NCBI GenBank assembly: GCA_002099625.1 | Contig: GCA_002099625.1_4857.1 | Length of the DNA: 64,000 nucleotides | Strand: one strand, 5' to 3' | DNA from: Escherichia coli | GTDB lineage: Bacteria; Pseudomonadota; Gammaproteobacteria; Enterobacterales; Enterobacteriaceae | Shown: piece by piece, positions 1 to 64,000 of the stretch | How positions within the stretch are numbered: the stretch's first letter is position 1 | How the letters are laid out: each line of letters starts with the position of its first letter | Translations under genes and position numbers: made by a program | Notes under the pieces: generated by a model | The model's input: the letters and a program-made list of their open reading frames with translations, nothing else | What the model was told of the DNA's origin: nothing | Databases searched by the model: none

Positions 1-981
1 GTCATACACCCGCCCGGAGACTTCCAGGAACTCACGCTTGAGTGTTTTGGTGTTAACGCCGTATAAGTTGCCGTCCCCTGCCCGGATGTTACTGAGGTAA
101 CGTTCACGGATGTGGTATTGAGCCACAGGCAGTAATGCCTTCAGGGTTTGGTACAAACCGATACGGGTATCCGTTGGACGAATCGCATCTTCGCGACCCA
201 TGACCTTGGAACCGGTTGAGAATGAAGACAGTACGTTACGCGTACCGTTCATTAACTTACGTGACGTCACTTTACGACGTGCAAAACCACCTTTACCGTC
301 TTGGATGTTGAAGAAGTACATCCAGATATCATTAAAGGTTTGTTGGAGCTTCCAGCGAACCGGGTCAGTCAGTTCCGTTCGCGTACTGCGGTCGGGGATT
401 GCACGTGCCAGAGAAATCAGACGGCGGTAGAGTCCGCCAATCTCTTCTTCTTGGTCGCGGCCATCCTGACGAATGACCAAATCACGTAATCCCGCAGGCA
501 GAACCAGCACATAGCGGCTGAGACTGACCGGACGGAACTTATTGAAGAAATCGACTGTCTCGTCGCGACGCATCGATTCGTTGCGTCCCGGTGTCAGTTG
601 TTCGTAGTAGCGTAGGAAGAAGTTGAAGCCGGTGTCTGCACCTTTATCACTGGGCAGAGCCGGCTCGAAGTCTTTTTCTTTCTCATTCCAGATAGCGAAT
701 CGCTTCCCGGAACAGATTTCTTCGTACAGCTGTTTCAGCTGGAACAATGCCAAACAAACGGTCGGCGAAATGATATCCAGTTTGATATCAATGTACGAGA
801 ACGTTGAGTCTCGTGCTTCGCTCCCTGTGAGGCCAAAAATTTCGGTTGAATACAGTCCTTCAGGGTGAAAGTTTTTCGTCAGTCCCTGAAAGGTGTCTGT
901 TGTTGTAACTGGTTTTAAATGCGACACCAGGGACTTGTTGACGTTTAACAAGTAAAAGTCAACCCAGTTTAGCTTTCTCAC
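1..981 (-). CDS. RNA polymerase beta-prime-like subunit, N-terminal part (3-prime partial, runs off window start)
   Basis: Translation of the reverse strand gives GLYSTEIFG, LPAGLRDLVIRQDG...GGLYRRLISLARAI and DGKGGFARRKVTSRKLMNGTRNV, which align by eye to E. coli RpoC segments GLFCARIFGP, LPPDLRPLVPLDGG...NDLYRRVINRNNRL and [23 protein letters not shown]. GTG start at 981 with AGGAG 7 nt upstream. Not in the ORF track because no stop falls inside the window. Confidence 0.7.
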   Translation of the reverse strand, partial: MRKLNWVDFYLLNVNKSLVSHLKPVTTTDTFQGLTKNFHPEGLYSTEIFGLTGSEARDSTFSYIDIKLDIISPTVCLALFQLKQLYEEICSGKRFAIWNEKEKDFEPALPSDKGADTGFNFFLRYYEQLTPGRNESMRRDETVDFFNKFRPVSLSRYVLVLPAGLRDLVIRQDGRDQEEEIGGLYRRLISLARAIPDRSTRTELTDPVRWKLQQTFNDIWMYFFNIQDGKGGFARRKVTSRKLMNGTRNVLSSFSTGSKVMGREDAIRPTDTRIGLYQTLKALLPVAQYHIRERYLSNIRAGDGNLYGVNTKTLKREFLEVSGRVYD

Positions 982-1010
982 TTTTAAGCTCCTGAATTGG
1001 AAGAAACATT

Positions 1011-4000
1011 ATGGCAAAAAGAGGCAAAGACGGTTTCGATGATATCGATTTAGATAGACTCGACGACTGGGATGATTTCGGTGAACCACCCCGTCCCAAA
1101 GACGAGAAAAAACGAAGCCCGATACTCAGTACCCTGAATGTTGCCAGGAAGTCGGCGTTGTCAACTATCTGGCCAGAAGGGAAACGCGACCAAGTTATCC
1201 TCAAGGGGATGCCTAAGCCGGCAGCTGATGCATACGAGGGCTATCAGTCAGCGGCAGCTGCAGCAAAGGACATTTACGCCCATACGAAAGGGGAGCTTGA
1301 GAAGACCGAGCGCACGCTGAAGATGCAAGCGCGTCAACTCGGTCCGACAATGAAGAAATACTTGCCGGATGCAGTTACTAAACGCTTCGACAAGTGGTCA
1401 AAATCTGACCAGTTAGATTACCAGAACTACGATCCGAATCAGGCATTGATGGATCGTGAACTGGGCGACGTATTCTCAGGTGTGCCAAAGGACGCCGATG
1501 AGCAACGTCAGCTGCAGGATCGCATGGTAGAGGACAAGCTCCGTGACAGCATCAAAGAGATGCGCGCGGATGCAATGCACCAAACCATGATTGGGATGGC
1601 GAAAGATATTAACCTGTTAACCGGGTTAAGCCGTGGGGTATTCTTAAACATCGAGCGTAAGAAGCTCGAATTGCAATACCGCACCCTGTTCGCCATTCAA
1701 GACATCGTGAAGATGAAGCAGTCGGAGTTCGATCGTAACACGCCTGCTTTAGAAGCCATCGTGAAGAACACGGCACTGCCGGATTACGCGAAGGAAGATT
1801 TCTCAGAAGTCCGTTGGGCGAACGTTAAACGCCAGGCTGCGGAATGGATGAACCCGTTGCGTTATGCTGACGGGTTTATGGACATGATTCGCGAAAATAC
1901 CAAGAAGAAAATTTCTGGTATATTTGGCGAAGGTCGTGGTTTGTTAGAGTCCGTTCTCGGCATGGGTGTTGAAGACGATTTCGGCATGAGCGATAGCTCT
2001 TCGTTGACTGCCGAACGTCGCAAAACAAATGCTCGCGATAAAGCAACTGCATGGGGTAGCGGATTCCTTGCGAAGAAACTACTCGGCCCACAAATCGAGA
2101 AACTCCAGAAATGGACTCGTGAGGAGATGGAGAAAAATCCAGAGGTCATGAAACGCCTGCAGAAGGGCGCGTTCACCTTTGGTAATCTTTCCTCTATCTC
2201 GAACTCAGCTATCGCAGGCGAAACGCAAGGACCGTTGGCGGATTTGTTCCGGGTATTGAATGAACTCGGTATTGTCCAACCGTTAAACCGCGAGAAAGCT
2301 TTTCTTGATGAGCGTAATGGCGAAACGTTAAGCCGTTCGGCGAAGTTTGACCGCAAAGCGTATCTTAGCATAGTTGAAGTTATTCCTGCCTGGCTGGCAG
2401 AGATTAACAAATCTGTTCGTCGTGGCTATGGCGAACATGCCGACCTGGAATATGACATCACCAGCCGTGGTTTCGTAGACCGCAAAGTGGTCGGTAATCG
2501 TGTACGAAAAGCGGTTGCAAATGATGAGCAGCGTCTGCGTCTTCAGAATTCCATTAATAGCACTGTGGATTTTGTTGACCGCGGCAAAACACTCTCGCAG
2601 AAGGATCGTCAGCATCTTGCCGACTATATTGAGTCGCGTGCCTCGCAGGGCCGTGCATTCGACGTAGAAGCAATTTTGAAAGACCCGATGCATCTTCATC
2701 GGTATATGCCAGGAAACTCTGCAGAACGCATTAAGGAAGCGTTACAGGGGCATTCTGATAGCCTGGTCGGTGGTAGCAACGAATTAAGTAACGAACTGGC
2801 TCGCAAAATCTCCACAGTGCAGTCATCTATCACCCAACGTCAGGCAATTATCGACGAGGCGGTGAATATTTACGGCGAGCGAGCGTTGCGTGATGCGGGT
2901 ATCTTTAACTACGACGCGAAGAGTGACACCTTCGGCGTGGATAAAGACCTGTCCGATCCCTATACCTTGTTTAATGACTTGGCGATGGGTAAGACACGCA
3001 GCGGGCGTGCATTGACTCGTGACCAGGAGATTCAACGTAAGCTGCAAAATGGTTCGGCGTTAGGCGACTATCTGCGCCGAATGAACCAAGGGGCAAGTGG
3101 TGGTGCCGATGACACGTCGTTACCGCCGGCTTTACGTGGCGGTGGTAAAGGCCGCGGAATGTCGCCTCGGCAGCTAGCCGCGGTTCTCTACGGTGAAACC
3201 TCGACTAACTTTGTTGAATTGTTGAGTCAACGTAACCGTGGCGAAGAAGCGCCACGGAATAACTTTGACGGTATCATCGAAGCGATTCGGGGTAACAACA
3301 ACAGTGACACCCTCCAGAAAATTCTGGAACACGTCAGAAGCATGGACGAAGAAGGGGTTCTCCTGGCTTCGTTAGCAGGGGGTGCTGGTTCTGGCGATGA
3401 AGAAATGGGCCCGCCTCGCCCTGGCGGTGGTAGCGGTGGCGGTAAACGCCGTCGTATTATCATCGGTGAGGATGGGCTTATTCGTCGTTGGGGTGGTGTG
3501 TTGTTCGACACCGCAACAGGAATCGGCGGCTTTGCAAAACGTGGTGTTAAGGGTGCCTGGAATAAACTGAACCAGTTCGGTGGCTGGGCACGCGGTAAAG
3601 TCGCAGGAATGGGTGGCGGAGAAGGTCCTGGTTTCTTAACCCGGATGCGTGGCCTTATTAGTGGTAGTGTCCGTGGGGGCTTTGAAGCAGTAAGCTCTTT
3701 CGGTAAAGGACTACTGGGTATCCGCGACATTTACGATGACCACGGTAATGTTGTTCTGCAGGGCGCACGCCTGGAAGCTGGGGAATACTACCAGGTTATT
3801 GATGGTAAGATGGTTCAGTTGAAAACACTGGACGACATCAAGCTGGGGAGCGACATTGTTGACTCCGCAGGTAATCTGGTATTAGCGGCCGCTGACTTAG
3901 CCGCTGCGGGTAAACTCCGCTACTATAAAGGCGGGAAAATCCAAGCACTGACCCAAGGTCTGGCCAGTAAGATTGGTTTAGGCTTTAATAAGGTGGCTAA

Positions 4001-7000
4001 GCTACCGAAAAGGTTCCTGGATTTCCTGTCACCAAAAGCGGGCAGCATCGTTGGTAAGATTAAGGACTGGCTGAACGAGATTCCGGAAGGCGAAGAAAAG
4101 ACACGTCTCCAGAAAGCGTTCAACCGTGTAACGAGCTTACCGGGTAAAGTGCTCGGTTTTGCGAAACGTGGTGTCGATCGTCTGAAAGACATGATTACCG
4201 ACAACCCACTGACGCGTTGGTGGAAAGGCCGTAAAGATGGTGGGGGTGGTGGTTTCAGTCTCTTCTCATCAACCGGCAAGAAAACCAACCACATCCTTAT
4301 CCGTATCTATAAACTGTTGAACCAACGTTTACCGGGAGATCCGGAAGACGAAAGTTGGACAGAGGAAATGGAGAAGGGCGTCGGGGGTGGCGGTAGTACG
4401 ATCGGTCGTGCAGTACGCGGGGCGTATGATCGTGCGAAAGCGTCATTGTCTGAACGTTTTGGTGGACGTTGGTCAAGAACAAAAGCGTTCTTTGGTCGTG
4501 GACGTGACCGCCTGCGTGGTTGGTTCAGTGGTTTCCGAGGCCGGGCTGGGGATATGCTCGATGGATATCGTGGAGCACGACACGACATTGCTACACGTTA
4601 CGAAGTTGAACGTCGGTTGGCTGGACGCGATGACGATGTTGCTGAGTTTTATCGCAGCCATTTGAACGCGAAAGGTGGCCTTTCTGGCCGTAAAGTCTAC
4701 GGCGATGCGAAGGAAGACCTTGAGACCGCACGTGATGCAGCAGGGAGGGTTATTAACAAAGGGAAGAATGCTGCCAAGTCTGCAGGTGCAAGGTTATTCG
4801 AACGCTTGGACCGAATGATTGGCTTGCAAGAGATGTCGTGGTTTAACACCATGCGCGAATCAGTATCCCGTGCAGGTGGTGACGATGGCATTATTCGCAC
4901 CATGTTTGCGAAGTTCGGTAAACGTAACAAGCCGCCTGAAGGTGATGAAAAACGCGACTACTTTAACTTCTTCAAACGTTGGCGTGAGAAACGTAAGGAG
5001 AAGAAAGAGAAAGCGCAGGGCTCCAAAGGGAAATCTGGCGGTCTGTGGGATATGGTGAAAGGCTTACCTATCATCGGCCCCATCGTCAGTATCTTGGGAA
5101 CTGTGGGTAATATACTCGGTTCTATCACGAAATGGGGGGTGTTAAAACCCGTAGGTCTTTTAGGTAAGGCTGCGTGGAACGTTGGTAAGTTCGCAGTAAC
5201 CCGTTTGGCGGCACCCGCGGTGTCCGCTGTGGCAACTGCGGCATCTGCCGTCGTGACAGCAGTGGGCTGGCCGGCAATTCTTATCGGTGGCGCGATCGCT
5301 GCGGCAGGTTACGCCGCGTACAAGATCGCAACGACTACCTATACCCAGTACCTGGATAAGATGCGTTTAGCTCAGTACGGTTTCCGTGATTACGATAAGT
5401 GGTCGTCGGACGACGGGGCGAAGGCGCGTTACTTAGAAGACGCATTGCGTGAGTATGTGTCTTACGCGGAAGATGGCCAAGCCAGTCTCCGCGGACTAAG
5501 TGGAAAAGACGTTCAGAAGTTAGCTGAAGGGTTCGGTATCAACGTTGAGGAAAAAGGCGAGATGTTGGCCTTCCAAGCGTTTATGCTTCAGCGCTTCATT
5601 CCGATTTATCTCCGCTGGATTACGGCACTGAAATCGATGCCGAACAGTATCCAGTTGGCTGACGTCGGCGATGCGAAGAAAGTATCGAAAGAGGACATGC
5701 AGACACTCTTCAACAAAATGAAGATGACTAAGGATGCAAAAGCGTTCTCTTCGTTAACTGACCCACGCAAAGTCAACCAAGGTTTCTTCTCGAAAGCTTG
5801 GGACGTTGTAACCTTTACACCGAAGGAGTTTTTGAGCGGTGAAGAGGTTATGGAAGTGCAGAATGAAGTTGAGCGTGCAATCAAGTTCAGAATGGACGAT
5901 AAGAAAGCACGTAAGTACGGAATGGCACCGGCTGTAGAGGGGATTAAGTCCGCGGGCGTTGATGAAGCTATCAACAAACTTGGACAGTTGGATAACGAAC
6001 GTAATAAAAATCTGGCGAAGGTAGAGGGTTGGGAAGACGGAACAGAGCAGGTTCAGATTCAGGTAGACTGGAATGCGGTGCTCGACCAGAAAGACATGAA
6101 TGCGATGGAGTCGGTACGTTGGAAGACTTATGGTTTTACCACCATCGACAACGCCACACGCACGTTGATTACGGTATTCGAGAAAAACGTCATCAAAGAC
6201 ATTGACGTGAAAACCGCAAGCTACAAAGGTGATTGGAAGAAAGCAATCGCCTCAATGGTTCCAGACGCTATCGGCACACCGAAAGAAGATCGTTTGAAGC
6301 GGTGGTTCTTTGACCGTTTCTTACCGGTATTCATGACGTACTTGGTTGGGGTGAAACGCTACCTGCCAACAGCTGATCCGCTGAACTTGAAACTGACCGG
6401 CGGTTACCTGTACGAAATCAGTTTGATGATGTCAACAGCTTATAGCTTGAAGGGCGGTATAAGACAGTCGGTGTGGGAAGTGAATATCAACCCATTAGGG
6501 GGCGATGCTAACACTAATCCGTCGTCTATCAAAGCCGAGCTGGAAACGCTGAAGCTGTTATCAAAAGAAGCTGACCTTGCCGTGCGTAACATGATTAAAG
6601 CCATTAAAAATAATGGCAAGCGTGCACGCTGGAAGGATCGTAACAAGAACCGCAGTTCTCTGGAAGTCACCGGTGAAGATGAAGAAGACTCGAACATCAG
6701 TTCGGGAGATTCTTTGTCATCTGACGGTGCTCGCGCCTCAGGCTACATTCCATCGGGCACGAGTGGCGGTGTGCCGGGTAACTTAGGTCAAGTCGTCGAT
6801 GCGGTTGGTGGTGTGCGGAACTACGCTGCAATGACCACTGGTTCGTCGTCGATTAACCTGAGTGATGTGAAAGACGGTGATTATAAGTCACTGGCTGAAA
6901 AATACCCGATAGAAATGTTGGGTAGAAAGGGTGCGTTGAACGTTCCGAATATCAAAGCATTGATTACCGATGCAGCGAACATGATGGGCGTGCCACCTGC

Positions 7001-8132
7001 AGTGGCGTTAGCAATGGCTAAGGCGGAGTCCGGATTTAACTACACCGCTAAAAACCCGTATGCTTCGGCGTCTGGGTTGTTCCAGTTTGTTAACGGCACG
7101 TGGGACGGGATGATGAAGGGGTATTCGCGGAAGTTTGGTATTCCGCGTGTTAACCAAATGGACCCGTGGGCGAATGCTATACTGGGTGTACAGTTCATTC
7201 GTGACAACATCCAACAAGCACAACGTGACCTGGGTGGTAAAGCACCACCTCCAGCCGTGGCTTATCTGTACCACTTCCTAGGTGCAGGCGGCGGTAAGAA
7301 ATTCCTGGAAGCGTGGAAGCGTAATCCGAATATGGCGGCATCGAGTGCTCCTGGGATTACATCCGCAATATTGAGAGGGAATGCCAACGTCTTCTACAGC
7401 AACGGTCGTATACGTAGCGTAGATGGGGTTATTCAGGAACTGAACCGCCGCATGGGTGCAATTTCCGCCAACGAAGTCGCTGCCGATCCGAGCAAGACGA
7501 AGGATATGGTTGCAGGATTGTCGCCTAATTCACCAACCAACCCGGCAGCGGCAATGGGTGCACCGGCCGCTAATGACCCGAGTCTGTCGCCAGCAGATAA
7601 CCTGCCAGCAGATAATGCTAATCGTCGTGATGACGCATTGACGCAGAAAGGGGCCATGGCGGCACAAGATGCAATGGCTACCGCCGCAGGTAATGTAGGA
7701 CCAGCAGCACCTACACCAACCACAGGCGGTACCGGAACATCCGATGCCTCAACAACGGCCGAAACCGTAGCGTCGCAAGCTGCAGCAGAAGGATTGTCTG
7801 CGACGGATGTTGCTAAAGTGAAAGCAGGCGCGGAAGCGCAGGTTAACGCAGCAGCTCGTCCAGTTGCCGCTCCAACTTCTGATGCTACAGCATCGACGCC
7901 AACGCTGAATGGTGACCCGATAGATGTTCAGCAGCTCAAGGTACTGATTCAGTCTCGCGATTACTTGAAAGAGATTCGTGATATTTTGAAATCAAATCCA
8001 AGAGCGGCAAACGACACACGGGGTGGTAGTATCCAGCAAGCGGCAAATGTGCCTCCTCCTGGCTCAGCTGCACGTAGGCAGGAAATAACCCAACCGACAC
8101 CGTCGTTAAACGTAAGTCGGAAAGCAAGCTAA
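1011..8132 (+). CDS. Giant virion-associated protein (2373 aa) with C-terminal SLT lytic transglycosylase domain; resembles the phiKZ gp181 class
   Basis: Single uninterrupted ORF. SLT motifs ESGFNYT...ASASGLFQF...AYLYHFLG at about nt 6940..7340. Gly-rich repeats, a long hydrophobic segment (AAPAVSAVATAASAVVTAVGWPAILIGGAIAAAGYAAY) and an Ala/Pro/Thr-rich C-terminal tail. Confidence 0.8.
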   Translation: MAKRGKDGFDDIDLDRLDDWDDFGEPPRPKDEKKRSPILSTLNVARKSALSTIWPEGKRDQVILKGMPKPAADAYEGYQSAAAAAKDIYAHTKGELEKTERTLKMQARQLGPTMKKYLPDAVTKRFDKWSKSDQLDYQNYDPNQALMDRELGDVFSGVPKDADEQRQLQDRMVEDKLRDSIKEMRADAMHQTMIGMAKDINLLTGLSRGVFLNIERKKLELQYRTLFAIQDIVKMKQSEFDRNTPALEAIVKNTALPDYAKEDFSEVRWANVKRQAAEWMNPLRYADGFMDMIRENTKKKISGIFGEGRGLLESVLGMGVEDDFGMSDSSSLTAERRKTNARDKATAWGSGFLAKKLLGPQIEKLQKWTREEMEKNPEVMKRLQKGAFTFGNLSSISNSAIAGETQGPLADLFRVLNELGIVQPLNREKAFLDERNGETLSRSAKFDRKAYLSIVEVIPAWLAEINKSVRRGYGEHADLEYDITSRGFVDRKVVGNRVRKAVANDEQRLRLQNSINSTVDFVDRGKTLSQKDRQHLADYIESRASQGRAFDVEAILKDPMHLHRYMPGNSAERIKEALQGHSDSLVGGSNELSNELARKISTVQSSITQRQAIIDEAVNIYGERALRDAGIFNYDAKSDTFGVDKDLSDPYTLFNDLAMGKTRSGRALTRDQEIQRKLQNGSALGDYLRRMNQGASGGADDTSLPPALRGGGKGRGMSPRQLAAVLYGETSTNFVELLSQRNRGEEAPRNNFDGIIEAIRGNNNSDTLQKILEHVRSMDEEGVLLASLAGGAGSGDEEMGPPRPGGGSGGGKRRRIIIGEDGLIRRWGGVLFDTATGIGGFAKRGVKGAWNKLNQFGGWARGKVAGMGGGEGPGFLTRMRGLISGSVRGGFEAVSSFGKGLLGIRDIYDDHGNVVLQGARLEAGEYYQVIDGKMVQLKTLDDIKLGSDIVDSAGNLVLAAADLAAAGKLRYYKGGKIQALTQGLASKIGLGFNKVAKLPKRFLDFLSPKAGSIVGKIKDWLNEIPEGEEKTRLQKAFNRVTSLPGKVLGFAKRGVDRLKDMITDNPLTRWWKGRKDGGGGGFSLFSSTGKKTNHILIRIYKLLNQRLPGDPEDESWTEEMEKGVGGGGSTIGRAVRGAYDRAKASLSERFGGRWSRTKAFFGRGRDRLRGWFSGFRGRAGDMLDGYRGARHDIATRYEVERRLAGRDDDVAEFYRSHLNAKGGLSGRKVYGDAKEDLETARDAAGRVINKGKNAAKSAGARLFERLDRMIGLQEMSWFNTMRESVSRAGGDDGIIRTMFAKFGKRNKPPEGDEKRDYFNFFKRWREKRKEKKEKAQGSKGKSGGLWDMVKGLPIIGPIVSILGTVGNILGSITKWGVLKPVGLLGKAAWNVGKFAVTRLAAPAVSAVATAASAVVTAVGWPAILIGGAIAAAGYAAYKIATTTYTQYLDKMRLAQYGFRDYDKWSSDDGAKARYLEDALREYVSYAEDGQASLRGLSGKDVQKLAEGFGINVEEKGEMLAFQAFMLQRFIPIYLRWITALKSMPNSIQLADVGDAKKVSKEDMQTLFNKMKMTKDAKAFSSLTDPRKVNQGFFSKAWDVVTFTPKEFLSGEEVMEVQNEVERAIKFRMDDKKARKYGMAPAVEGIKSAGVDEAINKLGQLDNERNKNLAKVEGWEDGTEQVQIQVDWNAVLDQKDMNAMESVRWKTYGFTTIDNATRTLITVFEKNVIKDIDVKTASYKGDWKKAIASMVPDAIGTPKEDRLKRWFFDRFLPVFMTYLVGVKRYLPTADPLNLKLTGGYLYEISLMMSTAYSLKGGIRQSVWEVNINPLGGDANTNPSSIKAELETLKLLSKEADLAVRNMIKAIKNNGKRARWKDRNKNRSSLEVTGEDEEDSNISSGDSLSSDGARASGYIPSGTSGGVPGNLGQVVDAVGGVRNYAAMTTGSSSINLSDVKDGDYKSLAEKYPIEMLGRKGALNVPNIKALITDAANMMGVPPAVALAMAKAESGFNYTAKNPYASASGLFQFVNGTWDGMMKGYSRKFGIPRVNQMDPWANAILGVQFIRDNIQQAQRDLGGKAPPPAVAYLYHFLGAGGGKKFLEAWKRNPNMAASSAPGITSAILRGNANVFYSNGRIRSVDGVIQELNRRMGAISANEVAADPSKTKDMVAGLSPNSPTNPAAAMGAPAANDPSLSPADNLPADNANRRDDALTQKGAMAAQDAMATAAGNVGPAAPTPTTGGTGTSDASTTAETVASQAAAEGLSATDVAKVKAGAEAQVNAAARPVAAPTSDATASTPTLNGDPIDVQQLKVLIQSRDYLKEIRDILKSNPRAANDTRGGSIQQAANVPPPGSAARRQEITQPTPSLNVSRKAS

Positions 8133-8180
8133 TCGTAGGGGGTGGCAACACCCCCTAATCATCTTACAGAGAGGTTTTAC

Positions 8181-10403
8181 GTGGAAGCAAGACAACTAAA
8201 AGATTCAGGATGGGTAACCGGCCTGTTTGGCGGTACAACCGCACAGCGCGATGAGCGCTTCCTGGGTTTGCGTCGTTACTCTAACGCGATGCTCTCGTTT
8301 GAAGATACCACGATGGGTGGTTCGCAAGCGTTAAATGCGCCGCCGCAGTTTACGATGTTTGCTGATCCGAGTTCAACAGGTGCCTTTGCACAACCTGATG
8401 CGGGTCGTGGCTCGTACTCAAAGTACGTTAAAGGTCAAGACCAACGTGGTTCCTATCGTCTAGGGACTTTCTATTACGAAGCTATTAACCAAAACAGTTT
8501 TTATCTTCATTGTCGTTTCGGTAAACCCCGATATATCGGGGTCGCTGCATTCTTCGCGAATATGTACGATTCCAACCTAGCGTATCTGGCGCGCACAGGT
8601 GACTACCCAGGTATGTTACGTGCGATGGGGACGTATGTTGCCGCCGCAGCAATATGGGCTGCAGTAGGTACGGTTGCCTTTGCGGTTATTCTGATTACGC
8701 CACGTATGTTGAAGATGGTGCTGAACAAGCAGACTTCTCGCTACTACTACGTGAAACCGACAATGCATTTGTATCTGCGCGCTGTGCAGAATATGGTCAA
8801 TACCCAGTTAGTTTATCGCCGATTGGTACCAACGGGTGTGTTAGGGACTTTCCAGCTTGCTAATGCTGTAGATGGGTCTGAGAAAGGCGGTACTGCTAAT
8901 AAGTACAACGGCGACCGTAAAGAGTGGTATTCCATGCTGCCAGAAATCTGGACAGCTGATGGTGAGTTCGATATCTATCGAATGATTAACCGCTACCAAA
9001 CATTAGCCAACTACCAGGCGAAAACCATCGATAAAATTCGTAAAGAGTCGAGTAACGAAGAGGACATGGCTCGTCGTTTGCGAAACTTCTATCTGGAAGC
9101 GACGTACTCAACAACCCATTTGGAGAAAGCTGCGCAGTACGAGGTTTCTTTACGTAACCTTGAATACGTAGCCAAAGCCGGTAAAGGGTACGATGCTGGT
9201 TTTGAAAACGTCGATAACAAAGAAGACGAACTGGTAGCAGGGATGAACGGAAGCATTCAGGATGCTCAGTCACAAGGAGGTAAAGCTGAAAACTTCGAAA
9301 ACGAAGGTGATGCGCAACGTAAAGAGCTTGCCGAGCGTATGGCACAGGTTGAAAAGAACCAGGCTCAGGTTGCTAAAAGTCAGACCGAAGCAAACTCAAT
9401 GGATGAGAATAATCTCGACATTGGGAAGATTGAAAACTGGATGGACCAAGGCCAGAAAGAATCTGTCGGTAGCGTCTTCAAAGACTATATCGATATTTTA
9501 GAAGGCGCTATGGATGGGTTAACTTCGAACATCGCTTCGGAGATACGCAATGGTTCGCAGTGGATTACTTGGCGTGTTGATGGACGTGATACCGTAGGGC
9601 GTTCGTTCTCCAACACCACCAAAGAACCTGAAATCTCTGGCACGGTTAACTCCGCCACACAGAAAGCACGTTCTTTGGAAGTAAACCTCTCTGGTGGTAA
9701 GACTGGTTTCGACGCAGTCGATGGTCTCATTACTGGGTTGAAGTCCGCCTTTACAGGCGCACTCGATTTCTTGCATTTATCAGGGATTATGTCGCTGTAC
9801 AACTCGTCAGTGATTGACTTCCCGGAAGTGTGGGACTCCTCAGACACCTCAGGTGACGATATCTCGCTAAGCATTCCCCTTCGCTGTTGGTCGGGTAACG
9901 ACTTAGATGTGTTCCAGGATCTGATTGTCCCGTTGTCGTTCTGGTTAGCGGCAGTTTGCCCGTTAGCAACCGGTAAACAATCGTTTACGCACCCGTTCTA
10001 TCTGGAGTGTTATTCTCGTGGTCGTTATTCCATGCGTAATGCCATGGTAACTAACTTGAGTCTCCAGTTTGGTACAGGTGGGTTAGGGTGGCGTGCTGAC
10101 GGTCTGCCGTTGTCGTGTGATATACAGGTAACTATTCGTGACCTGTCACGCGTTATGTACATGCCGATTGTAACCGATATTGGTGTGTTTGATGATGATA
10201 ACAAGTTCAGTGAATTTATGTCTGTGTTGGGTGCTGCCACGCTTTACGAGCGTACCAACGGTATCGCGCAGGCTAAAATCAACGCGTCTATCTGGGCGCA
10301 GAACTGGGCAAGTGCCTGGTCACAGGGCAGCATCGTCAACGCCGCGTTAGATATCATACCGGCACGACAAATCGCGAACATTTTCCTACCACAAGCGCGA
10401 TAG
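8181..10403 (+). CDS. Hypothetical protein (about 741 aa), probably virion-associated
   Basis: Long ORF immediately after the giant gene. Start chosen at GTG 8181 (GAGAGG 6 nt upstream); the track start at 8142 lies inside a hairpin. Contains one hydrophobic segment. Confidence 0.6.
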   Translation: MEARQLKDSGWVTGLFGGTTAQRDERFLGLRRYSNAMLSFEDTTMGGSQALNAPPQFTMFADPSSTGAFAQPDAGRGSYSKYVKGQDQRGSYRLGTFYYEAINQNSFYLHCRFGKPRYIGVAAFFANMYDSNLAYLARTGDYPGMLRAMGTYVAAAAIWAAVGTVAFAVILITPRMLKMVLNKQTSRYYYVKPTMHLYLRAVQNMVNTQLVYRRLVPTGVLGTFQLANAVDGSEKGGTANKYNGDRKEWYSMLPEIWTADGEFDIYRMINRYQTLANYQAKTIDKIRKESSNEEDMARRLRNFYLEATYSTTHLEKAAQYEVSLRNLEYVAKAGKGYDAGFENVDNKEDELVAGMNGSIQDAQSQGGKAENFENEGDAQRKELAERMAQVEKNQAQVAKSQTEANSMDENNLDIGKIENWMDQGQKESVGSVFKDYIDILEGAMDGLTSNIASEIRNGSQWITWRVDGRDTVGRSFSNTTKEPEISGTVNSATQKARSLEVNLSGGKTGFDAVDGLITGLKSAFTGALDFLHLSGIMSLYNSSVIDFPEVWDSSDTSGDDISLSIPLRCWSGNDLDVFQDLIVPLSFWLAAVCPLATGKQSFTHPFYLECYSRGRYSMRNAMVTNLSLQFGTGGLGWRADGLPLSCDIQVTIRDLSRVMYMPIVTDIGVFDDDNKFSEFMSVLGAATLYERTNGIAQAKINASIWAQNWASAWSQGSIVNAALDIIPARQIANIFLPQAR

Positions 10404-10425
10404 TACACCACAGAGGTAGCGCATT

Positions 10426-10977
10426 ATGAGTTTATTTGGAAAGACCGCAAAAGAGTTGGTTTACGATCTTATCGTGTCCCAGAATCCCGGACTGACTGGC
10501 AAGGGCGTGACCATCGATAAATTGTCGTTCGGTAACCCGTCGCACATCACCGCATCCGATCCTGACCCAGAACAGTACACCAGACTGAACACCAGTCTCG
10601 ATGTTTCTGGTATCGTTGAGAAAGGTACGTTTGGTAAGATGGGTCTTACTTACCGTCGACTGGACGTAGCTCACCTGTTTGAAAACGTGGTGCTGTCTGT
10701 GGACGGTAGTAGCGCCAATACAGCCGCCGACCTCGTTCCGTTGTTACAGGCCAAGTACAATTGGTTGATTGATGCGAGCGAGATTTATGCGACGGAGTCA
10801 ATGACGTCTTCCACGAAACACAATTTGCGTTTCAATGGAAAGTCACTGGCGTGGACGGGTACGGTTGAAGTTTATTTGACCGAAGTTCCGAGCGATGGTG
10901 TCGATATCAGTAAACTGATCACCGTTACCGAGTTGAACGGTCTGGTTTATGACATCTCTGACATGACTCAAGCGTAA
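10426..10977 (+). CDS. Hypothetical protein (183 aa)
   Basis: ATG with GAGGT RBS; followed by a bidirectional hairpin terminator. Confidence 0.6.
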   Translation: MSLFGKTAKELVYDLIVSQNPGLTGKGVTIDKLSFGNPSHITASDPDPEQYTRLNTSLDVSGIVEKGTFGKMGLTYRRLDVAHLFENVVLSVDGSSANTAADLVPLLQAKYNWLIDASEIYATESMTSSTKHNLRFNGKSLAWTGTVEVYLTEVPSDGVDISKLITVTELNGLVYDISDMTQA

Positions 10978-11035
10978 CAAAAAAATAAGTAATGCGAGTA
11001 CCCCTAACGGGGTACTCGTTTGCTTTATTTTTTAG
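10977..11035. terminator. Bidirectional intrinsic terminator between convergent genes
   Basis: A-run, stem CGAGTACCCC / GGGGTACTCG (10995..11018) with TAAC loop, then T-run. Confidence 0.6.
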
Positions 11036-11454
11036 CGTTCAATAATCACTTTTACGATATCTTCTACCGGAGGGTAATACCACAGAACCACGCTGTTTCG
11101 TCCCAAGTCTTTTGGAAACGTTTGACAGTACGCAATGTCGGTGCCGAAGCGTTCAGAGAGCTTTAAAACGTTCTCTGGGAATTGACAGCCTCCTCGCCAA
11201 TCATGCGTATAGAGTACCTGCTGTAGTAACTTCACATTAGCATCGAAGAAGTACAGATTTTCTACCGGTGCAATGTGAGGTACCGGAATCGGTGTGTCGG
11301 TAAGTACGAACTCCAAACCACCGCATTGTTCTGAACGCTCCGCTAGGAATTTCAGATGCCATGGCATTAGACCGTGGTCTTCCCAGACGATGTTGTTGAC
11401 CAGTAAACGATCAACGTATTCATCGTAATCAACCGTGAACAGTTTCTTCGCCAT
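11032..11454 (-). CDS. Hypothetical protein (140 aa)
   Basis: ORF on minus strand, tightly packed with the upstream gene. Confidence 0.5.
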   Translation of the reverse strand: MAKKLFTVDYDEYVDRLLVNNIVWEDHGLMPWHLKFLAERSEQCGGLEFVLTDTPIPVPHIAPVENLYFFDANVKLLQQVLYTHDWRGGCQFPENVLKLSERFGTDIAYCQTFPKDLGRNSVVLWYYPPVEDIVKVIIER

Positions 11455-12343
11455 CTTTCACCTTCTGCTCAAGTTCAGCGGCAGTCATGTCTGCTTCTTT
11501 AACGAAGATACCGTCCGCGTTCAGGAAACCCTTACGGTCTTTGATTTCGTCCCACGCCAGAGAGAAGCACTGTTCCAGAGTCATATCGTACGCATTAGCC
11601 AGCGCATTGGCGTATTCGACCATCTGAGCGAAGTGACATTCGATCATTACCGCGTCGCTGTTCTCGAAGTGTTTATATTCGAGTTGCTTAGCTGAGTCGA
11701 TGCCGGCTTGATCCCAGATGTAATCAACAGCTGCTGTGAGATGGAAACGCATTTTGTGGAACAGGTAATGACTGTTCCCGGCAAGTGGGTTCTTTGAACG
11801 CGCTTCGTTGACATATGTGCTGATATCGGTCGAGTCAAACTTAATGAGTTCCATCAAGTTAACCAACACGACCAGAGCATCACCGATACCGTCCATGATG
11901 TAACGGCGTTTGTTTTTACTGATACCGGTTGCCGCTTCACCGTCTTCTTCGTAGAGTTTGGTGGCTTGGCTATACCAGACGCCGTTATCCAGAATACCAC
12001 GCGCTTTAGACCAACCCATAACGTTAGTAATACATTGTGGGATGGTGTACAAAGGTACGTAACGCGGACGATCAACCGTACCACGATACTCGACACCTTC
12101 CAACGTCCACGGCATTTCGAAATCATTTATTTCCAAACTCTGGTCGCCTGTGAATACTTTACCTTCGACGTAAGTGTGACCGGTTTCACTGTTCACGCAC
12201 AGGGTGTACAGTTTCTCAAAGGACCACGGTTCAACAAACTGACGTTGGCAGAATCCAGCCAGAAGCTCATTAATCTGTGCCAGGTACTGGTTAGGTTCAA
12301 CAATAACGTTATACGGAATCTGGATAATGAAACGGTCGCCCAT
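11429..12343 (-). CDS. Hypothetical protein with possible MazG-like all-alpha nucleotide pyrophosphohydrolase motifs
   Basis: AAGGAG RBS before ATG at 12343. Segments GDALVVLVNLMEL and EYANALANAYDMTLEQCFSLAWDEIKDRKG resemble MazG/dCTPase helices (weak, by eye). Confidence 0.5.
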   Translation of the reverse strand: MGDRFIIQIPYNVIVEPNQYLAQINELLAGFCQRQFVEPWSFEKLYTLCVNSETGHTYVEGKVFTGDQSLEINDFEMPWTLEGVEYRGTVDRPRYVPLYTIPQCITNVMGWSKARGILDNGVWYSQATKLYEEDGEAATGISKNKRRYIMDGIGDALVVLVNLMELIKFDSTDISTYVNEARSKNPLAGNSHYLFHKMRFHLTAAVDYIWDQAGIDSAKQLEYKHFENSDAVMIECHFAQMVEYANALANAYDMTLEQCFSLAWDEIKDRKGFLNADGIFVKEADMTAAELEQKVKDGEETVHG

Positions 12344-12354
12344 TTTGATAGCTC

Positions 12355-12397
12355 CTTAAACAAAAAAAAATAAGTAGGGTGTCCATATGGACACCCT
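12355..12397 (-). terminator. Intrinsic terminator (minus strand)
   Basis: Stem TAGGGTGTCC / GGACACCCTA (12374..12397) followed on the minus strand by a 9-T run; the next gene's RBS follows directly. Confidence 0.55.
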
Positions 12398-12407
12398 AAT
12401 ACGTATT

Positions 12408-12596
12408 TTAAATCTTGCACGCACCACCAGTGCAGTTGTCGTCGTCTTTCGACGGGTCAACGCCACCTTCCACACCTGCGTCAGGGTCAAGTCCAGGGAT
12501 AACCATCTCGTCATCCGGAGACATGTTTACATCCGCACCTAACCCATCACGATACATGAACGTTGTGGCTTGCCCACGACCGAGTTCTCCAGCCAT
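12408..12596 (-). CDS. Small hypothetical protein (62 aa)
   Basis: Short ORF between a terminator and the downstream gene; Gly/Asp-rich. Confidence 0.3.
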   Translation of the reverse strand: MAGELGRGQATTFMYRDGLGADVNMSPDDEMVIPGLDPDAGVEGGVDPSKDDDNCTGGACKI

Positions 12597-12608
12597 ATTT
12601 TCCTCTAC

Positions 12609-13088
12609 TTAATTAATCAGGTGTATCACAACGTCTGGCGTTACTACGTCGACCAGACTGCGATAGATTTTATCGTAACTGAACTTGTTGAAGAAGAAAC
12701 CCGCTTCATCGACAATAACCAAGCCGAATTTCTCGTAGCCGGATATACCAGCACCCGTCGCGCGTTTCCAACCCTCGGGCAAGTAGTTACAGTGCACGGT
12801 CAGCCAACCGTTCCCAGCGGCTTTTTCATGGAATTTCTCCACCACTTCGCTCCGTAACGCTTCGTTGTGAACCAGATACAGAACGCTGCCGTGGAACTTT
12901 GCTGACATATCAACAGCGTGTGTTGTAACGCCTTTCTGACGACCAGCGCCATAGCGGATAGTGCGGAACTCGCTCAGTGCAATATGTGGTAAAAAGCCAC
13001 AGCTGCGGGCTTCATTGGAGTCCAGTTCGATAAGACCTTTGGACAGTTCTTTTACTACGGCGCGATAATCGATCCGAGTTATAGACAT
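12609..13088 (-). CDS. Hypothetical protein (159 aa)
   Basis: ORF in the minus-strand gene array; contains LVIVDEAG (Walker-B-like) but no clear P-loop. Confidence 0.5.
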   Translation of the reverse strand: MSITRIDYRAVVKELSKGLIELDSNEARSCGFLPHIALSEFRTIRYGAGRQKGVTTHAVDMSAKFHGSVLYLVHNEALRSEVVEKFHEKAAGNGWLTVHCNYLPEGWKRATGAGISGYEKFGLVIVDEAGFFFNKFSYDKIYRSLVDVVTPDVVIHLIN

Positions 13089-13099
13089 CTGTTTTCACC

Positions 13100-13867
13100 T
13101 TATTTGTAGTTAACCGTATACGGCGCGCCCTGCTTAGTAAAGCCAACCGTCAGCTTGCTCGCCTCTTTCTTTACCCATGCGGGTAATTCTTCACGGAATG
13201 CCGGGTTCAAGAACCAAATCTGCTCATAGCGCCCGTCAATCTTTTCAACAACACGTTCCCAACCTTCGACGTACGTCAACGAGAACCATTTAAAACGCGC
13301 ATGGCGTGCCCAGTAGTGGTATTCGATGGTTCGACCGACGTGAGTCAAGACATCAATCAGAACTTGGTAGAAGCTCGGCTTTCCGATGACATGGGTATAC
13401 TCGAAGATAACAGATTCTTCGCCAGGGACGAAGTTATCTTCAAAATTCTTCTCCCCTGCTAAAGGTACCATTATCGTGTCGTTGTTGATACACAGCAACC
13501 AGTGCTTATTCGAAAATATCGGCGTGTCGCCCGAGAAACGAGCCCAGCGATAATTTTCAATCGCGACGCCAATCTGTGGCCGTAGTGTATCGACCACCTT
13601 CGCTATCGCTGCAGGATCTATCGGCTCATAGACCAGACAAATCGCTTGCACTTGCTCTCTTTCCTGCTCAGGTTCCGCAGGTCGTGGTCGCCGCCCCAGC
13701 ATCAAAATCCCACTAAGATTAGTTTCCCCAATCTCAATGATTTCTATTTCGCTAGTAGGAAGCTGCCGTTTAGCGTCCTCCATGTCGACGGCCCCTAATA
13801 ACCCGTATTCGTAGTCGTCGAATTCCACTGTGTAGAATTCATCGGAGAACGCAAAGAGTTTCATCAT
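13100..13867 (-). CDS. Hypothetical protein (255 aa)
   Basis: ORF in array. Confidence 0.5.
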   Translation of the reverse strand: MMKLFAFSDEFYTVEFDDYEYGLLGAVDMEDAKRQLPTSEIEIIEIGETNLSGILMLGRRPRPAEPEQEREQVQAICLVYEPIDPAAIAKVVDTLRPQIGVAIENYRWARFSGDTPIFSNKHWLLCINNDTIMVPLAGEKNFEDNFVPGEESVIFEYTHVIGKPSFYQVLIDVLTHVGRTIEYHYWARHARFKWFSLTYVEGWERVVEKIDGRYEQIWFLNPAFREELPAWVKKEASKLTVGFTKQGAPYTVNYK

Positions 13868-13868
13868 C

Positions 13869-14132
13869 TTATTTCTCCATTGTTTTAAAGAGAACGTCTA
13901 CGCTGTTACGGAGCATATTCAATTCTTCTTCTTTCTTACGCAGCAGCATTTCAGGAGCGTTCTTTGCAAACTCTTTCAATGCCATTTGGACGACATGCGA
14001 ATCGGTTTCGTCCGGGAACAGGGCCTTTAATGCAACCCATTCTTCCGCCGTGAAAACATCGCCTTTGCGAACATTACGCTGTTGTGGTAGTCGAATTGTT
14101 TTACTGAGTCGGTCAGTCATAGCTCCACCCAA
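13869..14132 (-). CDS. Hypothetical protein (about 87 aa)
   Basis: ORF in array; start uncertain. Confidence 0.4.
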   Translation of the reverse strand: MGGAMTDRLSKTIRLPQQRNVRKGDVFTAEEWVALKALFPDETDSHVVQMALKEFAKNAPEMLLRKKEEELNMLRNSVDVLFKTMEK

Positions 14133-14653
14133 ATCAGTTTAAAGGTATTACCTTCTAAGCCGGTCGGATGGATAATCATCGCTTCGGTATAGATAGGCTC
14201 TTCTTCTGCAATACGGTGCTCAGCTGCTAAGCCTGAAAGGTGCATGTAGAGGTCTTCATCCATATCCCCGTTAAAAGATGAGGTCAGGATGAAAGGTGTG
14301 GATTCTGCGATTTGCAAAAGCGTTTCTTTGCTAATCTGCATCTCCATTGTCCGACGTCGTTCCATCCAACTGCCTTGTTCGTGGATATACGGGTCGGTAT
14401 TAATGCGAACGACAGGTTCCGTAGACATACCCAGACCACGCGACATCATCTGGATAGCCAGAAGCGTCCACCATTCTTGTTCAGCTATCGGGAAACCGAT
14501 GGCTTTCATTGTACCGTCTGGTTGTGGAACGTGCAATTGTCCACGATGTTCGTCTGGAAACTCGATGATCTTCTGTCCGTTGATAGGAATAAACGGCGGT
14601 TCGTCCGTAGCAACCACCGCTTTAGGCTTGAAGGGAACGACGTTGTCAGCCAT
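14117..14653 (-). CDS. Hypothetical protein (178 aa)
   Basis: ORF in array. Confidence 0.5.
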   Translation of the reverse strand: MADNVVPFKPKAVVATDEPPFIPINGQKIIEFPDEHRGQLHVPQPDGTMKAIGFPIAEQEWWTLLAIQMMSRGLGMSTEPVVRINTDPYIHEQGSWMERRRTMEMQISKETLLQIAESTPFILTSSFNGDMDEDLYMHLSGLAAEHRIAEEEPIYTEAMIIHPTGLEGNTFKLIWVEL

Positions 14654-14665
14654 AAACGCTCCTAA

Positions 14666-15703
14666 TTAGATAGCGACAGGTGCTTTAATTGGGTCGTGTG
14701 ATACGTAATCCTGGATCTCAAAATCATCGAACTTATAATCGAAGATAGATTCCGGTTTACGTTTGATGACCAGTTTCGCCAAAGGTAAAGGTTCGCGCGT
14801 CAGCTGCAGCTTGGCCTGCTCCAGATGGTTGGAGTACAGATGCACGTCACCGCCGCTCCAAACGAAATCGCCTGGCACCATGTTAACTTGCTGAGCTACC
14901 ATGTGTACGAGTAATGCGTAAGACGCGATATTGAACGGTACGCCAAGGAAAAAATCTGCACTACGTTGATAGAGCTGGCATGAAAGAATGCGGCGAGGTA
15001 TTTCAAGTGCGTCCATCTCAACGTGGAACACTGCGTCATCTGCTACAGCTTCATTACTAAAGCGGGAATCGTTAAATTGATCTGGAAGGTTCTTTTCAAA
15101 CCAATCAAGGCGCTCGTCGATAGACAGCTCACGAGTGTAGAACTGAAAGAACGCATGACACGGAGCTAACGCCATTTGATCCAACTCGCCCACGTTCCAT
15201 GCGCTGACAATAATACGACGACTGTCCGGGTCGTTACGCAGCTGGCCCATAACCGTCTGGATTTGGTCGTGCTCTTTCAGAAGTACACGCGCATCGAACA
15301 TTTGTGAACCATCGTCCGCGTCGCCATAATCTGCGTATCCAGCATCCTGCAGTTTCTCGAGTAAAGCTGCATTTTTCTTAGGCACCAGTTTCACATCTTT
15401 CCAACGTCTCCATTGTGCACCATAGATTTCACCTAGGTCACCGTTCTCATCTTGCCACTCACGCCAGATTGTGACCCCGTTGTCTTCCAGATATTTGGTG
15501 TTGGTGTCACCGTTAAGGAACCAGAGAAGTTCGTGAATAATAGAACGCAGGTGGAGTTTTTTAGTCGTGACTAACGGGAAGCCTTTGCGCAAATCAAAAC
15601 GCATTTGGCGACCAAAGACGGAGAGCGTCCCTGTCCCAGTACGATCGCCCTTAACATGCCCTTCATCCAGAATATTCTGCATCATTTCAAGATACTGTTT
15701 CAC
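14666..15703 (-). CDS. thyA: Thymidylate synthase (ThyA family) with two internal insertions
   Basis: Near-identical blocks to E. coli ThyA: [51 protein letters not shown] (catalytic Cys), [45 protein letters not shown] and C-terminal PIKAPVAI. Start re-picked at GTG 15703 with AAGGA RBS so the N-terminus matches MKQYLE. Confidence 0.85.
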
Positions 15704-15705
15704 AA

Positions 15706-16575
15706 TTATTTTCCTTTCAATAAATTCAAAATGTCTCTTAAATCGTCGTTCGCACAAATGTTTACGGCGTTACCGTCGAACTTAACATCAACGCGAGGGT
15801 TACGATTGAACAACATTTGTTTTCTTACTATCCACGGTTCAAAGTGCGCCTTGAGAAGCTCTTGCAGCTTTTCGTTCATAATGTCCTCCATCCGCAGCAA
15901 TAGCTGCGGCATGGCGACTTCACCGTTATGTTCGGTTTGTAAATCATTCGATGTGGCCAAAAGGCAATTTACAATAATGTCGTGAACTGACTCGTTGGTT
16001 TTGTACACCGTCTGATAGGTTTGTTTCGCCAAATCGTCGTCGGATAACGGCAACGATGCTTTGAGCAGTTCGCCGAGCGTGCTTGTCGTTTCAGGCGTCT
16101 TAACGAGCTTACGATGGCCATTAAAAACAACACGGTCAAACTCCAGCCCGCAACGACACGCCAACAATTGATACTGTCTCATCAACTTACGAAGCAGCGC
16201 GCTATAACTCTTAGCGTCAGGTTCTGGTTCACGCAAAACAACACTAACGGTCTCGACTGCAATTAACATGAGCTGCTGCAGTTGTCCTTCTTTCGTGCCA
16301 GTTGTAGTACGAACAGACACCGCATCACTCAACGGAACGACAATATCACCGAGGTTAGAATGTGGACCGAGGTGTAGCAGCGCGGCAAATGTCCAAATCG
16401 ATTCACCGATACCGGCAGCCACCTTTAAGTTATCCAGTTCATCGACACCTGCTGAGATCCTGCCGAGTGTGACGTAATACTTCACCAACTGACGTTCAGT
16501 CGCTTTCTGTTGGTAAATATCTGTCTTGCGAAACCACTCTTCGACTGCCTGAACTTGCTGAATGATGCTAGGCAC
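15706..16575 (-). CDS. Hypothetical protein (about 289 aa)
   Basis: ORF directly upstream of thyA; start re-picked at GTG 16575 with GGGAGGAAG RBS to limit overlap with the preceding gene. Confidence 0.5.
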
Positions 16576-16990
16576 AGACTTCTTCCTCCCGATACGCGTA
16601 GCAGATTGCAAAGTTAAGCTGGCCGGTTGCGCGAGAAACGACAACGGCGATAGTCTGGTCTTCCACACCCGACATCGGTGTGCCCTGGTTAACCATTTGA
16701 CCTGCGGCCTTGCTTACCGGACCCAGCAAACGCCAGCTGTACAGACGGCTACGTAACGCTGCGTTTTGTAAGAAAGCGGAGCCGCAATCATAGTCGACAT
16801 TAAACGCTGCAAACATTGGACCACAGTCTGCCATCGTGCCGTTTAACGGCAGCTCGCTCGTTACCACAATCTTCACAGGCTTGTCTTTGAGACGCTGTGC
16901 TAACGCTTCCCAGTTAGCGTTATTAGTGCCAGCGATGATGGTGTTGTTCAGAAGTAAGCCAACGCCTTTTTCAAACGCGATATTGTTCAT
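16568..16990 (-). CDS. Hypothetical protein (140 aa)
   Basis: ORF in array; no motif recognised. Confidence 0.45.
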   Translation of the reverse strand: MNNIAFEKGVGLLLNNTIIAGTNNANWEALAQRLKDKPVKIVVTSELPLNGTMADCGPMFAAFNVDYDCGSAFLQNAALRSRLYSWRLLGPVSKAAGQMVNQGTPMSGVEDQTIAVVVSRATGQLNFAICYAYREEEVCA

Positions 16991-17038
16991 TATAGTTCTC
17001 CTTGAGGTCTTTTACATACGTACAGCCGTGGCCGTAAA

Positions 17039-17401
17039 TTATCGAAGAATAAGAATTTGACTACAGTCGTGCACATTGTACGTATTCATCCTGGGCTTGC
17101 TAGGCGGGTTGAATCCCATCAATAATTCGCACAATACACGACCAGGCTGCCCACTGAAGATAACCAGATGCGTGGTGTCTTCGCCGTCTCCAAGTCGGGA
17201 GAAAGCAACGCGTGGCGACGCAGCTTGCGTGTAGAGTTGCAATAGTTGAAACTTACCTTCTGCGAAGGGAGCAAGTTTCTCTTTCCACTCGACCATAGAT
17301 GTTTCGTCGAGTTCTAACGTGCGTACACGTCTCCCGTCACTATCCGGAACACCACAAACAAACACGATTCCGTGACGATTAAAGAAGAAGCCGATTTGCA
17401 T
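17039..17401 (-). CDS. Hypothetical protein (120 aa)
   Basis: ORF following a terminator. Confidence 0.5.
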   Translation of the reverse strand: MQIGFFFNRHGIVFVCGVPDSDGRRVRTLELDETSMVEWKEKLAPFAEGKFQLLQLYTQAASPRVAFSRLGDGEDTTHLVIFSGQPGRVLCELLMGFNPPSKPRMNTYNVHDCSQILILR

Positions 17402-17414
17402 TTACATACTCCTT

Positions 17415-17453
17415 AAGATAAAAAATAAAGATACCCTCTCCCGAAGGAGAGGG
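17415..17453 (-). terminator. Intrinsic terminator (minus strand)
   Basis: Stem CCCTCTCC / GGAGAGGG with CGAA loop (17434..17453), T-run on the minus strand. Confidence 0.55.
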
Positions 17454-17459
17454 CACGAC

Positions 17460-18122
17460 TTAGATGCGGGTTTCATTATCCCAGTAGTTCCGAATGACTT
17501 CCTGGGCTTCAGCATCCGACGGGTTGCCTGGAATAGCGTCTTCTACTGCAAACGGCAATACGTCCTTGATAGACGTCAGCTCAAATCGCTCAACTTCCAG
17601 TTCGACTTTTACCCACTCGCCGAATGTAGTGGAGTCGCGCAGTTCGTTGACAAGGTCTTCGAAACCTGCCTGCGATTCGATAACTGGGTGACCTGCCAGT
17701 TTAAAGAACAAGTCGATATCCCAATGCTTCGCACCTTGCTCTGCCAGTTCACCTGGTTCGAGTTTGATACGACGCACGAGATGTGCAAGATTGCCATCTT
17801 CGTAGAAGGTCAGACCCGAGGCAAACCCGATATCCGAGTTCTCTTCGATACGACCATCAGATGCTTGTCGTTTTAACGTTAAGACTGCGGTTTTATCGGT
17901 GGACAACCGCACACGACGTTTGCCGTTAACGACCGGCATGATGACATCCAGGAACGTTTCACCTGTCTGACCAAACAGCCATTGCCAACCTTCTTCAGTG
18001 GGTTTAACCCACATGCAATACTCACGTTCCTTCTCCGTAGAGATGGACTCACGCGCAACAGTAATGACTTCTTTTTCCTGCTGCTCGTCTAAGTTTTTGA
18101 GAATATCAAATAGTCCCATCAT
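17460..18122 (-). CDS. Hypothetical protein (220 aa)
   Basis: ORF in array, ends before the hairpin at 17434..17453. Confidence 0.55.
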   Translation of the reverse strand: MMGLFDILKNLDEQQEKEVITVARESISTEKEREYCMWVKPTEEGWQWLFGQTGETFLDVIMPVVNGKRRVRLSTDKTAVLTLKRQASDGRIEENSDIGFASGLTFYEDGNLAHLVRRIKLEPGELAEQGAKHWDIDLFFKLAGHPVIESQAGFEDLVNELRDSTTFGEWVKVELEVERFELTSIKDVLPFAVEDAIPGNPSDAEAQEVIRNYWDNETRI

Positions 18123-18957
18123 CGATTCCTAGTTTCTTCAAAAGTTCGGTTCGATCAAACGTACTGTCCTCAGGATCGATATGTTCAGCTATCATCTCAA
18201 TCAGATTTGGTAGCCAGTCCCAGTGTGCTGGGAATATCTTACGCCCTTGCATCATGTAATAATGCTTAAGCGGGATACGTGCTCGCAGAATCTCTGCAAA
18301 TACATTACCTAACGATGTCCCGTCGACCGACAGTATAAAGAGTTTATTTACCAGCGCATGGATAAAGCGGCTTTCTGTAACCGGGGTAAATGAACCGGGC
18401 TTATAACTGGTTCCTCCGTAGATTTCCGCTTTCAGATTACGACCTAGCCGGATACAGTCGCTGCCATCTAGTGCACGCAACTTCTCAATATCAGGCCAGG
18501 TGTTCACTGCCTGTCGCATGATATCAAATTCCATCACCGAAGTGCGGTTATCAATTTCACGCATTAAGTAATCCAGAATACGCAGGTAATGATAATAACC
18601 TTCGAGCGTCCGGAAAGGTCCGTGGGGGGTAACAAAATACTCACCAGGGCGAGCATAGAAGTTACTCGCCATCCGACCTATCTCAGTTCGCCCCTGCGAA
18701 TAGATGTTGAAGTGATTCAGACCGTCTGTAGACGGCGTGATATCCACCAAGGTACTCTGGTAACCCATACGCAGTAAATAGCGTACAAAGGCTTCCTTTT
18801 CTTCTGGTGGTAGGATGGGACGTAAAACAGGATATGTGGCTTCTACCGAGGCGGGCAACGTAAACCCAAAAGCAGCCGCCAAAGCATCCACCGATGCACC
18901 ATCGACACGTAGACGTTCCAACGCACTACGCAAAAACTTACCTTCATCTTTCGACAT
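18106..18957 (-). CDS. Hypothetical protein (283 aa)
   Basis: ORF in array. Confidence 0.55.
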   Translation of the reverse strand: MSKDEGKFLRSALERLRVDGASVDALAAAFGFTLPASVEATYPVLRPILPPEEKEAFVRYLLRMGYQSTLVDITPSTDGLNHFNIYSQGRTEIGRMASNFYARPGEYFVTPHGPFRTLEGYYHYLRILDYLMREIDNRTSVMEFDIMRQAVNTWPDIEKLRALDGSDCIRLGRNLKAEIYGGTSYKPGSFTPVTESRFIHALVNKLFILSVDGTSLGNVFAEILRARIPLKHYYMMQGRKIFPAHWDWLPNLIEMIAEHIDPEDSTFDRTELLKKLGIDDGTI

Positions 18958-18966
18958 AGAGGTACC

Positions 18967-20241
18967 TTACAAGGCGAAATAGCTCTGCACCAGCGTACTG
19001 GCAGACTGATATTGGACACTACCACCGGCGATAACGTACGGACGTTTCTCGGTGGTCAGGAGTGCTTGAATCGCATTACTGTTGGCGTACGTGTAAAGCT
19101 TAAGCTCAACCATTCCAGGATTCGTTTTAGAGATATCCCAGTTTGGATTAAGCGCATTAAACAACGTCAACAGTCGCTGACCGTAGGTGCTGTAACCCAC
19201 CCCCGGCTCAACGTTAAGGTTCATCAGAAGATTCTGAATAACAGTATCTGCAATCTCAGCACCTTGACCTGGCTGTAGTTTAGGCAAGTAATACTCAACA
19301 GAATTGAGATTGCCAGCAGCCGCAGCCTGTATCATCAGTTCGCCGTACAACGCTTGTTGTGCAATAGGATCGGTGATAGCCTGAATCATCGGATCGATGC
19401 GATTCGGCAGACCGTATTGATTGAGCTTTGTGGACATACCGTATATCAACGCAGACGAGGTGTTGATATCCAGCGAGGAGAAATTCCCACTCCCGCCCGT
19501 AAAGCTATCAATGATCCCGTCGATAGACAAGAAGTCGTCCAGGTCCTTAAAGCTATCAAACGTGTGCGTAACATCGTCAATCAGTGCGGTGACTTGCCAC
19601 TTGGCGCTATTGGCCATATCGACGTAGTTACCGATTTCACGCTGTACCTCACCAGGCAGTTTGGCAAGCTGTCCCGCGATGTTCATCGTGGACTCCAGGC
19701 GAGCTTTCACTGACGCATAATCTGTCCCGACCGCGCTTAAAGCGCTATCGCGAAGATCAGTCAGTGTATCCCATCCCTTACTTAACAGACTACCTGCACC
19801 GCCCGGTGAGAGATAGCTCAGTGCAGTTTTCCCTTCCTGGTTTACCTTCTGAAAGGGTTCGGACACATCGCGCTTCTGTGGATCGATAACTGGCAGCGCT
19901 TCTTTCGTGTTGGAAGCAAAAGTAGGCACACGTTGAGGCGGCGATACTCCGGAAGCCGCTGAACCTGCTGCCTTTTTACCACCTACCGTGACTTGGTCGC
20001 CACCCCCGAACACGTTACCAAATTTTTCACTTATCGTGTTGCCAATGTTGGAGATCTTGTCGAAAGTTTCCCCTGCTTTGGCGGTTACGTTATTGTACAA
20101 ATTTTGAGCACTTTCAATACCGCGCTCGGCATTACCAATTGTTGACTGGACACGGTTTTGAACATCGTTAACTTTGTTCTCTATTGCGCCCGTTGTGCTG
20201 CTTATCTGGTTGGTAATCCCATCAAGGTTGTTCAGTTTCAT
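18967..20241 (-). CDS. Hypothetical protein (424 aa)
   Basis: ORF in array. Confidence 0.55.
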   Translation of the reverse strand: MKLNNLDGITNQISSTTGAIENKVNDVQNRVQSTIGNAERGIESAQNLYNNVTAKAGETFDKISNIGNTISEKFGNVFGGGDQVTVGGKKAAGSAASGVSPPQRVPTFASNTKEALPVIDPQKRDVSEPFQKVNQEGKTALSYLSPGGAGSLLSKGWDTLTDLRDSALSAVGTDYASVKARLESTMNIAGQLAKLPGEVQREIGNYVDMANSAKWQVTALIDDVTHTFDSFKDLDDFLSIDGIIDSFTGGSGNFSSLDINTSSALIYGMSTKLNQYGLPNRIDPMIQAITDPIAQQALYGELMIQAAAAGNLNSVEYYLPKLQPGQGAEIADTVIQNLLMNLNVEPGVGYSTYGQRLLTLFNALNPNWDISKTNPGMVELKLYTYANSNAIQALLTTEKRPYVIAGGSVQYQSASTLVQSYFAL

Positions 20242-21100
20242 TGGAACTCCAGAATCTATACGTCGCTAACGGAACGTCGTCGCTGACCTCATATTCTCTA
20301 CCGCTACGATGACGAACTTTGAAAGTGATTTCGAACTCACGTACGTCCAGCGCTTGTAAGATTATTAGAAACCAACGCCAGGTGATTGCCTCGGTGTGAC
20401 GCATCGCCTGTTTCATGTTGTTTCGTCTGTCCCCACGTTTGGATGATGTGCCTGGGCACAACTTAGGGTTGTTGACGTAGTTCGTCGTCCACCGTTCCAG
20501 TTTATCACCATCGATTTTATACCCACGAATAACTTTGTAGATTAAACGCAGGAGAATGTGCTTCATCACATGTTCGATAGTGTGGTCGATGTTCGCGACA
20601 TACTCGTTAACGTCGTAAGATGCGGGATGCTCGAAACGCTCTTTACGTTTCTTCCTGTTCTCATTACGTAAGTTCTTAATGAAGTCCTCACGCACAAACG
20701 TACTGTCGAATACAAAACACTTCGTGTCAAAGCTTCCCCGCTTAGTCAGCAGGGTGACTGTTAGCGTTTGCATCTCCAGGATAACTAATCCCTCGATGAA
20801 ACGTTTCCACGTAAAATCGACTGTCAGGTTACGTACCGAACCACCCGTAAGTGAGGTGTTCAGCCGGTTAACGCGGTCGGTCATCGTGGTCAGTTTGCTG
20901 TCACGAAACTGTTTCAGATACTCCGGGTCGTTGACATGTTGACGGATAAGGTCTTTCCATATCCCGTCGCTAATACCCATCAACTTAACCAGATTCCAAT
21001 AAGCTTTCCTTAACGGGTAGCTGGAATCTGACGCCGGTGGCGTACCGTGCCAAATTTGCTCGCGTGTGCTATTCAGCGGCGGCTTTTTCTCATCATCCAT
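20222..21100 (-). CDS. Hypothetical protein (292 aa)
   Basis: ORF in array; basic patches. Confidence 0.55.
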   Translation of the reverse strand: MDDEKKPPLNSTREQIWHGTPPASDSSYPLRKAYWNLVKLMGISDGIWKDLIRQHVNDPEYLKQFRDSKLTTMTDRVNRLNTSLTGGSVRNLTVDFTWKRFIEGLVILEMQTLTVTLLTKRGSFDTKCFVFDSTFVREDFIKNLRNENRKKRKERFEHPASYDVNEYVANIDHTIEHVMKHILLRLIYKVIRGYKIDGDKLERWTTNYVNNPKLCPGTSSKRGDRRNNMKQAMRHTEAITWRWFLIILQALDVREFEITFKVRHRSGREYEVSDDVPLATYRFWSSNETEQP

Positions 21101-21133
21101 ACATCACCTTGTTACAAGGGAATAGATTAAAAG

Positions 21134-21664
21134 TTAGAGATAGTGTTCCACTATCACTTCTAACTCGCGGAAGATATGTGCGGTTTGATTAAACAGCGTA
21201 TCCTGTTCGGGTGTTTGTTTATCAAATGCACGCTGATACAGTTCTAACATAGCGAAGACTGTGCGCAGTTTATCGCGCGCGACTTCAGGATCGGATGCAC
21301 CGAAATAATGATCAAGCCATCGTGGTTCTGAACTCTCTCCTTTTCTATCGATTGCCTCAGGCAACTCTAACCAACGTTGATTGGGAATGTTGCTACTGGA
21401 TACACGGTTATACTCAGAAATGAAGAATTCCAATCGCTCCACCAACGTGTCAAAATCTCGAATACGTAATTCGAGTTGTCCACGCAATGAAAAAGGAAGG
21501 TATTCTTTCCCATTATATTCCAGAGGCTCTGTAATGAGTTCTAAGCCCACCATCACTCTGTGCAGGGTGTTATGGGTATTCTTATGAAACTCAGCCTCCA
21601 AAGAGCGTCTGCGAGCTTCTATAGCCTTACGACGCAGGAGTGTTGAAAGCCATTTAAAAAGCAT
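21134..21664 (-). CDS. Hypothetical protein (176 aa)
   Basis: ORF whose upstream region carries the TAGATAATATCT near-palindrome. Confidence 0.5.
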   Translation of the reverse strand: MLFKWLSTLLRRKAIEARRRSLEAEFHKNTHNTLHRVMVGLELITEPLEYNGKEYLPFSLRGQLELRIRDFDTLVERLEFFISEYNRVSSSNIPNQRWLELPEAIDRKGESSEPRWLDHYFGASDPEVARDKLRTVFAMLELYQRAFDKQTPEQDTLFNQTAHIFRELEVIVEHYL

Positions 21665-21697
21665 AGGTGTTATCCTATTATGAGATGTTGTCTCGGA

Positions 21698-21710
21698 TAG
21701 ATAATATCTG
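21698..21710. promoter_or_regulatory. Near-palindromic motif TAGATAATATCTG (site 1 of 3-4)
   Basis: In the divergent region between 21134..21664 (minus) and 21741..22211 (plus). Confidence 0.4.
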
Positions 21711-21740
21711 TCTGAGTTCTTTTTGAGATGAGGTTATCCC

Positions 21741-22211
21741 ATGAGCGAAGAAGTGAAATACCAAGCGTTCGACGGAGATGTGGACAACGAAGATTCGCTT
21801 CTCCGCCAAACACAACAGCTACGCGTTAAGCTCGTCACGGATATGGTGAACGACGGTGAAGTACACAAAGACTTAAAAGCCGTCGACCGAATCGAACGCC
21901 TAATCAACGGCATCGACAAACAGGTCATGACGAAGCGGAAAATTAAAGCTGCTGAGAAAGGCGCTGAGGCGACTCAAGATTTGGCCAACAGTTTAAACGG
22001 CTTCTTAATGACCCGTGCAGGCGTTGGTATCAAACGTCACGACGATGAAGAAGATTTAAATAACGGATACCAACCCACCGTCCCACAGATTGCCGCAGTA
22101 CGGCCTCCGAAAGAAGGTGAGTTGGCACCAGTAGGCGAAAAGATTGACGTTGACCAGATCATGGCGTCTGCGTTTGCGAGTCGTCGTCCTGCTGATGACG
22201 ACGAAGACTAA
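21741..22211 (+). CDS. Hypothetical acidic protein (156 aa, C-terminal DDDED)
   Basis: Isolated plus-strand ORF inside the minus-strand block; its 3-prime end overlaps the convergent gene 22159..22887 by 53 nt. Confidence 0.5.
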   Translation: MSEEVKYQAFDGDVDNEDSLLRQTQQLRVKLVTDMVNDGEVHKDLKAVDRIERLINGIDKQVMTKRKIKAAEKGAEATQDLANSLNGFLMTRAGVGIKRHDDEEDLNNGYQPTVPQIAAVRPPKEGELAPVGEKIDVDQIMASAFASRRPADDDED

Positions 22212-22887
22212 ACAGAGCAGTGTCCTTTACGTCAGTACCGACGTATTGAGCAAGAAAACGGGTGGACTCCTTAAAGGGGTTCACCTTATCTCTTTTTATT
22301 TGCGCGATTGCTTCTTCCGTCAATTCGCTGGTCAGCATACTCGGTCGGGTAATGGTGAAATCCGGAATCGGTTTCTGGAAATGGCCCGCGTGTTGTTCTA
22401 TCCACGGGTACCAGTCGTACATTATCCAACCGTCCCACGCCGAAGCAAGTCGTCCTGGTGTAAGATCGCTGTGAGGAATAACAACGACGTCTACTTGCAC
22501 TTCGTTGTAGTAGTAGCGAAGTTCTTCCAAAAACGCATGACGTTCTTCATCATCGAGATCGGCGTATGGCCACAGGTTAAACGTTAAGACAGGTCGCTCG
22601 ATAGGAGCGTGCATCTGTATCGTCATTAACATTGCCTGTACTTCGTTCTTTAGCGTAAGCAACATTTCTGTTGGCTGCGCGTTCTGCAACGCGCGTTTAT
22701 CACGCTCCGCGAACTTTTTATTCCAGTCCTGAATTCCTACCACTTCGGCCCACGCATCCGTGAACCGCATCCGATACACTTCTAAATCAAGCTTCTCTAA
22801 TACATCAGGCTGCAGCACTTTCGCCCAACCAATTCGTGTATCGAAGATTGTGTCGATATCGACTAAGAAACGGCGTCCTAATCTCAT
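22159..22887 (-). CDS. Hypothetical protein (242 aa)
   Basis: ORF; ATGA-type overlap with the upstream gene. Confidence 0.5.
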   Translation of the reverse strand: MRLGRRFLVDIDTIFDTRIGWAKVLQPDVLEKLDLEVYRMRFTDAWAEVVGIQDWNKKFAERDKRALQNAQPTEMLLTLKNEVQAMLMTIQMHAPIERPVLTFNLWPYADLDDEERHAFLEELRYYYNEVQVDVVVIPHSDLTPGRLASAWDGWIMYDWYPWIEQHAGHFQKPIPDFTITRPSMLTSELTEEAIAQIKRDKVNPFKESTRFLAQYVGTDVKDTALFSLRRHQQDDDSQTQTP

Positions 22888-23552
22888 TCCGGGCGTCCTA
22901 AGTTGTTACCGATGTGCATTGCTTTAAAGTACGAAGACCATGTACGCGGCGCTTTTGAACTGGTACGCTCAGCCCCTTCCAGGTTGATGCGACCTTTACC
23001 GGTTTGCCGTAGCGATTGATAGAACGCACGTTGTAACGTATCGTTACCACCACGCGCCCACAGGAACTCCTGGAGCGTTGAGTCGTGTCCATCCGAGTAC
23101 ATGATGTACGCTTCTGGAAACGAAACACCCGAGGCTTTGGAAGGCCCTACTACCTGACCTGAGAGTTTATCGCGGACTTTATCGTTCTTCGCCACCGCCA
23201 TTTTCTTCTCTTGCATCTGCGTCTGGCGACGTGCAGGTAGCCGGAAGACTAAATGGGGGTAACGGGTACGCTGTAGGATACCGGTTTTCGGTTCCGTGAG
23301 CCACAGGCGCTGACACAAGTTCAGTCCCATCGCTTCGCAAATTTTAATATTGCGCATATGGTCAATTTTGACCTTGCCGCCAGTTGGGTTGTAAACAGGC
23401 AACCCTTCGCGCAGACGATTGAACTCTTCGTCAGACATTCGTGAGAAAGCGCGCTTGGCAGCTTCCGCGTTAATCCCGGTCGGGTCAACTAAGTTCAGTA
23501 ACTGTAAAGCATAAGCTTCTGCTTTTTTTCGCCGTGCCGGGTCTAATCTCAT
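22884..23552 (-). CDS. Hypothetical protein (222 aa)
   Basis: ORF, 4-nt start/stop overlaps with neighbours. Confidence 0.5.
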   Translation of the reverse strand: MRLDPARRKKAEAYALQLLNLVDPTGINAEAAKRAFSRMSDEEFNRLREGLPVYNPTGGKVKIDHMRNIKICEAMGLNLCQRLWLTEPKTGILQRTRYPHLVFRLPARRQTQMQEKKMAVAKNDKVRDKLSGQVVGPSKASGVSFPEAYIMYSDGHDSTLQEFLWARGGNDTLQRAFYQSLRQTGKGRINLEGAERTSSKAPRTWSSYFKAMHIGNNLGRPE

Positions 23553-23824
23553 TTTTTCATCCTCTCGCGGAGCACTGGAAGAACCACACGTTCCAGGTCT
23601 TCAATCCAGTACGGGATATCTTCATTGTGTTCAGGCACACCGACCGCATCAACCTTCGGTTTATCATTAATCAGGTTGCCGTAATGGGCATTTACCTGAT
23701 GACTAAATTCAGACAGTGCATGTCGCGGTGCTGAGAACTCGTTATGGAACGCGGTGCTAAGTTCCTGGCTAATACCAGCGAGACCCAGACACAGACGCTC
23801 TACAATATCTTTCTGATAACGCAT
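23549..23824 (-). CDS. Hypothetical protein (91 aa)
   Basis: ORF in array. Confidence 0.45.
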   Translation of the reverse strand: MRYQKDIVERLCLGLAGISQELSTAFHNEFSAPRHALSEFSHQVNAHYGNLINDKPKVDAVGVPEHNEDIPYWIEDLERVVLPVLRERMKK

Positions 23825-23837
23825 CGCTAATCCTCAG

Positions 23838-23864
23838 GGGAAAAAACAGGCGGGTTGCCCCGCC
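23838..23864 (-). terminator. Intrinsic terminator (minus strand), weaker
   Basis: Stem GGCGGG / CCCGCC with TTGC loop, followed on the minus strand by TGTTTTTT. Confidence 0.4.
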
Positions 23865-23869
23865 CATGC

Positions 23870-25363
23870 TTATTTCTTCTTAGTCAAGAACTTAGGTTCC
23901 AGACCATCCACGGCCATCGCCAGTAATGACATTGCTGTTAAGCAACGCTTACCACCTTTGACTTCCTGATCCTTGAACATCCAGTATTCCACTGTATTGT
24001 CCAGAATTTCATTCCAGTCCCACTTTTCGTCGATAACTTTATAAAGCTCCGCCGGTGAGAGATGGTACTTCATTTCCAGTCGGTGGTAGTTATTCTGCAT
24101 GTACGCTAGTGCGGCGGTGATTTCCAACGCACGGCGCAAACGCGGGTTGCTGTCACACATGTCGCGAATCGTGGTACGCATGAAAGATGTACCAGGTAGC
24201 AAATCGAGGGTATAGTTAGCACCACTACGTTTGTAGCCCCATTCATCTTTCAGTGTGTCGCTCAGGTAATGCCACAGAGAGAGGTGATAAAGCAGACCCA
24301 TCTCCTGCGAGAAGACCATTTTGAACTTAACGCCTGTGTGACCACCCTTCGCACGGTACTGCGTGAAAACAATTTCTTTCAGGTCGTTCACCGAAGCATT
24401 CATTGCTTTCGAACGCGCAGTCGGGTATTTCTCTTCGTTTACACCGGTCTTCGCGTTGTAAGTCTGATCCTGCTTCAACTCACCAGACTTGGTTGCAACC
24501 AGCAGGGAGTTAGTTAAGAACGACAACTGACGGCGCGGGATACCCGCAAACTTCAGATCATCGCCTGCATCGTCCAACAGTTTACCGTTCGCCTTCGGTC
24601 CACCACGGCCACCTGCCGCCATTGCTTTACCCGCATCGTCGGCCAACTGAGCAACGAAGCCCATATAGAAACCACCACGCGCAAACGCAGACGGCCAACG
24701 GCTCATCATGTTCGATTTCTGCAGCGCATCGTGGGCGTTCAGGATGTTCTGTTCAGAATCACCGACCTCTGATTTGGCGTGTTTCTCTTCCAGGGAAGAG
24801 GTGTGCCATTCGGACAGGGAGTCAATCGAGTACAACCACGGGTCGAGAATCTTTTTCGCAGAGCGACGGATTGGGTCCGGGAACGGTGTTTCACGTGCCT
24901 TACCAGCCATATACTCTTTGAAACGTTTTTCGACTTCGTCACGGATATAAGCAGAGTAATACTCCTCACCCGCCATGATATCCGAGCCAACCATGTTGTA
25001 ACGACCTTCGTGGATCAGGTCCAGCACGCCGCCTGTTGGCGATACTTCTAATCCGTTTGCTTTCGCTGCGGAAATGTACCCCGTTTCCAGACGACTTAAT
25101 GCTGCCGTAACTTCGGTATCGTATTTCGATCCCCAGGCTGCATTATAACGTTGCAGAATCATGAAAATACAGAAGTCCAATAAGGTAGACTTAAAGGTAT
25201 TACCACGACCTGCGAAGCCCATGATGTGGGCAAAACCACCGTTGAGGTAGTACAAACCATCTTCCCCGCGCTCGTAGTTACCGAGAGCGTGGTCCATGAT
25301 GGTATATACGTTAAAACGAGGGCGAATCACTTCACCCATGACTTGTTTAGCTGGACCTGCCAT
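23870..25363 (-). CDS. Possible RecA/UvsX-like recombinase (497 aa)
   Basis: N-terminal GGFAHIMGFAGRGNTFKST resembles the T4 UvsX P-loop region (GG..G.L.LAGPSKSFKSN, recalled from memory); the rest was not alignable by eye. Confidence 0.4.
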   Translation of the reverse strand: MAGPAKQVMGEVIRPRFNVYTIMDHALGNYERGEDGLYYLNGGFAHIMGFAGRGNTFKSTLLDFCIFMILQRYNAAWGSKYDTEVTAALSRLETGYISAAKANGLEVSPTGGVLDLIHEGRYNMVGSDIMAGEEYYSAYIRDEVEKRFKEYMAGKARETPFPDPIRRSAKKILDPWLYSIDSLSEWHTSSLEEKHAKSEVGDSEQNILNAHDALQKSNMMSRWPSAFARGGFYMGFVAQLADDAGKAMAAGGRGGPKANGKLLDDAGDDLKFAGIPRRQLSFLTNSLLVATKSGELKQDQTYNAKTGVNEEKYPTARSKAMNASVNDLKEIVFTQYRAKGGHTGVKFKMVFSQEMGLLYHLSLWHYLSDTLKDEWGYKRSGANYTLDLLPGTSFMRTTIRDMCDSNPRLRRALEITAALAYMQNNYHRLEMKYHLSPAELYKVIDEKWDWNEILDNTVEYWMFKDQEVKGGKRCLTAMSLLAMAVDGLEPKFLTKKK

Positions 25364-25378
25364 TTAGCGCTCCGTCAA

Positions 25379-25678
25379 TTAGCGTTTTTTCAGTGGGAGT
25401 AACAGACGACGTTTATGCCAAACTTCGAAATGCACTTCTGCCCACTCGGTGACTTGGTTGTCATCCTTAGGATTGATGTTAGAAATGCTTTTGAAGCGGT
25501 TACGGTTACGTTCGTCGATTTCGATTTCCAGAACGCGTTGACCATCAGCACGTGTGGTCACGTTCAGGATTTTACCAACCACGATCGGACTACCATCGGT
25601 ATTCTTCTTCGTCGGGGTGGTGTAAATCTCAGGTTCGATACGAGAGGTTAAAGCGCGAGTCAGTAATTTGATTCTCAT
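25379..25678 (-). CDS. Hypothetical protein (99 aa)
   Basis: ORF in array. Confidence 0.45.
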   Translation of the reverse strand: MRIKLLTRALTSRIEPEIYTTPTKKNTDGSPIVVGKILNVTTRADGQRVLEIEIDERNRNRFKSISNINPKDDNQVTEWAEVHFEVWHKRRLLLPLKKR

Positions 25679-25776
25679 CAGATGTTACCTTTTTGCAGTT
25701 CTCGTACATAAGGTTTGGGTGATACGTAAAAGACTTACTATGTAGCCCAATCCCTTATATATTCGAGGTTGATAGA

Positions 25777-26532
25777 ATGAATGTTAATCCACTTGCAGCG
25801 TTGTCGGGCTTTGTTGCCAAAGCATCCACGATTCTGCCTAAAGCCTTTAGCGGCTCTCAACAGGAACTCGCGCTGACCACCTATGACGACATGTCTGATG
25901 TGTCCAAGTGGATGCAGCAAGAGAAGTTTTTAAACTTTACCGGAATGCTTGTACCCGTACCACCGGGCTTCAACACGTATGTGATGGACCACATAGAACG
26001 GTTGGAATCTGTATGGGCTGTGCTCCAGAAGATTCAGGAAGGGGTTTTAAGTCCCATCGACAAACGTTTCGGCGCGATGACACACGACCTGGGCATGTTA
26101 ACTCTGCCGATTGGGTTTAAGTTCAAAGACCTGAACTATCCACTGAAAAACATCAATCCGAAAGACCTGGTTGAAAAACTGGCGAAGTCGTACACCAACA
26201 ATGTGATCGACCAGCGTGCGATTGAAAAGACCTACCACAGTGCAGGTGAGATTGACGTTGCGTTTAATCGTGCCAAAGCGCTGAACCTGGAAGTGACTAA
26301 GAAACTCCAGAAAGGTATTGACCGTACAGTTGAAAGCATCAACGTCTCTGTAGACATTATCTCTAATTCACAAGTCCATCCTAATGTGGCGGCAGAGTTA
26401 GTGAAAATGGCTGACATGGGTGCTGACTGGGTTGAGCTGTTCGGACTGTTTATGAAACAGATTAATGAACTGACAGAATGCCTGAACGTAACCGGTGATC
26501 GCCTCAAGACCCTGAAAGCAAACAAAAAATAA
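25777..26532 (+). CDS. Hypothetical protein (251 aa)
   Basis: Plus-strand island bounded by an AT-rich divergent region and a bidirectional terminator. Confidence 0.55.
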   Translation: MNVNPLAALSGFVAKASTILPKAFSGSQQELALTTYDDMSDVSKWMQQEKFLNFTGMLVPVPPGFNTYVMDHIERLESVWAVLQKIQEGVLSPIDKRFGAMTHDLGMLTLPIGFKFKDLNYPLKNINPKDLVEKLAKSYTNNVIDQRAIEKTYHSAGEIDVAFNRAKALNLEVTKKLQKGIDRTVESINVSVDIISNSQVHPNVAAELVKMADMGADWVELFGLFMKQINELTECLNVTGDRLKTLKANKK

Positions 26533-26588
26533 AAAGTAAGCAGTACCCACTCCCCTTACGGGAGTGGGTAGGCTTTATTTTATTTCGG
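26527..26588. terminator. Bidirectional intrinsic terminator
   Basis: A-run, stem TACCCACTCCC / GGGAGTGGGTA (26544..26570), T-run; lies between convergent genes. Confidence 0.6.
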
Positions 26589-26594
26589 ACCGAT

Positions 26595-27137
26595 TTAGAA
26601 TTTACTGATAGCAAGAGGCTGCATTGGCTCGACCACAATCAGTATTTCTTTCAGACGTGAAACGATATGCTCCCAGACCTGTGCTTCGAGGTGACGTAGC
26701 ATGGTGGTGAACTCACCCATGTACATCTCTTTATACTCGTCGCGGTTGAGATGTTCCCACGCTTCTTTCAATGGGCCTGCTTCCGGTCCAGACATCTTAA
26801 TCATCATTTCGATGTCCTTCATTTCATCAAACGCTTTACCGACCTTATCAATAACCTCATCGGTCTTGAGTTCGAGTGAGAAGCGACCCATCTTAGACTG
26901 CAGGAAGCCGTCTTCAATGTCTTCGTCGTTGTATTCGAAACACGCAATACGTTGCGCGAGTTGATGAACTTCATTTACCGCGATATTGACGTACGCCGCA
27001 GAGATAAGTCCAGCGAGGTGTTGACGATCGATATTCTTCGGTATCAGATAGTCTTCACACTTACGCTTAAACTCGAACAACGCCGCTGGAAATATTTCAC
27101 GAAATTCGTCATCGAGTAAATCAATGAATATTTTCAT
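26595..27137 (-). CDS. Hypothetical protein (180 aa)
   Basis: ORF in array. Confidence 0.5.
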   Translation of the reverse strand: MKIFIDLLDDEFREIFPAALFEFKRKCEDYLIPKNIDRQHLAGLISAAYVNIAVNEVHQLAQRIACFEYNDEDIEDGFLQSKMGRFSLELKTDEVIDKVGKAFDEMKDIEMMIKMSGPEAGPLKEAWEHLNRDEYKEMYMGEFTTMLRHLEAQVWEHIVSRLKEILIVVEPMQPLAISKF

Positions 27138-27673
27138 TCAACAGGTTTCCCATATTTCTCGCCGAGATACAGCAGTTCGCGACGACAGATAGCCAGCACC
27201 TTCATCTCCGCCTCACGATACAGCTTGGTGATTTTGTCAATGATTGGCTGGTCAACGATATCGGACCATGTTACCGTATCCGTAACGTTCGACGTTTGCC
27301 CGTTAATGACCACAGCAACATATGTCTCGCCCAGGTTCTCTTGATGTAACCCCGCCAGAGATTCACCAACCTTATCAAAGGCTTCACTCAATAAGTCGGT
27401 GATTTGGTCCGTCCCTTCTACCAGTTCAAAACGATGGGGATAGTTCAGAATGTTACGCAGCCGCGTGAACATACGTTCAATAAGCTGATTTACCATATCC
27501 CCAGTGTCACAGATAGCCACATCTACACCCGAACCTATTTCGTCAGACAAACGATTTTCGTGGACGGCCAACGCATCGTGAAGTTCAAATTCCACGTCTC
27601 GTTTTAATCCTAACAGAATTTCATCTAGCTGACGTCTCGACTCCGACAGAGCGAAGTCAATTACGATTTGCAT
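27134..27673 (-). CDS. Hypothetical protein (179 aa)
   Basis: ORF in array; 4-nt overlap with the downstream gene. Confidence 0.5.
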   Translation of the reverse strand: MQIVIDFALSESRRQLDEILLGLKRDVEFELHDALAVHENRLSDEIGSGVDVAICDTGDMVNQLIERMFTRLRNILNYPHRFELVEGTDQITDLLSEAFDKVGESLAGLHQENLGETYVAVVINGQTSNVTDTVTWSDIVDQPIIDKITKLYREAEMKVLAICRRELLYLGEKYGKPVE

Positions 27674-27683
27674 CTAATGCTCC

Positions 27684-28091
27684 TTAAAAGTTACTTACCT
27701 CGGGCTGCGTATACCAGTATCTGCACGCTACGAGATCCACAACGTTATATTTCAGTTGTCCACCGTGCTGTGACGTGTCTGCCAATTCATGCGCAAGCTT
27801 GTACGCCAAGTCTTCACGGTTGTCGAGGATAAGCAACACAACACGCTGCACCTCATTAAAGATATCCGGTTCACGTAAACAACTGTAGCGCTCGCTAAGA
27901 TGCTTAATAACGCCTTTATAAACATCTCCTGGTACAGCAGTGCCATTTTCTGCTACGTGGAATGAAACAAGCACGATTTTAATTAAAATCTCGACAACCA
28001 TGGAGTATATCATTCCACGGTTGCCGTTAATTTCCACATGCTTTAGATACTCTTGCAAGTCCATCAATGACTCGCTATACACCTTTAACAT
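27684..28091 (-). CDS. Hypothetical protein (about 135 aa)
   Basis: ORF; start re-picked at the first ATG (MLKVYSESL). Confidence 0.45.
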   Translation of the reverse strand: MLKVYSESLMDLQEYLKHVEINGNRGMIYSMVVEILIKIVLVSFHVAENGTAVPGDVYKGVIKHLSERYSCLREPDIFNEVQRVVLLILDNREDLAYKLAHELADTSQHGGQLKYNVVDLVACRYWYTQPEVSNF

Positions 28092-28102
28092 AGCGACCAC
28101 CT

Positions 28103-28480
28103 CTAGTTGGTTGCCGGCCACACCCCTGGCGATGGGATTGCATCGTATCCACGCCATTTCTTAATCACGACAAGGTTCGAGCCTGGAAGACCATCTAAAT
28201 CAAAACCAACAGTAGCAACGACATCAACTTCAGCATCCAGCGATACCTGATCGCGACCCTGTGTTCTGAAATGTGCAAGAGACACCAGTTTACCGCCAGT
28301 AATCGCAGTATCGCGAATAAGACGTGCCATATTGCGCATCTCTACTGTCACTTCTCCACGAATAGCGACACTCAGCGTTGCTTTATTTAACCAGGCTTCT
28401 TGTCCCGGTTCGACAATATAGAGAATCACACCTTCTTTGTAATACTGTTTTACCATCGTTTCAAATTCGTCTTGCGTCAT
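28103..28480 (-). CDS. Hypothetical protein (125 aa)
   Basis: ORF in array. Confidence 0.5.
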   Translation of the reverse strand: MTQDEFETMVKQYYKEGVILYIVEPGQEAWLNKATLSVAIRGEVTVEMRNMARLIRDTAITGGKLVSLAHFRTQGRDQVSLDAEVDVVATVGFDLDGLPGSNLVVIKKWRGYDAIPSPGVWPATN

Positions 28481-28493
28481 TTTAAATACTCCT

Positions 28494-29228
28494 TCAGTAG
28501 TTTAGTTTCTCAGCGACTTCTTTACGGATGCGACACATCACCACCATCGCACCATTCGGAATTTGGCTCACGCAGTTATCCGTGTAAAACTTACCTCCAC
28601 ACAGATAAAAGTCCAGACACATGGCATCGGTCAGCTCGTGCCACAGGGTGCCGAAACCATACTGCCAAGGACCGGAATGAATGACATCGTAATCGCCTTC
28701 AGTTATGCCAAATGCGGCAGTAGCGGAAGACCACAATGTTGAGGAGGTGGTATAAGTGTCATACCAGTAACCGAGCAGACGATGGTTACGACGTATCTCA
28801 GCTAACCGCTCGTACATTGGGATGAATACATCTTCCACCTGCGTGACAAAATCAGCCAGCATCAACTTTTCCGTGAACCACTCGATCCACGCAAAGATTT
28901 GTTCTTCAACGTCTTGTTGGCTTAACCCCGTGGCAGTAATGCCTTCTTCGTAGGTGTAACCTTCGTAGACGTCAACAACATTAATCTCTACATGTTCTAG
29001 CGTGAACAACCGTTCGGTGTTGATGCAGTCGTACATCTCTTGTAACCACGCAGTGAAGACTTCTATACAGACGTTGATGGCTGTGTACTTGAATTCATCG
29101 CGCAGTGGATACCACTGTGGGTTATCCTTTAGTTCGTTCTTCGCGAACGCGGGCCAATGCTTTTCGAACAACGCTTCAAAGAACTGGGGCGTGAGGTTTA
29201 AAAGCACTGGCACTTCGACTTTAAGCAT
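28494..29228 (-). CDS. Hypothetical protein (244 aa)
   Basis: ORF; the TAGATAATATCTA near-palindrome lies about 35 nt upstream of its start. Confidence 0.55.
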   Translation of the reverse strand: MLKVEVPVLLNLTPQFFEALFEKHWPAFAKNELKDNPQWYPLRDEFKYTAINVCIEVFTAWLQEMYDCINTERLFTLEHVEINVVDVYEGYTYEEGITATGLSQQDVEEQIFAWIEWFTEKLMLADFVTQVEDVFIPMYERLAEIRRNHRLLGYWYDTYTTSSTLWSSATAAFGITEGDYDVIHSGPWQYGFGTLWHELTDAMCLDFYLCGGKFYTDNCVSQIPNGAMVVMCRIRKEVAEKLNY

Positions 29229-29261
29229 CGTGAATAAATTCTCCTTAAGGTTACGTCCCTG

Positions 29262-29274
29262 TAGATAATATCTA
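29262..29274. promoter_or_regulatory. Near-palindromic motif TAGATAATATCTA (site 2)
   Basis: About 35 nt upstream of the start of gene 28494..29228. Confidence 0.4.
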
Positions 29275-29281
29275 TCTCAGA

Positions 29282-30022
29282 TTACTTTAAGAGATGCAAG
29301 AAGCGTGCTGCCTGTTCTGTAAAGTGAAAATACTCGATGGTATCAGGTTCGTCCGAGTGAATGTCATCCGGGTCCAGCAGGTAGCCCGAGATATCATCCG
29401 TTAAAACCCAAGCGTCTCCCTGCAGGAAAATACCCATCGGTTTTTCTACCACGGACATCACCAAGTCGGAATAAGAGTTACCTTCTGCTACCTTTACAAT
29501 GTCTTCACACGGGTCAACAATATACAGGTTGCAGAGACTACGATCTTTAAGACTGCGATGAAACATCGCTCGATCGTACCAAATAACCTGAGAACAATTA
29601 TCTTCGTCACCCGCCACATCGACCAACTCTGTCCAGAAACGATGTAAGAACCAGTTCAACGCACCGGTTATTAGCTCGTTCGGTTTCAGCATTCTAACGT
29701 GTTCGTCGTACAACTCTTCCATTGTCCAGATTCGACAATGCTCACGATCGATTGTCGGTAGCGGAGGTATTTGCGGCGGGACTTGTTTAGGCATCGGTTC
29801 ATCACATCTTGCGTTGTAACGCGCAATTGTTTCGGTAACCAGCTCTGCCACAACATCACAAGCCGCTTCAAATCCCCACTTGTACAACACGTCGTAATCT
29901 TCCATGGGCGCAGCACCAAACTCACGGTTCGTTGCCATCCACGACATCCATCCGTATTGCTCCACACAGTTAATCAGACTTTGTGTGTGGAGCGTGAGCG
30001 ATTCACTCACGACTCGCAACAT
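29282..30022 (-). CDS. Hypothetical protein (about 246 aa)
   Basis: ORF; start re-picked at ATG 30022 immediately after the upstream stop. Confidence 0.5.
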   Translation of the reverse strand: MLRVVSESLTLHTQSLINCVEQYGWMSWMATNREFGAAPMEDYDVLYKWGFEAACDVVAELVTETIARYNARCDEPMPKQVPPQIPPLPTIDREHCRIWTMEELYDEHVRMLKPNELITGALNWFLHRFWTELVDVAGDEDNCSQVIWYDRAMFHRSLKDRSLCNLYIVDPCEDIVKVAEGNSYSDLVMSVVEKPMGIFLQGDAWVLTDDISGYLLDPDDIHSDEPDTIEYFHFTEQAARFLHLLK

Positions 30023-30023
30023 G

Positions 30024-31538
30024 TTACACCTCTTCTTCTCGCAGTATGCGACGGTTTGCGTAATACGCACACCACAACCCATGATACTCTTTACCGATAT
30101 AGATTAAGAAGTAACGGATGTAGTATTTTTCAGGACGACACACCGCGATGTAATAACGGCCTTCGGGTTCTTTAATACGGTTGATTTCCGTACGCGATGG
30201 AATATCGATACCGCGAGTCAAAATAACCGAGACAGGTCGTTTACCCATCGGAAAGTCAATCTTTAACGTTATTGACTTATCGACGCTACGGTAGTATTCC
30301 TTAACAGGCTTACCTTTGTCATCGAACAACAAGTCAGTAATATCATTTAAGACATAACCCTTTTCCTGATGCAGAACATCTCTCAACGTTGTAGCGAGTT
30401 CGTCACGAATATCCAGCGCACGGTACGACAATAAGGGCGGGCGAAGCATTCTGGAGATGGCCAGGTCTTCAAAGAACCAGACATTGGAATCTTCTCCACT
30501 GAAATGCATCTTGTCTGCCGGTAATCCATCACCTGCCACGTCAACGAACTTCTTACGTTTAACGAACTCATTGTTAACAACACCGATTGGATCATACTGC
30601 CGCATCTTCGGTGTATCTTTCCATGCCAGGGCGGCGTGGTTGTTTACAATCGTGTAGATGTTATCCCACGGTTGTTTAGTGAACATTACGGAAAAGTGTG
30701 CATCAGGAATCATTTTCCCAATAAACACCAAGTCGTCCTTGTTCTTTGCATGGTTGCCACCAAACATGTAATAGAAAGTTTCATCTTTCACTTTTACAGT
30801 AGGATGGTCCTCGTTCACCAACGGATAGCAATATTTAACCGTACAAATCGGCGGATATGCCGCAAGGTTCATCCCAGCGGCGATGGGCTCGGGTTCCGCG
30901 GATGCAGGCAACTCATCCTTCGACCAGTACGGCTGATATGGAACGCCGTCGTTGGTCGCTGTGATGGCTGAACCTTTTCTAGCCAATTCGTCCGCCCGGT
31001 CGTTACCGTAGTGGCCGGAGTGTCCTTTGATTTTGATAACCTTAACACCCCGTCCTTCTTTTTTCATCTGCTGTTTGATTTCCCAGATACGAACAATAAG
31101 TTCTTTGTTCGCCAGCGGAGTACCGTCAGCACGAACCCAACCACGTTTATGCCAGCCGTCTATCCACTCGTTAAAAGTGTTTACAACGTAACTGGCATCC
31201 ACGTAGATGATATAGTTCTTCGCGCGGAAGGGCGCGTTCTCAAACAACGTGATGAAGGCGATTAACTCGCCCACATCTGAGTAGAACTCTTTCGGAACGG
31301 GAATAACGGCGTCGACAAATTGAACGGTGTCCGGCAACTCCGGACACTTCACATCCTGCGGCACTTTTTTGTATCCAACAGTGGTAATCCGTTCTGAAAC
31401 ACCCGGATGGCTATAAGCCTGACTGTCTTCCAAATCTCCGTTGTTGAATAAATAACCATGAATACCAGCCCCCGAACCTTTCGGGGACTCAGTATGACTA
31501 CCATCGGTATAAATAACCGCTACGTCGACGTCTTTCAT
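30024..31538 (-). CDS. RNase HI-domain protein with about 310-aa C-terminal extension of unknown function
   Basis: N-terminal YTDGS, IIYVDAS, WHKRGWVRADGTPLANKEL and KGHSGHYGNDRADELARKG match the RNase HI catalytic DEDD pattern (compare E. coli RnhA FTDGS / KGHAGHPENERCDELAR). Confidence 0.75.
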   Translation of the reverse strand: MKDVDVAVIYTDGSHTESPKGSGAGIHGYLFNNGDLEDSQAYSHPGVSERITTVGYKKVPQDVKCPELPDTVQFVDAVIPVPKEFYSDVGELIAFITLFENAPFRAKNYIIYVDASYVVNTFNEWIDGWHKRGWVRADGTPLANKELIVRIWEIKQQMKKEGRGVKVIKIKGHSGHYGNDRADELARKGSAITATNDGVPYQPYWSKDELPASAEPEPIAAGMNLAAYPPICTVKYCYPLVNEDHPTVKVKDETFYYMFGGNHAKNKDDLVFIGKMIPDAHFSVMFTKQPWDNIYTIVNNHAALAWKDTPKMRQYDPIGVVNNEFVKRKKFVDVAGDGLPADKMHFSGEDSNVWFFEDLAISRMLRPPLLSYRALDIRDELATTLRDVLHQEKGYVLNDITDLLFDDKGKPVKEYYRSVDKSITLKIDFPMGKRPVSVILTRGIDIPSRTEINRIKEPEGRYYIAVCRPEKYYIRYFLIYIGKEYHGLWCAYYANRRILREEEV

Positions 31539-32257
31539 TATTCTCCTCGCAACTGCGGTGGAACGTATTCACCTGTGCACATTTCGCGGTGGGCTTCTAA
31601 CATGCGTTCGAAGCCGTACGTACGCGCGACCAGGGCCAAATGATAGATGCGTGCCGTAGAATACGCTTCCTTCGCAGCATCAAAGCTAGCGTTATGCTCG
31701 TACGCTTCTTTGCCACGGGTCCAATGGTGCGCTTCTGCGTGCCAGTTCGGTTCCAGGCCAAACGCATATGCAATACGTTCTGCAGTCCGGTCAGAGTCCA
31801 ATATAGAAAACTTGCGGTACTTGCCCGGCGGGATATCGCACTGCGCGAATGCGTTCATCAGAATTGGAGCATCGAAATCGGGACCGCGCATGGTGATAAC
31901 CATTTTCACGTTGCCCAGATCATCCAACCATTTTTTGGCCGCCCACAGTGCTTCTGGCAGTGGAGTGGTCCCAGAAAACGCTTCAATACGTGCTTTCTCG
32001 CTCGGTGCGTATTCGGGGTCGCCTTTACCTTCCCAATAACCGACCGTTTGTGGATCGATGTAGAAGATTTCTTTTGCTTTTGCATCATTGGGGTCGATTT
32101 TGTGGTAACATGAACCGATCATTTTCATTGTCGGAACATCGAATGCCACGTTTGCCAACGTTAAGATGTAGGCATCTGGACGTAAAGCCAGGGTCTCTAA
32201 GTCCGTCCCAACAACAACGGTGGGCGTTAAAACAGGCAGAATTTTAGGATATGTCAT
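31538..32257 (-). CDS. DEDDh-family 3-prime to 5-prime exonuclease (DnaQ-like)
   Basis: VVGTDLETLAL (Exo I DxE) and YEHNASFDAAKEAY (HxAxxD motif). Confidence 0.6.
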   Translation of the reverse strand: MTYPKILPVLTPTVVVGTDLETLALRPDAYILTLANVAFDVPTMKMIGSCYHKIDPNDAKAKEIFYIDPQTVGYWEGKGDPEYAPSEKARIEAFSGTTPLPEALWAAKKWLDDLGNVKMVITMRGPDFDAPILMNAFAQCDIPPGKYRKFSILDSDRTAERIAYAFGLEPNWHAEAHHWTRGKEAYEHNASFDAAKEAYSTARIYHLALVARTYGFERMLEAHREMCTGEYVPPQLRGE

Positions 32258-32300
32258 TTCAACTCTCCACGAGATTATATATCACACTATTGACTATTAA

Positions 32301-32341
32301 CGTAAAAAAGGAAATCCCCTCTTACCCGAAGGTAAGAGGGA
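32301..32341 (-). terminator. Intrinsic terminator (minus strand)
   Basis: Stem CCCCTCTTACC / GGTAAGAGGG with CGAA loop; T-run on the minus strand. Confidence 0.55.
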
Positions 32342-32345
32342 GTTT

Positions 32346-32825
32346 TCATTGCACAAGGCAACTACTTTTGTGCCGTTCGTAGGCATGATTAAAAGACTCT
32401 CTGTCTTCGCGATAGCTGCGAATGAGAGACTTAATCTGTCGTGACAAATCACGACTAATGTCCTGAGGGCTACGAGAACCAGGGTCGAGATATATCCCGG
32501 AGGGTATATCATGAAGAGTGGGGCGAATAAACTCTTCACAAAGCGGTGCGGCCATCGGGGTGCGCCACCCCTTAGCTTCTGCGTAATTGTTCAACGACTT
32601 AGCGTACAGATAAACGTAATAAGCATAAGCGTTCACATCCGCAACAAACATTTTCCCTGCCAGCTTTTTCGCCTCAGGACTGTTCCCACCAGCATAAACT
32701 GGTGGGTGTTCTAAAGGACGAAAAGGCCAATCTCCGGTTGAGGAGTAATCTGGGTCTACGTGACGGATGGCTCCAGGGCATCCTGTCAACAATAGCACCA
32801 GTATCGCCACCAAAAATAACTTCAT
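32346..32825 (-). CDS. Lipoprotein (159 aa); outer-membrane spanin candidate
   Basis: Signal peptide with lipobox LLTG-C (MKLFLVAILVLLLTGC); directly downstream of a membrane protein with coiled-coil character. Confidence 0.5.
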   Translation of the reverse strand: MKLFLVAILVLLLTGCPGAIRHVDPDYSSTGDWPFRPLEHPPVYAGGNSPEAKKLAGKMFVADVNAYAYYVYLYAKSLNNYAEAKGWRTPMAAPLCEEFIRPTLHDIPSGIYLDPGSRSPQDISRDLSRQIKSLIRSYREDRESFNHAYERHKSSCLVQ

Positions 32826-32834
32826 GTATGCTCC

Positions 32835-33344
32835 TCATGGATTATTAAGCGTACTGATAATCTCCTGTCGGAAATCATTTGCCTCCTGCGACCCTACCGG
32901 GCGAGAAGCGGCCTGGTATTTCTTGGCAGGTGGGCTAGACGGATTTAACGGTGCCGGCGGTGTTACCGGCTTGAGTTCTACAGGCGGAACCGCGGCCTCA
33001 GTGCCTGTTCCTGTTGGAGATTTGGTACCATCATATGGCGGTCGAGAACCCAGGCACGTGAAGAGACGATCGTACAACTTATTGTTCTCCACTTCGCCAT
33101 GATCGGACTTCTCTTTTAGCTCCTTATAGGATATCTCCAGATACTGAGTACGCGATTGAACGCTAACCAGTGTGTGGTATTGAACAATGTAGGCGTATGA
33201 GACAAATGCAGAGAACGCGATCAGTGCCACTATCACTAGTGTCACTATTTTCCCGGCTCGTGTTACTTTCTCCCCCTCGCCCGGTTTAAATGCTTCCCAC
33301 AGCATTTGTAAGAATGGAAGCAGTTTGAAAACTGATGCTATCAT
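32835..33344 (-). CDS. Membrane protein with predicted coiled-coil and Pro-rich C-terminus; inner-membrane spanin candidate
   Basis: One TM helix (IVTLVIVALIAFSAFVSYAYIV), then a heptad-like segment and a proline-rich tail; 9-nt gap to the lipoprotein gene. Confidence 0.4.
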   Translation of the reverse strand: MIASVFKLLPFLQMLWEAFKPGEGEKVTRAGKIVTLVIVALIAFSAFVSYAYIVQYHTLVSVQSRTQYLEISYKELKEKSDHGEVENNKLYDRLFTCLGSRPPYDGTKSPTGTGTEAAVPPVELKPVTPPAPLNPSSPPAKKYQAASRPVGSQEANDFRQEIISTLNNP

Positions 33345-33368
33345 GCTCACCTCGGAGAGTTTTTAATT

Positions 33369-34748
33369 ATGTATGATTTACAAGGCTTTATTCAAATAGC
33401 GGCTCTGATTGATAATGGCCCTGGCAACACCGCTCCGGTAGGTGAGTTGTCTGAGCTGTCATATTCGTTCGCTAAAAGCAAGCAGTATTTTACTAAAGAA
33501 AATCTGCAGGTGGAACTGGTTGCTTTTACTTCTAAACGTGACGAGTTGCCTATTAAGACCCCGGCCGTCTTTAGCGACCACGTTCTTACTGTTTCCCAAT
33601 GGATCTACCAACAGTCTATCCTGGGCAACTTAAGAAACGACGAAGTTGAATTCCAGCGTTTGCTGTTGGGGCAATTTAATAGTGTCATCAGCGGTGTTCA
33701 GTCTGGCGCGATGATTCAGACTAACAGTAACTGGTTCCCACGTTGGGTCAGTTGGAAACTTGAAACCACAGCAGATAAAGTCGAAGACCCATCTGATGTG
33801 AATAACCAGATTATTCTCTGGTTTGCTGATGAAGATTTCAATCAGGACTATACCGGATTTGAAATTGAAGTCCAAATGCCGATATTACCGGTTGATACTT
33901 TCTTGGCTGTGAAATCTGTAGTCGAAAAGGCAATGGAAGGGTTCAACCTTCCGGATCACCATAATAAGATTAACGAATTAGCTGACGGTTATCCGTACAC
34001 TAGCCTGATTACTAACATCTATACTTGGCACGACCAGGAAGACTTTGATTCCACCTTACCGATACCGATGTCGGCTATCATCTACGGACGCGCGGGTCGT
34101 AACCCGAGCAGGATTAAACAAGCGTTGCGTGATTACATTTTGGCAAACTCCAGTTTTACTGTGGCGTTGGGTGTCAAGGTGTTCCCAGAAATCTTTACGA
34201 CCACCAAGTTCACAATTGTTCCGGGTTGGTCAATTCGTGGGATTCCAAATGAGGAAGACGTTGCGGCATTATACTCGCCGATTCTCCCATATGATTTCTG
34301 GGTCAAAGCAATCTCCCGATTTGGGGAGTGGACTGTTCAAACCATTACGGAAAAAAATAGTGGAGCAATCTCAACTCCAACTACCGATGTAACGGATTTA
34401 CCGTCCATCTATAAATCACTAAACGCTGTAGTTATCGCAGGCCCTGAAAACGATTCACGCAAAACGACCCTGCACGATACGATTCCCGACTACGCATTAA
34501 TCGGCACTAACAATGCAGATATTGCGAGAATGTCGAAGAAAACCACCGAGTGGCTGGACCTGTTCTTCCAGGCGTTAATCGCAGCGGAAGAGTATCACCC
34601 ACATTCCACCCCGCTGGATATCGTGAAGCTCGTAGACGACGTTGATCCTAATGTTTACTTCTACGTCTTCGAATTCGATAACGTGGAGTATCGTGTCTTG
34701 GCCCGCAAAGCTGTTTGGGATGTCCCTGCGGCAGAGCCAGAAGCCTAA
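33369..34748 (+). CDS. Hypothetical protein (459 aa), possibly structural
   Basis: Plus-strand island ORF; divergent from the spanin-like gene with an 18-24 bp gap. Confidence 0.6.
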   Translation: MYDLQGFIQIAALIDNGPGNTAPVGELSELSYSFAKSKQYFTKENLQVELVAFTSKRDELPIKTPAVFSDHVLTVSQWIYQQSILGNLRNDEVEFQRLLLGQFNSVISGVQSGAMIQTNSNWFPRWVSWKLETTADKVEDPSDVNNQIILWFADEDFNQDYTGFEIEVQMPILPVDTFLAVKSVVEKAMEGFNLPDHHNKINELADGYPYTSLITNIYTWHDQEDFDSTLPIPMSAIIYGRAGRNPSRIKQALRDYILANSSFTVALGVKVFPEIFTTTKFTIVPGWSIRGIPNEEDVAALYSPILPYDFWVKAISRFGEWTVQTITEKNSGAISTPTTDVTDLPSIYKSLNAVVIAGPENDSRKTTLHDTIPDYALIGTNNADIARMSKKTTEWLDLFFQALIAAEEYHPHSTPLDIVKLVDDVDPNVYFYVFEFDNVEYRVLARKAVWDVPAAEPEA

Positions 34749-34758
34749 GGAGGGTTAA

Positions 34759-35382
34759 ATGGCACAACTGTTGCCTAACACGCCTCAGGTTAACCTTGAG
34801 GGGTTGTTCAAGGTTAAGGCACCTTATACGTTGCCGGATAAAGTGATTTATCGTGTTGACGCGGTACAGAACTTTCCGAAACTCCAACGTAACAACATTG
34901 ACGTTTATAACAAGTATTATAAACCTGTCGGCCTAACTCGTGACGACTATATCAGCGACGCTAATGTCGAAGCCTCGATTGTAACATTAAAGTCGAGGGA
35001 CGGTCAAGTCTACGAGTTGCCTGATACGTACATTGAGACGTATCCTGGACTGAACGGGTTAAATTATAGACGCAATGTGGTGGTTATTGACCTGGCATTA
35101 ATACCCGAATACGTCGATGTCACACTGCTAACGAACGACCTGAAAAGCATCTTAGAACGCGGTTTAGGAATCGATGCACGTGTGGACATCACATCGATGG
35201 ATTACGAAGGGACGGTGACGGAAGAAGAACACTTGCAAATGGAAGCGGTGCGTAAAGCCAAAATCCGTGAGCAGATTCCTCTGACAGAACAAGTTGCAAC
35301 ACTCACTAAGCAGAATCAAGAACTGCAGGCGTTGAATGATGCGATGTTGAAAATCCTGAAAGATAATGGGTTAACAAATTAA
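34759..35382 (+). CDS. Hypothetical protein (207 aa)
   Basis: ORF with AGGAGGG RBS; C-terminal coiled-coil-like segment; followed by a bidirectional terminator. Confidence 0.55.
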   Translation: MAQLLPNTPQVNLEGLFKVKAPYTLPDKVIYRVDAVQNFPKLQRNNIDVYNKYYKPVGLTRDDYISDANVEASIVTLKSRDGQVYELPDTYIETYPGLNGLNYRRNVVVIDLALIPEYVDVTLLTNDLKSILERGLGIDARVDITSMDYEGTVTEEEHLQMEAVRKAKIREQIPLTEQVATLTKQNQELQALNDAMLKILKDNGLTN

Positions 35383-35436
35383 AGAAAAAAAGAACTACCT
35401 ACTCCCAAGGGAGTAGGTAGGCTTTTATTTTTTTAT
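35381..35436. terminator. Bidirectional intrinsic terminator
   Basis: A-run, stem CTACCTACTCCC / GGGAGTAGGTAG (35395..35420), long T-run. Confidence 0.6.
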
Positions 35437-35440
35437 CGCA

Positions 35441-36598
35441 TTACTTGCCGATGATATCGCGGACCATTGCTTTGATTGTGGCAGCGGTACGTTTCTTTTT
35501 CGGCAGCTTGCGGATTTCTGCGTACAGTTTATCCAGGTTCAGCGTTTTCTGTACCTGCGCAACAATCTGCATTTGCTCTTCGTCGATCTTCACTTCGACG
35601 GTTTGTTCCTGCATTTTGCCCAGTTCCTGAATCACACTGGAAACCGATACCGGATAAGCTGTTGATTTTGGACGTTCGATACCGAGGGTGACAAAGATTT
35701 CGTCGTCAATAAACACATTTTCGATATCAACCAAGTTTTCCAGAATGATTTCATCGTGGCCTTCATCTTCCGACGCATTCGGGTATGGACGTTTGTAGGT
35801 GTAATCCCACACGTCATAACCGAGTTTATCTGCGAGTTGTACGAAACCTTCCCAGGTTACTTCGCCGGGGTTGATAGTCTGACCACGGAAACCGGGGTTG
35901 GCCGTAAAGACTTTCACCCAGTCGATGTTCGCGATGTTACGGCACTCTTCCAGCGGCGCGTAACGATCTCCCACTTCGTCATTGTCAGTCTCTTCAACAT
36001 GCTCTGCTTCACAACGCTCGAAAGTAACTGAGTGTGGTTTACCGTCACCGAAGATAACGGAGGCAGCACGCCAGTCTTCGATAGTCCACTGGACATGAGT
36101 CAATTCAATGTAACAATGCCCAACCTTAGCACGGCCCTGTGGGGCACTTACTGGTTTAATCAACTCACCTGGTTCGAAGAAGAATCCGTCAGAATGTGCA
36201 ATGGCATACCAGACACCATCAACACCTTCAACGAGAATAGACCAGTTATAAGGCGCGTGGCAATTTTGGAAAGCTACGCCCAGCATACTTCCCCAACGGT
36301 CATCTGGCGAATATTTCAGTGGCGGCAGGTTATCAAACTGAAGAGTTTGAGAAGAAAGGCACAACTTATTACGCAGGTGCGGCAGCGGCAGATAAGCCTC
36401 CACATTGTTATCGACCAGCGCATTGTAAAGATCCGGGTTGATAACACCGGTGCCAGTGACGTGTTGTGCAATCAGAGCTTCTGAATATGCACGAATACCC
36501 TCGTAGCTAAGCACATACGCACGGTCACGTACTACACGAGCCATATCTTCGATTACGGAAATTGGAAATTGCATGTTAATAGTCCTTATAAAAGTCAA
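35441..36598 (-). CDS. Hypothetical protein (385 aa)
   Basis: ORF after the bidirectional terminator. Confidence 0.55.
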   Translation of the reverse strand: MTFIRTINMQFPISVIEDMARVVRDRAYVLSYEGIRAYSEALIAQHVTGTGVINPDLYNALVDNNVEAYLPLPHLRNKLCLSSQTLQFDNLPPLKYSPDDRWGSMLGVAFQNCHAPYNWSILVEGVDGVWYAIAHSDGFFFEPGELIKPVSAPQGRAKVGHCYIELTHVQWTIEDWRAASVIFGDGKPHSVTFERCEAEHVEETDNDEVGDRYAPLEECRNIANIDWVKVFTANPGFRGQTINPGEVTWEGFVQLADKLGYDVWDYTYKRPYPNASEDEGHDEIILENLVDIENVFIDDEIFVTLGIERPKSTAYPVSVSSVIQELGKMQEQTVEVKIDEEQMQIVAQVQKTLNLDKLYAEIRKLPKKKRTAATIKAMVRDIIGK

Positions 36599-36634
36599 TG
36601 GTATTTTCAGATGATTAGTTACTGCTGTAAAAAA

Positions 36635-36901
36635 CTAGTTACGGTCGGAATTAAAGACGTGCCAGGTACTACGCCAGCGAAAGAATCGGGTTATGAAACC
36701 ACGTATGTGGTAGCCTGAGAACAACATCCAGATGGTAAGAAAGAGTTGCGCCCATGGAGACGTGAGTTCCATCAGATGCGCGACGATCGCACCGATCACC
36801 AACATTACCGTAGAGAATAACAAACTATACATCATCGGAATGTTGTGGCTATAGCGTTTCTCCATCCAGTAGAGAAAATTTATTAAACGTTTCACGAACA
36901 C
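36635..36901 (-). CDS. Small membrane protein (88 aa, two predicted TM helices); holin-like candidate
   Basis: Hydrophobic segments SLLFSTVMLVIGAIVAHL and LFLTIWMLFSGYHI. Confidence 0.4.
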   Translation of the reverse strand: MFVKRLINFLYWMEKRYSHNIPMMYSLLFSTVMLVIGAIVAHLMELTSPWAQLFLTIWMLFSGYHIRGFITRFFRWRSTWHVFNSDRN

Positions 36902-36910
36902 ACACCCAAG

Positions 36911-36947
36911 AATTAAATAAAAGGTGGTCAGACCCGAAGGTCTGACC
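36911..36947 (-). terminator. Intrinsic terminator (minus strand)
   Basis: Stem GGTCAGACC / GGTCTGACC with CGAA loop; T-rich run on the minus strand. Confidence 0.5.
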
Positions 36948-36952
36948 GTTAA

Positions 36953-37546
36953 TTACGCTTCGGCCTCAAAGAACGGCTGGTTCGGTACCACTGCATATTC
37001 GAGCACGAAAAGATGTTCTGGGGCATCTTCTGCTCGCCACAGTTTGTGGCACGTTGCCAGTTTTTCCAGGATGGTCAACCAGCTGAGCTGGCAGAAAGCA
37101 CGATCGCCGAAGAACAGTTTCTGCAGTGCAATCGACACATCCATATACGCCTGTTTGAAGTCGAGTTCTTTATCGTAACCCGCCGACTGTCGCCACGTCA
37201 GCACGAAGCCTGCTTCGGTTTCGTTAATTGCTGGACGTAAACCACAAATCCACATCAGCGCCAGATTAACGTTCCAGTCGAATTCGATACCTTCGTCTTC
37301 GTCATCACCAAACGCCGCGTTTAACGCGTCGTAGAAACCGTGGTTCTCTGCGAACCATTCGCCGTACTCAACGTAGACAGGTGCTTCGACAGCTTCCCCA
37401 TCGGCTTCACCGATAGGACGCTCAACGTAGTTCGGATTGGTTTGAACGTGTTCCGCACCCGCGCGAATCAGTTCGTAAACGTCTTTGGCGGTGATTTGTG
37501 CGGCTGTTTTAAGACCTGGATACCAGGGGCGTGTTACGAGTGTCAA
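36953..37546 (-). CDS. Hypothetical protein (197 aa)
   Basis: ORF; 4-nt overlap with the upstream SLT gene. Confidence 0.5.
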   Translation of the reverse strand: MTLVTRPWYPGLKTAAQITAKDVYELIRAGAEHVQTNPNYVERPIGEADGEAVEAPVYVEYGEWFAENHGFYDALNAAFGDDEDEGIEFDWNVNLALMWICGLRPAINETEAGFVLTWRQSAGYDKELDFKQAYMDVSIALQKLFFGDRAFCQLSWLTILEKLATCHKLWRAEDAPEHLFVLEYAVVPNQPFFEAEA

Positions 37547-38265
37547 AGCAATGCTCCTTTCATGATAGTGTTATTTGCCAGTAATGTACCGGCCGCAGGT
37601 GATATTTTGGTGTACAGCGTATCCCAGATTTTCTGAAGTTCGGCGACGCGTTGGTCGTGGTCTTCCTTCGCAAAAGCAAGCTGACGTGTTTCAGCTTTCG
37701 GTGGTGTCATTTTCGCACCGTAGAATGCTGCGTCTTTTCGGTAGCTGGCCATCCAGCGTTTCCCGACCGGTGATTTCTTTTTAATCATCGCAACAGCAGC
37801 ACCCTCACCGAAGCGGTAGCCTAAAGCGATTTCGGCTGTGCTCGGCTTGCGTTTGAGTTGTTTTGTCAGATGATCCTCGATGTGTTTCATGTAAACGGCA
37901 GCAAGCTGTACAGCATACTTCGGTTTATTAAGGTCCGCATTCTTTGGGATGTTAAGTTGTTTCCCATACAGACGTATCATGGAGCGTTTAGTGCCTGTCG
38001 TCATTTGGACAACACTACTAGCACTGCTCGATTTATTCTTACCCACGTTTTTATTAAAACGGGATTCACGATAAATGGTGGTCGCGAGCATCCCGGCATG
38101 TACGCCTTGTTTTCGAGATGCGGTGACGATGAGAGGTTTAATCTCATTGAACTGGTCCTGGATAAGGACGAATTCTTTTTGGTGTTTGTTACTGGTGGTC
38201 TGGTAAGAAGCGTTGCTGTTGAACGTAGTCATTGCTACCAGAAGAAATAAAATGGTGCGAAACAT
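37543..38265 (-). CDS. Secreted SLT-domain lytic transglycosylase (240 aa); endolysin candidate
   Basis: N-terminal signal peptide (MFRTILFLLVAMTTFNSNA) and SLT motifs TIYRESRFN ... VVQMTTGT. Confidence 0.6.
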   Translation of the reverse strand: MFRTILFLLVAMTTFNSNASYQTTSNKHQKEFVLIQDQFNEIKPLIVTASRKQGVHAGMLATTIYRESRFNKNVGKNKSSSASSVVQMTTGTKRSMIRLYGKQLNIPKNADLNKPKYAVQLAAVYMKHIEDHLTKQLKRKPSTAEIALGYRFGEGAAVAMIKKKSPVGKRWMASYRKDAAFYGAKMTPPKAETRQLAFAKEDHDQRVAELQKIWDTLYTKISPAAGTLLANNTIMKGALL

Positions 38266-38355
38266 GGATGTATCTCCAAACGGATTTATACTTTTCCGTT
38301 CCCAATCCGGGAAGACGGCGCGGACGGCATTGTGCTCCTTTGTAATGTGCCCTGA

Positions 38356-38367
38356 TGATAATATCTA
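38356..38367. promoter_or_regulatory. Near-palindromic motif TGATAATATCTA (site 3)
   Basis: Between the macro-domain gene and the secreted SLT gene, about 90 nt upstream of the latter. Confidence 0.35.
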
Positions 38368-38865
38368 TTTGAAACTATTTGGGATGATTTTCTCTGCTTC
38401 CTTTAGCAGTGTGTCCGGTAAATAGAATCGATAAGTCTGCTCCGTGTGTTGTAGTCGTTTCTGTAAGTGTATAAAGATTTCCAATCGCTCATGGTAACGT
38501 AACCAACCGTTAGCCATCCCTAGGGGCGGTATCGCAATCCCTCCTTCTAAGTCTTCCCCTAGTCGCGCCAGCGCATCAATGCCGGACGTGACATAGTAAA
38601 TCTGCGATTTATAGCGAAAATGGGTTTTAGTAGGAAGGAGTATTACCCCTTCCTCAGGATAACAATAGACCTCACCGATAACGATTTGCTCTTTACGACA
38701 TTTCTGGCGATAGTCATTATAAAGCGATGGGAAGCGTTCTCGGCACGCCAAAGCAATGCCCCTTCCCATTGCACCAACACAGTTAACTGTAACGACCTTG
38801 AAGCGCTCAGGCGCGTTAAACAAGTCGTGGGAGATAACGGCCTCGTCGATCAGTTCGAGTGACAT
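38365..38865 (-). CDS. Macro-domain protein, TARG1/DarG-like subclass (166 aa)
   Basis: VTVNCVGAMGRGIALACRERFP matches the TARG1-type C..MGAGIA..F...F motif (recalled from memory); downstream IAIPPLGMANGWLRY fits the second conserved block. Confidence 0.6.
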   Translation of the reverse strand: MSLELIDEAVISHDLFNAPERFKVVTVNCVGAMGRGIALACRERFPSLYNDYRQKCRKEQIVIGEVYCYPEEGVILLPTKTHFRYKSQIYYVTSGIDALARLGEDLEGGIAIPPLGMANGWLRYHERLEIFIHLQKRLQHTEQTYRFYLPDTLLKEAEKIIPNSFK

Positions 38866-39064
38866 CTATTGCCATACCCCATTGTGAAATAACCGGAGAC
38901 TGAAGCAACGATTCCAGCTCAGTAAGAACTCTGGCTTTTGCTTCTTCGCGCAACTTACGGACTTCCGGGTCAGGTTTTCCTGCGCCCAAATATTGGGGTT
39001 CTGTTTGTGGGGTAGGGAAGCCACAGAAAGAACCAACCGTTATTCCGATGATTGTTTTTTGCAT
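38816..39064 (-). CDS. Small hypothetical protein (82 aa)
   Basis: ORF whose 3-prime end overlaps the macro gene start by 50 nt; may be shorter or spurious. Confidence 0.3.
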   Translation of the reverse strand: MQKTIIGITVGSFCGFPTPQTEPQYLGAGKPDPEVRKLREEAKARVLTELESLLQSPVISQWGMAIDVTRTDRRGRYLPRLV

Positions 39065-39487
39065 TTAGCTATTCCTTTTCACCCAGGCTTGTACCGCTGA
39101 CTCGAAACCTTCGTGTTCGATACCGAGTCGTTTCATTGCCAACATAGTGTTGAGGCTATTCGTAATTTCTTCACGGTAGCGATGGTCGTCCATCTTACGC
39201 CAACACTTCTCCGGGTCAACACCTAGGCGTTGGAGTAGATACGCCTCACGCACCATACCAGGCCGCCAGAACTTAGGACGGGTAATCGCAATTTCAATCA
39301 TCGGCGTCATGTCCAATGTGTGCGCGAGAATACTAACCGGCGTTTCCCCAACTTTATCACGTAGCGCTAAACGTAACCACCACTGAACATTTGCTTTGGT
39401 TTCAGGTAACAGGTCGTAGAATAAGGCTGTTTCTTCTTCTGATAAATGATCGTATAGTGATTTTGTTTCGCGAATAGCGGTAACCAT
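39065..39487 (-). CDS. Hypothetical protein (140 aa)
   Basis: ORF in array. Confidence 0.5.
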   Translation of the reverse strand: MVTAIRETKSLYDHLSEEETALFYDLLPETKANVQWWLRLALRDKVGETPVSILAHTLDMTPMIEIAITRPKFWRPGMVREAYLLQRLGVDPEKCWRKMDDHRYREEITNSLNTMLAMKRLGIEHEGFESAVQAWVKRNS

Positions 39488-39498
39488 TTTAATGCTCC

Positions 39499-39762
39499 TT
39501 AGGGTAAAGTTGCCTCCCAGTCGTGGTGGTGAGGCTCAGGCAGCGTACCAAGCGCTGCTTTAATACACGTACTCAGCGGAGTATCATCGAACGCAACACG
39601 CCCGATAGTACCCACGTTGATGTGTTTAGGATTTACGGGTAAGAACTCCTTCACCCGCTCGTACTCAGCCCAACAGACATCGGTGTTTAAAGCTGAAAAC
39701 CCAGGACGGTGAAACATAAATAGCACTCCTCGCGTAAAAATACCCCACTCATAGTGAGGCAT
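39499..39762 (-). CDS. Hypothetical protein (87 aa)
   Basis: ORF in array. Confidence 0.4.
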   Translation of the reverse strand: MPHYEWGIFTRGVLFMFHRPGFSALNTDVCWAEYERVKEFLPVNPKHINVGTIGRVAFDDTPLSTCIKAALGTLPEPHHHDWEATLP

Positions 39763-39787
39763 AATCGTAAGGAGTGCTAAAACAGGA

Positions 39788-40303
39788 CTATGCTACCGCA
39801 GTCCTTAAAGGTTCATCTGCTTCCGCAGGAACCTGCTTCTTAAATTCAAGCCATTGTCCGTCTGTAGAGACGGTCTTGTCAAAACCGCGAGCGGTAAAGA
39901 ACGCAATACCAGCTTCCTGGCAAGCGTATATTCCCCCATGCGCACTGGTGAACTGTTCATTCACATCAAGCGCATCAAAAATCTGCGTCATCGTTTTACG
40001 ACGGCGTGCCATTTCAGACACGAACATCGTACGAATCTTCAGAACCCCAGCGATTACGCGATACAAACAGTAACCAACAGGGGTGCCCCCTTCCAGAGCA
40101 ACGCAAGCACGGTTCCCCGCCAACAGTTTCTCCAGAGTGAGGTTCGGAATCTCACCTTTTTCGATATGGAGTATGGTACGTTGGTGGTTCAGAAATTTAT
40201 AATGCAGCCCCAACAGCTGTTTATTTTGTGCTTCCGTTAAATCTGAAGATGAGGAAAGAATGACAATTTCGGCCATGAGCTGAATTCCTAAGTGAGCTTT
40301 CAC
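39788..40303 (-). CDS. Hypothetical protein, possible GNAT-like acetyltransferase fold
   Basis: Weak resemblance only (ALEGGTPVGYCLYRV ... GIAFFTARGF). Confidence 0.4.
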   Translation of the reverse strand: MKAHLGIQLMAEIVILSSSSDLTEAQNKQLLGLHYKFLNHQRTILHIEKGEIPNLTLEKLLAGNRACVALEGGTPVGYCLYRVIAGVLKIRTMFVSEMARRRKTMTQIFDALDVNEQFTSAHGGIYACQEAGIAFFTARGFDKTVSTDGQWLEFKKQVPAEADEPLRTAVA

Positions 40304-40422
40304 CTGCGATGAAAGCGAGTAACGAAGAATTGCGTTTGTGTTTTCTTAAGTTTACCGGTAAAGCTTAGCGGTGTATACCGCTGCAGGTAAAGACCAGTTC
40401 TCTATCGGAACCGTGTCTTTAA

Positions 40423-40701
40423 TCAGCAACGTCGTTGAAAACGTCGCGATGCTGAGGTAACCTTCCGTCGCCACATTCGCTCATGGCGCTTCTGATTACC
40501 ACGCCAGTCTTCCCCGACTGTGCGTGAAACTGCAAAATCGTCCGGCCCGCAGACTTCCGCGATGTCTGCTAGAAGGTTCTTTGAAGACCCTATAGCCATC
40601 CCCACGCTCGAAAGAACGATACGCCGGGTTGGCTCGGCCGCCCCTGAACCCACGACCACGGGATCAGAGACTGTTTCACTGTCACATGATACTTCTCCCA
40701 C
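40423..40701 (-). CDS. Hypothetical protein (92 aa)
   Basis: ORF with GTG start and GGAGGG RBS, downstream of the micro-gene string. Confidence 0.35.
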   Translation of the reverse strand: MGEVSCDSETVSDPVVVGSGAAEPTRRIVLSSVGMAIGSSKNLLADIAEVCGPDDFAVSRTVGEDWRGNQKRHERMWRRKVTSASRRFQRRC

Positions 40702-40719
40702 TTCGTAATTACCCTCCTG

Positions 40720-40827
40720 TTAAAACCAACCTTGCGTCAATGCAAGGATTGCGCCTAGGGCGTATGCGCCTGCTCCTAGTACCAGGCTACAGATGATACA
40801 CCCAACCCACTTCACTAAAATAACCAT
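40720..40827 (-). CDS. Micro-protein P5 (35 aa), single TM helix
   Basis: MVILVKWVGCIICSLVLGAGAYALGAILALTQGWF; its ATG overlaps the 3-prime end of P4. Confidence 0.4.
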   Translation of the reverse strand: MVILVKWVGCIICSLVLGAGAYALGAILALTQGWF

Positions 40828-40946
40828 GATGCCAGAAATGCTCCGATTGCACAGATGATAATCGTAATGCCAAGGTCTGTCCAGGTGGTACCATCATACG
40901 CACCTGTTGCAATCATGGCTGCGTTGACACTATTCACGACTGTCAT
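40815..40946 (-). CDS. Micro-protein P4 (43 aa), single TM helix
   Basis: MTVVNSVNAAMIATGAYDGTTWTDLGITIIICAIGAFLASWLF; its start overlaps the P3 stop region. Confidence 0.4.
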   Translation of the reverse strand: MTVVNSVNAAMIATGAYDGTTWTDLGITIIICAIGAFLASWLF

Positions 40947-41133
40947 AAGCCGGGTCCCTTAAACGCGGGGGCTTGCTCCACAGATTACCGAAGTAAACCC
41001 CTTCTAAGAACACCAAAACAACTAAGCCCCAGAAGGCAGGCGTGGCACGAGACAAGAAAATGCCCATCAGCACTACAGTGTGCATTACCACAACTGCCCA
41101 AAACTTTAAACGACCCGGTTTACGTGTTGCCAT
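40930..41133 (-). CDS. Small membrane protein P3 (about 67 aa), two hydrophobic segments
   Basis: MATRKPGRLKFWAVVVMHTVVLMGIFL...GLVVLVFLEGVYFG; start re-picked at the first ATG, overlapping the P2 3-prime end. Confidence 0.4.
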   Translation of the reverse strand: MATRKPGRLKFWAVVVMHTVVLMGIFLSRATPAFWGLVVLVFLEGVYFGNLWSKPPRLRDPAYDSRE

Positions 41134-41224
41134 GGAATGCCCATCCTTTCGTGCGGATAATCCAACCCCAGGCACCACGAATCAACCACAGTGCGATACC
41201 GGTTAGTACGATACCTTCAATCAT
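41120..41224 (-). CDS. Micro-protein P2 (34 aa), single TM helix
   Basis: MIEGIVLTGIALWLIRGAWGWIIRTKGWAFHGNT; its ATG overlaps the P1 stop as ATGA. Confidence 0.4.
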   Translation of the reverse strand: MIEGIVLTGIALWLIRGAWGWIIRTKGWAFHGNT

Positions 41225-41412
41225 GTCCGTTCCCCTATATCTCGCCACTCACAACGCGTGTCAAAAAGACGTTCTTTAAGAGCAGAGGCTAAATACACAA
41301 CCGCAGCGATAACCACCACGGTTGCACAAAAGGAGAGGTACAGCACCATCACAACAAACTGAAGGAACTGAAAACCCCACCAAGCCCATAAGCGCCAACC
41401 TTTATGATGCAT
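41221..41412 (-). CDS. Small membrane protein P1 (63 aa)
   Basis: Hydrophobic core FVVMVLYLSFCATVVVIAAVVYLASAL; start overlaps the stop region of the SbcC-like gene. Confidence 0.45.
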   Translation of the reverse strand: MHHKGWRLWAWWGFQFLQFVVMVLYLSFCATVVVIAAVVYLASALKERLFDTRCEWRDIGERT

Positions 41413-43912
41413 ATTTGATTATTACCCCTTCGTTATACACCGGTGGAAGCGTCACACCTTCTGGTTCTACGACACAGTAGGTGGCTTCGTTAAGTTTAGA
41501 ATGAACTTCCGCTTCATGCGAAACGACCAGCAATTGAGAAAACTCTCCCGACAACGCCAACGATTTAATGAAGTTAACTAATCGGTTTTTGTGTTCTTCA
41601 TCCATGCCTTCAGATGGTTCATCCAATAACAAAGGATAGTTTTGTAAACCAAGTGCTTTATACGCCGTTAAACGAAACATCATGTTGAAAATAATGCGCT
41701 GTGCTTTTGAACCTTTCTTCACATCCGGCACCAGTTCTTCATGGTCTTTTAATCGCACTGGGAATGTATAATCCAAATCCCCGTCGGTTAAATCGCATGG
41801 AATAACCTGCATCGGATATGCCCACACCATCTCAATATACCGATTCATTAAATCCATGATGCGTGTAATCGCAGAATAGAAGTAACGTCTCAGTAAACCT
41901 TTTTCAGGAGAGACCGCGTTAATAATCAATCTGGCGTGGTGATGCTCTTTAAGCAATTCAGCTTGCTCTTTCTCCAGTTCCGCTAAGCGGGCAATAGCGC
42001 CTTCCATTTGTCGAAAACGTTCGCGCGCCGAGGTGTATGCATCTAACTTCGCTTCACGCCGGTTTAATAACTCGCGGACCACGACATTATTAACGGAAAT
42101 GTTCATTTCCGATATTAGATGCTCGTAACCTTTTTGGAAGCGTTCAATTGCATCCTTGGTTTGTTGCAACTGAGCAGTCTCACGTTCCAACTCACTGGCT
42201 TGTTTACGGTATTCTATTAACCGCCGATTAGCCCCATCCAGCTGTGACCGTACGTGTTCGATTTTCTGACTTAATGCGCCGTCGACGTTACCGACCGCAG
42301 CAACCGCTTCCTGCCACTCTCTTTCTGCTGTTGCAAGTTTTGCCGACTGACGTAGGTACATCATAGCCGATTCCATTTCTTCGGTAAAGGCACGTGCAAT
42401 AGCACCATAACGATCACGTGACGTAGTGAAGATATCCAACTCTTGCAGTTTGCGGAAGAACAAACCCACAACAGGATGATTGGAGTAAGACATGACGATT
42501 TCTCGAATCGTTCGTAAACTGCGAACGTCTTCTTCAATCTCTTTGCGGTCACGCAGAAGACTTTCCATTCCGACTTTCAGCTGTTTCTTCCAACCCTCGT
42601 TATCGTTGATCGCATTCTCAATTTCAGGTAGCGACTTGCGAATACCTGGACGGAATCGGTGGTTACATTGGGGGCAATCGACTTCTGCGGTTTCTAAGAA
42701 GTGCTGACGGTCGTGGTACAAACCGTGTAACACATTCTCGCAGCGCTGCAGTTTTTCAGATAGGTCTGCGGAGGTTAAATCCATACCCTGTAAACGTTTC
42801 TCTAACGCGCCCAGACGCTCTGTTGTCTTTAATTGGTCCAGATGCATAGACAACGGCAAGTTCCAGTTACAGGCGTCGTTTAGTGTGCTCTGAATGCTAT
42901 CCACGTCGATGCGGGTACCTTCAAACAGTTCAGGGAACAACCAATTTTGCTGGAATGTCGAAAGTTCCTGTTTTAAGCTGTCGATGGTTTGCTTTAGGCC
43001 GGCGTGATTACGCATCAGGTACGATTGTCGCGATTCCTCGTCCAGTAGCTGGGACAACTCTTTGTTGTACATACTGCATTCGGTCTCGGCTGAAGCTGCT
43101 TGTTCGCGCCATGCCACTACACGACTTTGAAACTCGTTAATCAGCTCGTCGGAAGGCAGTACACCGTACCGTTCCATGATAAGCTTTACAGCTGGCTGTA
43201 ATGACACAATACGTTTTCGGATACTATCAACCGAAACGGCGTTGTCTAGGCCAGGTCTCGCTTCAATTGTGCGGTTTAATTCCTGAAGCTCAGCATCGAG
43301 TTCTTTCAAACGAACTTCTAAACGTGCACGATCTTCTTCATCATCAACGACGCGCATTTTTGCTTCGCCGATTTTTCGTCCGGTGTGTTCGATGGCCCCG
43401 CTTAAACTGGAAGCGAGTTTACGCAAACGTCGATAGCAGCCAACGACATACGTTAAATCCGATTCTGACATTAACGTAAACCATTTGCGACGAACTTCGG
43501 TAGTGGCGTCAGTTAATAAGGTCTCGCCATTAATTAACTCTTTGATTTCTTTGGTGATTCCGGTTAACTGTTCCACCATGGAGTTGTAAACTTTGGCGTT
43601 TACCGAGTCCACAATAGGGACGCCTTTGGTGATATTGAAAATACTACAAGACAAAGAAGACCCACGTCGCAGGACTTCAAACTTAAGACGGTCGTCCCCG
43701 ACTAACGCGTAGTTAGTGTAAGAACCACCTTCACGGAATTCAGATTTTGCTGGAGCTAAGGGGAGAAAAACAGACAGGAGGCTTGTTTTACCGCAACCAT
43801 TGCCACCGAGGATGATGGTAACGGTTGACTTAAGGGTGAAATCAAACGTTTCGATTTCGTGTAACCCCATACCGGTAAATCCTTTCAAAATGATACGTTC
43901 GACCTTGAGCAT
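41402..43912 (-). CDS. SbcC/Rad50-like SMC-family ATPase (836 aa)
   Basis: N-terminal Walker A GGNGCGKTS, long predicted coiled coils, central CPQC zinc-hook-like motif, C-terminal Walker B / D-loop LLLDEPSEGMDEE and H-loop VVSHEAE. Confidence 0.8.
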   Translation of the reverse strand: MLKVERIILKGFTGMGLHEIETFDFTLKSTVTIILGGNGCGKTSLLSVFLPLAPAKSEFREGGSYTNYALVGDDRLKFEVLRRGSSLSCSIFNITKGVPIVDSVNAKVYNSMVEQLTGITKEIKELINGETLLTDATTEVRRKWFTLMSESDLTYVVGCYRRLRKLASSLSGAIEHTGRKIGEAKMRVVDDEEDRARLEVRLKELDAELQELNRTIEARPGLDNAVSVDSIRKRIVSLQPAVKLIMERYGVLPSDELINEFQSRVVAWREQAASAETECSMYNKELSQLLDEESRQSYLMRNHAGLKQTIDSLKQELSTFQQNWLFPELFEGTRIDVDSIQSTLNDACNWNLPLSMHLDQLKTTERLGALEKRLQGMDLTSADLSEKLQRCENVLHGLYHDRQHFLETAEVDCPQCNHRFRPGIRKSLPEIENAINDNEGWKKQLKVGMESLLRDRKEIEEDVRSLRTIREIVMSYSNHPVVGLFFRKLQELDIFTTSRDRYGAIARAFTEEMESAMMYLRQSAKLATAEREWQEAVAAVGNVDGALSQKIEHVRSQLDGANRRLIEYRKQASELERETAQLQQTKDAIERFQKGYEHLISEMNISVNNVVVRELLNRREAKLDAYTSARERFRQMEGAIARLAELEKEQAELLKEHHHARLIINAVSPEKGLLRRYFYSAITRIMDLMNRYIEMVWAYPMQVIPCDLTDGDLDYTFPVRLKDHEELVPDVKKGSKAQRIIFNMMFRLTAYKALGLQNYPLLLDEPSEGMDEEHKNRLVNFIKSLALSGEFSQLLVVSHEAEVHSKLNEATYCVVEPEGVTLPPVYNEGVIIKYAS

Positions 43913-43963
43913 GTTTGCCTTCTAATGAGAAAGTATTAGTCGTTCATATCCAAAAGGCCATGC

Positions 43964-43997
43964 GTAAAAAAGAAGAAATGGAACCCCGAAGGGTTCC
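43964..43997 (-). terminator. Intrinsic terminator (minus strand)
   Basis: Stem GGAACCC / GGGTTCC with CGAA loop; T-run on the minus strand. Confidence 0.5.
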
Positions 43998-44008
43998 AGA
44001 GAGGAGAG

Positions 44009-44635
44009 TTACTGCGGAATAAACTTACGGTGTCCGAGCGATTCCCAAAAACTGTCGGTGCGCTCTTTGGTTAATTCATACCACGCACGCCCGGCATCAG
44101 AATCGACAACCTTTAACGTTTCAGTAAGCAGGAATTTGAACAGTTCAGCGCTACGACCAGGTGCTACACCGTCGAGATATATCGGAATTAAATAACCGGT
44201 TTTGATTTCTTCGTACGGTTGCGATTGGTGCTGACCAACAACCCAGGCATCAGCAGCGCTACCGACCAAAGTGGTGTTTACAGTTAACTCATCAGAAATC
44301 CAGTTAACTGTATCAGCCATTATTGAATCGCCATTGACGTAGAAGAAAACTAAACGTTTAGGTTGTTCCACCGAACCAGCCAAATCTAATGCAGTAGTTC
44401 CGGTGAAGATCGTATTATTGGGATTACGTTCTGCAATAGGTAGAGCAAACCATGCTTCGAGCTGTTCCCAGCTACGTGGTAATGCTTCTTTAAACCACTT
44501 TACTAGCCGCGGGTATTCCAGAAACCCTTCGACTTCTTCTTCCATCAGATTGATACGCAGTTTGGTATCCTGACGATTCGCTTTCTGACACGTCACCATG
44601 TCGTCAATGAAACGAATCAGGGTAATCTCGTTCAT
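44009..44635 (-). CDS. Hypothetical protein (208 aa)
   Basis: ORF between two hairpin terminators; no phosphoesterase motifs. Confidence 0.5.
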   Translation of the reverse strand: MNEITLIRFIDDMVTCQKANRQDTKLRINLMEEEVEGFLEYPRLVKWFKEALPRSWEQLEAWFALPIAERNPNNTIFTGTTALDLAGSVEQPKRLVFFYVNGDSIMADTVNWISDELTVNTTLVGSAADAWVVGQHQSQPYEEIKTGYLIPIYLDGVAPGRSAELFKFLLTETLKVVDSDAGRAWYELTKERTDSFWESLGHRKFIPQ

Positions 44636-44650
44636 GTTTAATCCTTCTTC

Positions 44651-44681
44651 AACAAAAAAAGAAGGTAGCCTACGGGCTACC
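44651..44681 (-). terminator. Intrinsic terminator (minus strand)
   Basis: Stem GGTAGCC / GGCTACC with TACG loop; 7-T run on the minus strand. Confidence 0.5.
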
Positions 44682-44689
44682 TCTCGTAT

Positions 44690-45190
44690 TTACAGCCCCA
44701 TATGCATAAGGGAAATGATTGGGACCTTACGGCCACGAATCATTGCATACGGTTCGTACATTTGTGCGTTAGTTTCGAATAACTCACAGGCCGGAATGCG
44801 GTCACCGGTAGAGAGTTGTAAGACTTCAATTTGGTCGCCCCAGAAGTTATTCACTAATACATGGTCGACCGTGTTGTCTTCACGACCTTCTGGGGTGTTG
44901 CAATAAGTGGCTGCAGCGTACCAGCCCTTACGGTATGCTTCATAACCCGCATGAAGCATCCGGTAGTACGGGCGAAGTTGTGGGGCATTCAGAGTAGCAT
45001 CTAGCCACTCGCTGTGAATGGTGTTAATTAATACGGTTGCTTCTGCTGGCCAGTCGGTGCGGTTTAGGGTTAACTCGCCTAACAGCTTTAATTTCCAGCC
45101 AGTGGAAAGAATAGCACGGGTACGTTCGGGATTGACGTTCATCTGAGTAAAGAAAGAAGAACGGGTATCGTCGAGAATGTTCATGTTCAT
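44690..45190 (-). CDS. Hypothetical protein (about 166 aa)
   Basis: Start re-picked at ATG 45190 (MNMNILDD) with AAGGA RBS; AATCGACTATT motif 21-30 nt upstream. Confidence 0.5.
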   Translation of the reverse strand: MNMNILDDTRSSFFTQMNVNPERTRAILSTGWKLKLLGELTLNRTDWPAEATVLINTIHSEWLDATLNAPQLRPYYRMLHAGYEAYRKGWYAAATYCNTPEGREDNTVDHVLVNNFWGDQIEVLQLSTGDRIPACELFETNAQMYEPYAMIRGRKVPIISLMHMGL

Positions 45191-45210
45191 TTGCTTAATC
45201 CTTACGAGTA

Positions 45211-45220
45211 ATAGTCGATT
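45211..45220 (-). promoter_or_regulatory. Promoter-like motif AATCGACTAT (minus-strand sense)
   Basis: Between a terminator and the RBS of gene 44690..45190; 21-30 nt upstream of its ATG. Confidence 0.4.
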
Positions 45221-45290
45221 AAAAAGGACCCTGCGGCTAAGTGTTGGGGATATCACCGCAGGGCCAAAGTGAGATGGGTCGTCATCTCAC
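45221..45290 (-). terminator. Tandem hairpins with T-run (minus strand)
   Basis: CCCTGCGG / CCGCAGGG (45229..45263) and GTGAGATG / CATCTCAC (45269..45290); T-run after the first hairpin on the minus strand. Confidence 0.45.
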
Positions 45291-45319
45291 GTTATAACAT
45301 CAGTCTGAAAACTTTTCGG

Positions 45320-45703
45320 TTACTGGTCGAGCGCTACTGAACCACGCACCACCCCTTGCTGTTCAATAACCAGGAGGCGTTGTTTGGTTTTCGTATTGTA
45401 AGCGAGCGACGCGCGAAGCGTCGGGTCGCACGTTATTGTCTCTACTGGCACAATCTCTTGTGCCTTTGAGTTCAACAGAAAGTAGTAACCTGCCGGACAA
45501 GTTTCCTCGCCCTTTGCGTGGACTAGGATGTACTCGTCGTGCCGGCTGACTTCTTCACATCTACCATCGTCACCAGTACAGACTTCGAACGAAGGCGGAT
45601 TGTACTGATACGGTGTGCCTGGTAGTAAATCTTCTACGCTGGTTGTAGCTGAAGCAGAAGCGGTAAAGAACACCGCCACGATAATACCCATAAATCCACG
45701 CAT
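45320..45703 (-). CDS. Secreted Cys-containing small protein (127 aa)
   Basis: N-terminal signal peptide MRGFMGIIVAVFFTASASA; several Cys residues. Confidence 0.5.
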   Translation of the reverse strand: MRGFMGIIVAVFFTASASATTSVEDLLPGTPYQYNPPSFEVCTGDDGRCEEVSRHDEYILVHAKGEETCPAGYYFLLNSKAQEIVPVETITCDPTLRASLAYNTKTKQRLLVIEQQGVVRGSVALDQ

Positions 45704-45716
45704 GTTGTTTCCTTAC

Positions 45717-46127
45717 TTAAAAGTCGAGTTTATTGATACCTACGTTTTTCTTAATCGTAGGGTCGTACATGATAACCGTCAGGGCATTATCACCTGGGTC
45801 GCGAGTAAACTCAGCAACGGCTTCACCACTGCAGGCTTGGTTATCATTGTAGTTCATGGATTCGGCTTGCCCGGTTGCCATGTTAATAACCCCGTATTCA
45901 GGGTCGCCACATGCGACACCGCCCATCGTTTTCACTAACAGGTAACGGTTGTTATCGGACATCGCAACGATCTGGCAGCTACCGCCTTGTACGTCAGAGT
46001 TCTGGCACCAGAACGGCCCGCCGTATTCGTGATCGTTAACAACTTTTGGTAACTCGATACTTCCAGCGCGAGCGAAGAAACTAATGGCCAGAGTAGCAAG
46101 TAAAACTGGTAATAAAAAATGTTTCAT
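45717..46127 (-). CDS. Secreted Cys-containing small protein (136 aa), paralog of 46150..46641
   Basis: Signal peptide MKHFLLPVLLATLAISFFARA; shares PFWC...C...V...CG with the next gene. Confidence 0.55.
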   Translation of the reverse strand: MKHFLLPVLLATLAISFFARAGSIELPKVVNDHEYGGPFWCQNSDVQGGSCQIVAMSDNNRYLLVKTMGGVACGDPEYGVINMATGQAESMNYNDNQACSGEAVAEFTRDPGDNALTVIMYDPTIKKNVGINKLDF

Positions 46128-46149
46128 AATAGCACCTCAATTTTTTGAG

Positions 46150-46641
46150 TTATTCTGAATAGTCGATTGTTTTGATGGTTTCCATACCGTAGTACATAGC
46201 GATGGAGGCCAGAGTTTTGGTATCCGGTCGCTGTACAAAACCGGCCCTGAAATCTTTGCTGCAAATTTTCTCCACTGATAGTTCATCACGATTAGGGATA
46301 AGCCATAACGCGTCACCATTGTGACGGTCGACTGCACCCCACCAACCACCTGGGCAATCTTTATCGCCAGGACGGTGTACGATAGCGACACGACCGTTGA
46401 AGGATATGTCAACTACACGACACTGTTTCTTAAGCAGCTTACGCGCATTGCACCAGAACGGCTTATCATTAAGATTGATGGTGCGGGTATATGCTGGAAT
46501 GCTGCCGTTAATACTGCCCTGGAACCCGCTGAATTCGTCAGCGTGTGCCTTAGAAATCCGTAGCCCAACAACAACTGCCATCAACAGCACAGTAAAAAGC
46601 ACCACTTTGGCCAAGTGGCGATTAACGTTATTGCATTTCAT
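46150..46641 (-). CDS. Secreted Cys-containing small protein (about 163 aa)
   Basis: Start re-picked at MKCNN; signal/anchor segment VVLFTVLLMAVVVGL; PFWCNA...C...CPGGWWG. Confidence 0.5.
   Translation of the reverse strand: MKCNNVNRHLAKVVLFTVLLMAVVVGLRISKAHADEFSGFQGSINGSIPAYTRTINLNDKPFWCNARKLLKKQCRVVDISFNGRVAIVHRPGDKDCPGGWWGAVDRHNGDALWLIPNRDELSVEKICSKDFRAGFVQRPDTKTLASIAMYYGMETIKTIDYSE
46159..46168 (-). promoter_or_regulatory. Promoter-like motif AATCGACTAT (minus-strand sense)
   Basis: 32-41 nt upstream of the ATG of secreted-protein gene 45717..46127. Confidence 0.4.
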
Positions 46642-47029
46642 TTTTAATATCTCCACGATTAAGGGTGATGCGACCGACGAGCACATCGTTGTGATAAAAG
46701 CTCACAGCAACCATATTCGGTAATTCCAGTGGTGACACACTGACCGAGGTGACTTTTGGTTGATTGCACGATATGTCAATCAACCGCTGATACATTTTCA
46801 ATTTCTTATCAGCGATAACCAGCCCTGTGCAGTTCTTACCGTCCGTCAGTCTGTAGATTTGTAACTGTTCGACCTCACGCATCAGTTCTGGTTTTTCATT
46901 CGGCGCAATGCCATAATCCGAATCAGCTGATGTGTATTCAGTCACGTCTGGCTTATCGAAAGCATAAGTTGCTGCAATACCACATGCGGCCAGAACTACT
47001 ACTGCTTGTAAGAACTTCTTGATAGTCAT
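46628..47029 (-). CDS. Secreted small protein (133 aa)
   Basis: Signal peptide MTIKKFLQAVVVLAACGIAATYA; AATCGACTATA motif 11-20 nt upstream of the ATG. Confidence 0.5.
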   Translation of the reverse strand: MTIKKFLQAVVVLAACGIAATYAFDKPDVTEYTSADSDYGIAPNEKPELMREVEQLQIYRLTDGKNCTGLVIADKKLKMYQRLIDISCNQPKVTSVSVSPLELPNMVAVSFYHNDVLVGRITLNRGDIKNEMQ

Positions 47030-47039
47030 GTTTTACTCT

Positions 47040-47049
47040 ATAGTCGATT
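47040..47049 (-). promoter_or_regulatory. Promoter-like motif AATCGACTAT (minus-strand sense)
   Basis: Between terminator 47054..47083 and the ATG of secreted-protein gene 46628..47029. Confidence 0.4.
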
Positions 47050-47053
47050 GGTT

Positions 47054-47083
47054 TAAAAAAGAATAGGCTACCCGAGGGTAGCC
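47054..47083 (-). terminator. Intrinsic terminator (minus strand)
   Basis: Stem GGCTACCC / GGTAGCC with GAG loop; TATTCTTTTTT on the minus strand. Confidence 0.55.
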
Positions 47084-47112
47084 AGTTGAGTTAATCTCTT
47101 AACTCTCACCTA

Positions 47113-47132
47113 GGTAATATATATCTGAGATA
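47113..47132. promoter_or_regulatory. Degenerate variant GGTAATATATATCTGAGATA (possible site 4)
   Basis: Shares TAATAT..ATCTGAGAT with site 1; sits between the stop of 47135..47731 and its terminator. Confidence 0.2.
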
Positions 47133-47134
47133 TT

Positions 47135-47731
47135 TTACAATGTGAAGGTTGTGTTAAGAATACGAAAACCCAATGCTCGCTTAGCGATTTGCATATTTGC
47201 AGGCGTGAAGTCCACCAGTTTGATTTGAACGATCGATAAATCGTAAAGCTTGTGAAGCACTTCGATTTTGTGTCGCCAATCTGTTTTTTGGTGCAGCTCT
47301 ATCGTCGTCGGTAACTCACCCAGTCTCGGCAACTGCGCCCCAAGTAAACGATGATGGACTTTACCGTTTATAGTTGGGGTGCCTTCCGTGACCATCAGTC
47401 GCGCATCGATGTAGTTATTTCGCTTAGCGTACTCCATAAAAGTTTTGACATTTATCTTTTCCTCGTATAGAATGCTGCGAAAGTATTCGTAAATGATGTG
47501 TCCTGCCTCCCTACCGCTTTCCGAGTCTGGAATAACCTTATCGATGAAAATCGCAGAGACCACTTCGCTCCCACGCGAATGCATTGTAATGACCCTATCC
47601 CCGTGCTCTGCGGCAGTTAATAATCCACTCACATCAAGCCCCACCGGAAACAAGCCACGACTACGCATTACGTGCAGGTCTTCTAACTTGTTCTCTTGCA
47701 GTCGTAAAATACGTTCTGTCATATACCACAC
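47135..47731 (-). CDS. Hypothetical protein (198 aa)
   Basis: ORF between two hairpin terminators. Confidence 0.5.
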   Translation of the reverse strand: MWYMTERILRLQENKLEDLHVMRSRGLFPVGLDVSGLLTAAEHGDRVITMHSRGSEVVSAIFIDKVIPDSESGREAGHIIYEYFRSILYEEKINVKTFMEYAKRNNYIDARLMVTEGTPTINGKVHHRLLGAQLPRLGELPTTIELHQKTDWRHKIEVLHKLYDLSIVQIKLVDFTPANMQIAKRALGFRILNTTFTL

Positions 47732-47754
47732 CTCAAATTAATTTGAGTTAAGTG

Positions 47755-47796
47755 TAAAAAATAAGAGGACTCCAGTAACCGCGAGGGTTACTGGAG
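47755..47796 (-). terminator. Intrinsic terminator (minus strand)
   Basis: Stem CTCCAGTAACC / GGGTTACTGGAG with GCGA loop; T-run on the minus strand. Confidence 0.55.
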
Positions 47797-47801
47797 ATAA
47801 A

Positions 47802-48329
47802 CTACACACTCAACGTTTCAATGAATTTGATGCGCGCTGGGTGAAATGTGTGATAAACAGTTACTGGCGCGTGCGGGCCTTCGGCTGCGTGTATTGCGCC
47901 ATCGTATCCGCTCAGCAACAGATGGTCATATATCGCACTACAGTTATACGCCACCGATGCCCATAGTGGTAACTTGTCAAACTCTTTAGGGTGTTGGTGG
48001 TAAACCTCCATCAAACCCTTTTCAGGATGACGCTCTTGGATACGCTCCCACTCATTTGTTTCAATGAGCAAGTTCCCTTTCTTCTGTGCAACTGTCTGGT
48101 ATTGATGCGGGGAAAGAATCTCGCGGAAATTACCGATATCGACGAACGGGTCAGTAGGATCGTTGATAAACGGATTGGTGATTTCCAAAGAAACGTGGTT
48201 GATTAGCCAGCTGGGATTCGCTTTAACAATTTCAGCAGGGACATCGATGTCTTTATAGACAACTTGAGAACGTGAAAGGTTAGCCTCAACAAACGGCTTA
48301 TCAGTAACAATATAACCTTCGAGTTTCAT
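47802..48329 (-). CDS. Hypothetical protein (175 aa)
   Basis: ORF in array. Confidence 0.5.
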   Translation of the reverse strand: MKLEGYIVTDKPFVEANLSRSQVVYKDIDVPAEIVKANPSWLINHVSLEITNPFINDPTDPFVDIGNFREILSPHQYQTVAQKKGNLLIETNEWERIQERHPEKGLMEVYHQHPKEFDKLPLWASVAYNCSAIYDHLLLSGYDGAIHAAEGPHAPVTVYHTFHPARIKFIETLSV

Positions 48330-48892
48330 TATAAGGCTCCTTTAAAGTGATATGTTAAGCTTTCTACGAGATGGCAGGTTTGGCTTTCAAAGAAGTGTAA
48401 AATGGGCTCAATGGGCACACCGCCGAGATTATAGACTATTACGTCCTGCTTTAATCCGGCCTCGACTTCGCTAAGAAACGATTCGGTTGCGAGTTCACTC
48501 TCTGACGAGGAAAGGGTAATCGTTGTTTCCCCGTCGCCGCTGCTACCAGAGACATCCTGTAAACGCAAAACGGTCGGTACAGTTTTACTGATACGAATAT
48601 CTGGCGGGAGTGTAACCTCCAGTAGCGGTGTACGGACTTTACGCGCAAGATAGTTGGTGAATAGATTGGGATCAAGCTCACTGACGCCACAGCAAATGCA
48701 GTTCAGTAAGGTCGACAAGCTTGTCGTTTTGCGTTCAAATATCCCCTTGATCTGTTTGGCTTTATCGCTATAAAGGAACACCAACAGCTGGTCGGGGTTA
48801 TCCGGTAAATCACTTTCAACCCCTTCCCACTCCGGATCGTTGCGGATGTGCTCTTGCCAGATATCGTTTCGAATTTCTAGTAAACGGAACAT
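48329..48892 (-). CDS. Hypothetical protein (187 aa)
   Basis: ORF in array. Confidence 0.5.
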   Translation of the reverse strand: MFRLLEIRNDIWQEHIRNDPEWEGVESDLPDNPDQLLVFLYSDKAKQIKGIFERKTTSLSTLLNCICCGVSELDPNLFTNYLARKVRTPLLEVTLPPDIRISKTVPTVLRLQDVSGSSGDGETTITLSSSESELATESFLSEVEAGLKQDVIVYNLGGVPIEPILHFFESQTCHLVESLTYHFKGAL

Positions 48893-48901
48893 ACGCTCAC
48901 C

Positions 48902-49483
48902 TTACGCAATGTAAATACCACGGTGGTTACGGAAACCGTGTTCTTCGGTAAGGTAACGCGCATAGGTGTGCTCAACGGATGGGGTGTAGCAAACCAGATG
49001 CAGTTCCTGACCTTCAGCTAGGCCCGGTAACATGACGTTTAGCCAATCCATCCCGCCGTTCTGCTGTAACGTATCTTGCGACAGCGTTAGTGGCTGAACA
49101 ATATGCGCTGGGTTACTGTCGTCTTCGCTTTTCGTAAAACGAAGAATAGCCGGACGGGAACCATCTACTAGTACCGTGCGTGGTAAGTCAAAAGCAACCA
49201 CCTTCGCTTTCTGTTCGTAGGATGATTTATAACGACGTAACAGTCCAATATCGGTATCTAGTACGGTAGCCATCACGTTATACAGCATCACTAGACGGTC
49301 GTCGTTATCGGTGGTGACGTGTTTTACGAACACCAACATCGGAACACCTTCGCGTTGGAATACCACGAAGTCTGCTTCTTTGTATTTCTCGCAACCTTCT
49401 ACTACCCGTGGGGCTTTCACGCGATAGCGGCGGGTCAGTTCTTCGTAGTTCATTTCATGTTGTTCAATAATTGGTTGTGGCAT
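48902..49483 (-). CDS. Hypothetical protein (193 aa)
   Basis: ORF in array. Confidence 0.5.
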   Translation of the reverse strand: MPQPIIEQHEMNYEELTRRYRVKAPRVVEGCEKYKEADFVVFQREGVPMLVFVKHVTTDNDDRLVMLYNVMATVLDTDIGLLRRYKSSYEQKAKVVAFDLPRTVLVDGSRPAILRFTKSEDDSNPAHIVQPLTLSQDTLQQNGGMDWLNVMLPGLAEGQELHLVCYTPSVEHTYARYLTEEHGFRNHRGIYIA

Positions 49484-49504
49484 GGTTAAATACTCTTTAC
49501 GGTT

Positions 49505-49533
49505 AAAAAATAAGAAGGGGGTACAAGACCCCC
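49505..49533 (-). terminator. Intrinsic terminator (minus strand)
   Basis: Stem GGGGGT / ACCCCC; T-run on the minus strand. Confidence 0.45.
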
Positions 49534-49543
49534 GATGACGAGA

Positions 49544-50782
49544 TTACAGTAAACGCAAATCAGCGACAAACAATAGTTGACGGCCGTACTTAGTCACTTC
49601 TTTCCAGCCATTGTTAACACCCCATTTGATGATGGCATCGTAATGCCACTGTTTCAGTTCGTTGGTACCCCACGCATCCCGTACCGCCTTCGCCGACATC
49701 AAATAAGCAGGTTCGGCAACGGAGCGCATTTCAGAATCTGGCAGGCGAGAAACAACGGAACTGTTCACACGTTGCAGTGTACCGGACACTTGCACCCAGA
49801 ATGCGGGCGATACCATATTTGTCGGTCGACAGTCAAATACCCAGGCCGTGTCATTTTCACTGGCCGGGGTCTTACGCTTATAGATGCTTAACAGTATTTC
49901 CGATTGGATAACTTCGCGGAAAACGTTAAGAAGGGTGACGACCTTCTCATTAACCACCTCACCCTTTTCGACCTTATAGTAATCTTTAAGGTTTCCGGGC
50001 TCTGTTATCGGCATTACTGACCAAACATCGGCGTCTAACATCTCACCGAAATAATGGTTAGCGTTTTCATCAGATGTCCAGAACATCGTATTGCCATCAT
50101 TGGCTATGGTGACTAGATCACGCAGTGCTTCCTTGGTGTCTTCGTCAATTTCCACAGGTTTGGCTGCTTCTCGCGGTGCGTTTTTCGTGTAGAATCTGCG
50201 CTTGCTTACCGCTCTATTCCATACGGTAGTAATTTGGTACGCAGTGAATTCGGGGAACTGCTGCACTAACACTTCCGCATCAACATCGAGTCGCTCTGAA
50301 TTAAAGTTTTGTAATTTCTCATTAAACCCTGTATTCAGCTCTCCGCCAGTCCACCAGTTGCTATCGCTTAGTGCAGGCATGTCAGGTGTTAACTCGAACA
50401 CCGGTTTACCGGTCAGCAGAGTAAGAATGTAGTGCACCCACATTGTGTTACCCTCAGCAATGGCGCGTCCGATGTTTTGATTACCCGATAGGTAAGCTAC
50501 CCGCGAATCCCCTTCGAATGTCATGGTTAACTCAACCCACGGCGCTAAGTCAGAGACGTGGTGGCCTAAACGGCACTTTACTTCCCCTTTGTCAAGCAGC
50601 CTCTTTTCGACAACGGTTGAGAGCTTTTGTGGCAGGTACGCACAATCCTGCCACGTTACGTCGCTGTAAGCCATACTCCGAACACTGAACTGCATTCCCA
50701 ACAGTACAATTGAGTTAGTAATTACTGCATTAAAGAATGCTTCTTTCGGTGTCTGGTAAACTAATTCGTATTCGTTATACAT
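49544..50782 (-). CDS. Hypothetical protein (412 aa)
   Basis: ORF after a hairpin terminator. Confidence 0.55.
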   Translation of the reverse strand: MYNEYELVYQTPKEAFFNAVITNSIVLLGMQFSVRSMAYSDVTWQDCAYLPQKLSTVVEKRLLDKGEVKCRLGHHVSDLAPWVELTMTFEGDSRVAYLSGNQNIGRAIAEGNTMWVHYILTLLTGKPVFELTPDMPALSDSNWWTGGELNTGFNEKLQNFNSERLDVDAEVLVQQFPEFTAYQITTVWNRAVSKRRFYTKNAPREAAKPVEIDEDTKEALRDLVTIANDGNTMFWTSDENANHYFGEMLDADVWSVMPITEPGNLKDYYKVEKGEVVNEKVVTLLNVFREVIQSEILLSIYKRKTPASENDTAWVFDCRPTNMVSPAFWVQVSGTLQRVNSSVVSRLPDSEMRSVAEPAYLMSAKAVRDAWGTNELKQWHYDAIIKWGVNNGWKEVTKYGRQLLFVADLRLL

Positions 50783-50902
50783 TTGGTATTTCCTTTAAAG
50801 TACACTAAAGTGACCAAAAACTGTTACTAAAGAACAGTTGGTGTTTAAGCGACTGTGGGTTTATACACAATGCTCACTAAGATGACATCTATCTGTAAAA
50901 AC

Positions 50903-51220
50903 TTAGTATACAACCAGTACGATGCAGTCATCGATAGCCAGATTCAGTAATGCGTAGTCGTTACTTAACCGCTGGTAACGCATCCCTTTTTCAAACTGAC
51001 TTAGTTGTTCAGTCGGCATGACGTATACCGCGCTTTGCACTACTCCCGTAAACAGTTCGTTGTAGAACTGGTCTACTTCCCCGACTTTGTAAAAGCGCAT
51101 TCTTTGATTGTTAGCAAAGACGCTGTCTAGCTTCCCGTTACTGGCTTTCTGTACCGCAGTAAAGGCACTGTCTGCATCATTACGCTCTAATGCACTTTTA
51201 ATGGTTTGAAATAAAGACAT
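50903..51220 (-). CDS. Hypothetical protein (105 aa)
   Basis: ORF diverging from the plus-strand gene at 51401. Confidence 0.45.
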   Translation of the reverse strand: MSLFQTIKSALERNDADSAFTAVQKASNGKLDSVFANNQRMRFYKVGEVDQFYNELFTGVVQSAVYVMPTEQLSQFEKGMRYQRLSNDYALLNLAIDDCIVLVVY

Positions 51221-51380
51221 GGTACTGCACTCCTCGTTAGGTTAAAAGTCAAGGTCAACTACAAAAAGGATGTCGGTATCCTACGGATACCTCCGTTTAT
51301 GTTCGCATCCAATACATAAACCCCCTTACCCCCGTACTCTCCTCGATTGTCAAACGATGAGATCGAAACGTAAAAAAGTG

Positions 51381-51390
51381 TAGTATGAGA
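51381..51390 (+). promoter_or_regulatory. TAGTATGA element upstream of a plus-strand gene (candidate promoter core)
   Basis: TAGTATGAGA 11-20 nt upstream of ATG 51401; similar element at 54101..54110 and a TATTATGAG variant at 21675..21684. Confidence 0.3.
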
Positions 51391-51400
51391 GGAGGGTGGT

Positions 51401-52333
51401 ATGAATAAATCTAAGTCAGGGTTGCACATCTTCTCGATAGGTATCGTCGCGGAAGATAAACCTCGTGGTGCCACTCGAGTTAAAGTCATCCCTATCGAAG
51501 TTAACTTTATTAATCCTACAGCTGTCGATGCAACAGAGACACCTGTAGAGAAGCAACACAACAGTTTAAGTGGTACTGACAACCTTACTGTAAAGCAAGG
51601 TAATGCCATCACTGCAAAATGGATGAAGTCCAACAGCAACCGGGTTAACCCTCCGGATGTGAAAAAAGAAGACTACGTAAGAATCTGGCGTATCGGTGAA
51701 ACCGATATGTACTTCTGGGAAGATTTAAACAACAGTAACGTTAAGCGACTGGAAGATGGGGTATACGCCTGGTCTGCTGACCCAGTAAACCAGATGGCCG
51801 ATGACCTCTCTAACGCCTACGTACTGAATATCTCCCCGATGGATGGTCACGTTACTTTACGTACCAGTATGACTAACGGTGAGAAAAATGCGTATTTGCT
51901 CCAGCTGAATACCCGTGATGGGTTTTGCCAGTTAGTGGATGACGAAGGGCGTAAGTTCTACCTCAATTCTCCGGAGGATGACTTAGGGTTTGAAAACGCC
52001 TGCCGGTCGAAGATTAATATCAATAAAGAGGACGCTTTCATTTATGCTAAACGTTCTATTAATCTCGAGACAAAGACGATTAACGAGAAGTGCGAAACTC
52101 GCAACTCTACAGCGTCGAAAAACATGGCATGGACGACTGAAGACTGGAAGACCACATGCCCAACGAATCTATTTACCGGTAACCTGGAAGTAGGTAAGAA
52201 TTTCCTCTATAACGGCAAGGGTGAGGGTAAGGGCACATTCACAGTTACCGAATCGGTTATCGGCGGCATCACCTTTACTCTTCACGTACATACTGGCCAT
52301 GGTCCGGGCAACGACACCAGTACACCGCACTAA
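51401..52333 (+). CDS. Hypothetical protein (310 aa)
   Basis: ORF with GAGGAGGG RBS; TAGTATGA motif 11-20 nt upstream. Confidence 0.55.
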   Translation: MNKSKSGLHIFSIGIVAEDKPRGATRVKVIPIEVNFINPTAVDATETPVEKQHNSLSGTDNLTVKQGNAITAKWMKSNSNRVNPPDVKKEDYVRIWRIGETDMYFWEDLNNSNVKRLEDGVYAWSADPVNQMADDLSNAYVLNISPMDGHVTLRTSMTNGEKNAYLLQLNTRDGFCQLVDDEGRKFYLNSPEDDLGFENACRSKININKEDAFIYAKRSINLETKTINEKCETRNSTASKNMAWTTEDWKTTCPTNLFTGNLEVGKNFLYNGKGEGKGTFTVTESVIGGITFTLHVHTGHGPGNDTSTPH

Positions 52334-52372
52334 GTTATTTACGTGTGTGGGGTATAATGTGACAATAAACCC

Positions 52373-52424
52373 CTAACTGTAACGATAACCCGAATCGCTT
52401 GTGCACAGTTAGCCACTTTTTTCG
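52373..52424 (+). terminator. Possible long-loop hairpin terminator after 51401..52333
   Basis: Inverted repeat CTAACTGT / ACAGTTAG (52373..52380 and 52405..52412) followed by TTTTTT. Confidence 0.3.
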
Positions 52425-52540
52425 CACAAAAGCCGGTTTATTGTCAACTAATTTACGAGTCGGGGCAGTTAATATGCCTCGAAGTACAAGTAGTTGAACA
52501 TAGGGTTCTTCTGCTATCATTTGTTAATGGAGATAAGTAA

Positions 52541-52750
52541 ATGAGCATTCGTGAAATCACCGCAGGCAGCGACGTTTCTGGTCTGGTAGAAGCAGGCACC
52601 GTTCAGGTTTCTGGACTGAGCACCGTTACCGAAGTTACCGAAGCGCTGGCTAAGAAAGCCGAAGCTGAAGGCGGCGTAGCATTTAAAGTTACCGCTTGCG
52701 GCGGCAACAACAAAATGTTCGGCAACGCCATCTATTACATAAACGCGTAA
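52541..52750 (+). CDS. DUF1471 (YhcN/BhsA/McbA-family)-like small protein without signal peptide (69 aa)
   Basis: GTVQVSGLSTVTEVTEALAKKAEAEGGVAFKVTACGGNNKMFGNAIYY matches the enterobacterial BhsA/YdgH pattern GTIS..G....LEE.LA.KA.E.GA..F.IT...G.N..HGTA.IYK (recalled from memory). GGAGA RBS; an in-frame stop immediately upstream excludes a signal peptide. Confidence 0.55.
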   Translation: MSIREITAGSDVSGLVEAGTVQVSGLSTVTEVTEALAKKAEAEGGVAFKVTACGGNNKMFGNAIYYINA

Positions 52751-52761
52751 TCGGCCTGCGG

Positions 52762-52820
52762 GCAAAAAAGATATAGGTACCCTACTCCCGTTGGGAGTAG
52801 GGTTTACCTTTTATTTTTTT
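52762..52820. terminator. Bidirectional intrinsic terminator
   Basis: A-run, stem TACCCTACTCCC / GGGAGTAGGGT (52778..52804), 9-T run. Confidence 0.6.
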
Positions 52821-54073
52821 CGTGCTTTGTAGCGATGCATTTCAACAAATGGCTTACCCCAAGCCCCGAAAGGCCCGACGATTGCCTGCGCGTCGTTTAC
52901 CAAATTCTGGTTATACCAACGCGCGTTCCCCAACAAAAAGTTTTCCCGGTCGAAGAATGTGGTATTAAAGACCCACTCCCCTTCTTCCCAGGTCGGCCAG
53001 TACCCTACACATTTACCAATACGGTTAAAGATAGGACCTAGCGTCTTCTTCCCATCTGGGTCAGTCGGGTCTTTTAAATAGAACCGGCCCCAGATAGCGT
53101 TGTGGCTTATTCCGTGAATCTCTTTTTCGAGATACGGGTTGTCTATCGTAAAGATAAACGAGGATTCGTGCGTCAGCAACGCTTTTAACGTTTCTGAGTT
53201 ACGAATACGTTGAACGGACGTAGGCGTACTTAAATCACCTACACCGATGGCGTCCCAATCGTAATAGCGACGGGTTTCCAATACAATCTTCGCCACGCTA
53301 AGGTTTGGCAGACTCAGCATAATCGCACGGTCGCTGAAATAGCCCTGCGGTGGCAACCAATGCAGAATACCCCCGATGACGAACCCAACGGTTTTCCCTG
53401 TAATGGAATCGGGTAAGGTCAGCATTAACGAAGAATAGTAATCTCGCGTAGTATCGAGTTTGTTCATCGTTAAACTGGATATGGGGTAGGTCTTTACTTT
53501 ACCGATATTTGCCATCACCAGACAGCCAATGTCTGGCGTATTGGCACGCCGCACGATATTACCAGCGCCGGTTAAGCGAACGCCCACTGGGTCAGATTGG
53601 TGAGGTACCCACTGGCCATTGATGTTGTACAGCACCCCAGTACGGTATTTCTCTTTCCACTCATCGTCGCAGACTACAACAACGTCGTGTGCATCATCGG
53701 GATTGAAGTCCTGAGTGTAATGGTACCCAGGAGGGCACAGGTGCGTTTCTACGGGCACATCTGCATTAATAGACTGGTAGTGTGCCTCAACGAATTCGAG
53801 CTTCGGTAGGCCCTTCCCAAGCGTTGGAATCGCGATTCCTGACTTGGTGTTTAACCAATCTTGCAACGTGTCCGTACGGTTTTGTAAATCAGCCAGGTGA
53901 TACTGGCTATAGAAGGTATATTCAGCACCTAGTGCTTCTAGTCCTACTTCGAAAAAGTGGTAGTTAGCACAAAGGGTATTTAAGGGCTGCGTGACATCGA
54001 TGGTTCCCCAAGTTCGGGTGTCTCGAGAGAAGCCAAAAGCGCTGTCGGCCCGCACTTGATAAGCAGTAGTCAC
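52811..54073 (-). CDS. Hypothetical protein (420 aa)
   Basis: ORF between a bidirectional terminator and the plus-strand structural block. Confidence 0.55.
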   Translation of the reverse strand: MTTAYQVRADSAFGFSRDTRTWGTIDVTQPLNTLCANYHFFEVGLEALGAEYTFYSQYHLADLQNRTDTLQDWLNTKSGIAIPTLGKGLPKLEFVEAHYQSINADVPVETHLCPPGYHYTQDFNPDDAHDVVVVCDDEWKEKYRTGVLYNINGQWVPHQSDPVGVRLTGAGNIVRRANTPDIGCLVMANIGKVKTYPISSLTMNKLDTTRDYYSSLMLTLPDSITGKTVGFVIGGILHWLPPQGYFSDRAIMLSLPNLSVAKIVLETRRYYDWDAIGVGDLSTPTSVQRIRNSETLKALLTHESSFIFTIDNPYLEKEIHGISHNAIWGRFYLKDPTDPDGKKTLGPIFNRIGKCVGYWPTWEEGEWVFNTTFFDRENFLLGNARWYNQNLVNDAQAIVGPFGAWGKPFVEMHRYKARKK

Positions 54074-54100
54074 TGGCTGTTTCCTCTAAGGATTCGGGTC

Positions 54101-54110
54101 ATAGTATGAA
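54101..54110 (+). promoter_or_regulatory. TAGTATGA element upstream of the 1237-aa gene
   Basis: ATAGTATGAA about 30 nt upstream of ATG 54141. Confidence 0.3.
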
Positions 54111-54140
54111 CTCGACGCCCTCAGAGAAAAGGAGTGTAAA

Positions 54141-57100
54141 ATGGCTGTCGTCCCTGACCCGCACTATCAAGAACCGGGGAATATGCAGACCGGTGAAGCG
54201 GTAACGCCGATCGGTACTAAGTACCGGATGTTGTTCCCCGCACACGCCCCCTTTTATACCACATCCCTGGTGGTCAAGAGTGGCGGCAAGAAATTAACAT
54301 TAGGTGATGATTACGTCATCACCCATGCGTACGTTACGGGCATGGCACGCACTGGCCATGTTTGTCATGGTGGTGTGTGGATTACCAACCCGAAATATCA
54401 GAGTGGCTTTACACTCGATTACCACGCAATTGGCATCGGTGAAGCCACTGCAGAAATGATCGCCGCAGAACGAGAAGCGAATAAAGATCGCTATCCCGTG
54501 GACTGCCAATGGGATAACGTCATTGGGGATTTATATTTCCCACCGGTCGATATTAAGTTCGACTGGGAAAACTGGCGTGGCGAATCCGAGTTGATGGAAG
54601 CCATTGTTGCGGTTGGCGCTAAGCTCGGTGAAGCGATCAGTCGCGTTGACCCGATTGCTCGTAACACGTTAGACCTTCAATATCGCGCCGGTGTCACGCT
54701 TATCACATCCGAGCAGTATGCGACGTACGACGGTACTGGCGGCTACACGTATAACGCGAAACGTCGTCGTTATTCGTTATCTTACCAGAACACGACGTTC
54801 AATGCGTATTCGTTAGCGGTAAAACACCGTTTACCGAGCATTCCACCGGAAACAACGTTAAACCCAGGCGAGTTGATCGATTGGATGCTCTGTTACGCAA
54901 ACGGTGGGACAAGTATCCTGCGTCTTCAGTTGAAGCAACGCGCGATTTATCTTACCTTAACGACGGCGATTGGTTCTGGTTCGTCTAATTACAGCTATAC
55001 GTTGACGACTGGCCTGACCGATACCGAGTTGGCGGGTGATATTGAGCTTAGCGTGGTCAGACGCGAAGGTAACGGCGTTTACGACATTACCGTTAAAACA
55101 AGCAAGCAAACCGTTAACTACAGCTTTAACGTTGACAACCCACCGAGCGAATTTGCACCAGGGTATCAGAAAACTGATGTCGCAAAATGGTTGAAGTTTA
55201 AATCGGGCGTCAACCTAAACTGGTGGGCAGGTGAGAACGATTACGTCCAGATTCGTTCATTACCAGGCGCACCGGCACCTGACGTTAACAACGACGTGTA
55301 CCAGCTGCTGGTAAAATATCACCAGATTGTCGATAAGCTGTACCGTGATGCACCGGCACATACGCACGTGCCGCGCAAGGATAACCCACATCGCGATTCG
55401 TGGGGCGCAATCCGTGCTTTGGAGAATAACGGTATTGCTTCGGACGCGACACTGGTATACGGAAAAACGCAACCGCAGCTGACAGATTACGTTAACAATC
55501 TGTTGCCGAAACTGTCAACGCTGGCGAATAAGCTTTTACGTTTACCGGCGGCTGCACAGTCTATCAACGGCACTTTCGGTATGAGGCCTGGCCTGACTTC
55601 GATAACGTCAGCAGTGGGTACCGATGAGTCTGAAGGAGTGGGTGCACAATTCACGGTTGACCCGAAGGTTATCCGTTTTATTGGACGCGATTCGCAAACC
55701 GTTAACGCCGGGAACAATCCGATTACATGGCAAGGTGGGGCTAACCAACTCATCCTTTATCCGGATTCCCGTGGATTGGAGTTCAACGGTAAGAAACTAT
55801 TGGACCCTACTACGGTCGGGCCGTACCTGCCGGGTAACGAGTCAGGTGGTGATGGACTGTTTTACGGAACATCCACAGCTACTGTAACCATTAACGGCAA
55901 CGGTATTCAGTCTGTTCCGTTCATTTGTACTTTTGTTCCACCGGAGTCCGACGACCTTGGCCTGATGGCTGTCCGTTTGTTGGCTACTGAATTCGGTGAT
56001 CGTGAGGACTTGGCCGCAACGCCGGCACTCATCAAGAAATTGGATCAGCAGTTTACGGGCAAGTTGGTTGCTGTTAAATCGTACATCAACGACATGCCAC
56101 TGACGAGTTCTATTTACATCGATAAAACTAACTTCGGCTTATCGAACGTACAGAACATCCCAGATGTGCAATTGCCGATTTCCCCGCTCCAACGAGCTGA
56201 GCTGGACAAGTACGCAGTCGTCGGTCACACACACACTCCTGCTGCGCTCGGGATTAAGCGTGCAACAACGACGGAGTTCGGTTTAGTACAGTTCGGCACC
56301 GCGGTTGACGATGCCACGCTGGCATTAGACGGCGGTGAGGTCATCCGACAGGCGGACGCCATCACAGAGATAGAGAAGGTTGCGAAGACAGTCGACTCTG
56401 GTGCTTCAATCAACATTATTCGTTACGGTTTACCCGGCACGGACATCATTGAAAACGGCATCACTTACACCGACTGGATGGTTACTATTAAAGCGAACGA
56501 TTATTTCGTTGGTCGCGAGTACAAAGTACCTCTCTCCACATTTAACTTGGCGGAGCTATTCCCAGCGACGCACGAAGATGCTGAGTTTGGCGTGTATGTT
56601 GACGCGGCGGGCGATGACGGCAAGTACATTATCTACGAAAATCCAAACACGGCAGAAACTGAGACGATGACCAAAATAGGTTCCATCATCACCAGTGAAA
56701 CCGGTGTGGTTTTTGTAGAAATCCGCAACGTGACGCGTTTAGGTGAGTTCCGTGAATTAGGCGAGCATATCGAGGATGATAACGCCCATATTCGTCGGGG
56801 CATGACGCAAGCTGAATTCGGATTTACTTACGGTACTGGCGGGCCTGTGTGGTCCACGGGCGCACCGGGTACAAAACGTATAGATGCCGATTGGCGTTAC
56901 GCGCAGGCTAGCAGCTATACACCTATGTTGAAAGCGGACTACGATCCGGCTGCTGATAAATGGACGTTTAAAACAACCAGTTTATCTGTAACCGATTATC
57001 GTTTTGTCCACAACACATTCCCGATGTTCCAGAATAACGGCATTACCGCAACGTGGACACCTTTAACCGCAACAGCGGACAGTGTGCTAGAAACGGTAAT

Positions 57101-57854
57101 TGGGTGTTGCCATCACTCGGCCACGTTCATGCACCGTATTTCTGTACTCGTCGCACGCACCGCAGGACGTATTACCACTCCAGGCGGCGTGAGCACGTAT
57201 GCGGGAATCGCGGTTAACTACGGACGTGCTGCACAGGTTGTTATTGGTCTGAATGGCGTTACTGGTGCCGGCCATGACTGGACGGCACTTAATCCATCGG
57301 TGCGTTTCAGCCACGCGCGAACAGCGGACGGTATTTCGTTCGTGGGAACGATTAACATCGATTCCAAAACGATTAACTTTGAGCTGACGCTAACCGCGAC
57401 AACAAAGACGCTGAAATACACCTTGCAGTCGACCGGCGAGTCGTGGACTGAGGATTTGTCTACCCGTCTCCGTCCTGACTATATCGACTTGACGAAACTG
57501 ATTACCGATCCGAGTACGCCGATTTATCACGGCGTGGGTGGTTTGTTTAGTTCCGACACAGAAGCGCGTTTGACTTACGCTAACCTGAACACGATGCCGA
57601 CAAAGAATCGTTATTACGCCACGTTCCTTGACTATGCGATTAACTATTCCGGCTTAAACCGCGCAAGATTCTTTACTGGCGTGGTGGATGCAGGTTCAAC
57701 GATCAATGAGATGAACAGCGCGATGTGCAACTATTCATACAGTTCGTTCCGACCAGTGGATACAGGTAAAATTCCACTGGTGGCACACCCGTCCAAGATG
57801 ATGACGTTCAATCCGAAAAACACGTCAGGTCGAACACTTATTATTCGTGATTAA
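54141..57854 (+). CDS. Large hypothetical virion protein (1237 aa), tail-fibre-like
   Basis: Long ORF with AAGGAG RBS, Thr/Gly/Asn-rich composition typical of fibre or receptor-binding proteins. Confidence 0.65.
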   Translation: MAVVPDPHYQEPGNMQTGEAVTPIGTKYRMLFPAHAPFYTTSLVVKSGGKKLTLGDDYVITHAYVTGMARTGHVCHGGVWITNPKYQSGFTLDYHAIGIGEATAEMIAAEREANKDRYPVDCQWDNVIGDLYFPPVDIKFDWENWRGESELMEAIVAVGAKLGEAISRVDPIARNTLDLQYRAGVTLITSEQYATYDGTGGYTYNAKRRRYSLSYQNTTFNAYSLAVKHRLPSIPPETTLNPGELIDWMLCYANGGTSILRLQLKQRAIYLTLTTAIGSGSSNYSYTLTTGLTDTELAGDIELSVVRREGNGVYDITVKTSKQTVNYSFNVDNPPSEFAPGYQKTDVAKWLKFKSGVNLNWWAGENDYVQIRSLPGAPAPDVNNDVYQLLVKYHQIVDKLYRDAPAHTHVPRKDNPHRDSWGAIRALENNGIASDATLVYGKTQPQLTDYVNNLLPKLSTLANKLLRLPAAAQSINGTFGMRPGLTSITSAVGTDESEGVGAQFTVDPKVIRFIGRDSQTVNAGNNPITWQGGANQLILYPDSRGLEFNGKKLLDPTTVGPYLPGNESGGDGLFYGTSTATVTINGNGIQSVPFICTFVPPESDDLGLMAVRLLATEFGDREDLAATPALIKKLDQQFTGKLVAVKSYINDMPLTSSIYIDKTNFGLSNVQNIPDVQLPISPLQRAELDKYAVVGHTHTPAALGIKRATTTEFGLVQFGTAVDDATLALDGGEVIRQADAITEIEKVAKTVDSGASINIIRYGLPGTDIIENGITYTDWMVTIKANDYFVGREYKVPLSTFNLAELFPATHEDAEFGVYVDAAGDDGKYIIYENPNTAETETMTKIGSIITSETGVVFVEIRNVTRLGEFRELGEHIEDDNAHIRRGMTQAEFGFTYGTGGPVWSTGAPGTKRIDADWRYAQASSYTPMLKADYDPAADKWTFKTTSLSVTDYRFVHNTFPMFQNNGITATWTPLTATADSVLETVIGCCHHSATFMHRISVLVARTAGRITTPGGVSTYAGIAVNYGRAAQVVIGLNGVTGAGHDWTALNPSVRFSHARTADGISFVGTINIDSKTINFELTLTATTKTLKYTLQSTGESWTEDLSTRLRPDYIDLTKLITDPSTPIYHGVGGLFSSDTEARLTYANLNTMPTKNRYYATFLDYAINYSGLNRARFFTGVVDAGSTINEMNSAMCNYSYSSFRPVDTGKIPLVAHPSKMMTFNPKNTSGRTLIIRD

Positions 57855-57866
57855 GGAGATTTTTGA

Positions 57867-60800
57867 ATGAAAACGTATCCTTACGATCCTCGGGGTGTAA
57901 ATCCTGAGTGTCACTTCATCGAGGAACGTATCATCGACTCCGACAATCCTAACGATCGGGTGGTGATGCTAGATCATCGCCCGTTTTTCGAAGGATTGGT
58001 GGTAAGGCTCGCCGGCTCGTCCATACCGCTTACCCGCGGGACGGACTATGAGCTGGAGTATGCTTTAACACCGTTGGACGACTCGGTGACGACCCCGGTG
58101 TTTTGCGGGGTGCATCTTATTAACCCTAAACTGCGTGGTGCGGTGGTCTTTGAAGGCCAGATGCTCGGGGGTACGTTTTACAGTGGTTTGATTGAGATGT
58201 TGGATGAGCTAGTTAAGGCACTCAACAATCCAACGGCTGCAGATTGGCTGCTTTTAGGTAATCGTCCTTCCCTGTACCCAGCCACTCCTGCAGCGGTAGC
58301 TTGGTCAGACATGCTGAATAAAAAGTATGTTGCCTCTGCAGTGCATGATGTGGAGTTAGATGCCGGGGCGGCCAACGAGCAGATCCGTGAAAAGCTTACT
58401 GAGCTGAAAGATGCGGTTTTGGGCTTAGGAACTGAAATCGCCACATTTAACTACCCCGGACACATTGCGTCCACTAACCCTCATGGGACTACCGCGGCGC
58501 AGGCCGGTGCGCATCCTGTCAACCTGAAAACGCCAGATACTTTCCTGGCGTATGGAAAGACGTTGCGTCAGTTAACCAACGAGGTCCGTGCACTGGGTCT
58601 GCAACAATCGGATATCGACAAGTACATTTCTAAATGGGTGTCGAAAGAATCCAAAGGGGTGTTTAATGCGACGATATCCGGTACTCGTGCCCTGTTCCGT
58701 TCTCCTGCTGGTGAATCCGAAATTGTGTTCTCTGCTGAGGCATTCACTCTTAAATCTAATGGCTCTGTTGTGTTGGCGTGTGGGTATGCCGACACTACTG
58801 GAACCGTCCGGTTTATGGAGTGGAAAGCAGGCATCAATACATTACGTATTGAGTCGACTGGCAGTGCCTTGGGGATGGATAAGCTGACGCTTAATGGTAC
58901 GACGTTACTGACCACAACTGCTCTCATGGGCTATCAACAAGACCCTGGTACCAGCGGTGGTACCGTTGACCCGGATGACAACAAACTGTACATTAGCGGG
59001 GTGAACGGCATTACTTTCACGGGTAAAGGGTCAAAAGCCGATCCCGTCACCGGGAAGGTCACAGCCAAACCCGCGACGACCTCTGAACCTGGCGTTGTGA
59101 CGTTGACCGATAAGCCGAGCGATGTAGTCAAAGGACAAGCAGCCACCCCGGCTTCGCTCTTACCATACGAGGGTGATCTGTCTTCGTACGTCAGGAAGAC
59201 AACGCTGCTGAATAACCAGCCGATGGACACCGGTAGCCGAACGCTAACGAAAAAGGATTTGGGTCTGGACTTGGCTGATAACACAGCTGACGTCGATAAA
59301 CCACTTTCTGATGCGTTGGCAGAAGCAGTTACCGATCTTAGTGATAAAGGTCACCATCACAACTTCGCCGATTTACAGATCCCAACGGCTTCTCAAACAG
59401 TTCCCGGTATCGCTCGATATTCTACCAACCTAAATAGCTTGTCGGATAATCGCGGCGTTACCCCGAACGTACTGAACGATTTGTCAAAACGTTTAGACGT
59501 AGTTGCAGCTGCGCTAGCAAACGCGAAAGAGGACACCGTGACCGATTTTGCCGCTGTGCGCGGTAAGACTTGGACTGTGGGATCTACACGTACCACAGTC
59601 GCCGTAACGGATTTGAATTATTTCTATCTGTTAAATGGTGCACGTAAAGAGGGGACGGTATCTGGTTCGATAGACCTGCAAACCACACCGATGTTCCAGT
59701 GGTTCTCTCCAGATAACCGTATGGAAAGAACGTGGCAGAACGCGGTAATTAATACCGGTGCCGGTATTGATTTTAGTGGGTTTGAGGTTGCCGTCCCGGA
59801 AACGAACTACGGTGCGCAGATTGGTTTAACGACAACCGGAATGGGTGATTTGTCAGTCGTTAACCTCTTGGCGAAAACGTGGGTTCGTTGCGACTCTGGT
59901 AAGCTGCGGATTTGGGTTCGTGGCGGTGGTGCTGTTTCTGTTTATCTGGACGGTGAAATTATCGGTGCGGGTATTACAGAAGCGGGGTATCTGGAGGCGA
60001 CTGTCAAGGAGGGATGGAAGCAACACTGCTTAGCGTTCCGTGCAGAGTGTAACGATAGCGCTAAAGCGGCTGCAATCCGTTTCACAATCTACGACGGTGA
60101 CTTTGCGGTTGGGGCCTCTGATAAAAACACCAAGGTTGCTCGCCTTCAGGAGTTTGTTAAGACTCCGAACGGTTTAAGGCATTACCTTTACGTGAACATG
60201 ATAACCGATGCGTTATATTCACGCGCCGAACCTATTGTGGACACGGAAGGTATTAACCTGGAACGTGGGTATATCGGCCACATTGATGTCCCTGACGCGG
60301 GATTGGTTGCAGGCACGACTTACGAGTTTGAAACGACATTTGATTTTGGCATGGCGTCCGAACTTAAACGGCACTTCGAAACACGTCTAGCACACGGGGT
60401 GAGTAACACCGACTGGTCGTTGACGGATAACCCGAAAATGCTGCCGTTGAATAAGGTTGATCCATTACCTAAACAATGGCTGTATGCGTATCCAACTAAC
60501 CCGTCTGTATCTGGGGATAACCTCGTTCGTTTAGATCGTGGGTTATTTGATTATAAATTCGTAAGTGCCACCTCGCTCAGGATTCTTCTTGCGGCGGTTG
60601 TTTCCACTGAAAACGCGTCCCCGTATTGCTGGTTTACACCAAGCAACCCGAAAGAAAATGGAATGGCGACATTCGAGGGTTCGGTGGTAATCGACACTGA
60701 TTATCCTGAAGTCCCAAAAACCTCGGACGTCGAAGTTTCATTAAACTTCATGGCCCCTTCTGCTGATGGGAAAGGTAAAACCAGAGTCCTGCGGTGGAGT

Positions 60801-61997
60801 AACTCCCACACCAGTTTAAACTGCGGCTTTATTGCTGCGCCGTACGATAAACCAACCGGAAGAATTGCCACCACACAATCCAGCGTTACTAATACGCTGG
60901 TTGATGCTCCTCGTGTAATCAAGAGCGTGGATGTTCAGTCGCCTGACTGTTTAGACTATCTCCCGGTTTCAATCGCTAGCGAGTTCGCAGCCATTGGTTC
61001 GCGCTGGCTTATTCGTTATCGCTATATTGTTGATACGCAGATACTGCGAATATCGTCGATTAGTAAGATAGGTGGGCAGGCTTCGGCGACTGTTCGTGAG
61101 ATAGAATACGACATTCCGTTTGACGCGATTGATTATTTTAAAGGTGGCGCTTTATCGATTGGTGTTACTGGCCTCGAAACTGGTGAAGGCGTCACAATCA
61201 ACCACGGTTTGATGGACCCTTCCACAACAGAAGTGGATTTAAATCGTTTCCATTATCTACGCTCGCTATTTGAGTCGTATATTGAGCGTTCTCCGGACAG
61301 CCAGTCTTCTGGGCATGAGGAGATGTCGATATCAACCGTCGCGTTCGCGAACTTTGGAGATAACGTCGATAACCCGGTTACGGAATACATCACGATGTCT
61401 GCTGCAAGTGAGGGTTATCCGGAACTTGCACCGAACGGTAAACTCCCCGCACCGTTTTACAAAGGGCTGCAGAAACGTGGTGCTCCGCTACTTGAGTCGG
61501 CTCCTGCAGACTATACGTCTAACGGTGGTGAATGGAAGTACGGCTTTATGCGGGCTTATCGCCCAACTCAAAATGAGCGTTTTGTGTCGGTAAATGGGAC
61601 AATGCTCTCTAACTACCCTGGATATATCATCGTGGGTAGTGAGAAAATTCCGGGTAATGTTATACCTTTCAGTGCATCGACAACAGCTGTTCAGATATCT
61701 GGGACTCTTGCCCGCACGAAACCGATGCAGCCAATTCACATCGTGTTCGTGCCTCCGGAAGGTTCTGTGCCGCCGCTGCAAGCGAAGTTCACTATTAACG
61801 GTGTGGGTAGTAGTGGTAATCCGATGTTCGTGATTACTGAAACGACACCGGTGGAACTTCGCACGGGTGGCGAGACGATTCTCATTGAGAAGCGTAATCC
61901 ATTCCACATCCCCACCAGGACATGGGATTGGATTTTACAAACGTTGGATACTGAACGTAGAAACGAAGGCAACAACTCGGGTGAGTGGGCCTCTTAG
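57867..61997 (+). CDS. Large hypothetical virion protein (1376 aa), tail-fibre-like
   Basis: Long ORF 12 nt after the previous one, AAGGAG RBS; followed by tandem hairpins. Confidence 0.65.
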   Translation: MKTYPYDPRGVNPECHFIEERIIDSDNPNDRVVMLDHRPFFEGLVVRLAGSSIPLTRGTDYELEYALTPLDDSVTTPVFCGVHLINPKLRGAVVFEGQMLGGTFYSGLIEMLDELVKALNNPTAADWLLLGNRPSLYPATPAAVAWSDMLNKKYVASAVHDVELDAGAANEQIREKLTELKDAVLGLGTEIATFNYPGHIASTNPHGTTAAQAGAHPVNLKTPDTFLAYGKTLRQLTNEVRALGLQQSDIDKYISKWVSKESKGVFNATISGTRALFRSPAGESEIVFSAEAFTLKSNGSVVLACGYADTTGTVRFMEWKAGINTLRIESTGSALGMDKLTLNGTTLLTTTALMGYQQDPGTSGGTVDPDDNKLYISGVNGITFTGKGSKADPVTGKVTAKPATTSEPGVVTLTDKPSDVVKGQAATPASLLPYEGDLSSYVRKTTLLNNQPMDTGSRTLTKKDLGLDLADNTADVDKPLSDALAEAVTDLSDKGHHHNFADLQIPTASQTVPGIARYSTNLNSLSDNRGVTPNVLNDLSKRLDVVAAALANAKEDTVTDFAAVRGKTWTVGSTRTTVAVTDLNYFYLLNGARKEGTVSGSIDLQTTPMFQWFSPDNRMERTWQNAVINTGAGIDFSGFEVAVPETNYGAQIGLTTTGMGDLSVVNLLAKTWVRCDSGKLRIWVRGGGAVSVYLDGEIIGAGITEAGYLEATVKEGWKQHCLAFRAECNDSAKAAAIRFTIYDGDFAVGASDKNTKVARLQEFVKTPNGLRHYLYVNMITDALYSRAEPIVDTEGINLERGYIGHIDVPDAGLVAGTTYEFETTFDFGMASELKRHFETRLAHGVSNTDWSLTDNPKMLPLNKVDPLPKQWLYAYPTNPSVSGDNLVRLDRGLFDYKFVSATSLRILLAAVVSTENASPYCWFTPSNPKENGMATFEGSVVIDTDYPEVPKTSDVEVSLNFMAPSADGKGKTRVLRWSNSHTSLNCGFIAAPYDKPTGRIATTQSSVTNTLVDAPRVIKSVDVQSPDCLDYLPVSIASEFAAIGSRWLIRYRYIVDTQILRISSISKIGGQASATVREIEYDIPFDAIDYFKGGALSIGVTGLETGEGVTINHGLMDPSTTEVDLNRFHYLRSLFESYIERSPDSQSSGHEEMSISTVAFANFGDNVDNPVTEYITMSAASEGYPELAPNGKLPAPFYKGLQKRGAPLLESAPADYTSNGGEWKYGFMRAYRPTQNERFVSVNGTMLSNYPGYIIVGSEKIPGNVIPFSASTTAVQISGTLARTKPMQPIHIVFVPPEGSVPPLQAKFTINGVGSSGNPMFVITETTPVELRTGGETILIEKRNPFHIPTRTWDWILQTLDTERRNEGNNSGEWAS

Positions 61998-62075
61998 GAC
62001 GGACTGCCTACGGGCGGGTAGTCCGTAGGTAAACCGCCCTTCCGTTATTGGGAGGGCGGTCTCCGTTTTATTACA
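61998..62075 (+). terminator. Tandem hairpins with T-run after the 1376-aa gene
   Basis: ACGGACT / AGTCCGT and ACCGCCCT / AGGGCGGT stems, then CTCCGTTTTATT. Confidence 0.5.
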
Positions 62076-62092
62076 GATTAGGAGTGTTTGCA

Positions 62093-64000
62093 ATGCCGAG
62101 AGAAGATGCGGCGCAGTTTAACGGTACCCTCAGTACCGCTACTTACCCGAACCGTTATTCGACGGTCATTCCCGTCGAAGCACCGTTCTATCGCATCGGG
62201 TTAACGTTAACCGTTACCGATAAAACAACCGGAACCAAACGCAAGTTAATAGAAGGTCTTGATTATTTCTTAGGACATTACTTCCAGGAATTAGCCGAGG
62301 CTGAGAACGATGCAATATACGGCAGCATAATGCTGCTGAACGCCACAGAGGTAGAATACGAGTTGTTGTCGGTTGGTCGACAGTATCGCATCCCTGCTTC
62401 TGAAATCGGCAAGTATCTGGTTAAGACGGATATGAAAGACCCACGCAACTGCGATTGGTCTGAGCTGATGAAATATCCGCCGATTATCTCGCCAATCGAC
62501 CCGCCAAAAGATCTCGAAGAAGCCATCCTTCGCGATGAGATTGTAAAGGCGCTGGAAGATATCCGACTGGGCATTTTAGAACGTGCCCACGAACTGGATG
62601 AGGCTTTTGCCGAAGTTACCGATTTGATTTATCAGAACGGTAAAAAGGTGTTTGATGACGAAATGTATCAACACCATCTGATTAAAAATGCACATGGTTA
62701 CACCTGTGGCGATATCGGTGCACTCCCTGTGCTCGGTAAGGCCGTGGATGCGACTAAGGCGTTTGGACGTACACTGGCAGAGTTAGTGACGCTAATGTCT
62801 ACCAGCGGTATCCAACAGAAACATGTTGACATGCTTCTGGATAATACCCTGGGTGATTTACTGGGCCGTATGCGTGTTCTGAATAACGACGCGATTACGT
62901 TCCAAACAACGTCTGGCCACGTTATCAGCATGAAGGGTGAGAAGTTCATCATCACCTCGACAAAACCGCTGGTATTAAAAGCTGACCAGGATAACAACGA
63001 ACCGGGTATCGCTACGGAGTTCAGTGCTGGTCTGAACACGCTTTGGGTTCACTCGGGTAAAGCAGGTGACAAGTGGGGCGCTTATGATGCAGGTGTGCTT
63101 GCTCCTGTGTATAACAGCGTCTATCTCGTTACACCGGATATGGTTAAGATGTACTTGACCTCGGTGAAGATACTTCCAGCAAACGCCTACTTCAAGTCCA
63201 GCGACACGTTGAAGATTTACGGCTCTGGTAAAGAAACAAACAAAGTTTACATGAATGCGGAACTGCCTGCAGCAACCACAACTGTGCAGGGCTTGTTTGC
63301 GATTACTAACCTTTCGGCGTCCGCTGCAGCGTCCACAGCGATTTCCCAAAAAGCTGTTACTGACTTGAAGAACAAACTAGACGGATATGTGGACGACACG
63401 TATACGGTCAATGGTAAAGGGTTTGTGTTAGACGAAAACGGTCAAATGCATTTAACATTAACCGCGTCGGATTTCGGTATTGAGAAGATGAACAATACCG
63501 GACCGCTGGAGAAACCGGTTACTAATGCGTTGCGCACCGTGCTATCAGGCAAGGCACTCTCAACACACACCCACACCATTGCTGATCTCGATAACGTGCC
63601 GTACGCATCCACGTCTGTTACAGGTTTGGCTAAACTGTGGGATGCTATTGACACCACAACAGATAAGATGGTTACTGCCCGCCAGGGTTTCTTGCTCGAA
63701 CAGAAAATCGGTACACTGAATGACAAGATTGCTACGTTGTTGCCGGCATGGACCGTTGGCGGATCATCGTACGGCAACAATAACTTCTTGCCTATACCTG
63801 TCCAGGGGAACTACGAAGGGTACACCAAAAACCAAACTTGGCAAAAAGGACTGGCGCGTTACGAGGCTGGTAAGGTTTACTCGTTGCGTAATGGTTCCAA
63901 CGGGAACCCGCCAGGTGACTGGGCTATCTATTACGCCTATGCTGATGTGTCGCCAAGCAATACGCTGGAAAATATGCAGCAGACGTCCGTACGTTATCAC
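62093..64000 (+). CDS. Large hypothetical virion protein (5-prime partial view, continues past window end)
   Basis: ATG at 62093 with AGGAG RBS; open by eye over 636 codons to the window end; absent from the ORF track because no stop falls in the window. Confidence 0.6.
   Translation, partial: MPREDAAQFNGTLSTATYPNRYSTVIPVEAPFYRIGLTLTVTDKTTGTKRKLIEGLDYFLGHYFQELAEAENDAIYGSIMLLNATEVEYELLSVGRQYRIPASEIGKYLVKTDMKDPRNCDWSELMKYPPIISPIDPPKDLEEAILRDEIVKALEDIRLGILERAHELDEAFAEVTDLIYQNGKKVFDDEMYQHHLIKNAHGYTCGDIGALPVLGKAVDATKAFGRTLAELVTLMSTSGIQQKHVDMLLDNTLGDLLGRMRVLNNDAITFQTTSGHVISMKGEKFIITSTKPLVLKADQDNNEPGIATEFSAGLNTLWVHSGKAGDKWGAYDAGVLAPVYNSVYLVTPDMVKMYLTSVKILPANAYFKSSDTLKIYGSGKETNKVYMNAELPAATTTVQGLFAITNLSASAAASTAISQKAVTDLKNKLDGYVDDTYTVNGKGFVLDENGQMHLTLTASDFGIEKMNNTGPLEKPVTNALRTVLSGKALSTHTHTIADLDNVPYASTSVTGLAKLWDAIDTTTDKMVTARQGFLLEQKIGTLNDKIATLLPAWTVGGSSYGNNNFLPIPVQGNYEGYTKNQTWQKGLARYEAGKVYSLRNGSNGNPPGDWAIYYAYADVSPSNTLENMQQTSVRYH

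Follow-up and report, generated by a model that had tools for sequence, protein, structure and literature searches.

A short, strand-specific sequence element marks the starts of a set of genes in SPN3US-like jumbo phages and possibly serves them as a second promoter. The window (the 64,000-nt stretch of DNA analysed in full) is that of an SPN3US-like (Seoulvirus) jumbo phage, and the 10-mer AATCGACTAT that it carries is the core (A-N-TCGAC-Y-AT) of an element with the footprint A-N-TCGAC-Y-A-T-N-A, which lies 10–21 nt before ~13 SPN3US start codons. Counts and comparison among phages show that the element is real, under purifying selection and tied to the gene start, not to the early box. We tentatively read it, at a probability of about 0.4, as a second promoter beside the transcription start that would be read by the phage non-virion RNA polymerase.

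The motif had been described as private to one gene cluster, and a genome-wide count had been proposed as a check. Across the whole of SPN3US, AATCGACTAT occurs eight times on the main coding strand and never on the other (8:0), where ~0.2 copies per strand are expected, and it ranks among the top strand-specific 10-mers of that genome together with terminator T-runs, the SD leader and two early boxes. Further SPN3US copies with 1 mismatch hold the same position before starts. Copies number ~13 in SPN3US and ~16 in SPAsTU and are scattered across the genome; the motif is therefore not private. The shorter form TCGACYAT, expected 7.5 times per strand in SPN3US, is present 21 times on the main strand of that phage (11 with SD, start codon and ORF) vs 7 times on the other strand (0 such); the figures for SPAsTU are 30 (16 such) vs 6 (0 such). 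This excess over chance is made up entirely of copies with an SD and a start codon next to them. In 324 kb of relatives, 15/17 matches to ATYGACYAT likewise fall just before SD + ATG. Footprinting relied on SPN3US and SPAsTU, which are ~73% identical, while close relatives (95–98% identical) are too similar to inform on selection. Where SPAsTU has extra genes behind the early box (before the gp86, gp200 and gp165 homologs), it is the old gene that retains the motif.

Three settings recur: behind an early box and 5′ stem-loop, before internal cistrons of box-headed operons, and directly after terminators. The layout of the window, read 5′ to 3′ along the minus strand, is as follows.

47105..47126 (-): class I phiKZ-type early-promoter box AGATATATATTAC-CTAGGTGAG, an exact match, heading the region
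47088..47105 (-): stem-loop GAGTTAA-gaga-TTAACTC (RNAfold), directly after the box, likely the 5′ end of the early transcript
47052..47083 (-): terminator-like hairpin GGCTACCCTCGGGTAGCC and T-run (scan), in the 5′ leader between early box and gp86
47040..47049 (47049-47040, -): motif copy A, 10 nt before the gp86 ATG
46628..47029 (-): gp86 homolog, 133 aa, predicted to be secreted or membrane-anchored, two conserved Cys, phrog_9424
46150..46641 (-): gp85 homolog, 163 aa, predicted signal peptide, 4-Cys paralog, phrog_17072 with a cross-match to phrog_8968 at 3e-8
46159..46168 (46168-46159, -): motif copy B (doubtful), in the last gp85 codons (T-I-D-Y), 31 nt before the gp84 ATG
45717..46127 (-): gp84 homolog, 136 aa, predicted signal peptide, 4-Cys family, all-beta model
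45320..45703 (-): gp83 homolog, 127 aa, predicted signal peptide, 4-Cys family, phrog_5248 with a cross-match to phrog_8968 at 1e-3
45221..45290 (-): two conserved hairpins and a T-run, ending the gp86–gp83 unit; the second loop carries a conserved UCCCCAACAC
45211..45220 (45220-45211, -): motif copy C, 20 nt before the gp82 ATG, directly after the T-run
44690..45190 (-): gp82 homolog, 166 aa, without signal peptide, phrog_8115, a single-gene unit with a terminator on either side
44683-44662 (-): terminator past gp82 (scan)

The box at the head of this region resembles known early promoters. phiKZ-type early promoters are read by the virion RNA polymerase, are AT-rich, ~10 nt long and centred near -10, and bioinformatic prediction places them in all jumbo phages with RNA polymerases of their own; transcription starts ~10 nt downstream of the motif centre, and the transcripts are rifampicin- and translation-independent. 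The phiKZ consensus is reportedly TATATTAC. The window's box AGATA(T/G)ATATTAY (47126-47114) shares the sequence and placement traits of this class: it is AT-rich, multi-copy (19 SPN3US copies at ≤1 mismatch, all on the main coding strand), placed at the head of operons and conserved across genera. The longer 19–22-mer has six SPN3US copies, always on the main coding strand, and appears in 37 IMG/VR stretches from ~13 jumbo-phage contigs; Erwinia phages align to window positions 47088-47136 at 92% where nothing else aligns. In contrast, the 10-mer is itself not a promoter of this type, being only 60% AT, lying 22–73 nt downstream of the box and occurring also without one.

Behind the box, RNA structure is conserved more than sequence. 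Hairpins were assessed by per-sequence folding with shuffles, stems being out of register in MAFFT alignments, and the stem-loops of 41 unique cassettes have a median MFE z-score of -3.0 with 28 different 5′ arms, which indicates that pairing is kept while the sequence changes. The leader terminator hairpin is retained in SPN3US, SPAsTU and phiEaH2, and phiKZ and 201phi2-1 have comparable 5′UTR terminators that give short RNAs. The two-hairpin fold at 45221..45290 (MFE -32.9 kcal/mol, z = -5.4) recurs with differing arms in SPAsTU, phiEaH2 and contig 3300031418, and Huxley has at least the second hairpin. Hairpins with T-runs typical of intrinsic terminators are found at 47083-47066 and 45265-45227, both upstream of motif copies, and the motif itself lies outside the hairpins. 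An Rfam search of 44000-48000 at E ≤ 1 gave no credible match; SNORD15 alone came up, at 25.5 bits where the gathering score is 75. Logan contigs were considered as a transcript proxy and set aside, the contigs being genomic; one of 4.9 kb starts 2 nt before the early box, where the assembly probably broke off at this repeat, and not at a transcript end.

The three motif copies differ in their histories. As first described, AATCGACTAT occurs exactly three times in the window (all on the minus strand), at 10, 31 and 20 nt upstream of starts, and copies A and C directly follow a hairpin and T-run. Copy A has the counterparts AATCGACcAT (SPAsTU) and AtTCGACTAT (phiEaH2), each at the same 10-nt distance from the ATG, and SPN3US itself reads AATCGACTgT at this site. 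Copy C is exact in SPAsTU and in phiEaH2, and its 9-nt core is exact in IMG/VR contig 3300031418, while the flanks have diverged; phiEaH2 has an 11-nt insertion upstream of it, and the Huxley copy is degenerate (TTGACTAT). Apart from the SD, it is the only conserved block in the stretch from a strong conserved terminator to gp82. An Erwinia phage thus retains both copy A and copy C. Copy B is missing at the orthologous site in SPAsTU, phiEaH2 and Huxley (3/3 more distant relatives examined), its 31-nt spacing falls outside the 10–21 nt range of the other copies, and it is a young, lineage-specific and possibly fortuitous copy.

That the element has no function, its copies being decaying remnants of duplicated leader cassettes or products of chance, is very improbable. 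The triple in the window gives this reading some room: the original chance argument (0.1 copies expected per 64 kb) was post hoc, and only a weak excess over chance survives within the window, where 365 distinct 10-mers are present at least three times, a same-strand 10-mer triple within 2 kb arises in 13–28% of Markov-simulated windows, and variants of the motif with 1–2 mismatches are not enriched. I-D-Y codons can produce the unconserved copy B, and recombination can spread conserved cassettes, as is reported for the PeSL elements of T4. However, comparison of 11 orthologous SPN3US and SPAsTU leaders gives an identity of 0.92 within the motif, vs 0.59 upstream and 0.62 downstream, copy C is exact across genera whose intergenic DNA otherwise fails to align, and the bias in strand and position is strict.

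The genes of the cluster were largely as first reported, though their tie to the motif was not. Four consecutive minus-strand genes encode proteins of 127–163 aa (133, 163, 136 and 127 aa), and inspection of the translations bears out signal-peptide-like N-termini in all four, with a basic n-region, a 12–16-residue hydrophobic stretch and a small-x-small site (putative cleavage at TYA/F, AHA/D, ARA/G and ASA/T). These features of a Sec signal peptide are kept in orthologs, again by inspection, and the four proteins are predicted from sequence to be exported. The preliminary description took two of them for paralogs; paralogy holds, with mutual PHROG cross-matches and four invariant Cys, and extends to three (gp83, gp84 and gp85). 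The gp86 protein belongs to a separate family (hhalign E = 0.024, probability 2%, not significant), and it lacks the conserved lipobox of a lipoprotein: the window protein has the lipobox-like string LAAC, but the Cys is missing in the SPAsTU, phiEaH2 and Huxley orthologs. Neither Pfam families nor solved folds gave a significant profile or fold match for the cluster proteins, and the predicted secreted 4-Cys proteins are an uncharacterised phage-only family limited to this phage lineage.

Three of the four secreted-protein genes had been credited with an upstream motif, whereas only two have one; the third copy precedes gp82, whose product has no signal peptide, and neither gp85 nor gp83 has a copy of its own upstream. 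We give almost no credence to a cluster-private promoter or operator co-regulating periplasm-targeted proteins, as first proposed. Three copies within 2 kb beside four signal-peptide genes did suggest it, but the motif is genome-wide, one local copy serves the non-secreted gp82, and only 3/11 SPN3US motif genes have signal or TM N-termini, so that the set is not a secretion regulon; the others include genes for an HTH protein and an HD-domain protein as well as gp82. What endures of the promoter or operator idea is a genuine strand-specific cis-acting signal beside starts, conserved across genera, without the privacy or the dedication to secretion.

If the element is a second promoter, the region would be transcribed in two phases. 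The virion RNA polymerase would first transcribe from the early box at 47126-47105, giving early 5′ ends ~6–8 nt past the TATATATTAC box. Copy A, behind the leader terminator, precedes the gp86–gp83 operon, and copy C, behind the operon terminator, the single-gene gp82 unit. In each case the motif would be a promoter overlapping or abutting the transcription start and used by the non-virion multisubunit RNA polymerase, so that selected genes behind early promoters would go on being transcribed after the virion-polymerase phase. Where the motif stands, a start site would have to be at the motif or beside it, and the distance to the SD tolerates one at the 3′ end of the motif; we infer the start site. 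A search of the literature returned neither transcription start data nor a transcriptome for SPN3US-like phages, and no paper combining CGACTAT with jumbo phages.

This arrangement has precedents in other jumbo phages. Their non-virion polymerases recognise a single strand of a short motif that lies on or beside the start site (TATG in phiKZ, AACA-N6-TW in AR9). AR9 has tandem early and late promoters before ‘continuously expressed’ genes and late promoters inside early operons, and phiKZ chmA (PHIKZ054) has an early primary TSS and a middle secondary TSS. Similarly, SPN3US-like phages have a second short conserved motif closely behind the early promoter of a gene, and, as in AR9, further copies of the second motif stand inside early-box-headed operons before selected genes. 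The element also resembles phiKZ and AR9 non-virion RNAP sites in its short footprint (10–12 nt, although longer than the 4-nt phiKZ motif), its pyrimidine-only variation and a position that would put the start on it or beside it.

Other observations speak against the second promoter. The motif departs from each known consensus, be it phiKZ late (TATG), phiKZ middle (TACT at -22) or AR9 late: AATCGACYAT(T/C)A lacks TATG, AATC-N6-TA differs from AACA-N6-TW at 2/4 upstream positions, and a TACT-like centre at -22 would place the start at the ATG, past the conserved SD. None of the ~13 motif genes is annotated as a virion gene in SPN3US, unlike genes behind AR9 late promoters, and the motif therefore cannot be a general late promoter. 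Several genes (gp81, gp87, gp80 and a SPAsTU 79-aa gene) stand right after terminators without the motif, so there is no demonstrable need for a promoter at these junctions. Starting at the motif end would also make for very short leaders, of 8–10 nt for gp86 and, in the Erwinia phages, with the SD at the very 5′ end.

An RNA-level signal in the 5′UTRs of early mRNAs, either an operator for a phage translational repressor or activator or a site at which a sequence-specific endoribonuclease would trim or inactivate these transcripts, is the main rival reading and is possible, if on the unlikely side. The motif is always on the transcribed strand, ahead of the SD by 0–9 nt, and box-headed operons carry it anew in front of one cistron after another (gp211/gp210, gp17..gp15 and insertions in SPAsTU). 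This repetition, and the G-poor linker between 5′ hairpin and motif that is likely kept unstructured, suit such a signal as well as they suit a promoter. Variation is confined to pyrimidine (C/U) positions, which suggests single-strand read-out. T4 RegA acts through translational operators and RegB by cleavage of early mRNAs; as the closest functional analogues of such reading they share with the element a near-SD signal common to about a dozen genes, most behind early-promoter boxes, although the sequences are unrelated, and a regulon of ~13–16 genes would be similar in size to that which RegA is said to have. Nevertheless, no candidate binding protein or nuclease was identified, and SD spacing is not fixed (1–2 nt, abutting, in the Erwinia-phage genera and usually 7–9 nt in Seoulvirus; 0–2 or 7–9 nt overall). 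In-gene coding-strand copies are at or slightly above chance (10 vs 7.5 expected in SPN3US, 14 vs 7.7 in SPAsTU), which argues against a cleavage site, where depletion would be expected. A translational enhancer pairing with rRNA was rejected, the duplex energy with E. coli 16S rRNA being no better than for shuffled motifs.

Recognition as double-stranded DNA is improbable. An early phage protein such as the Xre-like HTH protein (RefSeq gp165 homolog) could bind the motif as an operator and shut off or modulate the units behind it, and the HTH gene is itself preceded by early box, hairpin and motif in SPN3US and by the motif in SPAsTU, a classic autoregulation layout. The motif's place downstream of early boxes would also suit a roadblock. 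Operators in double-stranded DNA are usually symmetric or work in either orientation, whereas this motif is asymmetric, present as one copy per site and strictly strand-specific (8:0); copies before internal cistrons or after terminators need no roadblock, and the pyrimidine-only variation speaks for recognition of a single strand.

Some further candidates were examined and dismissed. No minus-strand sigma-70-like site was found by scan at any of the three copies, and the TTGACT...TATCAT pair of the Erwinia phages has a spacer of only 12 nt. A T7/SP6-type promoter (~20 nt, TATAG end) was rejected: only copy A reads CGACTATAG, the other copies having TATT or TATC; the SPN3US annotation lists only beta/beta′-like multisubunit RNAP genes and no single-subunit RNAP. 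A uORF (ATC GAC TAT TAA, I-D-Y-stop) has no upstream start with an SD, and its TAA is not conserved. Motif + TA looks like the 3′ half of the class II box (TATTATCT) in Seoulvirus copies only and not in Erwinia-phage copies; we regard the likeness as coincidence.

Taken as either promoter or RNA signal, A-N-TCGAC-Y-AT is more likely than not the first non-virion-RNAP promoter class that can be predicted from sequence in nucleus-forming jumbo phages of enterobacteria, or else an operator that defines a new post-transcriptional regulon of early mRNAs. Either way, ~13–16 genes would be co-regulated and conserved across Seoulvirus, Erskinevirus and Machinavirus, and the exported 4-Cys proteins would belong to that set. 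According to a review of jumbo phages, their middle and late promoters escape bioinformatic prediction; here a short signal with a strong footprint picks out a defined set of genes in SPN3US, a model phage that is genetically tractable, and the sites of this signal are concrete targets for 5′-end mapping, in vitro transcription and mutagenesis. Practical value is moderate, in expression parts for phage engineering and better operon annotation.

The local picture is also corrected, with the cluster placed in a unit that is headed by a phiKZ-type early box and has a terminator in its leader. Predicted to be secreted and encoded behind an early box, the 4-Cys proteins may have envelope-directed functions; a part in excluding other phages or in remodelling the envelope is a reasonable guess, but only a guess. 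T4 Imm and Sp and T5 Llp are phage-encoded exported exclusion proteins, and the proteins here are likewise small, exported by prediction and behind an early-type promoter box. Under the names gp179–gp184, a renumbering that we infer, the genes go unmentioned in the paper on the SPN3US virion and essential genes, in which a virion role was sought. Finally, the leader cassette recalls the promoter-early stem-loop (PeSL) elements of T4-type phages, reportedly mobile regulatory cassettes. A repeated ~60-nt cassette (early promoter, stem-loop and leader) flanks variable small genes in both, and related phages have gene insertions between cassette parts, although the promoter here is of the phage-polymerase type and not sigma-70; differences in gene content suggest recombination at the cassettes.

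Our data show that the 10-mer AATCGACTAT (the motif) is a single-strand-like, start-proximal signal. The window contains exactly three copies of it, all on the minus strand (A, B, and C), and the placement 10–40 nt upstream of start codons given in the preliminary description holds, with ATG distances of 10, 31, and 20 nt. Two copies directly follow terminators, as also described, A and C each adjoining a hairpin and T-run. After the leader hairpin the minus-strand order is copy A, gp86, gp85, copy B, gp84, and gp83 (named after their homologs in Salmonella jumbo phage SPN3US); gp85 and gp83 have no motif copy.

Minus-strand features of the gp86–gp82 region
47126-47105, minus: phiKZ-type early-promoter box (early box), by sequence match
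47105-47088, minus: 5′ stem-loop, by folding
47083-47066, minus: terminator-like hairpin, with T-run, in the leader, by terminator scan
47049-47040, minus: copy A, exact AATCGACTAT, 10 nt before the gp86 ATG
46168-46159, minus: copy B, exact AATCGACTAT, 31 nt before the gp84 ATG
45290-45221, minus: two conserved hairpins and T-run in the gp83–gp82 spacer, by folding (z = -5.4)
45220-45211, minus: copy C, exact AATCGACTAT, 20 nt before the gp82 ATG
44683-44662, minus: terminator after gp82, by terminator scan

The original chance estimate is valid for a pre-specified word (0.07 occurrences expected in the window), but the word was chosen post hoc. In the window, 365 distinct 10-mers are present three or more times, 13–28% of Markov-simulated windows hold a same-strand 10-mer triple inside 2 kb, and motif variants with one or two mismatches show no enrichment in the window itself. 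The sole other same-strand triple within 2 kb, ACAATGGAGA (about 13873-15415, minus strand), looks like chance, its three coding-sequence contexts having nothing else in common.

The region 44600-47800 shares 96–98% identity with SPN3US and about 40 relatives, and about 73% with phages SPAsTU and STsAS. SPN3US is a phiKZ-like phage encoding both a virion and a non-virion multisubunit RNA polymerase (review; SPN3US annotation), and its RefSeq counterparts of the cluster (gp86, gp85, gp84, gp83, then gp82) are all annotated "hypothetical protein". The four minus-strand ORFs first reported are present (133, 163, 136, and 127 aa for gp86, gp85, gp84, and gp83), and their translations show, by inspection, the n/h/c layout of a Sec signal peptide at all four N-termini. 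Paralogs exist as claimed, but three genes are related, not two: gp83, gp84, and gp85 match each other's PHROGs and, aligned with orthologs from three other phages, share four invariant Cys. gp86, with two conserved Cys, belongs to a family of its own and has no significant link to the other three. A Pfam search with the cluster proteins gave zero matches, and an exhaustive profile search of 1.84 billion proteins found only 34 cluster representatives. We infer that gp83–gp86 probably encode exported, disulfide-bonded proteins behind an early-type box; an envelope role is a guess.

The analysis covered the whole assembled genomes of SPN3US and SPAsTU. The motif proved not to be "private": SPN3US has 8 exact copies, 8/8 on the main coding strand, and the 10-mer ranks among its top strand-specific 10-mers, with terminator T-runs, the leader AAGGAGTATT, and two promoter-like boxes. 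The SPN3US main strand carries the TCGACYAT core 21 times, in 11 cases ahead of a Shine-Dalgarno sequence (SD), start, and ORF, against 7 on the other strand (0/7 before SD and start; 7.5 expected per strand); in SPAsTU the counts are 30 (16 before SD, start, and ORF) and 6 (0). In-gene cores are near chance (10 vs. 7.5 expected in SPN3US, 14 vs. 7.7 in SPAsTU), and the excess is therefore made up wholly of copies that lie shortly before start codons. Seoulvirus copies share the consensus yTA-AATCGACYAT-TA-N3-5-TAAGGAGTATT-N3-4-ATG, while in Erwinia-phage genera the form ATYGACYAT abuts the SD (…ATTGACTAT-CAAGGA…); there, 15/17 matches in 324 kb precede SD and ATG, 8 of those 15 without a nearby early box. 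A dedication to periplasmic proteins, as first proposed, is not supported. Only 3/11 SPN3US motif genes have a signal or TM N-terminus (gp200, 47 aa; gp86; gp84), and the third window copy, thought to mark another secreted protein, belongs to gp82, which lacks a signal peptide. The remainder include an Xre-like HTH protein, an HD-domain protein, and gp82, and none of the 11 is an annotated virion protein. The motif set is no secretion regulon.

When 11 orthologous SPN3US/SPAsTU leaders are anchored on the motif, the 10-mer itself shows an identity of 0.92 vs. 0.59 upstream and 0.62 downstream; its positions 1, 3–7, and 10 never vary, position 8 can be C or T, and position 2 varies freely. SPAsTU and phiEaH2 both keep copy C exactly, even though phiEaH2 has an 11-nt insertion upstream of it and the spacers have otherwise diverged; in Huxley it is degenerate (TTGACTAT). 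At the copy A site SPAsTU has AATCGACcAT and phiEaH2 has AtTCGACTAT, each again 10 nt from the ATG, and each phage carries an inserted 79-aa gene that separates the motif from the early box/terminator. The SPAsTU gp200 and gp165 homologs likewise have upstream insertions with the motif kept in place; the motif is therefore tied to the start of the gene and not to the early box. Chance or relic status is unlikely for copies A and C. It is plausible for copy B, which is not present at the SPAsTU, phiEaH2, and Huxley sites, sits in the gp85 codons T-I-D-Y at an atypical spacing to the start, and may be fortuitous or very young. In Erwinia phage Huxley gp195 (621-1187) the annotated TTG start falls inside the degenerate motif TTGACTAT; translation more likely begins at an ATG 21 nt further downstream, which has CGAGG in front of it.

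Box TTTCAGATATATATTACYTAGGTGAG lies 38–73 nt upstream of six SPN3US motif copies that are exact or have one mismatch, window copy A among them; a seventh copy (SPN3US 4430) follows a degenerate TTTCAGATATATATTACYTAGGTGAG-type box and the eighth lies about 20 nt after a TAGATATTAT-type box. Together TTTCAGATATATATTACYTAGGTGAG and the related AGATAGATATTATCT have 19 copies at ≤1 mismatch in SPN3US, all on the coding strand. The early box, a known kind of element, resembles the phiKZ early consensus TATATTAC. It also fits a review's description of early virion-polymerase promoters. Ten or more jumbo-phage genomes from several genera keep it, and because of this conservation Erwinia phages match only window 47088-47136. 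The stem-loop directly after it varies in its 5′ arm (28 different) while pairing is kept (median z = -3.0 over 41 unique cassettes), and is followed by a G-poor linker, motif, SD, and ATG. Second-class boxes (AGATAGATATTATCT) in the window, at 38370, 29277, and 21713 on the minus strand (first base, AGATAGATATTAT-like), have no extended CTAGGTGAG, hairpin, and motif cassette, unlike the TATATATTAC class.

Early box, stem-loop, and a strong intrinsic-terminator-like hairpin all lie ahead of the first gene (47052-47126, minus strand), an arrangement from which one would expect a short RNA of about 50–60 nt, abundant and with conditional read-through. Such an RNA would be like the 5′UTR-derived short RNAs of phiKZ and 201phi2-1, whose leader terminators yield abundant short RNAs and read-through transcripts.

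Among fitting mechanisms we rank a second promoter first, a 5′UTR RNA signal second, and a DNA operator third. A second promoter, read by the non-virion polymerase and given a tentative probability of about 0.4, would fit the variable motif-to-SD spacing and the placement after terminators. Non-virion polymerases of jumbo phages use short start-site motifs read on one strand; AR9 has tandem early and late promoters and internal late promoters within early operons, and phiKZ chmA has one early and one middle TSS. Against a promoter, the motif matches no known non-virion polymerase consensus and is absent before virion genes, it would leave very short leaders, and other genes that come after terminators lack it. 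A 5′UTR RNA operator or processing site would suit one copy per cistron and the G-poor linker, but spacing is not fixed and in-gene copies are not depleted, and we consider it rather unlikely; pairing with 16S rRNA is excluded. Strict orientation and asymmetry make a DNA operator, for example for the Xre-like HTH protein, improbable. The literature searched does not describe the 10-mer element or its regulon; a phage promoter or leader signal is itself a familiar kind of thing, and the finding is useful and testable, not startling.

The gp83–gp82 spacer arms show compensatory changes in SPAsTU, phiEaH2, and an IMG/VR contig, and Huxley keeps at least the second hairpin. The 17–20-nt loop of that hairpin keeps UCCCCAACA(C) in the former three and reads CCCCUAAGA in Huxley; such loop conservation is unusual for a plain terminator. 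AC(G/A)C often follows terminator T-runs (TTTTTTACAC before gp87, 47752-47761, and TTTTTTACGC before gp80, 43962-43971, both minus strand) and is retained in SPAsTU and phiEaH2; with SPN3US coding:other strand counts of 12:1 for TTTTTTAC and 5:0 for TTTTTTACGT, it may represent a further promoter-like signal joined to terminators. The 13-mer TAATGCGTAGTCG occurs at 47658-47670 (minus), 34487-34499 (minus), and 50948-50960 (plus) with dissimilar flanks; with only two copies in SPN3US and none in SPAsTU it is therefore probably not a conserved element, although three exact copies are unexpected by chance. AATCGACCAT-G-AAGGAG-N6-GTG is conserved at SPN3US 112244-112270 and SPAsTU 233630 (reverse-complemented genome), where it falls within the 3′ end annotated for the gene upstream, RefSeq gp136, a gp136/gp135 overlap that suggests a mis-annotated gene boundary. 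Finally, the NCBI assemblies GCA_014927245.1, GCA_021556935.1, GCA_028744415.1, and GCA_004248845.1 contain near-identical SPN3US-like contigs, ranging from 91 to 242 kb (about 242 kb in two cases). Their record names resemble those of whole-genome-shotgun projects on bacterial isolates, which, if that is what they are, would suggest carrier-state infection or culture contamination.

Follow-up and report, generated by a model that had tools for sequence, protein, structure and literature searches.

What do the short, near-identical words that stand directly in front of several plus-strand genes at this locus signify? The window (the whole stretch of DNA analysed, 64,000 nucleotides) comes from a Salmonella jumbo phage with ~98% identity to SPN3US (Seoulvirus, phiKZ-related), and 6% of it is non-coding. 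An earlier note on this DNA had proposed one shared element upstream of the genes at 51401 and 54141, with a variant before 21741, and had noted that a TATG core is characteristic of late promoters in phiKZ-like phages; it read the elements as possible late transcription starts of structural genes and suggested a genome-wide search. The words lie where they had been placed, namely TAGTATGAGA at 51381-51390, ATAGTATGAA at 54101-54110 and TATTATGAG at 21676-21684, and the comparison with phiKZ is sound: its late promoters have 5'-T(-3)ATG(+1)-3' as their defining word, the G being the start.

A degenerate word in front of genes

A common unit does exist, but it is TAnTATG(A) rather than the octamer TAGTATGA. 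The exact 8-mer is present at chance count (2 in the window versus 1.45 expected, with two or more copies in 47 of 100 shuffles), as is the form with one degenerate position (TAKTATGA, 4 versus 3.03). As neither is enriched, we dropped TAGTATGA as a literal motif in favor of TANTATG, the shared element being T(-6)A(-5)N T(-3)A(-2)T(-1)G(+1), with A as the usual next base. This word is itself rarer than expected in the window (9 versus 22.9 +/- 5.0; 9 or more in 100 of 100 shuffles); hence, the evidence for it lies in position and conservation and not in the raw count. All five plus-strand copies, at 21676, 25736, 51381, 52470 and 54102, are non-coding, each immediately preceding a plus-strand gene. 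One minus-strand copy, at 54100-54106, stands in the same relation to the minus-strand gene 52811..54073. At each of these six sites the TATG is on the coding (non-template) strand, directly upstream of the gene. The sites at 25736 and 52470 are additions to the earlier set, and the 54102 element proves to be one half of a bidirectional CATAGTATG.

The predicted promoter of the baseplate gene gp173 (51401..52333) is the TAGTATGA at 51381..51388 on the plus strand, with G 51387 as the predicted start. Here, the ATG at 51401 follows TAGTATGAGA by 11 nt, and the predicted leader of 14 nt includes the Shine-Dalgarno sequence GAGGAGG. Across six genomes of three genera TA(G/A)TATGA and an upstream CGTAAAAAAG are kept while the flanks diverge, and a sigma-70 -35/-10 pair is absent at 51381..51388. 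Another upstream element, ACGTAAAA(A)AG, was rejected as a general part of the motif as it is found only at the gp173 and gp214 sites; its third copy, at 32300, is an A-run facing the T-run of a minus-strand terminator.

Further downstream, TAATATGC at 52470..52477 (plus strand, predicted start G 52476) is the putative promoter of a small DUF1471/BhsA-like gene (52541..52750). Its equivalent reads gTTA-N-TATGc in five of six relatives, N being C, G, C, T and A, while pEa_SNUABM_29 retains the TATG and has lost the TA. Behind this gene a scan for terminators gave a strong hairpin with T-rich tails at 52779..52803, not assigned to a strand; the fold of 52760-52815 has an energy of -24.4 kcal/mol (z = -4.1), and none of 200 shuffles folds equally well. 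This hairpin is likely a bidirectional terminator that ends both the plus-strand gp173-DUF1471 unit and the minus-strand gp171 unit.

The second TAGTATGA, at 54102..54109 on the plus strand, is predicted to drive the virion genes gp170-gp169-gp168 (54141..57854, 57867..61997 and 62093 onwards) from G 54108, with a leader of 33 nt. It overlaps the minus-strand TACTATG(A) at 54100..54106, the predicted promoter of the tail gene gp171 (52811..54073; start 54100, leader 27 nt), which encodes an essential tail-associated protein (PMC5105663). Together the two elements form a perfect 9-bp palindromic core, CATAGTATG (54100-54108). TCATA-N-TATGA is invariant at 54102 in 10 genomes, which represent at least five named genera and, in addition, one unclassified Vibrio phage, the mean column identity of the spacer being 54%, and the CATAnTATG within it persists at protein identities down to 27%. 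At this bidirectional site each -6/-5 TA is forced by the partner TATG, and the site thus gives no independent support for the TA extension.

The remaining two sites differ in their conservation. TACTATG at 25736..25742 (plus strand, predicted start G 25742, leader 35 nt) precedes the head-associated gene gp214 (25777..26532), and its Huxley orthologue reads cgtaaaaagactTAGTATGtagcc, with N changed from C to G and the remainder kept. The variant before 21741, TATTATGA at 21676..21683 on the plus strand, is present and matches the consensus as a candidate promoter of gp220 (21741..22211), but it is conserved only in the closest relatives and is the weakest member of the set: the equivalent site is TATAATGAG in SPAsTU, and TATG is absent in phiEaH2, ChrisDB and Huxley. 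What is conserved in the gp220 spacer is instead an early-type promoter (21699-21713) on the other strand. Within the window we found no TATG upstream of the plus-strand structural clusters at 1011 and 33369, indicating that the promoter class leaves some virion genes uncovered.

Position, conservation and avoidance in the SPN3US genome

The whole SPN3US genome has 33 copies of TANTATG against ~90 expected, 13 of which precede an annotated start by 14-65 nt. The genes behind them include the tail sheath, whose predicted transcription start is SPN3US 229224, baseplate gp173, tail gp171 and gp170-168, head gp214 and a head paralogue family; others (gp172, gp220, gp159/160, gp91, gp93 and gp65) have no known function, so that not all of them can be called 'late structural'. 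The genome-wide search bore out the enrichment upstream of genes: with our own ORF calling, 12 of the 33 copies are in promoter-compatible positions against a background of 2.2% (binomial p = 3e-12). As our ORF caller misjudged some sites (GTG starts, small spurious ORFs), the counts were re-checked by hand against the RefSeq tables. Among those of the 4096 words of the form XXNXXXX that have at least 8 promoter-compatible copies, TANTATG ranks second in its promoter-compatible fraction, after the Shine-Dalgarno word. TA at -6/-5 is enriched among promoter-compatible TATGs (odds ratio 14, p = 1e-8), with no TA enrichment at any other tested offset from them, and a logo from -36 to +26 is flat outside -6 to +2, with A/C at +2. 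Most sites are non-palindromic and strictly oriented to the downstream gene. The class is distinct from a separate, strong early-type motif, cAGATAGATATTAyCTnnGTGA, which marks genes of the other strand.

Comparisons with relatives point the same way. TA-N-TATG is kept across three genera, with N taking all four bases and the flanks varying, and the G after TAnTAT is invariant across genera. Of the 24 copies in Huxley, at least 11 have an orthologous counterpart in SPN3US.

Inside SPN3US genes TATG is avoided on both strands, with 616 occurrences versus 940 in synonymous-codon shuffles for the sense strand (z = -15.6) and 215 versus 387 for the antisense strand (z = -11.8); the corresponding observed/shuffled ratios in the E. 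coli control are 0.93 and 0.85. TAnTATG falls from 52 to 11 (sense) and from 19 to 4 (antisense) relative to the same kind of shuffles. A depletion specific to TAnTATG was nevertheless rejected, because neighbouring contexts are equally depleted (TTNTATG 0.25 and TCNTATG 0.28 of expectation); the avoidance concerns TATG in general and not the 7-mer.

A probable promoter of the phage non-virion polymerase, and rival readings

SPN3US proteins match phiKZ gp55, gp71-73, gp74 and GP123, four of the non-virion RNAP subunits (E = 5e-39 to 3e-20). Of the pocket residues of GP123, the SPN3US homologue retains F151, D329-S330-H331 and S402 and has W for Y406, and it differs at N398, Y399, S144 and K158. 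We consider it probable, at roughly 0.78, that the elements are initiator-type promoters of the phage non-virion multisubunit RNAP, that is, of the phiKZ 'late promoter' class. The relationship of the phage to phiKZ, the polymerase homologues, the virion genes behind the elements and the cross-genus footprints all support the late-promoter reading that had been proposed for the structural-gene elements. The polymerase involved, and any role of the -6/-5 TA, we infer; a start at the G and late timing are predicted by analogy. The timing may also be middle instead of late, as phiKZ middle promoters can likewise have TATG at the start (PMC4666361).

By analogy with phiKZ, a sigma-like subunit would open the DNA, and the beta-like subunit (the GP123 homologue) would bind T(-3)A(-2)T(-1)G(+1), by then single-stranded, beneath its lobe, thereby fixing the start site. 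The TATG would be read on the non-template strand and its G would be the first transcribed base, yielding leaders of a plausible 14-65 nt, each with the ribosome-binding site of a virion gene. The overlapping words of CATAGTATG would fire divergently, 8 nt apart, toward gp171 and gp170-168. In the clade of Seoulvirus, Erskinevirus and Machinavirus the word is longer: it reads T(-6)A(-5)N T A T G, and A is favored at +2. That the polymerase of this clade actually reads T(-6)A(-5)N T A T G A, with TATG purged from both strands against spurious starts, we hold at even odds. If so, the clade would supply a specificity determinant missing from the phiKZ work, and CATAnTATG, shared by phages of Salmonella and of Vibrio, would be a bidirectional promoter of minimal size, 9 bp.

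The same words could be read as host sigma-70 promoters, with TAnTAT as the -10 hexamer and the host polymerase starting ~7 nt downstream: TAGTAT, TATTAT, TAATAT and TACTAT all retain the most important -10 positions (T1, A2, A5 and T6 of TATAAT). However, no site in 50800-54300 has a -35 at 16-18 nt spacing, the single sigma-70-like match there being at 50882-50909, and the TG extension one base upstream is absent. Nor does sigma-70 require the G that follows the hexamer invariantly across genera, and the word avoided inside genes is TATG, whereas TATC is over-represented there. With phiKZ development being independent of the host polymerase (PMC4666361), we regard this reading as improbable. 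Even less credible is an accidental placement of TAGTATGA twice near gene starts: the unremarkable count of the octamer would allow it, but all five plus-strand TANTATG copies lie within non-coding DNA, which makes up 6% of the window, and both the genome-wide p-value of 3e-12 and the cross-genus invariance inside otherwise diverged spacers speak against it.

A conserved signal other than a promoter, such as an operator bound by a phage regulator or a site at which longer transcripts are processed, is unlikely too, though somewhat less so than host promoters. The perfect 9-bp palindrome CATAGTATG, conserved in 10 genomes, would suit an operator; against this, the majority of sites lack a palindrome and point strictly at the downstream gene. 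Moreover, the 67-nt divergent spacer must house two promoters, and its only conserved block besides the Shine-Dalgarno sequences is this very palindrome. That coding DNA avoids TATG on both strands is more easily explained by a start signal in the DNA than by an RNA site, and the word is identical to the promoter experimentally defined in the related phage phiKZ (PMC4666361).

Comparison with known jumbo-phage promoters

The elements very probably belong to a promoter class that is already known, here extended by a TA specific to the clade; the finding is real and largely expected. The TATG class was defined experimentally in phiKZ (PMC4666361; PMC12809450), whose late promoters and non-virion RNAP have been described in detail (Ceyssens 2014; Yakunina 2015; de Martin Garrido 2024/2026). 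As in phiKZ, the same core lies directly upstream of virion genes, with no upstream elements of the -10/-35 type, in a related phage that encodes homologues of four polymerase subunits including the TATG-binding GP123. The two differ in the TA at -6/-5 and the preferred A at +2, the phiKZ model promoter p119L being TGCTATG with no A at -5, and in the use of TATG, described as frequent across the phiKZ genome (PMC4666361) but strongly avoided inside SPN3US genes. Starts and timing have been mapped in phiKZ, while those of the SPN3US-like sites are predictions; in the literature searched, we found no late or middle promoters, 5'-end data or time-course data for SPN3US-like phages.

According to a 2020 review, such promoters elude bioinformatic prediction in jumbo phages that encode RNAPs. 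Here the sequence does allow their prediction, since the word has more bases, occupies a specific position, is conserved and is avoided elsewhere. This provides a testable transcription-unit map for an established genetic model (the SPN3US amber mutants), a handle, in the -6/-5 TA, on why the polymerase ignores most TATGs, and a compact putative bidirectional promoter of possible use in phage engineering.

In 201phi2-1, ONT-cappable-seq gave a phiKZ-like late motif mostly upstream of structural genes, with early, middle and late classes co-existing (PMC11512511). The SPN3US-like phages resemble it in having a putatively late TATG-type motif upstream of structural genes alongside an early-type motif, but the orthologous gp215/gp216 spacer of 201phi2-1 has TATG only on the strand facing gp216. 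In AR9, too, the non-virion multisubunit RNAP of a jumbo phage uses a short promoter; however, its late promoter, A(-11)ACA-N6-U A/G(+1), differs in word, position (-11 to -8) and strand, and it is recognized through template-strand uracil by the sigma-like subunit, with nothing alike seen here. Finally, TAnTAT recalls the sigma-70 -10 element TATAAT in T1, A2, A5 and T6 and, by analogy, in its non-template reading, yet it overlaps the predicted start instead of spanning -12 to -7, would need the G, and has neither a -35 nor a TG partner.

The TAnTATG element in its genomic setting

Over an 8-kb stretch around the finding, the DNA matches Salmonella phage SPN3US and close relatives in the genus Seoulvirus at 98.0-98.5% identity, with the plus strand of the window corresponding to the SPN3US minus strand at roughly 148.8-212.8 kb. 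SPN3US, a jumbo phage related to phiKZ, has two multisubunit RNA polymerases. Using the original SPN3US gene numbers (266 minus the RefSeq number), the plus-strand starts are those of gp239-237 (1011), gp220 (21741), gp214 (25777), gp203-202 (33369), the baseplate gene gp173 (51401), a DUF1471 gene (52541) and gp170-168 (54141). In the window the plus-strand genes are virion genes and the minus-strand genes are mostly non-structural; the tail gene gp171 (52811..54073) lies on the minus strand. The products of gp171, gp203, gp238 and gp168 are assigned to the tail and that of gp214 to the head (Thomas et al., 2016; PMC5105663).

An earlier note had read a shared TATG-core element, upstream of plus-strand genes, as a possible late promoter. 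Its three words are indeed present: TAGTATGAGA at 51381-51390, ATAGTATGAA at 54101-54110 and the variant TATTATGAG at 21676-21684. The bare count of the 8-mer in the window is unremarkable (2 observed versus 1.45 expected). When the sequences preceding every plus-strand gene cluster were lined up, five of them proved to share the word TA-N-TATG (T-6, A-5, N, T-3, A-2, T-1, G+1). TAnTATG is rare in the window (9 copies versus 22.9 +/- 5.0 in dinucleotide shuffles), and every one of its five plus-strand copies (21676, 25736, 51381, 52470 and 54102) is non-coding and immediately 5' of a plus-strand gene. One minus-strand copy, at 54100-54106, makes a sixth site; it is oriented toward gp171 and overlaps the copy at 54102 to form the palindrome CATAGTATG inside the 67-nt divergent gp171/gp170 spacer.

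Two plus-strand structural clusters, gp239-237 and gp203-202, have spacers of only 18-29 nt. There is no TATG on the same strand within 130 nt upstream of 33369 nor a conserved one farther upstream, and none in 300-1010, ahead of 1011. These clusters must be served by another promoter class or by promoters within the divergent genes.

Other features accompany some of these regions. An A-tract, ACGTAAAA(A)AG, lies at 51368-51378 and 25724-25733, about 9-19 nt upstream of the predicted gp173 and gp214 transcription starts; it is kept across genera, is not found at the other TAnTATG sites and may be an auxiliary element for a subset of them. A C-rich block, CCCCCTTACCCCC (51320-51334; G-rich on the minus strand), occurs once in the window, in the divergent spacer upstream of the minus-strand gene 50903..51220, and is kept in six genomes from three genera. 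The intergenic perfect palindrome GGGTGTCCATATGGACACCC (12375-12398), with a central TATG on each strand, resembles a terminator hairpin and not a promoter.

Conservation and predicted transcription units

We compared the sites with those of relatives at 66-72% nucleotide identity: Seoulvirus (pEa_SNUABM_29, SPAsTU), Erskinevirus (phiEaH2) and Machinavirus (ChrisDB, Huxley, pSal-SNUABM-04). At the gp173 site, all genomes compared have CGTAAAAAAG-nn-TA(G/A)TATGA. At the DUF1471 site, where the flanks are unalignable, gTTA-N-TATGc persists in five of six relatives with N being C, G, C, T and A (A in the window); pEa_SNUABM_29 keeps TATG but lacks the TA. The gp214, sheath and head-paralogue sites are also conserved in Huxley, at least 11 of whose 24 TAnTATG copies are orthologous to SPN3US copies. 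The exception is the 21676 site: the variant is present in the window as the earlier note had it, but SPAsTU reads TATAATGAG and phiEaH2, ChrisDB and Huxley have no TATG at the equivalent position.

For the gp171/gp170 spacer the alignment covered 10 genomes, now including Wellington, CR5, Phobos and Vibrio phage pVp-JHP1101 (27% protein identity). All 10 share an invariant TCATA-N-TATGA, with a central G, A or C, against a mean column identity of 54%; apart from this word, conserved blocks are limited to the two ribosome-binding sites. At unidirectional sites, the more distant genera retain TATG and not always the -6/-5 TA.

These sites predict three transcription units: one beginning at 51387 and covering gp173, the DUF1471 gene having a second start of its own at 52476; one from 54100 on the minus strand through gp171; and one from 54108 through gp170, gp169 and gp168. 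The first two are predicted to end, from opposite sides, at a hairpin (52779-52803) between the convergent DUF1471 gene and gp171. With 11 GC-rich base pairs, T-rich flanks on both sides and a fold of -24.4 kcal/mol (z = -4.1), it is likely a bidirectional terminator.

Genome-wide distribution and avoidance of TATG

In the assembled SPN3US genome, TAnTATG occurs 33 times versus about 90 expected under a first-order Markov model. The RefSeq tables put 13 copies 14-65 nt ahead of a same-strand annotated start and one further copy at 165 nt; two are start codons. With our own ORF calling, 12 of the 33 are at promoter-compatible positions against a background of 2.2% (p = 3e-12). When the 4096 XXNXXXX words are limited to those having eight or more promoter-compatible copies, only the Shine-Dalgarno word TANGGAG reaches a higher fraction. 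The -6/-5 TA is itself enriched among promoter-compatible TATGs (12/49 versus 21/925; odds ratio 14, p = 1e-8); the remaining offsets between -13 and -4 show no such enrichment of TA. A logo of 16 sites shows T-6, A-5, T-3, A-2, T-1 and G+1 with a +2 preference for A, then C, and is otherwise flat from -36 to +26.

The genome-wide search places the element upstream of genes, including those for the tail sheath (gp256), baseplate (gp173), tail (gp171, gp170-168) and head (gp214), as well as the gene that opens the gp138-154 family of head paralogues. The proposed link to structural genes holds in these cases; however, not all downstream genes encode virion proteins, and the clusters at 1011 and 33369 have no such TATG.

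Three coding-sequence copies (SPN3US 42885, 69040 and 69772) are kept identically in Huxley (45807, 70051 and 70788); they precede virion structural protein 1 and the gp192/major-capsid pair by 190-520 nt and are possible internal promoters, their conservation being confounded by coding constraint. Two intergenic TAGTATG copies outside the window (SPN3US 14450 and 2788) face no annotated protein gene: one runs antisense into gp245 from a convergent spacer, with no TAnTATG copy seen at the matching Huxley position, and the other precedes a tRNA-like feature by about 140 nt. Both might yield non-coding or antisense transcripts.

Coding DNA avoids the core. Across 226 SPN3US genes, TATG occurs 616 times in sense and 215 times in antisense versus means of 940 (z = -15.6) and 387 (z = -11.8) in 100 within-gene synonymous-codon shuffles, i.e., 0.66 and 0.56 of expectation; TAnTATG occurs 11 and 4 times versus 52 (z = -7.1) and 19 (z = -4.0). 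Measured against the same shuffles, AATG and TTTG occur about as often as expected, and TATC is over-represented. Applied to 41 E. coli K-12 genes, the test gave TATG ratios of 0.93 and 0.85, so the both-strand avoidance in the phage far exceeds that of a host-like genome. Selection against spurious start sites would produce such a pattern. Since other TATG contexts are depleted about as much as TAnTATG, we attribute the avoidance to TATG as such.

Alternative readings and relation to phiKZ promoters

Were the sites sigma-70 promoters, a -35/-10 pair might accompany them, but a scan of 50800-54300 found none at TAnTATG sites, and the invariant G is not a sigma-70 feature. An operator or an RNA processing site sits poorly with their strict orientation and with most being non-palindromic; moreover, the 67-nt spacer needs two promoters, and TAnTATG is its only conserved non-Shine-Dalgarno block. 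Distinct from TAnTATG is a strong, longer motif (15-25 nt), cAGATAGATATTAyCTnnGTGA, upstream of many minus-strand, non-structural genes (minus strand, 21699-21713, 29263-29277, 38356-38370, 47112-47126 and 50880-50894). In the window its 15-nt core matches 10 times when up to 3 mismatches are allowed, versus 2.95 expected, and about 20 copies lie on the SPN3US plus strand. Resembling the AT-rich early promoters of this phage group, it is most likely the early (virion RNA polymerase) promoter of the clade.

The element is real and very probably functional, and its genome-wide position, cross-genus conservation and TATG avoidance support the reading of TAnTATG as a new member, so far unmapped, of a known class, the phiKZ-type late promoters. 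Our literature search turned up neither a 5'-end map nor a time course from an SPN3US-like phage; the label "late" comes by analogy with phiKZ, whose middle promoters may likewise have a TATG at the start site (PMC4666361), and from the virion nature of many, though not all, downstream genes.

Late promoters of phiKZ consist of T(-3)ATG(+1); in vitro, each of these four bases is needed, neighbouring bases matter little, and the five-subunit non-virion RNA polymerase suffices (PMC4666361). In a 2026 cryo-EM structure, the beta-like subunit GP123 holds the non-template TATG in a pocket and the sigma-like GP68 opens the DNA upstream (PMC12809450). SPN3US proteins match phiKZ gp55 (5e-39), gp71-73 (2e-29), gp74 (9e-39) and GP123 (3e-20). 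Alignment with GP123 shows conservation of D329-S330-H331, S402 and F151, the last being the residue that stacks on G+1; Y406 is replaced by W, and N398, Y399, S144 and K158 differ. By analogy, SPN3US-like phages would recognize TATG in the phiKZ mode and start at G; the added TA might, speculatively, reflect the changed pocket residues or the sigma-like subunit.

While the phiKZ model promoter p119L reads TGCTATG, the word in this clade is TAnTATG. At the sequence level, the element has a clade-specific TA extension and a conserved 9-bp bidirectional form, and these are the parts that merit experiment.

What the first reader, a model, noticed from the sequence alone, without database searches (positions are those of the whole stretch)
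52334..52750. Host-like DUF1471 (BhsA/YdgH-family) gene lacking a signal peptide, behind a 200-nt structured leader
The 69-aa product matches the enterobacterial DUF1471 stress-protein pattern almost position by position, but starts directly at the conserved domain with an in-frame stop just upstream, so it would be cytoplasmic, unlike the secreted host proteins. The 207-nt non-coding region before it holds an 8-bp inverted repeat with a T-run and a TATAAT hexamer. It looks like a host-derived gene repurposed by the phage.
Basis: partly seen in the sequence, partly recalled or inferred. Interest (0 to 1): 0.6.

Follow-up and report, generated by a model that had tools for sequence, protein, structure and literature searches.

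The report
Signal-less DUF1471 protein of jumbo phage
A giant Salmonella phage carries an old, stripped-down copy of a small bacterial cell-envelope stress protein that has lost its export signal, is built for very high expression and turns up in phage particles; the gene was already annotated, but its role is unknown.

Summary
Window 52541-52750 (+) encodes a 69-aa protein that passes Pfam PF07338 (DUF1471/YdgH-BhsA-McbA). It folds like the solved DUF1471 structures and starts at the mature domain, with a TAA directly upstream and no signal peptide. The window is an SPN3US-like jumbo phage, and the gene is SPN3US gp172. RefSeq already labels it DUF1471. A 2017 proteome study reported it as the smallest (7 kDa) virion protein.

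It is not a recent host capture. About 60 related jumbo phages carry a signal-less copy, always between the spike-like gp173 and the baseplate protein gp171. The copies are under purifying selection and only 42-55% identical to any bacterial relative.

Two things are new here. Its codon bias is top-tier, level with the major capsid protein, the nuclear-shell protein and gp53, which predicts very high expression. It also sits behind two phiKZ-middle-type promoter motifs (TTTAC-N15-TRTG).

The "structured leader" is not supported as such: fold z-scores are -0.5 to -1.7 and there is no Rfam hit. The TATAAT is part of a phage promoter motif, not a sigma-70 promoter. The leader does hold a small covarying 5'UTR hairpin and a conserved unexplained box.

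Function remains inferred. Interest is moderate: a new variant of a known family.

The parts
51401..52333 (+). Upstream neighbour: SPN3US gp173 homologue, a spike-like baseplate assembly protein (distantly P2 gpV-like). Context, not part of the gene.
   Evidence: PHROG 3216 'baseplate assembly protein', E = 2e-122. Weak TIGR01644 phage_P2_V match. Non-head virion protein in PMC5694885.
52338..52361 (+). Promoter-like motif A, TTTACGTGTGTGGGGTATAATGTG (TTTAC-N15-TGTG).
   Evidence: The motif follows the gp173 stop in all relatives. The same motif class is strongly enriched in intergenic DNA and always points at a gene. It resembles the phiKZ middle promoter: TTAC near -24, sometimes with TATG ending at +1 (PMC4666361).
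52373..52412 (+).
   Evidence: It is not conserved in related phages, which carry other hairpins at this place.
52395..52423 (+). Conserved non-coding box, TCGCTTG...GCCACTTTTTTC. It includes the T6 run at 52417-22. Function unexplained.
   Evidence: Retained in 13 of 16 aligned related loci, although the flanking proteins are only 50-65% identical. The exact 12-mer is unique in the window and in the SPN3US genome. It is not coding on either strand (inspection).
52452..52476 (+). Promoter-like motif B, TTTACGAGTCGGGGCAGTTAATATG. The predicted start is the G at 52476, giving a 65-nt 5'UTR.
   Evidence: The TATGC is conserved at this place in all relatives, directly after a terminator in most of them. 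It belongs to the motif class enriched in intergenic DNA. TATG with G as the start site is the phiKZ non-virion RNA polymerase signature (PMC4666361, PMC5312081).
52496..52508 (+). Small conserved 5'UTR stem-loop: GAAC-ATAGG-GTTC.
   Evidence: RNAalifold predicts it independently. 81% of cells pair, against at most 51% when the partners are slid. Three pairs show compensatory changes, and 0 of 500 shuffles reach the observed score. It is present in the minimum-energy and centroid folds of the window UTR.
52529..52533 (+). Shine-Dalgarno GGAGA, 7 nt before the ATG. An in-frame TAA lies at 52538-52540.
   Evidence: An equivalent GGAG/GAGG precedes the start in every homologue.
52541..52750 (+). 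CDS of the 69-aa signal-less DUF1471-fold protein (SPN3US gp172 / SPN3US_0172 / ACQ60_gp094).
   Evidence: Virion mass spectrometry in PMC5694885.
52779..52820 (.). Strong hairpin (11 pairs) flanked by T/A runs. It is a shared terminator for the convergent gp172 (+) and gp171 (-).
   Evidence: Conserved in relatives.
52811..54073 (-). Downstream convergent neighbour: gp171 homologue, an essential tail-associated baseplate/fibre protein. Context.
   Evidence: PMC5105663. PHROG 3337. Synteny.

Best explanation
**What is shown**
The gene is SPN3US gp172. It is a real, conserved gene under purifying selection and encodes a 69-aa DUF1471-fold protein (beta-alpha-beta-beta).

The protein corresponds to the mature part of the small periplasmic BhsA/McbA/YbiJ-type proteins of Enterobacterales, and it has no export signal.

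It was taken from an enterobacterial host once, long ago. It is now a fixed, clade-specific gene of the SPN3US/phiEaH2/Machina/Wellington/CR5 group of nucleus-forming jumbo phages, wedged between the spike-like gp173 and the baseplate protein gp171.

It forms its own expression cassette. The cassette has two tandem phage promoter motifs of the phiKZ middle type, a 65-nt 5'UTR with a small conserved hairpin, a strong ribosome-binding site and a dedicated strong terminator. Its codon bias is as extreme as that of the major capsid protein, the nuclear-shell protein and the main inner-body protein.

**What is inferred**
1. The protein is made in bulk in the cytoplasm from mid-infection.
2. Only a small part, of the order of ten to a few tens of copies, ends up on the tail or neck side of the virion.
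3. It acts as a soluble binding or adaptor module at the tail/host-envelope interface. The most likely roles are helping the clade-specific baseplate/fibre apparatus to assemble, or binding an enterobacterial envelope component when the particle or the lysate meets a cell.
4. It does not act as a secreted stress protein.
For: **Identity**
- Pfam PF07338, 43.5 bits against a cut-off of 27.
- AlphaFold model with pLDDT 81. Its six best PDB matches are all solved DUF1471 domains, TM 0.65-0.76.
- NCBIfam profiles align only from their position ~29 onward, that is, to the mature part.

**No signal peptide**
- A stop codon lies directly upstream in the window.
- All 18 phage copies start at the same Met behind a Shine-Dalgarno and lack a hydrophobic N-terminus. 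By the same crude test, 50 of 59 bacterial relatives have one.
- A canonical secreted query matches phages only from its residue 28 onward.

**Old, clade-wide and syntenic**
- 17 IMG/VR jumbo-phage contigs and 60 GenBank phage records carry it, always between gp173 and gp171 homologues.
- Chimalliviruses whose gp171 homologue is 29% identical or less lack it.
- No bacterial relative is closer than 42-55% identity.
- dN/dS is 0.08-0.25.
- A tandem second signal-less paralogue exists in Wellington-type phages.

**High expression (inferred)**
- Fop is 0.81, second of 256 ORFs in SPN3US.
- After correction for amino-acid composition the excess is +0.25, fourth of 255 ORFs. It sits beside the major capsid protein gp75, gp22 and gp53. 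gp22 is taken to be chimallin, "gp244" in PMC9365700; that mapping is my inference.
- The bias is kept in all 17 homologues even though synonymous sites are saturated.

**Promoter class**
- TTTAC-N15-TRTG occurs 27 times in SPN3US. Eighteen of these are intergenic and point at a gene: the script flagged 16, and I added by hand the two in the gp172 leader, which it masked under a spurious ORF.
- The 14 annotated genes that follow the motif elsewhere are all non-virion genes.
- The phiKZ middle-promoter description matches it.

**Virion association**
- PMC5694885 reports 4 unique peptides, 81% coverage and a mass-adjusted spectral count of 0.86. That is close to the portal (0.93; 12 copies).
- The protein is not flagged as a head protein. 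Its neighbours gp167-173 are all non-head virion proteins.
Against: - No experiment addresses function.
- The virion signal is only 6 spectra. It was lost in 47(am1) particles, and the authors themselves call its status unresolved. It could be an abundant cytoplasmic protein sticking to particles.
- Top-tier codon bias fits poorly with a low-copy structural role.
- A middle-type promoter shared only with non-virion genes points away from a classical structural protein.
- Codon bias is an indirect proxy measured on 67 codons.
- The promoter assignment rests on motif enrichment and analogy with phiKZ, not on mapped transcript ends.
- Monophyly of the phage copies has only 25% bootstrap support on 52 columns. 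Single acquisition rests mainly on synteny.
Confidence: 0.55

Rival explanations
1. True tail, baseplate or neck component delivered to the host envelope. gp172 is assembled onto the particle next to the spike. Because virions assemble in the cytoplasm it needs no signal peptide. At infection it is placed at or in the outer membrane or periplasm, where host DUF1471 proteins normally act, and it binds an enterobacteria-specific envelope ligand.
For: - Detected in purified virions and not among head proteins.
- Fixed position between the spike and baseplate genes.
- The family is restricted to Enterobacterales, and the gene is restricted to a phage clade infecting them (PMC4092069).
- The SrfN DUF1471 dimer binds sulfated polysaccharides, and the fold resembles the envelope sensor RcsF (PMC4092069).
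Against: - Only 6 spectra, and absent from 47(am1) particles.
- Codon bias predicts far more protein than a low-copy tail part needs.
- The promoter class is shared only with non-virion genes.
- The protein is mildly acidic, unlike the positive binding face of SrfN (sequence inspection).
Confidence: 0.25
2. Abundant non-structural cytoplasmic effector, for host takeover or anti-defence. Its presence in virion preparations is adventitious, and its place in the baseplate module is a historical accident of where a moron landed.
For: - Top-tier codon bias.
- Middle-type promoters, otherwise found only before non-virion genes such as thymidylate kinase, an SbcC-like protein, an endonuclease and a regulator.
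- Own promoter and terminator, like an autonomous cassette.
- Faster divergence than its neighbours: 43-50% identity against 60-80%.
- Locus plasticity, shown by the tandem paralogue and extra ORFs in the Wellington type.
Against: - Other very abundant non-virion proteins (gp22, gp252) were not reported in the virion proteome, so generic carry-over is not obvious.
- No known cytoplasmic partner or activity exists for this fold.
- Strict synteny across the clade.
Confidence: 0.25
3. The 207-nt region is a cis-acting structured leader (riboswitch or attenuator) that controls gp172.
For: - The long intergenic region is conserved in length class, 199-440 nt, in all relatives.
- It holds a conserved box and covarying hairpins. 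Most relatives carry a promoter-hairpin-box-terminator-promoter arrangement that could act as an attenuator.
- A small covarying 5'UTR hairpin is present.
Against: - In the window the fold energies are not significant: z = -1.69, -1.50 and -0.46.
- No Rfam family matches in the window or in five related loci.
- The terminator hairpin of the relatives is missing in the SPN3US type.
- The 8-bp repeat is not conserved.
- A second promoter motif lies downstream of the would-be attenuator, so gp172 can be expressed regardless of it.
Confidence: 0.15
4. Mis-annotated or decaying gene: the real protein has an upstream start with a signal peptide, or the ORF is a dead remnant of a recently captured host gene.
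For: None beyond the general rule that DUF1471 proteins are secreted (PMC4092069).
Against: - A TAA lies directly upstream.
- No homologue has an upstream start or a hydrophobic N-terminus.
- dN/dS is 0.08-0.25.
- The published 81% peptide coverage equals exactly the tryptic peptides from residue 5 to the C-terminus minus VTACGGNNK (my calculation).
- The protein was detected by mass spectrometry.
Confidence: 0.02

Closest known systems
Enterobacterial DUF1471 / YhcN-BhsA-McbA family (PF07338): BhsA/YcfR, McbA/YbiM, YbiJ, YahO, SrfN, YdgH
   Same: - Same domain, with a Pfam score above the gathering threshold.
- Same predicted beta-alpha-beta-beta fold (TM 0.65-0.76 to SrfN, YdgH-C, STM1478-N and YahO).
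- Same size as the mature host proteins.
- Same conserved core positions (G-x-V-S-x-x-G ... L-x-x-x-A ... G-x-x-A ... G-x-N ... G-x-A-x-x-Y).
- Associated with Enterobacterales.
   Different: - No Sec signal peptide in any phage copy.
- Encoded by lytic jumbo phages inside a tail/baseplate module.
- Reaches no NCBIfam equivalog cut-off (best is McbA, 41 bits against 110; BhsA, 39 against 90).
- Only 42-55% identical to the nearest bacterial cluster.
- Detected in virions.
- Extreme codon bias.
Phage-borne 'BhsA'/DUF1471 annotations in relatives (Erwinia phages Stratton, Kwan, Wellington and pEa_SNUABM_43; Salmonella phage SPAsTU; RefSeq SPN3US ACQ60_gp094)
   Same: These are orthologues of this gene at the same locus. 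The window gene is 98.6% identical to SPN3US gp172.
   Different: Those records only carry a name transferred by similarity. The label 'multiple stress resistance protein BhsA' is not justified, because the equivalog cut-off is not met and there is no signal peptide.
phiKZ middle promoters (AAanTTACc centred near -24, sometimes with TATG at +1) and late TATG promoters of the non-virion RNA polymerase
   Same: TTAC lies about 19-22 nt upstream of a T(A/G)TG whose G would be the start. The spacing is fixed. The motif is intergenic, gene-proximal and placed in front of non-structural genes.
   Different: - Different phage genus.
- Not mapped experimentally here.
- A T-rich rather than A-rich stretch precedes TTAC.
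- Two copies lie in tandem in this leader.
Signal-less phage proteins that reach the envelope without Sec (canonical endolysins through holin holes; virion-borne tail proteins)
   Same: This is an analogy of mechanism only. A protein whose relatives act outside the cytoplasm is made without a signal peptide, and it can meet the envelope only through the particle or at lysis.
   Different: There is no homology, and no evidence that gp172 acts in the envelope.

Membership tests
DUF1471 / YdgH-BhsA-McbA-like (PF07338) | Sequence match to the family profile above the curated threshold | tested here: met
   43.5 bits against a cut-off of 27, E = 3.3e-11, profile positions 2-54 of 55. Relatives score 29.7-68 bits.
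DUF1471 / YdgH-BhsA-McbA-like (PF07338) | Mixed alpha+beta fold of the solved members (SrfN, YahO, YdgH domains) | tested here: met
   AlphaFold model with pLDDT 81 and a beta-alpha-beta-beta order. The six best PDB matches (2ma8, 4evu, 2m2j, 2jna, 2noc, 2ma4) are all DUF1471 domains, TM 0.65-0.76. This rests on a predicted structure, not a solved one.
DUF1471 / YdgH-BhsA-McbA-like (PF07338) | N-terminal Sec signal peptide and periplasmic location ('most' members, PMC4092069) | tested here: not met
   A TAA lies directly upstream of the start. No phage copy (0 of 18) has a hydrophobic N-terminus, against 50 of 59 bacterial relatives by the same crude test. No dedicated signal-peptide predictor was available.
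DUF1471 / YdgH-BhsA-McbA-like (PF07338) | Occurrence restricted to Enterobacteriaceae genomes (PMC4092069) | tested here: inconclusive
   The gene is encoded by phages, not bacteria. All carrier phages infect Enterobacterales: Salmonella, Escherichia, Erwinia, Cronobacter and Proteus.
BhsA / McbA / YbiJ / YhcN / YahO / BsmA (named host paralogues, NCBIfam equivalogs) | Score above the equivalog cut-off of one paralogue | tested here: not met
   McbA 41 against 110, BhsA 39.3 against 90, YbiJ 29.7 against 110, YhcN 22.6 against 125, YahO 19 against 90, BsmA 13.6 against 100.
BhsA / McbA / YbiJ / YhcN / YahO / BsmA (named host paralogues, NCBIfam equivalogs) | Stress-induced expression and an envelope phenotype | not testable with these tools
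   Needs experiments.
SPN3US virion proteins | Detected by mass spectrometry in purified particles | not tested
   Taken from the literature (PMC5694885): 4 unique peptides, 6 spectra, 81% coverage. The authors say its status needs further work.
phiKZ-type middle promoter | TTAC element about 20-24 nt upstream of the start, optionally TATG ending at +1 | tested here: met
   Motifs at 52338-61 and 52452-76. The class is enriched in intergenic DNA: 6 of 8 occurrences in the window, and 18 of 27 in SPN3US (16 flagged by the script plus the two in the gp172 leader added by hand), against about 11% intergenic sequence. The definition comes from PMC4666361. This is a sequence match only.
phiKZ-type middle promoter | Transcripts that start there in mid-infection | not testable with these tools
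   No SPN3US transcript-end data were found.
Structured cis-regulatory leader / known RNA family | Match to an Rfam model, or folding clearly better than shuffled sequence | tested here: not met
   No Rfam match at E <= 1. z = -1.69, -1.50 and -0.46. Only one 4-5-bp hairpin shows covariation.

The most novel reading that the evidence does not exclude
gp172 is one of the most abundant proteins of the infection. It is an envelope-protein mimic that meets the cell envelope by a non-Sec route, either carried on the tail next to the spike or released in bulk at lysis.

In that reading it manipulates an Enterobacterales-specific envelope pathway. The obvious candidate is the Rcs/colanic-acid circuit: the DUF1471 fold is closest to the sensor RcsF, and the best NCBIfam hit is the colanic-acid regulator McbA. 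The effect would be to keep cells or neighbours adsorbable.

Separately, the DNA upstream of gp172 may encode a clade-conserved small RNA or attenuator: promoter A, hairpin, the GCCACTTTTTTC box, then a terminator in relatives.
Probability: 0.1. Interest if true: 0.75.

Novelty: new variant of a known kind. Interest (0 to 1): 0.4.

Why it matters
DUF1471 proteins are described as secreted and exclusive to Enterobacteriaceae, and their biochemical function is still unknown. This is a phage lineage of the family that has lost export. It has been kept by about 60 jumbo phages at one fixed place beside the tail spike, and its codon bias matches that of the major capsid protein.

That makes it a natural experiment: whatever the fold binds must matter to the phage. 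For jumbo-phage biology it flags an unstudied, probably very abundant protein. It also provides a candidate middle-promoter consensus for SPN3US-like phages (TTTAC-N15-TRTG), and both are directly testable.

It also corrects a misleading database label, 'multiple stress resistance protein BhsA'.

The finding is not a new kind of system. The gene and its domain were already annotated, and the protein had already been seen in virions.

Tried and rejected
- **Sigma-70 promoter at the TATAAT.** The scan found no promoter. The -35 region matches 2 of 6 by inspection. The hexamer is not conserved in relatives. phiKZ-like phages transcribe without host RNA polymerase (PMC4666361).
- **Intrinsic terminator from the 8-bp repeat plus T-run.** The loop is 24 nt, the stem is AT-rich, and the repeat is not conserved.
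- **Known RNA family.** None in the window leader or in five related loci. No tRNA or tmRNA.
- **Small ORF in the leader.** The minus-strand 61-aa ORF and the plus-strand 32-aa ORF are not conserved. Relatives have stops and indels that are not multiples of three.
- **Recent host capture.** The word-indexed search found only phage-type 61-70-aa proteins. The exhaustive profile search found no close bacterial relative.
- **Sequence search of the PDB.** Only weak hits, E = 0.4-0.7. The fold search was needed.
- **Literature on function.**
  - No paper links DUF1471 or BhsA with jumbo phages.
  - The SPN3US infection proteome paper (PMC6384053) is not held.
  - Other SPN3US papers do not mention gp172.
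  - One broad search was wasted.
- **Identifying gp22 as chimallin by sequence.** PHROGs gives no function and the PDB sequence search has no hit. The link rests on PMC9365700 ('gp244') plus my mapping of the reversed RefSeq numbering.
- **Phylogeny.** The phage copies are monophyletic in a neighbour-joining tree, but with only 25% bootstrap support.
- **Conserved box as a repeated genomic signal.** It is unique in the genome.
Full report
**1. What the window is and what sits at the coordinates**

The region 51400-54100 is 98.7% identical to Salmonella phage SPN3US and to about 25 sister phages. SPN3US is a 240-kb nucleus-forming jumbo phage of the genus Seoulvirus.

The ORF at 52541-52750 (+) encodes 69 aa. 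It is SPN3US gene SPN3US_0172, or gp172. The RefSeq copy, ACQ60_gp094, is already named "DUF1471 domain-containing protein".

Upstream lies gp173, a spike-like "baseplate assembly protein" with a weak P2 gpV match. Downstream, and convergent, lies gp171. Published genetics classes gp171 as an essential tail-associated baseplate/fibre protein (PMC5105663).

**2. Check of the observation**

- Pfam PF07338 scores 43.5 bits against a cut-off of 27 (E = 3.3e-11), over profile positions 2-54 of 55.
- An in-frame TAA sits at 52538-40, directly before the ATG. GGAGA lies 7 nt upstream of the ATG.
- The non-coding stretch is 207 nt.
- TATAAT is at 52353-58.
- The 8-bp inverted repeat is at 52373-80 / 52405-12, and its 3' arm lies 4 nt before a T6 run.

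An AlphaFold model (pLDDT 81) is beta-alpha-beta-beta. Its best PDB matches are all solved DUF1471 domains: SrfN, YdgH-C, STM1478-N, STM0082, StR106 and YahO, with TM 0.65-0.76.

NCBIfam profiles of McbA, BhsA and YbiJ align only from their position ~29 onward. The phage protein therefore equals the mature host protein. No equivalog cut-off is approached.

**3. Not a recent capture: an old, clade-wide, signal-less lineage**

- The word-indexed protein search returned only 61-70-aa phage-type proteins.
- An exhaustive profile search of 1.84 billion representatives gave 71 hits. The best were other signal-less 68-78-aa proteins. After them came ordinary 83-88-aa secreted proteins at E = 1e-10 to 1e-4.
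- The nearest bacterial clusters come from Salmonella, Phytobacter/Kluyvera/Citrobacter, Serratia and Yersinia. They are annotated as BhsA or DUF1471 and are 42-55% identical over 45-57 residues.
- Seventeen IMG/VR contigs of 107-248 kb carry a homologue (15 of them are 220 kb or longer). In every one it lies between the gp173 and gp171 homologues.
- Every copy starts at the equivalent Met behind a Shine-Dalgarno, with stops upstream and no hydrophobic N-terminus.
- In GenBank phages the gene is present in 60 records. All belong to the SPN3US, phiEaH2, Machina, Wellington or CR5 types.
- A canonical secreted query finds only these phages, and only from its residue 28 onward.
- gp171 homologues at 46% identity or more occur in the same ~60 records. 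More distant chimalliviruses (29% or less) have no DUF1471. These include Goslar, 201phi2-1 and the Klebsiella and Serratia jumbo phages.
- dN/dS is 0.08-0.25 for the pairs whose synonymous sites are not saturated.
- The phage copies are monophyletic in a neighbour-joining tree, but with only 25% bootstrap support. The case for a single acquisition therefore rests mainly on synteny.
- Wellington-type phages carry a second, tandem, signal-less paralogue of 186 aa with an acidic disordered tail.

**4. Expression signals**

*Codon bias.* gp172 has the highest fraction of enterobacterial optimal codons among the 63 window genes: 0.81, against a mean of 0.53 and SD of 0.07. In the whole SPN3US genome it ranks second of 256 ORFs, just behind the major capsid protein.

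After correcting for amino-acid composition the excess is +0.25, fourth of 255 ORFs. The others at the top are the capsid protein gp75, gp53 and gp22.

- gp53 is present at more than 600 copies per head (PMC5694885).
- gp22 I take to be the chimallin homologue called "gp244" in PMC9365700. That step is my inference. The RefSeq tags run in reverse order, so the RefSeq and GenBank numbers add up to 266.

The bias is kept in all 17 homologues, at 0.64-0.82 against backgrounds of 0.48-0.56, even though synonymous sites are saturated between them. That argues for ongoing selection for efficient translation. High expression remains an inference, not a measurement.

*Promoters.* The sigma-70 scan finds nothing. 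Two copies of TTTAC-N15-T(A/G)TG lie in the leader, at 52338-61 and 52452-76. The first contains the TATAAT.

This motif occurs 8 times in the window, and 6 of those are intergenic. It occurs 27 times in SPN3US. The script flagged 16 of these as intergenic. The two in the gp172 leader were masked by a spurious ORF call and are added by hand, giving 18. Only about 11% of the sequence is intergenic. Each of the 16 script-flagged sites outside the leader lies on the strand of a gene that starts 17-99 nt downstream, or of a tRNA.

The 14 annotated genes that follow it elsewhere are gp1, 4, 65, 76, 99, 100, 101, 104, 110, 125, 186, 206, 215 and 227. None of them is in the 86-protein virion list.

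In phiKZ, middle promoters carry AAanTTACc centred near -24, and some also have the TATG whose G is the start site (PMC4666361; PMC5312081). I therefore read both motifs as middle-type phage promoters. That reading is an inference.

A strong hairpin at 52779-52803, flanked by T/A runs, ends the unit.

**5. The "structured leader"**

In the window the 207 nt fold no better than shuffled sequence in any convincing way. The whole region gives z = -1.69, and the two halves give -1.50 and -0.46. No Rfam family matches in the window or in five related loci.

Comparison of 16 loci shows a conserved layout:

1. Motif A, directly after the gp173 stop.
2. A hairpin whose sequence varies between loci.
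3. The box TCGCTTG...GCCACTTTTTTC. It is unique in the window and in the SPN3US genome.
4. In most relatives, a GC-rich terminator.
5. Motif B.
6. A 48-72-nt 5'UTR.

One small 5'UTR hairpin (window 52496-52508, GAAC-ATAGG-GTTC) is predicted independently by RNAalifold. It has compensatory changes at three pairs. 81% of cells pair, against at most 51% when the partners are slid, and 0 of 500 shuffles reach the observed score.

The region is therefore regulatory and partly conserved. It is not a demonstrable structured leader, and the box is unexplained.

**6. What the literature adds**

DUF1471 is described as exclusive to Enterobacteriaceae and mostly signal-bearing and periplasmic. The family has about twelve paralogue subfamilies, and its fold is closest to RcsF. 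SrfN forms dimers that bind sulfated polysaccharides (PMC4092069).

gp172 was detected in CsCl-purified SPN3US virions. It is 7 kDa and "the smallest SPN3US virion protein", with 4 unique peptides, 6 spectra, 81% coverage and a mass-adjusted spectral count of 0.86. The portal scores 0.93 and the neighbours gp170 and gp171 score 1.0 and 0.74. gp172 is not flagged as a head protein. It was missing from 47(am1) particles, and the authors call its status unresolved (PMC5694885).

The 81% coverage equals exactly the tryptic peptides from residue 5 to the C-terminus minus VTACGGNNK. That is my calculation, and it fits the annotated start.

No paper in the library links DUF1471 or BhsA with jumbo phages.

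**7. How it most likely works**

*Shown:*
- A conserved, selected, signal-less DUF1471-fold protein.
- A self-contained cassette at a fixed place in the tail module.
- A protein product that exists and co-purifies with virions.

*Inferred:*
- Bulk synthesis in the cytoplasm from mid-infection.
- A minor fraction on the tail or neck side of the particle.

The gene exists only in the clade that infects Enterobacterales, while its neighbours are shared with phiKZ-like phages of other hosts. It therefore more likely serves a host-specific or clade-specific interface than the universal baseplate architecture.

My ranking of specific mechanisms:

| Mechanism | Probability |
|---|---|
| Abundant soluble adaptor or assembly helper for the clade's baseplate/fibre apparatus, a little of which stays on the particle | ~0.35 |
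| Virion-borne envelope-binding part | ~0.25 |
| Purely cytoplasmic takeover or anti-defence effector with adventitious virion carry-over | ~0.25 |
| Other | ~0.15 |

None of these is tested.

**8. Comparison, novelty and verdict**

By sequence and fold the protein is a member of PF07338, but it fails the family's usual export feature and every named-paralogue test. The labels "BhsA" and "multiple stress resistance protein" in some phage records are unjustified.

The gene, its domain and its presence in virions were already on record. New here are:
- the clade-wide loss of the signal peptide;
- the age and fixed position of the gene;
- the top-tier codon bias;
- the middle-type promoter assignment;
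- the conserved non-coding elements.

I rate it a new variant of a known kind, of moderate interest (0.4).

Noticed in passing
window 52338-52361 and 52452-52476; also 43968-43945 (-), 32306-32283 (-), 25730-25707 (-), 17038-17015 (-): A candidate promoter consensus for SPN3US-like phages, TTTAC(G/A)-N14-T(A/G)TG, often placed directly after a terminator T-run. It occurs 27 times in SPN3US. Eighteen are intergenic and gene-proximal (16 flagged by the script, plus the two in the gp172 leader added by hand). They precede only non-virion genes apart from gp172. The motif resembles the phiKZ middle promoter.
   Followed up: partly
window 52361-52451; L006 5763-5945; L012 5805-5925; L007 5730-5870: Between gp173 and gp172, relatives carry promoter motif A, a covarying hairpin, the box GCCACTTTTTTC and a strong terminator, spanning 105-200 nt. 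The region folds with z = -3 to -4. It could be a small RNA gene or an attenuator. The SPN3US type has lost the terminator. There is no Rfam match.
   Followed up: partly
L008 (Erwinia phage Wellington) 6242-6802 (+); the same arrangement in L007 and L011: A second, tandem, signal-less DUF1471 paralogue of 186 aa with a long acidic, low-complexity C-terminal tail lies directly downstream of the gp172 homologue. A 52-aa ORF (L008 5570-5728) lies upstream of the leader.
   Followed up: partly
window, upstream of genes 21134-21664 (-) and 28494-29228 (-): A shared AT-rich, near-palindromic motif, GA(C/T)AGATATTATCTA(C/T), appears in two upstream regions. A related ATATTATCA lies before 37543-38265 (-). 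It looks like the extended AT-rich early (virion RNA polymerase) promoters described for phiKZ-like phages (PMC5312081).
   Followed up: no
SPN3US record 224924-225412 (gp252), 40674-41174 (gp43), 187636-187935 (gp215 = window 25379-25678): Several small proteins of unknown function that are not in the virion proteome rank among the most codon-biased genes of the genome. They are probably very abundant and uncharacterised. PHROGs gives no function.
   Followed up: no
protein cluster of P0014: CR5-type gp172 homologues are deposited as 'DUF1471 domain-containing protein [Salmonella enterica]' on contigs of about 224 kb. Jumbo-phage genomes are therefore present in many Salmonella isolate assemblies and are labelled as bacterial.
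   Followed up: no
window 51221-51400 and 54074-54140: The virion genes gp173 and gp170 are preceded by TAGTATG about 14-35 nt before their starts, without the upstream TTTAC element. This may be the late-promoter form.
   Followed up: no
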